A stretch of 64,000 bases of DNA from Eledone cirrhosa. Lineage: Eukaryota. Under the pieces are notes generated by a model. The model was given only the letters and a program-made list of their open reading frames with translations. It made no database searches and was not told where the DNA came from. Positions 1-64,000 of this stretch are shown piece by piece (position 1 is the first letter of the stretch; the number at the start of each line of letters is the position of its first letter). The stretch lies in NCBI GenBank assembly GCA_964016885.1, contig OZ024745.1, forward strand, positions 86,490,001 through 86,554,000. The letters are read 5' to 3'. A program made the position numbers and the translations under genes.

Positions 1-17701: not shown

Positions 17702-18340
17702 ATCTATCTAAGGCGGGTAAAATTCCCGAGATCCATGGACGAGTTCTCTCCAGCGGTCTCTGTCCCTCATTATCGCTGCCATATCCTGCATCTCCAACAG
17801 ACCAGTGTCTGTCCTTAGGGCATCAACATATGTTAACCTTGGTCTTCCTCTTCTAGTGTGTCCATGTAGGGGCTCCCAAAGGAGCACTGAGTGCAATGTC
17901 AACTCTGGATGTCGGTGAGCATGTCCAGCCAACCCCAGTCTCCTTTGTGTCACTTTTGAGCTGACTTTTGGGATGCTCCCATACAGCTCTGAGTTTTTCA
18001 TCCTCAGTGTATACTGATTAATGTTCAGAGCCATCCTCAGCATTCTCGTGTAGCACCCATCCACCATCTGAGCGAGTTTCTTGGTGAGGGGATCACTGAT
18101 GTAGGCGGGAAGCCGCTGGAATTGGTTGAGGACTTCCTGTATTTGGGAGCAAAGATTGGGAATACGGAGGATGATGTGGTTGAGAGGAAGAGCAAGGCCT
18201 GGGCGGCGTGCCACAGCTTGAGATCGGTGTGGAAGTCGGACCTTCGTAGAGACCTGAAAATCCGCCTCTTCATTGCTGTAGTGGAGTCTGTGCTGCTGTA
18301 TGGGTCTGAGACTTGGACACTGACCAAGAAACTCACTCAG
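17702..18340 (-). mobile_element. 5'-truncated RTE-clade LINE fragment with inverted 5' part
   Basis: Minus 17708-18090 encodes ...RRLGLAGH...RRGRPRLTY...DRDRWR (ORF C-terminus). Plus 18095-18340 encodes DFLYLG...[15 protein letters not shown]. Confidence 0.85.
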
Positions 18341-18341
18341 A

Positions 18342-18424
<83 letters not shown>

Positions 18425-18837
18425 GCATACTACTGTACGTCTGTACACATATATGTATGTACGTATACATATTATATTTAAATAACAGCCGTACTGAGAG
18501 TGAGAAATCAAATTTCGTTTCATTTTTTCCGTTTATCGTTTTCGGTACCCCGGCCGATTAACTCATTCGATATGCAAATTAGGCTGCTCAGCCGTTAATA
18601 TGCACAAGGAAAGTATATACTTTCAGACGTTCAACCATCTGGCAGGAAGGTATACGTTGCTGACGATAGCTAATTAGTTTGAAACTAGTACAGCGTTCCT
18701 TTGTCAGTGTTGAACAAATAAGCAACGATGGTTGCTAGACACTGTACGGCTTAAATCGGGATGTTTGTTTACAAACACACCGAGTATTATAATAAATGTT
18801 CGGTGAATCCATACGTACATATATATATGTGTGCATG

Positions 18838-18907
<70 letters not shown>

Positions 18908-18930
18908 GTATAAAAATCAATACAATATAA

Positions 18931-19006
18931 TTACCTCATTACCAGAGGTTTCCCGAATGAGGCGAATACGAAAGAAGCGTCTTCATTCGTTCGTCAGACG
19001 AGGCAA
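18931..19006 (-). ncRNA. Type I hammerhead ribozyme (PLE pLTR)
   Basis: Reverse complement reads ttgcctcgt CTGACGA acgaatga...tcattcgg GAAA cctctgg TA atgaggtaa. Confidence 0.8.
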
Positions 19007-20015
19007 TATAAAACATGGGTAAATACTTGGAAAGTCTCGTCAAGAAAATAAAAAAAAAGATATAGACAAATGAATTAGAATATGAAATATATAATAATCT
19101 TTCAAGAAATATAGTTAGGTGTGTGTATATGTATGTATATACGCTCACAGATGTGCATATATGTGTATGCACATATGTATCCATATTGATACAGGGTGTA
19201 AAAAACTTGTGGATAAGTAAGTACAAATATAAAGTTGTAAGATTGGCTGCGCAAAAATAAAAAACAAAAATAAAAATGAAAAATATATCTGGATTGGAAA
19301 TCACAAATGACAAGTGTAATCAGTTAGTGAAGGAAAAAGGGAAGTAAAAAAAGGGGAAGTAAAAAATGGAAAGTGAATCGGAGAATAAAGGGGGGGGGGG
19401 GTTATTGGTGGATGTGAAGTAAAAAAAAAAAAAAAAAAATAATAATAAAAATAAAAATAAATGAAATTAATGACAAGGGTAAAAATGAAAGTAAGTCAGA
19501 AAGGGTAATTAAAAAGAGAATAATAAGAGTTTATGGAGGATAAGTATCTGAAAGTGTGTTAAATTTATATGAGCTGGAAAGCAGGTGTGATTTCATGTGT
19601 GGGCAACTGGTGAAAATTTCCGTCTTTGTGTTCAGGCAGGTCTTTGGTGATTTTAGATTTTGCAATATCCAATATTTTTCATTTATGCAGAGCGTGCATT
19701 TTCTTGTTCCTCTAGCATATTCTTTAGATTGGTTCAAAATTGACCAATCTAATTTATATTGGATGCCTTGGTCTTTCAAATCCCATCACTAACTGATTAT
19801 ACTTGTCATTTGTGTTTTCCAATTCAGATATATTTTTCATTTTTATTTTTATTTTTTTATTTTTTTATTTTTGCGCAGCCAATCTTACAATTTTATATTT
19901 GTACTTACTTATCCACAATTTTTTACACCCTGTATCAATATGGCTGAACGCCTTAATGTGTGTATACTTTCTATATATGTACATGAACGACTACGTATGT
20001 GCGCGCGCGTGCGTG

Positions 20016-20048
<33 letters not shown>

Positions 20049-20805
20049 GTATATATATATATGTGTGTGTATGTATATGTGTATGCGTACGTGTATGTGT
20101 CTTTATATCCGTGTTTTGACATCTAGGTTTTATGTTTTGTTCCTTTTTTCTTCTCCTCCCCTTTTTTTACTTACTCATTTTTATGCGTGTGCATGCAAAC
20201 AGGTCAATATGCGTGAGTGTAAGTATGTGTGTGTGTGTGTGTGTGTGTGTGTACGTATCGAACGTATGGATGTGTAAGTGTGCGTGTGTATATAAGCATG
20301 TATATTTTTGCGTTTCTTTTGTGAGATATGCGTGTCTGTGTATGTATGTACCCTTTTTTGTCTTCTTTTCTTTAATTTTTTCTTTCTAAATTTTTTCTTT
20401 CTAAATTATTGTTCCATTTTTATAAATATATCGAGATTGATACTTTCCTTTAAATATTACACTCCCTTACCTCTTTTACTTCCGCATCTAAGTGTACGTG
20501 TGTGTAGGTGTGTTTATGCACGCGCCTTCATATTCATATTCTTATGATGTATCTATTCTGTCTGTAGATTACAGACATACAGATACATTTGCCCTAAATT
20601 TTATATTTACGCACACTTTTTCACTATACGTATACATATGTGCATACACATATATGCACATCTGTGAGCGTATATACATACATATACACACACCTAACTA
20701 TATTTCTTGAAAGATAATTATATATTTCATATTCTATTTCATTTGTCTATATCTTTTTTTTGATTTTCTTGACGAGACTTTCCAAGTATTTATCCATGTT
20801 TTATA

Positions 20806-20881
20806 TTGCCTCGTCTGACGAACGAATGAAGACGCTTCTTTCGTATTCGCCTCATTCGGGAAACCTCTGGTAATGAGGTAA
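20806..20881 (+). ncRNA. Type I hammerhead ribozyme (PLE pLTR)
   Basis: Stem I ttgcctcgt/atgaggtaa, CTGACGA at 20815, stem II cgaatga/tcattcg, GAAA at 20860, stem III ACC-TCT-GGT, GUA cleavage triplet. Confidence 0.82.
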
Positions 20882-20982
20882 TTATATTGTATTGATTTTT
20901 ATACATTAAATTTTGCTCTGATACTTACATAGAGCACTCTTCACTTCTATGACCTTTTCTGTTTTCAACGGAAATTTCAATA

Positions 20983-21036
<54 letters not shown>

Positions 21037-21913
21037 TTCTACTGTCCGTCTGTATACATATATGTATGTACGTATACATACTTATATTGAAGTAACAGCC
21101 GTACTAAGAGTGAAAAAATAAAATTTCGTTTCATTTTTTCCGTTTATTGTTTTCGGTACCCCGGCCGATTAACTCACTCGATATGCAAATTAGGCTGCTC
21201 AGCCGTTAATATGCATAAGGAAAGTATATACTTTCAGCCGTTCAACCATCTGGCAGGAAGGTATACGTTGCTGACGATAGCTAATAAGCTTGAAACTAAT
21301 ACAGCGTTCCTTTGTCAGTGTTGAACAAATAAGCAGCGATGGTTGCTAGACACTATACGGCTTAATTCGGGTTGTTTGTTTACAAACACACCGAGCATTA
21401 TAATAAATATTCGGTGAATCCATACGTACATATATATATGTGTGTGCATGTATGTATATGTATATATATATATATATATATATGCATACTACAGTACGTC
21501 TGTATACATATATGTATGTATGTATACATACTTATATTTAAGTAACAGCCGTACTAAGAGCGAGAAATGAAATTTCATTTCATTTTTCCTTTTATCGATT
21601 TCGGTACCCCGGCCGATTAACTCACTCGATATACCCAATAAGGCTGCTCAGCCCTTAATATGCATAAAGAAAGTACATACATTCAGACGTTCAACCATCT
21701 GGCATAAAGGTATACGTTGCTGACGATAGCTAACAAGCTTGAAACTAGTACAGCGTTCCTTTGTCAGTGTTGAACAAATGAGCAACGATGGTTGCTAGAC
21801 ACTGTACGGCTTAATTTGGCATGTTTGTTTACAAACACACCGAGCATTATAATAAATGTTCAGTGAATCCATACGTACATATATATATATATATATATGT
21901 GTGCATTTATGTA

Positions 21914-22020
<107 letters not shown>

Positions 22021-22021
22021 G

Positions 22022-22081
<60 letters not shown>

Positions 22082-22507
22082 TATGCATACTACTGTACGT
22101 CTGTATACATATAAGTATGTACGTGTACATACTTATATTTAAGTAACAGCCGTACTAAGAGTGAGAAATGAAATTTCGTTTCATTTATTCCGTTTATCGC
22201 TTTCCATACACCGGGAGATTAACTCACTCGATATGCAAATTAGTTTGCTCAACCGTTAATATGCATAAGGAAAGTATATACTTTCAGACGTTCAACTATC
22301 TGGCAGGAAAGTATACGTTGCTGACGATAGTTAACTAGCTTGAAACAAGTACAGCGTTCCTTTGTCAAGTGTTGAACAAATGAGTAACGATGGTTGCTAG
22401 ACACTGGACGGCTTAATTCGGGATGTTTGTTTACAAACACACCGACTATTATAATAAATGTTCGGTGAATCCAGACGTACATAAATATATACGTGTGCAT
22501 GTATGTA

Positions 22508-22559
<52 letters not shown>

Positions 22560-22687
22560 TGCATACTACTGTACGTCTGTATACATACATGTATGTTCGT
22601 ATACATACTGATATTTAAGTAACAGCCGCACTAAATGTGAGAAATGAAATTTCGTTTCATTTTCTTCTTTTATCGTTTATGTAGATT

Positions 22688-22780
<93 letters not shown>

Positions 22781-23193
22781 GCATACTACTGTACGTCTGT
22801 ATACATATAAGTATGTATGTGTACATACTTCTATTTAAGTAACAGCCGTACTAAGAGTGAGAAATCAAATTTCGTTTCATTTTTCTGACTATCGTTTTCG
22901 GTACCCCGGCTGATTAACTCACTCGATATGCAAATTAGGGTGCTCAGCCGTTAACATGAATAAGGAAAGTATATACTTTCAGACGTTCAACCATCTGGCA
23001 GGAAGGTATACGTTGCTGACGATAGCTAATTAGTTTGAAACTAGTACAGCGTTCCTTTGTCAGTGTTGAACAAATAAGCAACGATGGTTGCTAGACACTG
23101 TACGGCTTAAATCGGGATGTTTGTTTACAAACACACCGAGTATTATAATAAATGTTCGGTGAATCCATACGTACATATATATATGTGTGCATG

Positions 23194-23244
<51 letters not shown>

Positions 23245-23247
<3 letters not shown>

Positions 23248-24362
23248 GTATAAAAATCAATACAATATAATTACCTCATTACCAGAGGTTTCCCGAATGA
23301 GGCGAATACGAAAGAAGCGTCTTCATTCGTTCGTCAGACGAGGCAATATAAAACATGGGTAAATACTTGGAAAGTCTCGTCAAGAAAATAAAAAAAAAGA
23401 TATAGACAAATGAATTAGAATATGAAATATATAATAATCTTTCAAGAAATATAGTTAGGTGTGTGTATATGTATGTATATACGCTCACAGATGTGCATAT
23501 ATGTGTATGCACATATGTATCCATATTGATACAGGGTGTAAAAAACTTGTGGATAAGTAAGTACAAATATAAAGTTGTAAGATTGGCTGCGCAAAAATAA
23601 AAAACAAAAATAAAAATGAAAAATATATCTGGATTGGAAATCACAAATGACAAGTATAATCAGTTAGTGAAGGAAAAAGGGAAGTAAAAAAAGGGGAAGT
23701 AAAAAATGGAAAGTGAATCGGAGAATAAAGGGGGGGGGGGGGGGTTATTGGTGGATGTGAAGTAAAAAAAAAAAAAAAAAAAAAATAATAATAAAAATAA
23801 AAATAAATGAAATTAATGACAAGGGTAAAAATGAAAGTAAGTCAGAAAGGGTAATTAAAAAGAGAATAATAAGAGTTTATGGAGGATAAGTATCTGAAAG
23901 TGTGTTAAATTTATATGAGCTGGAAAGCAGGTGTGATTTCATGTGTGGGCAACTGGTGAAAATTTCCGTCTTTGTGTTCAGGCAGGTCTTTGGTGATTTT
24001 AGATTTTGCAATATCCAATATTTTTCATTTATGCAGAGCGTGCATTTTCTTGTTCCTCTAGCATATTCTTTAGATTGGTTCAAAATTGACCAATCTAATT
24101 TATATTGGATGCCTTGGTCTTTCAAATCCCATCACTAACTGATTATACTTGTCATTTGTGTTTTCCAATTCAGATATATTTTTCATTTTTATTTTTATTT
24201 TTTTATTTTTTTATTTTTGCGCAGCCAATCTTACAATTTTATATTTGTACTTACTTATCCACAATTTTTTTACACCCTGTATCAATATGGCTGAACGCCT
24301 TAATGTGTGTATACTTTCTATATATGTACATGAACGACTACGTATGTGCGCGCGCGTGCGTG

Positions 24363-24395
<33 letters not shown>

Positions 24396-25329
24396 GTATA
24401 TATATATATGTGTGTGTATGTATATGTGTATGCGTACGTGTATGTGTCTTTATATCCGTGTTTTGACATCTAGGTTTTATGTTTTGTTCCTTTTTTCTTC
24501 TCCTCCCCTTTTTTTACTTACTCATTTTTATGCGTGTGCATGCAAACAGGTCAATATGCGTGAGTGTAAGTATGTGTGTGTGTGTGTGTGTGTGTGTGTA
24601 CGTATCGAACGTATGGATGTGTAAGTGTGCGTGTGTATATAAGCATGTATATTTTTGCGTTTCTTTTGTGAGATATGCGTGTCTGTGTATGTATGTACCC
24701 TTTTTTGTCTTCTTTTCTTTAATTTTTTCTTTCTAAATTTTTTCTTTCTAAATTATTGTTCCATTTTTATAAATATATCGAGATTGATACTTTCCTTTAA
24801 ATATTACACTCCCTTACCTCTTTTACTTCCGCATCTAAGTGTACGTGTGTGTAGGTGTGTTTATGCACGCGCCTTCATATTCATATTCTTATGATGTATC
24901 TATTCTGTCTGTAGATTACAGACATACAGATACATTTGCCCTAAATTTTATATTTACGCACACTTTTTCACTATACGTATACATATGTGCATACACATAT
25001 ATGCACATCTGTGAGCGTATATACATACATATACACACACCTAACTATATTTCTTGAAAGATAATTATATATTTCATATTCTATTTCATTTGTCTATATC
25101 TTTTTTTTGATTTTCTTGACGAGACTTTCCAAGTATTTATCGATGTTTTATATTGCCTCGTCTGACGAACGAATGAAGACGCTTCTTTCGTATTCGCCTC
25201 ATTCGGGAAAACTCTGGTAATGAGGTAATTATATTGTATTGATTTTTATACATTAAATTTTGCTCTGATGCTTACATAGAGCACTCTTCACTTCTATGAC
25301 CTTTTCTGTTTTCAACGGAAATTTCAATA

Positions 25330-25332
<3 letters not shown>
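23245..25332 (-). mobile_element. Duplicate of the 18905-20985 Penelope-like element, with hammerheads at 23271-23346 (-) and 25153-25228 (+)
   Basis: Near-identical sequence at an offset of ~4.34 kb. Identical 82-aa GIY-YIG fragment at 23877-24125. Confidence 0.88.
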
Positions 25333-25389
<57 letters not shown>

Positions 25390-26234
25390 TTCTACTGTCC
25401 GTCTGTATACATATTGAAGTAACAGCCGTACTAAGAGTGAAAAAATAAAATTTCGTTTCATTTTTTCCGTTTATTGTTTTCGGTACCCCGGCCGATTAAC
25501 TCACTCGATATGCAAATTAGGCTGCTCAGCCGTTAATATGCATAAGGAAAGTATATACTTTCAGCCGTTCAACCATCTGGCAGGAAGGTATACGTTGCTG
25601 ACGATAGCTAATAAGCTTGAAACTAATACAGCGTTCCTTTGTCAGTGTTGAACAAATAAGCAGCGATGGTTGCTAGACACTATACGGCTTAATTCGGGTT
25701 GTTTGTTTACAAACACACCGAGCATTATAATAAATATTCGGTGAATCCATACGTACATATATATATGTGTGTGCATGTATGTATATGTATATATATATAT
25801 ATATATATATGCATACTACAGTACGTCTGTATACATATATGTATGTATGTATACATACTTATATTTAAGTAACAGCCGTACTAAGAGCGAGAAATGAAAT
25901 TTCATTTCATTTTTCCTTTTATCGATTTCGGTACCCCGGCCGATTAACTCACTCGATATACCCAATAAGGCTGCTCAGCCCTTAATATGCATAAAGAAAG
26001 TACATACATTCAGACGTTCAACCATCTGGCATAAAGGTATACGTTGCTGACGATAGCTAACAAGCTTGAAACTAGTACAGCGTTCCTTTGTCAGTGTTGA
26101 ACAAATGAGCAACGATGGTTGCTAGACACTGTACGGCTTAATTTGGCATGTTTGTTTACAAACACACCGAGCATTATAATAAATGTTCAGTGAATCCATA
26201 CGTACATATATATATATATGTGTGCATTTATGTA

Positions 26235-26325
<91 letters not shown>

Positions 26326-26326
26326 G

Positions 26327-26382
<56 letters not shown>

Positions 26383-26808
26383 TATGCATACTACTGTACG
26401 TCTGTATACATATAAGTATGTACGTGTACATACTTATATTTAAGTAACAGCCGTACTAAGAGTGAGAAATGAAATTTCGTTTCATTTATTCCGTTTATCG
26501 CTTTCCATACACCGGGAGATTAACTCACTCGATATGCAAATTAGTTTGCTCAACCGTTAATATGCATAAGGAAATTATATACTTTCAGACGTTCAACTAT
26601 CTGGCAGGAAAGTATACGTTGCTGACGATAGTTAACTAGCTTGAAACAAGTACAGCGTTCCTTTGTCAAGTGTTGAACAAATGAGTAACGATGGTTGCTA
26701 GACACTGGACGGCTTAATTCGGGATGTTTGTTTACAAACACACCGACTATTATAATAAATGTTCGGTGAATCCAGACGTACATAAATATATACGTGTGCA
26801 TGTATGTA

Positions 26809-26876
<68 letters not shown>

Positions 26877-27004
26877 TGCATACTACTGTACGTCTGTATA
26901 CATACATGTATGTTCGTATACATACTGATATTTAAGTAACAGCCGCACTAAATGTGAGAAATGAAATTTCGTTTCATTTTCTTCTTTTATCGTTTATGTA
27001 GATT

Positions 27005-27089
<85 letters not shown>

Positions 27090-27303
27090 GCATACTACTG
27101 TACGTCTGTATACATATAAGTATGTATGTGTACATACTTCTATTTAAGTAACAGCCGTACTAAGAGTGAGAAATCAAATTTCGTTTCATTTTTCTGACTA
27201 TCGTTTTCGGTACCCCGGCTGATTAACTCACTCGATATGCAAATTAGGGTGCTCAGCCGTTAACATGAATAAGGAAAGTATATACTTTCAGACGTTCAAC
27301 CAT

Positions 27304-27372
27304 CTGGCAGGAAGGTATACGTTGCTGACGATAGCTAATAAGCTTGAAACTAGTACAGCGTTCCTTTGTCAG
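27304..27372 (+). ncRNA. Representative intact satellite hammerhead; intact cores also start at 5113, 7198, 8180, 15337, 18660, 21720, 23016, 26047, 27818 and 28315
   Basis: ctggca-gg-aagg-tat-acgttg CTGACGA t-agct-aata-agct-t GAAA CTAG TA cagcgt-t-cctt-tgtcag. All core nucleotides are present, with an extended stem I and a palindromic loop III. Confidence 0.85.
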
Positions 27373-27514
27373 TTTTGAACAAATGAGCAACGATGGTTGC
27401 TAGACACTGTACGGCTTAATTCGTGATGTTTGTTTACAAACACACCGAGCATTATAATAAATGTTCGGTGAATCCATACGTACATATATATATATATATG
27501 TGTGCATGTATGTA

Positions 27515-27578
<64 letters not shown>

Positions 27579-27993
27579 TATGCATACTACTGTACGTCTG
27601 TATACATATACGTATGTACGTATACATACTTATATTTAAATAACAGCCGTACTAAGAGTGAGAAATGAAATTTCGTTTCATTTATTCCGTTTATCGTTTT
27701 CGAAACCCCGGCCGATTAACTCACTTGATATGCAAATTAGTCTGCTCAGCCGTTAGTATGTATAAGGAAAGTATATACTTTCAGACGTTCAACCATCTGG
27801 CAGGAATGTATACGTTGCTGACGATAGCTAATAAGCTTGAAACTAGTACATCATTCCTTTGACAGTTTTGAACAAATGAGCAACGATGGTTGCTAGACAC
27901 TGGACGGCTTAATTCGGGATGTTTGTTTACAAACACACTGAGCATTATAATAAATGTTCGGTGAATCCATACGTACATATATATGTGTGCATG

Positions 27994-28081
<88 letters not shown>

Positions 28082-28493
28082 TACTACTGTACGCCTGTAT
28101 ACATATATGTATCTATGTATACATACTTATATTTAAGTAACAGCAGCACTAAGAGTGAGAAATCAAATTTCGTTTCACTTTTCCTCTTGTCGTTTTCGGT
28201 ATCCCGGCCGATTAACTCACTCGATATGCCCAATAAGGCTACCCAGGCCTTAATATGCATAAAGAAAGTACATACTTTCAGACGTTCAACCATCTGGCAG
28301 GAAGGTATACGTTGCTGACGATAGCTAATAAGCTTGAAACTAGTACAGCGTTCCTTTGTCAGTGTTGAACAAATGAGCAACGATAGTTGCTAGACACTGT
28401 ATGACTTAATTCGGGATGTTTGTTTACAAACACACCGAGCATTATAATAAATGTTCGGTGAATCTATACGTACATATATATATATATATGTGC

Positions 28494-28558
<65 letters not shown>

Positions 28559-29639
28559 TACTACTGTACGTCTGTATACATATATGTATGCACGTATACA
28601 TACTTATATTTAAGTAACAGCCGTACTAAGAGTGAGAAATGAAATTTCGTTTCATTTTTTCCGTTTATCGTTTTCGATACCCGGCCGATTAACTCACTCG
28701 ATATGCAAATTAGGCTGCTCAGCCGTTAATATGCTTAAGGAAAGTATAAGCTTGAAACTCGTACAGCGTTCCTTTGTCAGTGTTGAACAGATGAGCAACG
28801 ATGGTTGCTAGACACTGTACGGCTTAATTCGGGATGTTTCTTTACAAACACACCGAGCATTATAATAAATGTTCGGTGAATCCACACGTACATATATATA
28901 TATATGTGTTGAAGTATGTATATATGTATATACATATATATATGCATACTACTGTACGTCTGTATACATATTTGTTTGTACGTATACATACTTATATTTA
29001 AGTAACAACCATACTAAGAGAGAGAAACGAAATTTCGTTTAATTTTTTCCGTTTATATTATTTACTTTATACGTATGTTTATACGTAAGAATGTGTGTGT
29101 GGTTAGTTCTATGTACGCTTCGTGCTGTCTCATCACAAACTAATAAAACACATTAGCTATTAACATAAATCTAAAGTCATTATCATATCTCTACGGCTAC
29201 TACTTAATTCTTTAGGAACAGTTATTGGAACGTGATTTGAAAGGCCCTGAGCTCATACATTATCAATTCACCTAATGCCATTTTGGATTTGAATGAATAC
29301 ATTATGAAAATCAAATCAAATATATCATGCCACAAAGCGGATAAGTAGTTAATCTTTTTCTACATACGGCGACAGTATATTGCATATTTTCTTCCCAAAT
29401 GCTCTGGCTTGTATTTCAATAGCCACTTGTGGAATATTGCGTTCTGTTTGAAATTTCACCCAAAACGTTCTGTTTAACAACTATTTTATTTAATCAGCAA
29501 TTTTGTCACTATTTCTGTTGAATAATAGTTATAATTCCTTGCCTTGCTTCAGGTCTTCAACCATTTATGGACAATAGAGTTGCCCTCGTGAGATATGGCT
29601 TGTTTTAGGATTTAAACCTCGTAGAACCTATCTCCTTTT

Positions 29640-30068
29640 AACCAATTTCTTCGCAACAAGAGAATGTGAAGAATCAACCACAATACTGGAGTAGTATTTC
29701 ATTTAATGACATCCAAAGGATGAAAGACAAAATTAACTTCCAAGAGGGTTGAATTCATAGCACGGACAGCCGAAACAAATACTGCAAGGCATCCTTTCCG
29801 ACACACGGACGACTTTATCAATTTGTCGCATTAATAACTCTTTATAACATTAGCACAAGGCCAGTAATTTGAAGAAGGGGAAAGTTAACCTCCATACTTA
29901 ACTAGTACTATATTTAATAGACCCTCGTACTGTATTTTATAGTAGACCCAGGAAGAATGAAAGATAAAGTTGCTATTGACTGGATTTGAACTCCGAACAC
30001 AGAAAGTCGTAACTAAATGCAATAAAGTATTTTGTCTGACACTCTACCGATTCTGCCAATTCACTTCT
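29640..30068 (-). mobile_element. Two degenerate tRNA-derived SINE remnants in tandem
   Basis: Reverse-complement similarity to the SINE at 35122-35326 (ggatgaaagacaaaattaac; gaatgaaagataaagttg...ggatttgaactc...taccgattctgcca). Confidence 0.6.
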
Positions 30069-30138
30069 CTCTCAGTGCGTCAATAATTACATTGGAAATA
30101 CATAAATATGTATATGAAAATTCAATCGTTTCACAATT

Positions 30139-30877
30139 CATCGTCATCATCGTCATCATTGTTATCTTCATCATCATCATCACCATCACCACCATCATCA
30201 CCACCACCACCATCATCATCATCACCATCATCACCGCCACCACCACCACCATCACCACCACCACCACCACCACCACCACCACCACCACCACCACCACCAC
30301 CACCACCACCACCACCACCATCATCATCATCAATATCCTCACCATCATCACCACCACCACCACCATCATTATCACCACCACCACCATCATCATCATCACC
30401 ATCATCACCGCCACCACCACCACCACCATCACCACCACCACCACCACCACTACCACCACCACCACCACCACCACCACCATCATCATCATCAATATCCTCA
30501 CCATCATCACCACCACCACCACCATCATTATCACCACCACCATCACCATCATCATCGCCATCATCATCTTCAACATCACCATTGTCCTCTTTATAATCAT
30601 CATCTTCCTGATCGTCCTCATCACAATCATTTTCATCATCATCATCATCATCATCATAATCAGGGCCATCATCATAATCATCAACATCGATATCCTCCTC
30701 CTCGCCATCATCATAATCATCATCAATACCACCGTCATCAATATCCTCACCATCACCACCGCCATCATCATCACCAATATCCCGTTCCCATCCTCATCAT
30801 CATCCTCACCATCATCACCACCACCACCACCACCACCATCATCATCACTACTAATGTCATCATCATAATCATCATTA
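30139..30877. repeat. (CAC/CAT)n trinucleotide repeat tract
   Basis: Read directly. It gives low-complexity ORFs in several frames. Confidence 0.95.
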
Positions 30878-31185
30878 TAGCGACAAGAATACTCCAAAAC
30901 AAATACGACAATGACCAAATATGAAAACAACATTATAAAACTTCACAGTACTAGGGAAATATTTTGATCCACGGTTAACAACATCTTCATTTCTTCAAAT
31001 GGTAAACTTTTTCTAATGTTTCGCTGATTCCATTTATACAACTTCATTCGAAAACTTTTAACCTAGGCCAGGTAAGTCTATTTCTGTTGAAATTTCAAAT
31101 CTATTGCTTTTCAAATAGATATTTCGATTTTTAAAATACTACTTCCATCATTCCATCAAATATAAATGTCTTTCGTTTGCTCTCG

Positions 31186-31572
<387 letters not shown>

Positions 31573-31574
31573 TT

Positions 31575-31860
31575 GAAAAAAAGTAAAACGAATGACTTCA
31601 TTTGTTCTATAACAATTTAATTTTATAATTTTACAGTTTTATAGTTTTATAATTTTGCCATGTAGATCTATCTAATAAGACCCTTGTTAACTTCGGTGGA
31701 AAGTTTTTCTTAAAAACCTTGGTTAACTTTCTGCAGAACTTTCCATCAAATTTAACAAAGAACTTATTAGATCTACATAGCAAAATTATAAAATTTTAAC
31801 AAAATTAAATGTCATAGAATACCAACTACAAGTCAAGTCATTCTATTCCTTTTTTTAAAT
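31575..31860. repeat. Imperfect ~285-bp palindrome (MITE/foldback-like)
   Basis: ttttataattttgccatgtagatcta...taataag...ttgttaa...ggtggaaagtt pairs with aactttccatc...ttaacaa...cttattagatctacatagcaaaattataaaa. Confidence 0.6.
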
Positions 31861-32048
31861 ATACTTAACTACCAAGGATCTCACATATATATATATGATG
31901 AAATGTGATAAATAATTAAGTGTTGCATATGATTGAACAATATATATTGTAGACGATTATAATAGACAAGGAAACATATGTTAAAGCAAATACATTCCTA
32001 ATCTCCTTTTTCACGCCAATGTTTATATTTTTCTTTGTATAATACTTG

Positions 32049-32093
<45 letters not shown>

Positions 32094-32094
<1 letters not shown>

Positions 32095-34901
32095 TTGAAA
32101 CAAAATGAAAACGAAATTTCATTTCTCACTCTTAGTATGGCACTTACTTAAATGTAAGTATGCATGTATACGTACATACATATATGTATACAGACGTACA
32201 GTAGCATGCACATATATATATATATATATACATATATACATACATATGCATACAGGTACACATACATATATGCACGTATCAGTTTAGCGGCGCTAACGTC
32301 GCTTTGTTCGTTTGTAAACAAACTGAACAGCCTGAATTTATGCCATACGGTGTTAAGGCAACCACGTCACCTTTTTGTTCAACACTGACACAGGAACGAT
32401 GTACTAGTTTCAAGCTTGTTAGCTATCATCAGCACCGTTTACCCATCTGCCAGATAGTTGAACGTTCGAAAGTATATACTTTCCTTATGAAAATTAACGG
32501 CTGAGCAGCCTAATTTGCATATTGAGTGAGTTAAATCGGTCAGGCATACCGAAAACGATAAATTGAAACAAAATGAAAACGAAATTTCATTTCTCACTCT
32601 TAGTATGGCACTTACTTAAATGTAAGTATGCATGTATACGTACATACATATATGTATACAGACGTACAGTAGCATGCACATATATATATATATATATATA
32701 CATATATACATACATATGCATACAGGTACACATACATATATGCACGTATCAGTTTAGCGGCGCTAACGTCGCTTTGTTCGTTTGTAAACAAACTGAACAG
32801 CCTGAATTTATGCCATACGGTGTTAAGGCAACCACGTCACCTTTTTGTTCAACACTGACACAGGAACGATGTACTAGTTTCAAGCTTGTTAGCTATCATC
32901 AGCACCGTTTACCCATCTGCCAGATAGTTGAACGTTCGAAAGTATATACTTTCCTTATGAAAATTAACGGCTGAGCAGCCTAATTTGCATATTGAGTGAG
33001 TTAAATCGGTCAGGCATACCGAAAACGATAAATTGAAACAAAATGAAAACGAAATTTCATTTCTCACTCTTAGTATGGCACTTACTTAAATGTAAGTATG
33101 CATGTATACGTACATACATATATGTATACAGACGTACAGTAGCATGCACATATATATATATATATATACATATATACATACATATGCATACAGGTACACA
33201 TACATATATGCACGTATCAGTTTAGCGGCGCTAACGTCGCTTTGTTCGTTTGTAAACAAACTGAACAGCCTGAATTTATGCCATACGGTGTTAAGGCAAC
33301 CACGTCACCTTTTTGTTCAACACTGACACAGGAACGATGTACTAGTTTCAAGCTTGTTAGCTATCATCAGCACCGTTTACCCATCTGCCAGATAGTTGAA
33401 CGTTCGAAAGTATATACTTTCCTTATGAAAATTAACGGCTGAGCAGCCTAATTTGCATATTGAGTGAGTTAAATCGGTCAGGCATACCGAAAACGATAAA
33501 TTGAAACAAAATGAAAACGAAATTTCATTTCTCACTCTTAGTATGGCACTTACTTAAATGTAAGTATGCATGTATACGTACATACATATATGTATACAGA
33601 CGTACAGTAGCATGCACATATATATATATATATATACATATATACATACATATGCATACAGGTACACATACATATATGCACGTATCAGTTTAGCGGCGCT
33701 AACGTCGCTTTGTTCGTTTGTAAACAAACTGAACAGCCTGAATTTATGCCATACGGTGTTAAGGCAACCACGTCACCTTTTTGTTCAACACTGACACAGG
33801 AACGATGTACTAGTTTCAAGCTTGTTAGCTATCATCAGCACCGTTTACCCATCTGCCAGATAGTTGAACGTTCGAAAGTATATACTTTCCTTATGAAAAT
33901 TAACGGCTGAGCAGCCTAATTTGCATATTGAGTGAGTTAAATCGGTCAGGCATACCGAAAACGATAAATTGAAACAAAATGAAAACGAAATTTCATTTCT
34001 CACTCTTAGTATGGCACTTACTTAAATGTAAGTATGCATGTATACGTACATACATATATGTATACAGACGTACAGTAGCATGCACATATATATATATATA
34101 TATACATATATACATACATATGCATACAGGTACACATACATATATGCACGTATCAGTTTAGCGGCGCTAACGTCGCTTTGTTCGTTTGTAAACAAACTGA
34201 ACAGCCTGAATTTATGCCATACGGTGTTAAGGCAACCACGTCACCTTTTTGTTCAACACTGACACAGGAACGATGTACTAGTTTCAAGCTTGTTAGCTAT
34301 CATCAGCACCGTTTACCCATCTGCCAGATAGTTGAACGTTCGAAAGTATATACTTTCCTTATGAAAATTAACGGCTGAGCAGCCTAATTTGCATATTGAG
34401 TGAGTTAAATCGGTCAGGCATACCGAAAACGATAAATTGAAACAAAATGAAAACGAAATTTCATTTCTCACTCTTAGTATGGCACTTACTTAAATGTAAG
34501 TATGCATGTATACGTACATACATATATGTATACAGACGTACAGTAGCATGCACATATATATATATATATATACATATATACATACATATGCATACAGGTA
34601 CACATACATATATGCACGTATCAGTTTAGCGGCGCTAACGTCGCTTTGTTCGTTTGTAAACAAACTGAACAGCCTGAATTCATGCCATACGGTGTTAAGG
34701 CAACCACGTCACCTTTTTGTTCAACACTGACACAGGAACGATGTACTAGTTTCAAGCTTGTTAGCTATCATCAGCACCGTTTACCCATCTGCCAGATAGT
34801 TGAACGTTCGAAAGTATATACTTTCCTTATGAAAATTAACGGCTGAGCAGCCTAATTTGCATATTGAGTGAGTTAAATCGGTCAGGCATACCGAAAACGA
34901 T

Positions 34902-34902
<1 letters not shown>
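32094..34902 (-). repeat. Array 2: six near-identical 468-bp hammerhead monomers (diverged subfamily of array 1), flanked by (TA)n
   Basis: Periods of 468/470/468/468/468 in the ORF track. Reverse complement is colinear with the array 1 monomer. Confidence 0.95.
32385..32453 (-). ncRNA. Type I hammerhead ribozyme of array 2; stem I starts at 32395, 32865, 33333, 33801, 34269 and 34737
   Basis: Reverse complement reads ctggcagatgggta-aacggtg CTGATGA t-agct-aaca-agct-t GAAA CTAG TA catcgtt-cctg-tgtcag. Confidence 0.87.
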
Positions 34903-34972
<70 letters not shown>

Positions 34973-35121
34973 CAAATGAATGAAGGAGTTACAGGCCGTT
35001 AAAATAAGTCCTTTATATAGATTGAGCGCATCACGCTTCGGCTATTGGTATTTAGTATTCTGTATCGCACCTCTTTGCACCTTTCTGCTTCATCCTTCTT
35101 ACGATACTTAAACCCTATTAT

Positions 35122-35326
35122 TATTGGCAGTATCGGTAGAGGGTCAGATGCCATGCTTTGCAGCATAGAGTTATGGCCTGTTACGTTTTGAGTTCAAATC
35201 CGCCGAGGTTAACTTTGCCTTTCATCCTTACGCGGTCGATAAAATAAATTACCAGTAATGCACTGGGGTAATTGCTGGCCTTGTGCCAAAAGTAGAAACA
35301 TTATTATTATTATTATTATTATTATT
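35122..35326 (+). mobile_element. tRNA-derived SINE with (TTA)n tail
   Basis: A box TGGCAGTATCGG, B box GAGTTCAAATCC, body gccgaggttaactttgcctttcatcc...gtcgataaaat, and a (TTA)n tail. Confidence 0.8.
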
Positions 35327-35327
35327 G

Positions 35328-38287
35328 GCGACCTACGTAGGAAATCATATTATCGTGAGCACCACAAAGGTTTGTTGTTTTCAGTTGTTTCAAATTGCCA
35401 GTTATAGAAAATGTTTGTTGTTAAGTGTTTATAAGTTCACATATATTGATTTCTGAAAAGGACACTCAATAATATTGGGGCCTTGAGCCCAAAATTTAAA
35501 CTTTTATAATTATCAAACAAAAACTTTCTTTGAAAAAAAAACATGGACGGCTTCCAGCCACACAAAGCTGACAGCCTTCCTAACAGACTAACCTCTTCCA
35601 CCACCACCACCATTGTAAACATTACTACGGTTGCCAGCACTAAAAATATAAGCAGCGGCAATAATTTAAATTTGTCACATGCAGACATTCATTTCCCGCC
35701 ATTATAAATAACTGCAGGTGTTAAAGCCGCCACGCCCACCACCACAATGTCAAAAACAACAACAACCAACACCACTGATACCACTACCACCACAGCGACA
35801 ACAGAAACAAAAAATAAATTATTATCTCGTGAAATCGAAATGGATTCATCCAGAATCGACTCTTCCACGCCGAACACCATTGACACCACCACCACCACCA
35901 CAACTGAAACTAAAAATGATAATAACAAAAATAACAATAACAACAACAGCAACAACAACAACATCAACACCAGCGCAAAACAAAATGTGTCGTTTGCCAA
36001 AGCAGCCAAGAAAAGCGAAACAATCGAGGTAAGCCGGGATTAAATGGTAAACAATGATGGGCACAGCGTCAGCCTCACCCAACCCAAATAATAAAATGGT
36101 GCATCGGCGCCTATGCACCGTGTCATATCGGACGATAAACACAAAATCACGCCGAGTAGAACGGGCATCCGAGTCCCAGATACAAAAAGCTTTGGGACAT
36201 GTGTGGGCGAAAAAACCCCACATCAGACGTGGGCAGAAATATGGAACCGTGGACGTGTTCGTTGGAACCTCACAGGAAGCCAGAGAGCACTCCATGGCCC
36301 CATTAAGAAGTGACGAGTTCACACTCGTCCCAAGCTATTGTGGTCAGAGACTCGTGAAGATCATGGTGACCCATGTTCCGCCAGCCAATCGAAATTCCCT
36401 GGCTAATGGCTGCCGTCCTCGCCGGCATCGAGGCCAACACGAAAATAATTGAGATAACAAAAGAAAAGCAGGAGAACTGGTCCGGATCTAGGATGGAGCT
36501 CTTGATCCAATCGGACCCAAAAAAACATTGAGGAAATTCCAGAGGTGATAGACCTCAATGACGGCAGCCACCTCACCGTAATCGTTGAGGGTAGAAGGCC
36601 CAGGTGTGTCGTTTGTGGCGAAGGAACCCACCTAAAGGCTTTCTGTCTTCAGGCTAAAAAGTTGAGGCCACCTCTCCTAACCACCCCAGTGACTCAACCA
36701 TCAAAACCACCAGCAGCAGAAATGTCAGCAACAACTGTAGCAGCAACAACAGAAGCAACTATAGCAGCAACAAGCCCAGAAACAGTAGCAAAGCCAACAC
36801 CATCCACCACGCCACAACCAAAACCAACGCCTGTGGAGGATTTTCCACTCCCAGACCTATCCCAACTGGAGACAGATTGTGACGATGAGGAGGAGTGGGA
36901 AATGGTATCAGGAAAAAAGAAAAAGAAAAAAAAACACCCAAAAGAAAAAATTCTCTTCCTTCGCCCTCCAAAAACAAAATGCAGGGGGAAACAAATAAGC
37001 AAACAAATGAAAAAGTTAAGACAGCTATGCTACCACCCACACCAGCATCACCAGCCCCATCACCACAAACACCAACACCATCACCATCATTAACCCCATA
37101 ACCACCATCACCAACACCACAAAAATCACCAAAAAGCGAAACAGAAACAAACCCACAACAAACGCAAACAAAACAAAACAACCAAAACGATACACACTAC
37201 ACAGCATTAAATTGGAACAACCAAGTATTACACTACATCTAACACAACACCAGCATAACAGAAAAAGACTACACAACACTCCAACAATTCACACCACCCC
37301 CACACATCAAATCACTCGCATCACACAGAAAACGTACACGAAACAAAAATTCCCCAAGGACATCGGAGACTTCCGACAAACACTCTCCAGGAGGATTTAT
37401 AAAGACATCCTTCCGGAGGAGGCCACTAGCAGTGAGAAGAATGGAGAAACCATCCTTCCTCTACGAGAAGTGAGATAAGTGGTCTTTCCCATCTTTTTCT
37501 ACTCCTTTTCAACATGACCTCACTCAGAATAGGCAGCAGAAATGCGCGTGGCCTGGGGTCGTCATGGAAACAGGGCCACCTGCTCAACGACCTCAGGTTA
37601 CTAAACATAGATGTGGTAGCCATCAGCGAGATCAGAATCTCCGAAGCACGAGCCTTCGCACCGATCTTCAGCGGCTACGATGTGTACGCATCTCCCAGCC
37701 GTCCTGGATCGGGGGGAGGTGTTGCTGTGCTTTTTCGGAGAGGTTTGGATCTCGCCATACGGGCCATCTTCCTGGACCCAGAAGGTAAGTTGGTGGTGCT
37801 GGACGTGACCAGCGGAGACGGGCAAGCTTTCAGGCTAGTGGCCGTCTATGCCCCGACAGGAGCAGGGCGGCCTGATTTCTTCCGGCGTCTGGAGACCTTT
37901 CTTGGAACGTACCGCTCTTTAGTGTTAGTGGGCGATTGGAACGGGATCTTAGATGCACGCTGAGATTAGCGGATAGGGGAGGAGGGTGTAAAAGCCTCGC
38001 AAACATGCTCAGACGGTTTCAACTGTCTGACAGGTACCGTCTGGATTTCCCAAATGTGCCAATGTGGACATGGACAAACCGCATCGGGTCATCCAGATCA
38101 TTTCTAGATAGGATATTTTGTAGGGAAATAGATAGGTCTAGCATAAGCTGTCCACATTTCAAAATAGTCGACTACACGGACCAAAAATTCGTGATCTGTG
38201 AGGTTGACTTAGATAGGCTTCATAGAGAGGGACCCGGGTACTGGAAGCTAAACGCGTCATTAACAGCGCGCAAGGCCTACAGAGACC
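35328..38287 (+). mobile_element. Tx1/L1-clade LINE, 3'-deleted: disrupted ORF1 (35543-37478) and APE endonuclease of ORF2 (from 37514)
   Basis: ORF1 zinc knuckle CVVCGEGTHLKAFC. ORF2 motifs NARGL, ISE, AVYAP, VGDWN, SFLDRI, YTDQ, PGYWKLN. Confidence 0.9.
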
Positions 38288-41200
38288 TGGTATCGATTAA
38301 TTTTCTCCCTCTCTTTCTCTTGCACTCTCGTGTCGAATGGGCAGGCCACATCCACAATCAGGCATGATCTTTTTTCTTTGTCCACAACCACCAGGTCAGG
38401 TCTATTGTGTTCCAGTTTCTTGTCCGTCTGTATCCTAAAATCCCACAGCACCTTCACCTGATCGTTTTCTATCACCGACTCTGGCTTATGCTCATACCAC
38501 TTCTCAGAATGTGGTAAATTGTTTACTTTGCATAGGTGCCAGTGGATCACCCTGCCCATCACATCATGTCTCCAGCCCTTATAGTGAGTCTGGGCTAGGT
38601 GTTTACGCTCAGATACAATGTGAGCCACAGTCTCCTCTCTCTCTCCACAGTCACCTCTCTCTCTCCACAGATCCTGCACAGTGGGCTAGCCTCCTCCTTG
38701 TAAATATGGTATTTCAACCACTTCGTTTTGAGGGCCTGCTCTTGCGCAGCCATTAACATTCCTTCTGTAGCCTTGTTAAGGTCTCCTCATATTCAAGCAG
38801 TTCCATGTCTGTGGATCTCTGAATTCAGTTTTCTCAAAGAAGGTACTATGAAGGGATTTTTCCTGAAGGCTGCTCTTTCTCCTTGTTGTTATTTCCTCCT
38901 TGGACATCCCCTGGTCTATTGTCCTCTCCTTCAGTACAGTTCTGAGCATTGGCTCCTTACTATCAGCCACGTATTTGTGTAGGTTGTTTTTCTCCATCTG
39001 AACACAGTCCTCTATGCTGATAAGACCTCTTCCACCTTCAGATCTCCTTAAGTAGAGTCTATCGACATCACTCCTCTTGTGGAACATGTTGTAGATAGTC
39101 AATAGCTTTCTAGTCTTCCTATCCATTTCTTTTTGTTCAGCAACATTCCATCTCAGAATTCCCGCACTGTACCTAATAATAGACACAGCTCGGGAATTTA
39201 CTGCACTTATGGCATTCCTACTATTCAGATGTGACTTTCATACGCTCCTTACTCTCCGAATGTATTCAGTTCTTTTCAATTCCTTCATTTTTTTGTTCTT
39301 GATGTCATCAGCTTCCAGAACACCCAAATACTTGTATCCTTCTTCAGTGTCAATTTCCTTTATCAACTCACCTGTTGGTACCTGGATTCCGTTGCTTCTG
39401 CTCAATTTACCCCTCTTCCTCACAAGGACTCCACACTTACTAATACCAAATTGCATACATATATCATTGCTGAAAATACGGACAGTGTCAACAAGCACAT
39501 CCAACTCATTCTCACTCTTCCCGAAGAGCTTAAGATCGTCCATGAAGTGGAGGTGATTGATGGTAATTTTCCCTTTCCCAACTTGTATCCTGCTCTCACT
39601 TTTCGCAGTATAATGGTCAGGGGCATCAGGGCAAGGACAAACAACAGAGGGGACAGACTATCTCCCTGGAAGATACCTCTCTTGATTTTCACGCCTCCCA
39701 AGGATTCTCCAGCTGATGTTAACTCTGTTTCCCAGGACTTCATACTTTTGCCCAACAACTGTCTGATGTTATCTGCCACCTTGAAGATCTCTAGGCTTTT
39801 GGTGATCCAAGAATGAGGCACCATGTCGAATGCCTTTTGTAGTCTATCCATCCCATGGCAAGACCAGTGTGTCTCCTCTTGCAATTCCTCATTACCATCT
39901 TATCAATAAGTAACTGGTCCTTTGTACCACGGGACTTCTTTCGGCATCCTTTCTGTTCGTCCGGTAACAAGTTGTTTGTGTGGCGGTGATGGTAGATTTC
40001 CTCAGACATAATGCTTGTCAACAGTTTCCACATTACGGACAGACATGTGATTGGTCTATAGTTGGTAACATCATTACCCTTGATTCGGTCCTTCATTACC
40101 AGAACTGTGGTACCTTTTGTCAACCACTCTGGTACCTCACCTGACATCAAGCAGTCATTGAACATGGTTGTCAGTTTCGGGTGGAGGGATGTTATATTTT
40201 TAATCCAATACCCCTGCACACCATCTGGGCCTGGTGATTTCCATTTGGTTAGTTTTTTGGCCTGCCCCTTAAGAGTTTCAACTGTGATACTCAAGTCAGT
40301 TTGTTGGTGTGCCTGTTCACTAATCTTCTGTACTGTCTCAATCCACACTGCCTGGTCATTATGTTTAACATCCTGCTCCCATATTCCTCTCCAGAATGTT
40401 TTAGTTTGTTCCGCCTCAGGGATCAAGTCGTTGCCTCTTTCTTTCCCCTCAAGCTGTCCAAACAGCATCTTCTGGTTGTTGTCAAACATGCGGTTCTGTC
40501 TATACTGACTGACTCTGCTCTCGTATCGCCTAATTTTTGCACTCTTTGCTACAATGCGTTGCTTCAGTTCCTCTATGATAATATTTAGCTTTTTCCTCCT
40601 AGTTTTGTACTTTATTTCCAGTCTATTTTTAGTGTCTATGTTTTTTAGTGTCCCATTCAGTAGGGACTCAAGCTTTCCAATGTCATTTCTCATTTCCCTG
40701 ATTTGACGACTCAGTCGTTTCTTCCACCAAGGCTCTGATCTTTCTTGTTTGTTGTTTACTCTCGCTTTTATACCAAGTAATTTCCTCACCGCATTTGCTG
40801 TTGCTTTGAGGATATTGTTGCACTGGTGAAGGCTCCTCGCCTCAAGGTATGGGATGACTTTGTTTACCTTAGCTGTTGTTTCTTTTAACTTTTTTCTGTC
40901 TACAAATCTTAGGTTCGTAGGTTTCCCACTATCATTGTTCATTTCATCTACCACTAAGTTTAGGATATCAACCAAATCTTGTCCTAGCCCGTCAGCATTC
41001 ATCTCCTCAATGGCCGTATCTTTGTTCCAGGTATTATTTATTTCAGCATTCAGATCATTGTTTGCTTCGGGTGGTTCCTCCGTTCTCTCAACCTCTTCAC
41101 CTTCATTTCCCACTGGCTCGTTTGCCTGGCATACTCCACTCTCCATTTCCAACCTAATCTCTCTGCTCAGTTCCTCCAGTTCCAGCTCGCTTAGCCACCC

Positions 41201-42612
41201 ATTAGTTCTTATTACCCGAGCCTGTCCGGCCAATTTTTGTTCATCTAATTTAAATAGACCAATCTCGTTCCAGATGTTATGCATCCGTTTCCTATAGCCT
41301 TTCTCCTTGGGGTTACTCTTCAGGTAACATTGCATAACAGTTCTATTCAATTCTTTCGTCCAGTTGGTTCTGGTCCCTTTCCTTCTTCTTCCTCCGACAC
41401 CAGCAGTATTTGGTTGACAGCCAGGTCCCTGCTGCTGAGCCAGGGAGTACCTGCTGGGTGAGAGTTTGTCACATGACATTCTAGTCTCCACTTCACCGTT
41501 ATTCGAACTGTTTAGGTTCGACATTTAAACACTCTTATCGAGGATTGGTGAATGTATGGTTACATAACCACCGGTGATTTCATAACCTCCGGTGATTTCA
41601 TCACTCCCGGTGATTTTTGTGTGGCACTATCACGCTGTAGACGAACATAAATAAACAAACAAACAAACAGGCAAAAAACCCCCCAAAAAGAATAAGCATA
41701 AGTTTCATTGTAATGTAATGTTTGACTGTCTGACTTGGTTTTTCCCTTCCCTTCTCTGTCCGTCTGTTTGTTTTTCTCTTCATTTTTCTTTTCTTTACGT
41801 TTTTCGTTGTTGCTGTGCTGCTTTGATTTTGATTTTTGGTTTTTGATTTTTTGACCGGGTCATCAATTCAGTCTATTTATATATTTTGATGCCTTCCTCT
41901 TTTAGTGGGGACACTACGATGCATGTGTTAACAGGAGGTAGTGAGAGAGAATAGCGGCGGTAGTGATAATGAGGCAGTGGTGGTGGTGGTGTGGTGGTGC
42001 TGTGCTAGTAGTACTTAGCATGAGGTAGTGGGAGAGAATAGCGGCGGTAGCGATAATGAGGCAGTGGTGGTGGTGATGTGATCGTAGTACTGTAGTGATG
42101 GTGTTGCAGTTGAAGTAGAAACAGAAGTTGAGGCAACTTGACCAGTTTTTAGCGTGGTAGTGGTGTTGGTGTTGGTGGTGAAATTATCTCTTCTCTGTCC
42201 ACTTAGCCATTTAGCTATCTATGTAGCTATTTAGTCATTTTGCCATTTTCCTCCTATTCGACTCTAACATTCCTGATCCAAAATTAAATATTAATATTGT
42301 TTATTAATATTGTCTAGTGATACCGCCACCTTCCCCTTTCGTAAGTTAACAGAAAGTAATGGGGGAATAGCGGTGGTAGCAATGAAGGGGTGGTGGCGGC
42401 GGTGGTGGGATAGTGGTAGCAATGATGGATGGGGTGGTGGCGGCGGTGACTATAGTGATGGCGTTGTCGTTACTGAGTTTTGTTGAATAGACTGTAGTTT
42501 GTTTGATCGGTGAATCTATGCGGTTAGTCGCGTATGTTTAATATATGTGTTGACATATCTTAATATTGGAATTAAACATTTTGTGAAAACTTGAGACAAT
42601 AATACTAGTAAT
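38286..42612 (-). mobile_element. R4/Dong-like RLE non-LTR retrotransposon, family B: frameshifted ORF from 41524, extreme 3' end deleted
   Basis: Motifs PWWKKRL, KSPGPDG, NYRPITCL, EQKG, WIDY, GIFQGDSLSPLLF, MDDLKL, GGRGL, ETVAHIVSE, NRPDLVVVD...IVDVACP. Confidence 0.9.
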
Positions 42613-45600
42613 AATGGTTAAGAATTTTCGAATTTTTTTATCGAGCCTACGGATCTCTGTGCTTGACCAGTTGATGACATTGTAACTGTAGGTTACTACT
42701 GGTATGGCAAGCGTGTTTATGGCATCGATCCTATTCCTTGCATTCAATTCCGTTCTTAAGATTGCTCTTACTCTGCGGTAACATTCCTTCCTTATCCTTT
42801 CCCTCATTGTCGAGTGCTTGATTCCGTCTCCTTCACAAACACCTAGATATTTGTAAGTTTTTTCTTGATCAAGTTCTCTTATCACATTCCCCGATCAAGA
42901 TTAATGTCTGAACTCTTCAGCATCTTTCCTGTGGCGAACGTTGCTTTGGCGCATTTATCTAGTCCAAACTCCATTTTAATGTTATCACTGAACTGCTCCA
43001 CAGTGGATAATAGCCCTTGCAAGTGTTCATCATTTTTTGCAAATAGTTTCAGGTCATCCATGTAGAACAAGTGATTAATGGTTTTGTCATAGACTTTATA
43101 TCCATGTTTTGTTTCATTGAGCATTTTACTTAATGGTATAAGTGCGATGCAGAATAAAAGCGGTGATAAAGAGTCACCCTGAAAAATTCCACAATTAATA
43201 TTAACTTCTCCAGCTTCCAGTGATTTTGTTTCACTATTCAAAAGGAGTGTCGTTTTCCATGTCTTCATACTGAATGACAAAAACCTCCTGACAACGGGGG
43301 ATATTTTGAAAATCTCTAAACATTTTTCAATCCAACTGTGTGGCAAACTATCGAATGTTTTTTTATAATCTATCCAAGCAATTGATAGATTTTTATGTCT
43401 ATGATGACAATCTTCCAGTATCATTTTGTTTAACCAAAAGCTGATCCTTACAGCCATATGAGCCTCGTTTACACCCTTTCTGCTCAATGGGAAATAGGTC
43501 ATTTGTTATCAGGTGGTCATATGTATATTCAGTTAGGACTGATGTTAAAATTTTATACATTGTGGTCAAGCAAGTTATCGGTCTGTAATTTTTGGGATTG
43601 TTTGTCTCATCATTCTTCGGAAGCAGGAATGTAATGCCGTTAACTAGCCATGATGGAATCTTTTCTGGCTCCTTAACTATTTCATTGTAAAGTTGGGCTA
43701 ACCGCTCATGAGACTCTGTGAAGGCATTTAACCAAAAATTTTGAATTTTGTCTTTTCCTGGGGATTTCCATTTGCTGGTTTTTCTTAGAGCCAAACGCAA
43801 CTGTTGAACTGTTATATTTTCCCATATTTTTTCCTCAAGGTGAGCTGTATCTTTCATTTGTCTGTCTATCCATGGGGCATGTATATTATGAACTTTTTCT
43901 TCGGCCCAGATCTTTTCTCAGAATTCTTGCACTTCCTCCTTGGGTGGTATTGATTTAGCAGTTATTGTTGACTTACCAATGTTTATGTAGAAGTTTCTTT
44001 GGTTGGTTTTGAACATATTATTGTCCTTATAGAATCTAGATCGTTTTACAAAGCGCGCCTTATACGAGCAGCTTTGGCCGACACTTTTTGCTTGATTATT
44101 TCTATCAGCATGTCTATGTCACATGTTGGTTTTGTACTGTACTTTCTTTTCAATTTTCTAAGTTTAGTTTGTTTAACATGTTCACCTACTTAATAGTTTT
44201 TTACATTTCTATGTCAGATCGGAGAAGGTTTATTTGGCGATTGATGTTCTCTTGCCAAGTAGATTTCTTGTGGGAATTCCTTTGTTTTTTCATCTTCACT
44301 CCACATAAGTGAGTGGTGACTTTAGCCGATGCATAATAGAGATGATTTAAATCAGTAATGTTTAGTTTGTTTGTGATGATAATGTTTTTGATAATTATGT
44401 TAGTCTTGTGTATTATCTTTTGGTTCTGTTTGGAGTTCTGGATCTTAGGGAGGGTGTCTCGTTCCCCCATGTCAGATTCTTTCATTTTCATCCATTCGAT
44501 CATAATTTCATCCTTCAAGTTGGCAAGTTCATTCTCATTCATTTCTTTATCATTTACGAACTCGTTCTTTTCATTTGGAGTTTCATCTTGAGCATGCACT
44601 CCCTCCACTTTTTCGATCCTTTCTTTAATTTGTTCTGTTGTCAGTGATTCCGCCCCAACCCTGGGATTCGAAGTGTTACAATTTAGCTCGTTTTCACTGA
44701 CACATGTTTCATTTTCCCTTCGCTGACTTTGTGCTAATAGCTTGATCTGATCAATTTCTATATCAGTTAGTAACTTTTTTCTTACAATATTTCTTCGTAT
44801 ATTGGCTAGTTTGTTACTGTTTTCGGGATATTTCTTTTTCCAGTTGATATATGTTTGTTCTGTATTCGATGTATTTGATGGGTAGTACATGGCAGTGTAG
44901 AAAGCCTCAAGGACTTCTTTATTATCTTCCCTTGACCATTTTTCTCTCTTTTTCCTTGGATTTCTTGGTGGTGAGCATGGAGGGCCAACAGTAGGAGTAT
45001 TCCGGTTATGGGAGGTCTCCAGCTCCGAAGTGATGGGAAGGTTTGAACCATTAGCTGATTTTTCGACCCCAGTCTGGTTCCTCTCTGGGGGACGCGGCCC
45101 TTTTTGACCCGGGTGACGGCCGATCAGGTATGAGATTTTATCATTAGACATTTACTTTATTTTGTCGCGTTTTATCCTTATCAGCCAAGGGGTAATCATT
45201 TCGTGTTACCACTTCTAGAACGAGTGTCAACCAAGACTAGAGGGGTCGTTCTCCCCTAGAGACACGGCTATTCCCCGCCGGCCGCCTACCCGGTATTTCT
45301 TGGTCACGGGATTTTCTTTTTTGTTGTTTTTTTAAATTGTTATTATCATGAGTGGTTCCTTAATGTGAGCATTGCGTGGCTTAAGAATGAAATTATTAAT
45401 AATTGTCTCCACTCCAGGCACAAGGCCAGCAATCACCCAGTGCATTACAATAATATAATATACTTTTTGCTGAAGTTGACTGTTATTGTTGTTGGCTATG
45501 TCGGTGGTGGTGCTGGGGATTTTTATATTGTTGGTGGGGAAGGGGGGAGCCAGCAGTGCCATAGTTGTTGACGTTTGGCCGGTGGCCGGGTCACTAAGTC

Positions 45601-46317
45601 AATTTATTTATATCTTTTGCTAGCCTCTCCCTTGTCTAGTGATACCTCCACCTTCCCCTTTCTTAAGTTAACAGAAGGTAATGGGGAATAGTGGTGGTAG
45701 CAATGAAGGAGTGGTGGCGGCGGTGATGGGATAGTGGTAGCAATAATGGATGGAGTGGTGGCGGCGGTGGCGTTGTCGTTACTGAGTTTTGTTGAATAGA
45801 CTGTAGTTTTGTTTGATCTGTAGTATCTATGCGTTTGTGTCGCGTATGTTTAATATATGTGTTGACATATTCTCTTAATATTGGAATTAAACATTTTGTT
45901 AAAACTTGAGACAGTAATAATAGTAATTATTATTATGATGCTGGGATTGGTGGTGGTGGTGGTGGTGAAATTGCCATTATCTGGCTGTTGTATTTAGTGT
46001 ACACAGCGGGGTGATGGGGTAGGTGGTGTATCTAGTTTCTGGTGTTGGTGAAATTGCTGTTATTTGGCTGTTCTATATAGTGTAGACAGAGGGGGTTTTA
46101 TTCTATTTATAACCATTTTCTTTTTTGAATATAAAATGTATAATACAAAATTGAATATTTGAGCGATATAACAATATATTATGGATCCGAATTTTTATGA
46201 GACTTGATTCGGTGCTTTATGCATCATTTGTACTAAGAATTGTTATTTCACAATTGATTTAAATATGTTAAAAATCAAAAACTTACGGGAGTGATTTCAT
46301 GACCTTCTACCACCATT
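42613..46317 (-). mobile_element. R4/Dong-like RLE element, family C copy 1: ORF from 45151, frameshifted, 3'-deleted
   Basis: Myb-like KWSREDNKEV, KSPGKD, NYRPITCL, GIFQGDSLSPLLF, HLFYMDDLKL. ~1.1-kb 5' region ending at (TTA)n. Confidence 0.9.
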
Positions 46318-46344
46318 ACTACCATTATTATTATTATTATTATT

Positions 46345-49300
46345 GAATGCTATGGTTGACGGAGGCTCGGCTCTGTAAGGTATTGTAAATTTTGACCGCT
46401 ATAACAATTGTAAATTGTTTAAAACATTAACCAAATTGTAGACAAAAACACCCTCGTCCTCGTGAGAGGGGTCTTTCTGCCCGTTATTTGGCCCTTCGGG
46501 GTTAAATATCCGCTTATTGGGGTTTTGTGCCCAATATTTATTTTAAACAAAAAAAAAAAACATGGCTAAGAAAAAGAATTTTCATAGGTCACTCCCACTC
46601 ATTCCGTCTTCTTCCTCAATCGTCACTACAGCAGAGAGAAGATTGTCTGTCTTCCTCCCTTCTCTAAATGTGTCTCTCTCCCTCCCTTCTCTTTCGCAAG
46701 CGACGCCAGAAAAGAAAAATCACGTGCAAAGCGTGCAAGATTTCTCCACGACGACGACAACGACGAAAAAGGTGTGCGGGAAATACGAAAACCCATTTCA
46801 TTCGTCTGACGTCAGGAATAATAGCAGTAGCAGCCGTAATAAAAGCAGCAGCAGCAACAGTGACAAGGAAAAAAACAGTAACAGCCGCAACAGCATCAGC
46901 AGCAGCATAAACAACAACAGCATTAGCAGCAACAACAACAGCAGCAGCAGCAACAACAACAACAACCACAGCAACAGCGGCGGCGGCAGTAGTTGTAGTA
47001 CCTGCAGCAACAACAACAACAACAGCAGCAAAGAAAAACCAATCTCGTTTGCAGGTATCGCAAAGAACCTGGAAACCATCCTCATAACAAATGAGGAATT
47101 AGAGGAAGCGAAGAAGATGGTGACGAAAACCGGACACCGAGCAATCTGCAAGGCAGCCGAAACATTTTTCGAAACCCAACAGCACTGTACGGTCACGTAC
47201 CGTACAGTAAGCACAAAATCCCGTAGGGTTGAAAGAGCCACAGAGGCTCAAATATAAAAAGCCTTAGGGTCTGTGTGACAGCGGAAAACGCACATCACCC
47301 GAGGCAAGAAATATGCCACCGTAGACGTGCTTTTTGCCACACCCCAGGAGGCAAAGGCTCAATCCTTAGTGACCATAAGGAGCGAGGAAATGGTGTTGGT
47401 GCCCTCCTACTGCGGGAAAAAAATTGTGAAGGTCAAACTGACCCCCCCCCCCCCCAGGATGGCCCCTTCTTGGCTGGCCGCGTCTGTCCTCGTCGGAATC
47501 GAGGACAAAACAACTGTACTACAAGTACAGAAAAAAGTAAGAGAAGATTGGGTCGGCACCTCCATTGAGATGTTAATCCAAACCAACCAGGAGTGCATCG
47601 AAGCTATCCCGGATGTGATAGACTTCGATCACGGCACTCAACTGCCCATAAGTGTTGAGGGCAAACGCCCGAAATGCTTTCGCTGTAGATCGAAGACTCA
47701 CCTCAGGGCCTTCTGTAACGTGAAGACCCTGAGAAAGGAGAAAACCCCCCTCCTTCCGAAACCGGCTCCACGGCTACCAGCAACAGGACAAGCGGCAACC
47801 AGGAACGATAGGTCCGTGGCACCCATACCCACGCCACGGAAATCAAAAACAGCAGCAGCAGTGGAAGTATTAACAACAACAACAGTAATACCAAATGCAG
47901 CTGCAACAGAGACTCCAGTGCAAACATCACCAACAACAACAAGTGAAAGAGTGTAGCTGGTACCCCTCCCCGACCTCACAGAATCAGACATGGAGTGTGA
48001 GGTGGGAGAGGGATGGCAAAAGGTCGTAAGAAGGCACAAACGCAGAAGCAGCGCATCGTCGCCTTCGAAAAGGGAGGAAAGAAATGAAAAAAGGGTAAAG
48101 GCTACTGCAAAGAGACTCACAGCAGCAAAACCACCAGCACCATCACCACCCACACTAGCACCACCATCACCACCGGCGACAACCCCACCGCCAACAACAA
48201 CAACACCTTCAACACCACCACCACAAGCACCAACATCGCAAACACAAGAACAAAACACACACACCCAGCAACAACGGCAAGAAAATAGCAGAACCACACC
48301 CCACCCCCAGAAAAACAAATGCACGGCAATAAATACACACAACAAGAAACTAATGACTTACATAATTGAACACACAGAGGGTCGGTTACTAAGAGGATAT
48401 ACACTGACATCCTCTTGAAAACACCCATGACCAGCGAAAGGGACGGTTCTACTGTCCCTTCACCACACGATCAAGGTAAGTGACCCTTTCTCACTTGCCC
48501 CGTTTCTCATCCAACATGGCTGTACTCAGAATAGGCAGTATCAATGCACGTGGCCTGGGGTCATCTTGGAAGCAGGGTCACCTGCTCAATGACCTCAGGT
48601 CACTAAACATAGATGTGGTGGCCATCAGTGAAACCAGAATCTCCGAAGCACAAGCCTTCGCACCGATCTTCGGCGGCTACGATGTATACGCATCTCCCAG
48701 ACGTCCGGGGATCGAGGGGAGGGGTTGCCGTCCTTTTTCGGAGAGGCTTGGATCTCGCGATACGGGCCATCTTCCTAGACCCAGAAGGTAAGTCGGTAGT
48801 GCTGGACGTGACTGGCAGCGAAGGCAATGCTTTCAGGCTAGTAGCCGTCTACGCCCCAACAGGGGCAGGACGGCCAGATTTCTTCAGACGTCTAGAGACC
48901 TTTCTTTAGTGTTAGTGGGCGACTGGAACGGTATCTTGGATGCACGCTGGGATCGTGTGGGGCTAGTGGATAGGGGAGGAGGGTGCAAGAGCCTCACCAA
49001 CCTGCTCAGACGTTTTGAACTGTCTGACAGGTATCGACTGGATCACCCGAATGTGCCAATGTGGACATGGACAAACCGCATCGGGTCATCCAGATCGTAT
49101 CTCGATAGGGTATTCTGCAGAGAACTAGATGAGGCTAGTATAAGTTGTCCACAATTTAAAATAGTCGACTACACAGACCACAAATTTGTGATCTGTGAGA
49201 TCGACATAGACATACTTCATAGACAAGGGCCTGGTTACTGGAAGCTGAACGCGTCTTTCCCGGCGCGCAAAGACTACAGAGACCGGATTAGCGTATTAGT

Positions 49301-50035
49301 TAAGCGGGCGTTGACGGGAGCGGTCGTCAACAACAGGTGGTGGTTCACCCTGAAAAGGGCAATTAAAGTAGAGTCGATTAGGTTTAGCAAAGGAGTAGTG
49401 ATAGAGGAAAATAGAGTAGAGGGAGAGCTAGTCAGAAAGCTAGAAGAGGCGTTTAGGACAGGCATCGCAACCGACGTGCTTGCGGCGAGATTGGCACTCG
49501 ACTAATTCTTCAACGCAAAACACGAAGGCTGCGTTGTCAGAGCTAGAGCGCGTGCTCTGAAACACGAGGGGACAAAACCGTCCAATGGGCCCGGGTGGCA
49601 GAGGTGCGACGTGGCAACAAAGCCACAATTCGGTCTTTGTCTGACCAAAACGGGTGCGTGATGCTCGAACCCGAGCGGATGTGTGAAGCTTTTCAGCAGC
49701 ACTTTGCTGAACTGTTCGGGAGCGGCGGCGGCCCGGATCGGGGCATGGACTCCAGTGCATACCTCGACGGACTGCCTCGGCTCTCGACGACCGCAGCACA
49801 GTGTTGCGAAAAGCCAATAACAGCCGGTGAAACACGGGAAGCGATGGCTAACTGCACAAGGGGTAAATCGACAGGTTTAGATGGTCTGCCCTAAGAGCTT
49901 TATGCATTTATGCCAGACTTGTTCGGTGACCTCTTGGCAGATGTCTACTGCAACTGGCAGCAGAACGGGAACATTCCCAGTTTTGTGAGCCGGGGAGCAG
50001 TGGCGCTGCTGAGAAAAGACCCGAACAAGGGGGAT
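46345..50035 (+). mobile_element. Tx1/L1-clade LINE, second subfamily, 3'-deleted: ORF1 46562-~48479, ORF2 from 48516
   Basis: Zinc knuckle CFRCRSKTHLRAFC, APE motifs, and KSTGLDGLP at the RT start. Multiple stops and frameshifts. Starts after (TTA)n. Confidence 0.9.
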
Positions 50036-52535
50036 TTCCATTTGCTGGTTTTTCTAAGAGCCAAACGCAACTGTTCAACTGTTATATTTTCCCATATTTG
50101 TTCCTGAAGGTGAGCTGTATCTTTCATTTGTCTGTCTATCCATGGGGCATGTATATTATGAACTTTTTCTTCGGCCCAGATCTTTTCCCAGAATTCTTGC
50201 ACTTCCTCCTTGGGTGGTATTGATTTAGCAGTTATTGTTGACTTGCCAATTTTTCTGTAGAAGTTTCTTTGGTTGTTTTTGAACATATTATTGTCCTTAT
50301 AGAATCTAGATCGTTTTTCAAAGCGCCTTATACGAGCAGCTTTGGCTGACACTTTTTGCTTGATTATTTCTATCAGCATGTCTATGTCACTTGTTGATTT
50401 TATACTGTATTTTCTTTTCAATTTTCTAAGTTTGTTTAACATGTTCACCTACTTTGTAGTTTGTTAAAATTTCTATGTCAGATCGGAGAAGGTTTATCTG
50501 GCGATTGATGTTCTCTTGCCAAGTAGGTTTCTTGTGAGAATTCCTTTGTTTTTTCATTTTCACTCCACATAAGTGAGTGGTGACTTTAGCCGATGCATAA
50601 TAGAGATGATCTAGATCAGTAATGTTTAGTTTGTTTGTGATGATAATATTTTTGAGAATGATGTTAGTCTTGTGTATTATCTTTTGGTTCTGTTTGGAGT
50701 TCTGGATCTTAGGGAGGGTGTCAGATTCTTTTATTTTTATCCATTCGATCATAATTTCATTCTTCAAGTTGGCAAGTTCATTCTCATTCATTTCTTTATC
50801 ATTTACGATCGCATTGTCTTCGTTTTCAGTTTCATCTTGAGCATACACTCCCTCCACCTTTTCGATCCTTTCTTTAATTTGTTCTGCTGTCAGTGATCCC
50901 CCCCCCCCCAACCATGGGATTCGAAGTGTTACAATTTACCTCGCTTTCACTGACACATGTTTCATTTTACCTTCACTGACTTTGTGCTAATTGCTTGATC
51001 TGATCAATTTCTATATCAGTTAGTAACTTTTTTTTAACAATATTTCTTCGTATATTGGCTAGTTTGTTACTGTCAATATAGTCTCTGTTTTCGGGATGTT
51101 TCTTTTTCCAGTTGATATATGTCTGTTCTGTATTCGATGTATTTGATGGGTAGTACATGGCAGTGTAGAAAGCCTCAAGGACTTCTTTATTGTCTTCCCT
51201 TGACCATTTCTCTCTCTTTTTCTTTGGATTTCTTGGTGGTGAACATGGAGGGCCAACAGCAGGAGTATACCGGTTATGGGATGTCTCCAGTTCCGAATTG
51301 ATGGGAAGGTTTGAACCATTAGCTGAATTTTCGACCCCAGTCTGGTTCCTCTCTGAGGGACCTTTTTGACCCGGGTGACGGCCGATCCGGTATGAGATTT
51401 TATCATTTGACATTGACTTTATTTTGTTGCGTTTTATCCTTAACCGCCAAGGGGTAATCATTTCGTGTTACCACTCCTAGGACGAGTGTCAACCAAGACT
51501 AGAGGGGTCGTCCTCCCCTAGAGACACGGCTATTCCCCGCCGGCCGCCATCCCGTTATTTCTTGGTCACGGGGTTTTCTTTTTTTTTTTGTTTTTTAAAT
51601 TGTTATTATCATGAGTGGTTCCTTAATGTGAGCACTGCGTGGCTTAAGAATGAAATTATTATTAATAATATAATATACTTTTGTTGAAGTTGCCTGTTGT
51701 TGTTGTTGGCTATGTCGGTGGTGGTGCTGGGGCTTTTTCTATTGTTGGTGGGGAAGGGGGGGGAACCATCAGTGCCATAGTCGTTGACGTTTGACCGGGT
51801 CACTAAGTCAGTCTATTTATATCTTTTGCTAGCCTCTCCCTTGTCTAGTGATACCGCCACCTTCCCCTTTTTTAAGTTAACAGAAGGTAGTGGGGTAGCA
51901 ATGATGGAGTGGTGGCGGCGGTGATGGGATAGTGTAGCAATGATGGAGTGGTGGCAGCGGTGAATATAGTGATGGCGTTGGCGCTACTGAGTTCTGTTGA
52001 ATAGACTGTAGCTAGTATGCGTTTGTTTGATCTGTATATCTATGCGGTTTGTCGCCTGTTTAATATAAATGTTGACATATTTCCTTAATATTTGAATTAA
52101 ACATTTTGAGAAAACTTGAGATACAATAATAGTAATTATTATTATTATGCTGGGAGTGGTGGTGGTGGTGGTGGTGAAATGGCCGTTATCTGGCTGTTAT
52201 ATTTAGTGTACACAGAGGGGTGGTGCGATAGGTGGTGTATCTAGGTTGTGGTGGTGGTGAAATTGCTGTTATTTGGCTGTTCTATATAGTGTAGAAAGAG
52301 GGGGTTTTCTTCCATTTATAACCATTTTCTTTTTTGAATGTAAAATTTATAATACAAAATTGAATATTTGAGCGATATAACAGGATATTATGGGTCTTCA
52401 TTTCCTGATAGTGGAGCCTGGTGCCTTATGTCCCATTTGTACTAAGAATTGTTATATCAAAATTGTTTTAAATATGTTAAAAATCAAAAACTTACGAGAG
52501 CGATTCCATAACACTCTATCCACCACGTGCGTCTT
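50030..52535 (-). mobile_element. R4/Dong-like family C copy 2, 5' portion only
   Basis: ORF pieces 50973-51461, 50426-50911 and 50030-50448 are homologous to 43760-45151. 5' end abuts (TTC)n(TTA)n. Confidence 0.88.
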
Positions 52536-52562
52536 CTTCTTCTTCTTCTTCTTCTTCTTCTT

Positions 52563-52593
<31 letters not shown>

Positions 52594-52637
52594 TTATTAT
52601 TATTATTATTAATATTATTATTATTATTATTATTATT

Positions 52638-53760
52638 CTTTGACTCTCAGTCATTGATGTTAGTTAACTGGAAAGTTTGTTGAAATGAATATCAAGCTGA
52701 AATGAATACCTGAAGCCTCAGATATTCAGGACGTATCGGAGGGTTCTTGCTGTTCCCAGCAAGCATGCCTTTTGAAGCGTTCCAAAAAGCGTGAAGGGGC
52801 CAATTTTCTTTAACCATACCTGGAAACTTTTTGAGATAGTCCCTAGTGCGCCTATGACAATCGGGATCACTTTGACTTCATGGCAGTTCCAAATCCGTTT
52901 TACCTCCCACTTTAAGTCCTGGTATCGGTTAATTTTCACCCTCTCATTCTCTTGAACTCTCGTGTCGAATGGGCAGGCTAAATCCACAATCAGGCACGAT
53001 CTTTTTTCTTTGTCCACAACCACCAGGTCAGGTCTATTGTGTTCCAGTTTCTTGTCCGTCTGTATCCTAAAATCCCACAGCACCTTCACCTGATCGTTTT
53101 CTATCACCGACTCTGGCTTATGCTCATACCACTTCTCAGAATGTGGTAAATTGTTTACTTTGCATAGGTGCCAGTGGATCAACCTGCCCATCACATCATG
53201 TCTCCATCCCTTATAGTGAGTCTGGGCTAGGTGTTTACACTCGGATACAATGTGAGCCACAGTCTCCTCTCTCTCTCCACAGATCCTGCACAGTGGGCTA
53301 GCCTCCTTCTTGTAAATATGGTGTTTCAACCACTTCGTTTTGAGGGCCTGCTCCTGCGCAGCCATTAACATTCCTTCTGTAGTCTTTTTAAGGTCTCCTC
53401 TTTTCAACCAGTTCCATGTCTGTGGATCTCTAAATTCAGTTTTCTCAAAGAAGGTACTATGAAGAGATTTTTCCTGAAGGCTGCTCTTTCTCCTTGATGT
53501 TATTTCCTCCTTGGACATCCCCTGGCCTATTGTCCCCTCCTTCAGTACAGTTCTGAGCATTGGCTCCTTACTATCAGTCACGTATTTGTGTAGGTTGTTT
53601 TTCTCCATCTGAACACAGTCCTCTATGCTGATAAGACCTCTTCCACCCTCAGATCTCCTTAAGTAGAGTCTATCGACATCACTCCTCTTGTGGAACATGC
53701 TGTAGATAGTCAATAGCTTCCTAGTCTTCCTATCCATTTCTGTCTGTTCAGCAACATTCC
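52638..53760 (-). mobile_element. R4/Dong-like family B, 5'-truncated copy with intact 3' end (CCHC finger + RLE)
   Basis: 339-aa ORF 52718-53737 with CRICGEREETVAHIVSEC, RHD, RPDL...IVD, KINRYQDL, IPIVIGALG. (TTA)n on both sides. Confidence 0.92.
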
Positions 53761-53781
53761 ATTATTATTATTATTATTATT

Positions 53782-56700
53782 ACAGTTGCATTTATCTTGC
53801 TTTATGTTCATACGAATTATCACCAAGTCACAACCAGTGACCTCAAGAGACAACAAGCTCCGCCATGTTCAAGAAAGAACATACATACTCACACATGCAT
53901 CTTTAGTGTTTAGACTTGTGATGTACTTATATTGACAGAATCTTCCTTAGTATATGGGCAGTTCCCATTAGTACTATCTTTTGTATTTCTCCTATACGCG
54001 GGTTTCCTGGGATTTGCGATAAGTAATCATTAGACCCCTTAGGTATCATTCCTAGAGCGCCTACAACCACTGGTATTGTTTTAGTTCTCAATTTCCACAT
54101 TTTTCCAATTTCTATCTCCAGGTCCTTATACTTGCTCAATTTTTCAAATGTTTTTATAGATACATTCTTGTCTATTGGAACAGACATATCAATTAGCAGG
54201 CATACCCTCTTTTAAAGTCCTTCAATATTATATCAGGTCTATTTGCATCTATTTTTCGGTCTGTTTGGATGCTAAAGTTCCACAAGATTGAGATGTGATC
54301 TTTTTCAAGTATGGGAGGTGGTTTATGCTCCCACCAATTCTTTTGATGGGGCAGGTCAAAATGCTTACACATTATCCAATGTATGTATTGTGCAGCTCTG
54401 TCATGCCTGTTTAGGTATTCGGTTGGAGCTATAGGACTGCACATTGAAATTATATGGTCAATGGTCTCTGGTTGTTTTTTACATACACGGCATAATGGGC
54501 TGCATCCATTTTTTATTATGTTGGCTTGGTAATTTTTTGTTGGCAGACACTGATCTTGTGCTGATATAATCAGTCCTTCAGTCTCCGATTTCAGTTCAGA
54601 GGATGCCAACCACTGATGGGTCAAAGTTTTGTCAACATCAGGATTGTTAGCTCGCTCTGGGTATTTTCCATACAGAGGCTTTTCTTGCCATTTCTTAGCA
54701 AGTTTCTGTAGCAGTTCTTTCTTTGCAGTTACTTTTACCTGCTTTGCTTTTTCTGTGTTTTCCATTTCAGCAGTAAATGGGACTTCTGGAATGTGTAGTC
54801 CATTACTGTATCTTTGTGCATCTTTTGTAATGGAGTATGATCTTTTGATGCTTTCGTGTTTCAAAACGAGTTTGATCATCCAAGATATGTAGATAATCCA
54901 ATTGTTGCAGTTTTCAACGCAATGTCTAACTGGATTAACCCACGTCCTCCTTCTTTCCTAGGGAGATATATTTTATCTGTATCTGCCTTAGGGTGATGCA
55001 TTCTGTGCATGGTTAAGAATTTTCGAATTTTTTTATCGAGCCTACGGATCTCTGTGCTTGACCAGTTGATGACATTGTAACTGTAGGTTACTACTGGTAT
55101 GGCGAGCGTGTTTATGGCATCGATCCTATTCCTTGCATTCAATTCCGTTCTTAAGATTGCTCTTACTCTGCGGTAACATTCCTTCCTTATCCTTTCCCTC
55201 ATTGTCGAGTGCTTGATTCCGTCTCCTTCACAAACACCTAGATATTTGTAAGTTTTTTCTTGATAAAGTTCTCTTATCACATTCCCCGATCAAGATTAAT
55301 GTCTGAACTCTTCAGCATCTTTCCTGTGGCGAACGTTGCTTTGGCGCATTTATCTAGTCCAAACTCCATTTTAATGTTATCACTGAACTGCTCCACAGTG
55401 GATAATAGCCCTTGCAAGTGTTCATAATTTTTTGCAAATAGTTTCAGGTCATCCATGTAGAACAAGTGATTAATGGTTTTGTCATAGACTTTATATCCAT
55501 GTTTTGTTTCATTGAGCATTTTACTTAATGGTATAAGTGCGATGCAGAATAAAAGCGGTGATAAAGAGTCACTCTGAAAAATTCCACAATTAATATTAAC
55601 TTCTCCAGCTTCCAGTGATTTTGTTTCACTATTCAAAAGGAGTGTCGTTTTCCATGTCTTCATACTGAATGACAAAAACCTCCTGACAACGGGGGATATT
55701 TTGAAAATCTCTAAACATTTTTCAATCCAACTGTGTGGCAAACTATCGAATGTTTTTTTATAATCTATCCAAGCAATTGATAGATTTTTATGTCTATGAT
55801 GACAATCTTCCAGTATCATTTTGTTTAACCAAAAGCTGATCCTTACAGCCATATGAGCCTCGTTTACACCCTTTCTGCTCAATGGGAAATAGGTCATTTG
55901 TTATCAGGTGGTCATATGTATATTCAGTTAGGACTGATGTTAAAATTTTATACATTGTGGTCAAGCAAGTTATCGGTCTGTAATTTTTGGGATTGTTTGT
56001 CTCATCATTCTTCGGAAGCAGGAATGTAATGCCGTTAACTAGCCATGATGGTATCTTTTCTGGCTATTTTCCTTAACTATTTCATTGTAAATGTGTAGTC
56101 ACTTGTTGATTTTATACTGTACTTTCTTTTCAATTTTCTAAGTTTAGTTTGTTTAACATGTTCACCTACTTTATAGTTTGTTAAAACTTCTATGTCAGAT
56201 CGGAGAAAGTTTATTTGGCGATTGATGTTCTCTTGCCAAGTAGATTTCTTGTGGGAATTCCTTTGTTTTTTCATCTTCACTCCACATAAGTGAGTGGTGA
56301 CTTTAGCCGATGCATAATAGAGATGATTTAAATCAGTAATGTTTAGTTTGTTTGTGATGATAATATTTTTGAGAATGATGTTAGTCTTGTGTATTATCTT
56401 TTGGTTCTGTTTGGAGTTCTGGATCTTAGGGAGGGTGTCTCGTTCCCCCATGTCAGATTCTTTCATTTTCATCCATTCGATCATAATTTCATCTTTCAAG
56501 TTGGCAAGTTCATTCTCATTCATTTCTTTATCATTTACGATCTCATTATTTTCATTTGGAGTTTCATCTTGAGCATGCACTCCCTCCACTTTTTCGATCC
56601 TTTCTTTAATTTGTTCGGTTGCCAGTGATTCCGCCTCAACCCTGGGATTCGAAGTGTTACAATTTACCTCGTTTTCACTGACACATGTTTCATTTTCACT

Positions 56701-58360
56701 TCACTGACTTTGTGCTAATAGCTTGATCTGATCAATTTCTATATCAGTTAGTAACTTTTTTCTTACAATATTTCTTCGTATATTGGCTAGTTTGTTACTG
56801 TCAATATAGCCTCTGTTTTCGGGATGTTTCTTTTTCCAGTTGATATATGTCTGTTCTGTATTCGATGTATTTGATGGGTAGTACATGGCAGTGTAGAAAG
56901 CCTCAAGGACTTCTTTATTATCTTCCCTTGACCATTTTTCTCTCTTTTTCTTTGGATTTCTTGGTGGTGAGCATGGAGGGCCAACAGTAGGAGTATTCCG
57001 GTTATGGGAGGTCTCCAGCTCCGAAGTGATGGGAAGGTTTGAACCATTAGCTGATTTTTCGACCTCAGTCTGGTTCCTCTCTGAGGGACGCGGCCCTTTT
57101 TTACCCGGGTGACGGCCGCTCCGGTATGAGATTTTATCATTAGACATTTACTTTATTTTGTCGCGTTTTATCCTTATCCGCCAAGGGTAATCATTTCGTG
57201 TTACCACTTCTAGAACGAGTGTCAACCAAGACTAGAGGGGTCATTCTCCCCTAGAGACACGGCTATTCCCCGCTGGCCGCCATCCCGGTATTTCTTGGTC
57301 ACGGGGTTTTCTTTTTGTTGTTTTTTTTAAATTGTTATTATCATGAGTGGTTCCTTAATGTGAGCATTGCGTGGCTTAAGAATGAAATTATTAATAATTG
57401 TCTCCACTCCAGGCACAAGGCCAGCAATCACCCAGTGCATTACAATAATATAATATACTTTTTGCTGAAGTTGCCTGTTATTGTTGTTGGCTATGTCGGT
57501 GGTGGTGCTGGGGCTTTTTATATTGTTGGTGAGGAAGGGGTGAGCCAGCAGTGCCATAGTTGTTGACGTTTGGCCGATGGCCAGGTCACTAAGTCTATCT
57601 ATTTATATCTTTTGCTAGCCTCTCCCTCGTCTAGTGATACCGCCACCTTCCCCTTTCTTTTTTTCTCTTAAGTTAATAGGGGAATAGTGGTGGTAGCAAT
57701 GAAGGAGTGGTGGCGGCGGTGATGGGATAGTGGTAGCAATGATGGATGGAGTGGTGGCGGCGGTGGCGTTGTTGTTACTGAGTTTTGTGATATGTAGTAT
57801 CTATGAGTTTGTGTCCCGTATGTTTAATATATGTGTTAAATAAACTAGTTTTGTTCGATCTGTAGTATCTCTGCGTTTGTGTCGCGTATGTTTAATATAT
57901 ATTGTTGACATATTCCCGTAAAATTGGAATTAAACATTTTGTTAACACTTGATACAATAATAATAGTAATTATTATTATTATGATGCTGGGATTGGTGGT
58001 GGTAGTGGTGAAATTGCCGTTATCTGGCTGTTATATTTAGTGTGATGGGGTAGGTGGTGTATCAAGTTTCTGGTGTTGGTGAAATTGCTGTTATTTGGCT
58101 GTTCTATATAGTGTAGACAGAGCGTGTTTTCTTCCATTTATAACCATTTTCTTTTTTGAATACAAAATATAGAATACAAAATTGAATATTTGAGCGATAT
58201 AACAATATAATATGGATCCGAAATTTTATGAGACTTGATTCGGTGGTTTATGCATTATTTGTACTAAGAATTGTTATTTCACAATTGATTTAAATATGTT
58301 AAAAATCAAAAACTTACGGGAGCGATTTCATGACCTTCTACCACCACGTGCGTCTTCTTC
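53782..58360 (-). mobile_element. R4/Dong-like family C copy 3, near full length but frameshifted, with an internal deletion near 56080
   Basis: ORF pieces run from 57147 to the stop at 53927, with RT, CRVCKKQPETIDHIISMC, NRPDII and IPVVVGALG. (TTA)n on both sides. Confidence 0.92.
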
Positions 58361-58367
58361 CCTATTC

Positions 58368-58422
<55 letters not shown>

Positions 58423-58426
<4 letters not shown>

Positions 58427-61400
58427 GTAGTAAATCGTATCATCGTGAGCTCCGCAAAGGTTTGTTATTTCCGTTTGTTAAAAATTGCCATTTATGGAAA
58501 ATTTTTATTGTTAACTATATATAAGCGCACATACATTGTTTTCCGAAAAGGACACCCAAAAAGATTGGGGCCTTGTGCCCAAAATTTAAACTTTTATGAT
58601 TATCAAAAAATTTCTTTGAAAAAAAATGGCTAATTCACCACTGCACCAAGCAGCTGAAAGCCTCTCTCACAAATTAACACCTCACACCGACACCACCATT
58701 GTAAATGATTATACGTCTTCCAACACAAACAATTTAAGCACTAGCAATATTTTAAATTTGTCTCAGGCAGACATTCATTTCCAGCCATTACCAATGACTG
58801 CAGGTGTTAAAGCCGCCACCACCACCACCACCGCGACAACAGAAACAAAAGGAAAAAATAAATCAACTCGTGATGTCGAAATATTTTCAACCAAAATGGA
58901 CTCTCCCAAACCGACTTTCACTGACGTCACCACCACCACAACTGAAACTAAAATTAATAATAACAAAAATAACGATAGCAACAACAACAACAATGACATA
59001 AAAAACCACCCTTAGTTTTGCCAGAGTAACAAAACAGTTCGAAGCCTTTACGGTAACTCAGGAGGATTTAGAAAATGCCAAACAAATGGTAAAGAAAGAT
59101 GGGTACAGGGTCAGCCTCACCCCCCACCTAATAAAATGGAGCATCGGCGCCTATGCACCGTGTCGTATCGAACAATAAATGTAAAATCGCGCCGAGTGGA
59201 ACGGGCATCCGAGTCCCAAATCCAAAAAGCTTTGGGACATGTGTGGGCAAGAAAAACCCACATCAGACGTGGGCAGAAGTATGGAACCGTGGACGTGTTC
59301 TTTGAAACACCAGAGGAGGCTAGAGAACACTCCATGGCCCCATTAAGAAGTGACGACTTCACACTCGTCCCAAGCTATTGTGGCCAGACATCGTAAAGAT
59401 CAGGGTGACCCACGTTCCACCGGCCATCGAAATTCCCTGGCTAATTGCGACCGTCCTCGCCGGCATCGAAGCCAACACAAAGATAATAGCAATAGCAAAA
59501 GAAAAGCAGGAGAACTGGTCCGGATCTGGGATGGAGCTCCTGATCCAAGCGGACCAAAAAAGCATTGAGGAGATCCCAGAGGTAATAGACCTCACTGACG
59601 GCAGCCACCTCACCGTAATAGTCGAGGGCAGAAGGCCTAGGTGTGTCGTTTGTGGTGAAGGAACCCACCTAAGGGATTTCTGCCCTCAGGCTAAAAGGTT
59701 TAGGCCAGCTCTCCTACCCACCCCAGTGACACAACCATCAACACCACCAGTAGCAGAGATGGCAGCAACAACTGTAGCAGCAACAACAGAAGCAACTATA
59801 ACAGCAACAACCCCAGCAACAGTAGCAAAACCAACACCACCACCACCAGCAAAACCAACACCACCACCACCCAACGCTTCAGAACTAGCACCAGAGCCTA
59901 CACCATCCACCACGCCACAACCAAAACTAACGCCTGTGGAGGATTTTCCACTCCCCGGCCTATCACAACTGGAGACAGATTGTGACGACGAGGAGTGGGA
60001 AACGGTATCAGGAAAAAAAAAAGAAACCAAAAAAGAAAATATTCTCTTCCTTCCTCCTCCAAAAACAAAATACAGAGGGAAACAAATAAATTAACAAACA
60101 AAACAGTTAGGACAGATATGCCACCATCCACACCAGCATCACCAACCCCATCAACCCAAACACCAACACCATCACCATCATTAACCCCAACACCACCATC
60201 ACCTACACCACAAAAGTCACCAAAATGCGAAACAGAAACAAACCCACAACAAACGCAAACAAAACAAAACAACCAAAACGATACACACTACACAGCATTA
60301 AATTTGAACAACAAGCAATTATTACACTACATCCAACACAACACCAGCATCACAGAAAAAGACTACACAACAACCCCAAAATTCACACCACCTCCACACA
60401 TACAAATCACTCGCATCACAAAGAAAACGTACATGACACTAAAACAAAAATTCCCCAAAGACATCGGAGACTTCCGACAAGCACTCTCCAGGAGGATTTA
60501 TAAAGACATCCTTCCTGAGGAGGCCACAAGCAGTGAAAAGGATGGAAAAACCGTCCTTCCCCTACGAGAAGTAAGGTAAGTGGTCTTTCCCATCTTTTCC
60601 ACTCCATTTCAACATGACCTCACTCAGAATAGGCAGCATAAATGCGCGTGGCTTGGGGTCGTCATGGAAGCAGGGCCACCTGCTCAACGACCTCAGGTCA
60701 CTAAACATAGATGTAGTGGCCATCAGCGAGACCAGAATCTCCGAAGCACGGGCCTCCGCACCGATCTTCGGCGGCTACGATGTGTACGCACCTCCCAGCC
60801 GTCCGGGATCGGGGTAGGAGTTGCTGTGCTTTTTCGGAGAGGTTTGGATCTTGCCATACAGGCCATCTTCCTGGACCCAGAAGGTAAGTTGGTGGTGCTG
60901 GACGTGACCAGTGGAGAAGGGCAAGCTTTCAGGTTAGTGGCCGTCTATGCCCCGACAGGAGCAGGGCGGCCTGATTTCTTCCGGCGTCTGGAGACCTTTC
61001 TTGGAACGTCCTGCTCTTTAGTGTTAGTGGGCGACTGGAACGGGATCTTAGATGCACGCTGGGATTGTGTGGGATTAGTGGATAGGGAAGGAGGGTGCAA
61101 GAGTCTCACCAACCTGCTCAGGCGTTTTGAACTGTCTGACAGGTACCGAATGGATTTCCCGAATGTACCAATGTGGACTTGGACAAATCGCATAGGGTCA
61201 TCCAGATCATATCTAGATAGAGTATTTTGTAGGGAAATAGATAGGTCTAGTATAGGCTGTCCACAATTCAAGATAGTCAGCTACACGGACCACAAATTCG
61301 TGATCTGTGAGCTTGACTTAGATAGGCTTCATAGACGAGGACCCGGCTACTGGAAGCTAAACGCCTCCTTACCAGCGCACAAGGCCTACAGAGACCGGAT

Positions 61401-64000
61401 TATCGAACTAGTTAAGCGGGCGTTGACGGGGGCCATCGTCAACAACAAGTGGTGGTTTGCTCTGAAAAGAGCAATTAGAATAGAGTCCATTAGGTTTAGT
61501 AAGGCTTTAGCAATAGAGAAAAATAGAGCAGAGGGAGAATTAGTTAGAAAATTAGACGAGGCGCTTAGCAAAGGTATCGCGACCGACGTACTTGCAGCGA
61601 AATTGGCCCTTGACCAATTCTCAATGCAAAGCACGAAGGCTGCGTTGTCAGAGCTAGGGTGCGTGCTCTCAGACACGAGAGGACGAAAGCCGTTCAATGG
61701 GCCCGAGTGGCGGAGGCGCGTCGTGGCAATAAAGCCACGATCCGGTCTTTGGTGGACCACGACGGGCGCATGCTACTCGATCCCGGGCAAATGTGTGAAG
61801 CTTTTCAGCGACACTTCGCTCAACTGTTCGGGGGCAGTGGCGGGCCGGATCGAGGGATGGACTTTAGTGTCTACCTCGACGGACTGCCGCGGCTTTCAGC
61901 CACTGAGGCGGAGTGTTGCGAAAAGCCGATAACAACCGCCGAAGTACGGGAGGCAATGACTGGCTGCACAAGGGGTAAATCGCCTGGTTTGGATGGTCTG
62001 CCCTATGAACTTTACGTACAAATTCCAGACTTGTTCGGAGGCCTCTTGGAGGACGTCTACTGCAACTGGCAACAGAACGGGAGCATTCCCAGCTCTGTGA
62101 GCCGAGGAGCGGTGGCGCTGCTGAGAAAGGATCCGAACAAGGGGGATAACATAGATAATTTTAGGCCCATAACTCTGCTAAACACAGAGTTCAAGATTTT
62201 GGCCAAGGTGCTAGAAAAGAGGTTGGCGCTTGTCGTTGGTGGTCTGGTGGGAGAGGCACAGACATGCGCCATTCCCGACAGATCCATCCACGACAACCTC
62301 CACCTCATGCGATACATCGTAGAGAGGGTAGCTAGGGAACCTGGCACGGGTGGGTCTTTGATCAATTTAGATCAGTCGAAAGCCTTCGATAACGTCGACC
62401 ATCGTTACCTAGCGGCAGTCCTGAGGGCGGCCCGTCTTCAGAGGCTGGATCGCTGCCATGCACAGCGACATCTGCTCTGTAGTGAGAGTGAACGGTCACC
62501 TTTCGGAACCGTTCAACATCATGCGCTCGGTCCGCCAAGGATGTCCCCTCTCGTCCCTATTGTATGTATTGACTCTCGAGCCATTACTGCACAAACAGGA
62601 GACGTTGAGGGGGGTCCCGCGCGAACTAGGATGCGGAAGAACCGTGTCAGCATATGCGGACGATGTCACTGTAGTGGTGTCGAACGCCAAACACATCGAG
62701 GCGATCGGCACTACACTAAGAGAATACGAAGCGGTGACAGGAGAAATGATCAACCAGGAAAAGTCAGTGGGCCTGCAGCTCGGCACCTGGAGAGGCAAGT
62801 CCATGCCGTCCAACAGCGTCGTTGGACGCTGGACGGACGGACCGGTTAAATTGCTAGGGGTCTGGTTCGGTCCGGACCTCCAGACGGACAAAAACTGGGA
62901 CGAGGTGACGAGCAGGGTGGCTTCTCTCACCCAGAAATGGGCGGAGAGGAAGCTATCCCTGAAAGGTCGAGCGGAGGTGGCTAACGCGTACATCGCGTCT
63001 GTCATCTGCTACCGCCTGACCGTCGTACCTTGTCCTAAGCCTCGCCTGACTGCGCTGGAGCGTTTGCTCTTTCGCTTTTTGTGGAAGTGACGCGCTCCGA
63101 TGGTCAGGCGGTCCATCTGTTGTCAACACCCGCTACGTGGAGGGCTGGGCATGCCGTGGCTGATGATGCGCAGGCACGCGCTCAGGCTACGACATCTCCA
63201 CCTCTTCCTCGACGGTGATCAGGTGTGGTCGCCGTTTGCTAGACACGTATTTCCCCAGCTCGTTTCCTTGACGGAGCTGCAGTCCTGGGTCAAGCGAAGA
63301 CCGAGAGGGAGCGCCTGGAGACTGGAATGTCTTCAGGCGCTCACAGCCCTCGACCAATCGGGCAATGTGATCGGTGGGAACTCCACCTCGGCGTTCTATA
63401 GAGGATTAGTGGAGGGGAAGAGCGACGACGTACTTGGGGAAACTCTAGGCGTCGACGAAAATCAACTAGCCAATCTCTTCGGAAGAACTTTCGGGCCAGG
63501 GCCTATGGACAACTTCCAGAAATCTCTGGCCTGGCAGTGCTACCGAGGAGCCTTGCTAGTTCGGGATAAACTCTACAGGCATGGAGGTGCCGTCAGCCGG
63601 GCATGTCCGAGATGCGCGCAGGGCGACGAAACCGTCCTGCACGCACTCGTCCAGTGTTCGAAAATTGCTGACTTGTGGGTTTATGTCGAACACCTGCTGT
63701 CGCGTGTAGGACGGATCCGGCTATCATCTGAGTCCATCGTGAGGATTGCCCCGCCCTCCTCCTTTAGCCGGGAAGGGCAGGAAGTTTTTATCTGTCTGGT
63801 GGCCATGGCGAAAGAGATAGTATGGTGGACACGTTTGAAAGGGCTGAAGACGAGCACTTACCTCTTCGGTGATGCCCTGATTGACTTTTTCAAATTTCAT
63901 TTGAAAAGGAAAATCAGAGTAGAGAGGGAAGTGCTCTCTTCCCAGCATTTTGTTGAAAGATGGGTGAGAGAAGCAAGAATGGCCCGAGTGAATGGGCCTA
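58423..64000 (+). mobile_element. Tx1/L1-clade LINE (same family as 35328-38287): ORF1 58626-60579, ORF2 from 60614 to the window edge, frameshifted
   Basis: Zinc knuckle, APE, RT motifs KSPGLDG, FRPITLLN, LDQSKAFD, VRQGCPLS, SAYADD, and C-terminal CPRCAQGDETVLHALVQC. Confidence 0.93.

Follow-up and report, generated by a model that had tools for sequence, protein, structure and literature searches.

A young hammerhead retrozyme array in Eledone cirrhosa, probably copied from an RNA circle by Penelope-like reverse transcription at a (TA)n target

Animal non-LTR retrozymes, as described from coral, mussel, and axolotl, are built from non-coding tandem units of 150–450 bp with one type I hammerhead each, are low in GC, have no LTR, PBS, or PPT that was seen, and are predicted to form highly self-paired circles; the circles themselves have been demonstrated, and a rolling circle-copying cycle has been proposed (PMC7229834). 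Neither "inverted" nor "tail" is used as a term in the main text of that article. Hammerheads with a palindromic stem III and a 2-nt loop have been described as active only in dimeric form within tandem repeats (PMC4209133). Vertebrate retrozymes have been described as non-autonomous tandem hammerhead repeats in genomes with Penelope-like elements (PLEs), to which they were tied by co-occurrence and pLTR similarity, and eight of nine Xenopus retrozyme dimers were uncleaved in vitro (Li, Clavereau, Pollet 2026, 10.64898/2026.07.22.740005). In Penelope elements, the "tail" lengthens an inverted insertion at just one of its ends (PMC8557442, PMC3846280); in vitro it corresponds to the interval between two internal start sites of the reverse transcriptase (RT), a protein predicted to dimerize and to cut and extend both strands (PMC11167929). 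Non-autonomous Chlamys elements such as MRC1 (PMC8557442) form a further related system, which is green algal and for the most part without canonical hammerheads. How animal retrozyme arrays arise is debated, as circle copying was proposed without genomic proof (PMC7229834), whereas local DNA amplification is discussed for the vertebrate elements (10.64898/2026.07.22.740005), and the formation of Penelope tails and inverted ends is likewise under debate (PMC8557442, PMC11167929). A young and abundant family, such as the one described here, separates models of array formation from sequence alone, and its significance lies more in this family-level test of mechanism than in the single hexamer from which it is approached.

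The window is a stretch of 64,000 nucleotides of the Eledone cirrhosa genome (GCA_964016885.1, contig OZ024745.1, positions 86,490,001–86,554,000) that contains two arrays of the element, of which array 2 occupies positions 32094–34902 and is present in the assembly. Unit mapping bore out the extent given in the original prediction (2809 bp) and resolved six tandem units starting at 32094, 32562, 33032, 33500, 33968, and 34436 with lengths of 468, 470, 468, 468, 468, and, up to 34902, 467 nt. Relative to unit 3 as the reference, the units differ only by an AT insertion in unit 2 and a T>C change at 34681 in unit 6, again as foreseen, and TRF reports a period of 468 with 6.0 copies, 99 % matches, and a score of 5594. 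It was also correctly noted that the internal junctions lack a TA tract and that (TA)n directly flanks both sides; there is no LTR, and no ORF of at least 150 aa was found in 32094–34902. Phases are hereafter given on the 468-nt sense monomer, in which phase 1 is the base after the predicted hammerhead cut. Read with the junction usual in the family, the insertion extends from 32090 to 34902 on the minus strand, which is the RNA sense, with the RNA-3' end on the left, and comprises 6.01 units of 468 nt in a single arm, with TAT common to insert and (TA)n at each end and no head-to-head second arm. The left (TA)n target (32051–32092) is joined to a fixed start site, termed site A (phase ~312), with a G at 32093 as a one-base departure from the usual junction, and the right target (34900–34970) meets the 5' end, which lies at phase 310, via TAT microhomology. 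Within the 3'-most unit, a "tail" of about 60 nt reaches from site A to a second site, B (phase ~250–253), at 32090–32151 (minus strand), followed by an internal TA/TACA microsatellite (phase 122–250; 32152–32280, minus strand) that is predicted to form a long hairpin and differs in length among units. The bases just beyond the two TA tracts (32046–32052 and 34970–34976) are reverse complements over about 6 nt, which may be chance. A search with the left flank returned the locus itself at 100 % and otherwise only repeat copies at 81–85 %, and a second haplotype was not found. Among the sequencing runs listed, 20 of 24 contain all or part of the stretch, with no RNA run listed among them.

Each unit carries one type I hammerhead on the minus strand, recognized by core motif, stems, and covariation (32395–32439, 32865–32909, 33333–33377, 33801–33845, 34269–34313, and 34737–34781 in units 1 to 6), and all six are intact, as had been stated, and identical. 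The layout comprises a 7-bp stem I, CUGAUGA, a U-U, a 3-bp stem II with a UAACAA loop, and GAAAC-UA-GUA; the cut in unit 1 is predicted between 32402 and 32401. Stem III is palindromic (ACUAGU) with a 2-nt loop, which predicts dimeric activity, and its duplex is predicted at −6.8 kcal/mol; the weak palindromic helix III and the U-U at the base of helix II resemble the axolotl motifs (PMC7229834). In stem I, G-U in array 2 corresponds to U-G in array 1. An Rfam search of the array gave nothing at the gathering score and, below it, a weak match to Hammerhead_HH9 (18.5 bits, E 0.14), so that the hammerhead is called from its core motif, its stems, and the covariation with array 1; microRNA-like Rfam matches were rejected as artefacts of the TA hairpin. 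The circular monomer is predicted to fold at −153 kcal/mol (z −9 against 40 shuffles), a value to which the TA hairpin contributes part. For the E. cirrhosa element, self-cleavage and RNA circles are predictions.

Array 2 represents a single, young insertion of a non-LTR retrozyme that is very abundant in the genome and is filed as such on features that can be read from the assembly, and it appears to work like a Penelope element. The element class is already known, and the family adds a member to it: like the animal non-LTR retrozymes, it has GC-poor, non-coding tandem units that each carry a type I hammerhead, shows no LTR, PBS, or PPT, and has a highly self-paired predicted circle, and it occurs as dispersed, high-copy mono-, di-, and multimers. 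It differs from what is described in PMC7229834 in its 468-nt unit with an internal microsatellite, its strict (TA)n targeting, its ends fixed at two sites, and its head-to-head arms; moreover, circles have been shown for the animal retrozymes of that study, whereas the Eledone element is known here as genomic sequence. With the vertebrate retrozymes (10.64898/2026.07.22.740005) it shares the non-autonomous, PLE-associated tandem hammerhead repeat and a genome with PLEs. Among the papers searched, largely openly accessible main texts, none was found to describe arm asymmetry, concordance between arms, or array-wide A>G changes in retrozymes.

Members of the family were located by exact sequence patterns. 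An exact 37-mer of the hammerhead has 10,223 matches in the 3.0-Gb genome, the colinear unit junction of array 2 has 4,320, its right-hand TA junction 11, and the left-type junction (site A plus a long pure TA tract) 261 exact ones. From among the matches listed, mostly on contigs 1–3, 160 regions around matches were taken, and 170 insertions were mapped on a concatemer. The 3-kb loci L001–L030, mostly of older subfamilies, were left out of end and variant counts; L069 (overlapping L040) was left out as well, L059–L068 (selected by 5' junction) were excluded from end counts, and L112–L114 (selected by a G pattern) from end counts and from variant counts that drop selected loci. Arms were accepted at identities of 88–90 % for end counts and 93 % for variant counts, and the latter omit microsatellite, 3' junction, and indel columns. 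Array size ranges from 0.1 to more than 20 units per arm, with many other arrays of 4–20 units; insertions of at least six units account for 10/74 and 14/77 in two sampled sets. The same loci hold a sister retrozyme family (L055, L078, L099, L157) with 466-nt units, a related hammerhead, and a GUU/GUC cut triplet, which appears to use the identical two start sites, a 310-nt tandem hammerhead family (L010, L011, L131) that is also two-armed and in (TA)n, and at least 15 further hammerhead types.

Nearly all RNA-3' ends lie in (TA)n, with 57/108 at phase ~312, 44/108 at ~250, and 7/108 elsewhere, that is, 101/108 at two sites 60 nt apart. The left end of array 2, originally taken for the mark of a circularly permuted monomer, is thus the fixed start site of the family and not a random phase. 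The 5' ends, on the other hand, are nearly uniform (KS p 0.064; 3/106 at phase 304–314). An almost exact hexamer had been regarded as a rolling-circle signature as well, yet lengths within 0.02 of whole units occur at the chance level (4/74 and 4/77 insertions, together 8/151, with about 3 expected in each set), and the 10 other loci with the right-hand junction of array 2 include insertions of 1.01, 2.0, and 3.01 units but also of 0.88, 2.86, and 2.87. TA-joined 5' ends prefer microhomology, as 8/16 start with TAT or ATA against 12 % expected, and phase 310 offers a TAT.

Most insertions comprise two arms joined head-to-head. Each arm began at its own start site in 33 of 38 such insertions from loci not selected on ends and in 56 of 59 from loci selected on the 312 end (89/97 combined), and no insertion had both arms at the same site; the inner joins overlap by 1–6 nt in 63/98. 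A fixed start site on each arm of head-to-head insertions is the signature of the Penelope tail. The family hence shows what is found in PLE-mobilised copies, namely two fixed start sites bounding a tail on one end, an inverted copy, and random 5' truncation, and it also shares the AT-rich or (TA)n targets and the hammerhead in the repeat (PMC11167929, PMC8557442, PMC3846280); unlike PLEs, it has no ORF, its tail measures about 60 rather than 30–40 nt, and both its arms repeat a single short unit, up to 15–20 times. In L1-type twin priming, the internal priming site lies close to where the forward arm stops. Classical twin priming of this kind on one linear RNA was rejected, given that only 2/35 site-A arms end at phase 230–270, near site B.

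Which molecule served as the template was judged from the agreement of the arms. At a 6-nt indel that marks subfamilies, the arms are concordant in 74/75 insertions, where independent RNAs would give 34.8 discordant ones, and at a second marker in 68/69, with about 30 discordant expected. Furthermore, 186/251 arms continue across the hammerhead cut site, which a cleaved linear monomer, read once, could not have templated. Together with the site-A arms that do not stop near site B, these observations leave a circle, a repeatedly read monomer, or an uncut multimer. Arms from different families or subfamilies occur in two insertions (L078, 2100–4182; L152, 535–1575), and two RNAs can therefore serve one insertion. 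Our preferred reading is that rolling copying of one monomeric RNA circle by a Penelope-like RT at a (TA)n target explains the array, and we give it a probability of roughly 0.68.

It would be an unlikely but not far-fetched alternative that Penelope-type priming took place on an uncleaved linear multimeric transcript of a homogeneous array. In vitro, PAc took uncleaved RNA as its chief substrate (PMC11167929), such a template predicts a perfect junction at the cut site, and L040 has one variant order common to both arms, repeated with period 3, just as 3 partially shared variants occur in both arms of their insertions. On a multimer, however, A>G changes made at the RNA level should scatter among units, and the spectra differ from this expectation. 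Variants present in every unit of an array (strict region, L114 left out) are sense A>G in 13/25 and T>C in 2 cases, whereas single-unit variants in the strict region are A>G in 19/203 and T>C in 28 (Fisher p 1e-6); in a wider region, A>G accounts for 23/44 array-wide and 28/290 single-unit changes. Counted by insertions, array-wide A>G exceeds T>C by 16 to 4 in the wider region (p 0.006) and, weakly, by 7 to 2 in the strict region (p 0.09). In one insertion, L111, 7/7 array-wide changes are A>G, in 11/11 covering units of both arms; its four-site core pattern exists at 4 loci genome-wide, and no further array with the full haplotype was found in the assembly, which again speaks against a homogeneous multimeric source. 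L114, located via this pattern, carries nine array-wide A>G changes; both loci are without the insertion at the indel marker and may share an edited ancestor. An older subfamily (L112, L113) shares several of the G alleles, which makes polarity uncertain at those sites, and the interleaved non-A>G differences of that subfamily are missing from L111 and L114. The changed A's are not enriched at paired positions (16/27 versus 75/127). ADAR has a nearest-neighbour preference, and the changed A's show no enrichment for it either. RNA is the simplest place for a strand-specific change to arise, and we infer ADAR editing as its source from strand and clustering. Since the strand-specific A>G changes are in all units and not scattered among them, one monomer templated every unit, and a linear multimer by itself cannot make a new variant array-wide. 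Array 2 has no private variant common to all its units, so that a circular template is proposed for it on the evidence of the family.

We regard it as improbable that the six units grew out of a short insertion, with a single head-to-tail junction, through later unequal crossing-over or slippage, although some DNA-level duplication does occur in the family. Periodic shared variants in L040, L062, L107, L041, and L136 attest to it, with periods of 4 and 5 in L062 and L107, and since a monomer circle would not give the periodic variants of L040, L062, and L107, DNA duplication or a multimeric template is needed there. In L040 (967–9757), an insertion of 19 units, a unit with a short microsatellite precedes a 448T unit, and this pair occurs in both arms, twice in one of them. 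Single-unit changes are fewest in long arrays (rho −0.37, n = 98), and this homogeneity would fit recent expansion too. Steady duplication, though, predicts 67 segregating variants common to some units where 23/179 were counted (a single early burst is still compatible), and these partially shared variants have a DNA-type spectrum (A>G 2/23) unlike that of the array-wide ones. Both arms exceed one unit in 38/98 insertions, and arrays of 9–13 units have zero single-unit changes. While local amplification is discussed for vertebrate retrozymes (10.64898/2026.07.22.740005), the variant pattern in Eledone favours birth as multimers.

A cleaved linear monomer on which the RT jumps repeatedly from the 5' end to its own 3' end accounts for array-wide variants and shared arms equally well as a circle, and 5' ends are slightly overrepresented at phase 1–30 (12/106, p 0.04), which would agree with it. 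We nevertheless consider such jumping quite improbable: inner ends do not pile up at the cut site (2/76 and 1/112 at phase 1–5), only 11/576 crossing units have a substitution within 4 nt of it, and the 4 indels listed nearby are all deletions, with 0 insertions and hence no added bases. Jumping should also mix markers between monomers, which is seen in 1/123 insertions. The faithful cut-site junction and the lack of a pile-up of 5' ends there thus favour a closed circle. An integrated extrachromosomal DNA circle or its rolling-circle product, offered as eccDNA in the original prediction, or else an assembly artefact would yield colinear junctions and near-identical units but is scarcely credible, because eccDNA leaves unexplained the fixed 3' and random 5' ends, the asymmetry of sites A and B, and the strand-specific sense A>G excess, which point to an RNA intermediate, and because the units differ at two places and many arrays of 4–20 units exist elsewhere, contrary to an artefact. 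A Helitron- or DINE-1-like rolling-circle DNA element was rejected on the RNA-type polarity and the hammerhead. Of the original interpretation, a young retrozyme-type insertion stands, with circular RNA as the most likely template, although not as argued from permutation and hexamer length; the tabulation of start phase, end phase, and unit number that had been suggested as a check, run on the 170 sampled insertions, removes those two clues, and the arm structure, the arm concordance, and the array-wide variants of the family support a circular RNA template.

On the RNA circle reading, an existing array would be transcribed, and neighbouring hammerheads are predicted to pair via the palindromic stem III and to release 468-nt monomers, which would be ligated into circles. 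A Penelope-like RT/GIY-YIG protein borrowed from another element would then nick (TA)n and prime cDNA at site A (phase ~312), where the ends are observed to be fixed, the enzyme being putative. The RT would displace its own cDNA and keep circling, for six rounds in the case of array 2. Usually, site B, which lies 60 nt upstream, would be where the other DNA strand primes on this same RNA and thereby gives the head-to-head second arm, a structure that is seen in the insertions and whose origin from the same molecule is probable. For array 2, in which this arm is absent, the end of the cDNA may have been attached to the TA target through the next TAT microhomology; this would happen to be the start motif and so produce a whole number of units. 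Later slippage and occasional duplication at the DNA level would have changed a minority of arrays, as witnessed by the 23 partially shared variants. In its most far-reaching form, which we hold to be an even call, a Penelope-type RT dimer on one hammerhead-made circle would carry out two rolling-circle, target-primed reactions at once, one from each cut DNA strand and with starts separated by 60 nt, and A-to-I edits of this circle would reach all units in the two arms; thousands of arrays in the genome would then be fossil read-outs of single circles and would explain Penelope tails as well as tandem and inverted ends. For in vitro work, the family supplies a template of 468 nt, (TA)n as the target, and two exactly placed start sites.

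The element lacks the frame of an autonomous PLE (RT and GIY-YIG ORF). PLE ORFs in the window and at many loci do, however, have the motifs RWR/RWK, DKA, and CxCX5C, as in the (TA)n-targeting Hydra clade. In the window, a broken PLE (9887–12378, minus strand, and 12595–13680, plus strand) with RT plus a GIY-YIG-like part at the C-terminus is arranged head-to-head with a truncated second arm, and carries the Hydra-clade motifs RWR, DKA, and CxCX5C. Long PLE-like frames with Hydra-type motifs were further observed at L089 (761–3112; about 760–784 aa) and L168 (3915–5906; 664 aa), and these ORFs are candidates for the mobilising protein. In Pfam, 4/6 proteins had no family, among them the L089 and L168 frames, and 2 gave weak RVT_1 matches; in the Atlas, the L089 ORF lies close to clusters that have HTH_animal and GIY-YIG, a placement that names no partner. 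The monomer showed no similarity to 16 stretches beside PLE-like ORFs or elements, a small sample of the PLE families of the genome. The link to PLEs in Eledone thus lies in the anatomy of the insertions, with no homologous pLTR in these 16 stretches, in contrast to the co-occurrence and pLTR similarity used for vertebrate retrozymes (10.64898/2026.07.22.740005).

Array 1 (3404–29056, plus strand) consists of interrupted clusters in the opposite orientation to array 2, with which they are about 80 % identical. The earlier view of it as the older, decayed state holds as to age, whereas it proved to be a distinct subfamily of the same element and not simply a decayed array 2, as its majority sequence differs from that of array 2 in 51/319 columns (16 %). 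Its 24 units differ by 4.8 % from their own majority, 12 cores fit the intact hammerhead pattern versus 24 long units, and site A also delimits its short fragments, whose alignments stop at 312–317. Inside array 1, a stretch of about 4.3–4.9 kb is tandemly duplicated at 97 % identity (18341–23252 and 22697–27568). Two more hammerhead elements unrelated to the monomer, one of them a fold-back, are found in the window at 5421–5980 and at 18997, 20815, 23337, and 25162. From 36500 to 63100, the window holds many LINE-like RT and endonuclease fragments, several of them duplicated, including one with a weak RVT_1 match at 39794–41524.
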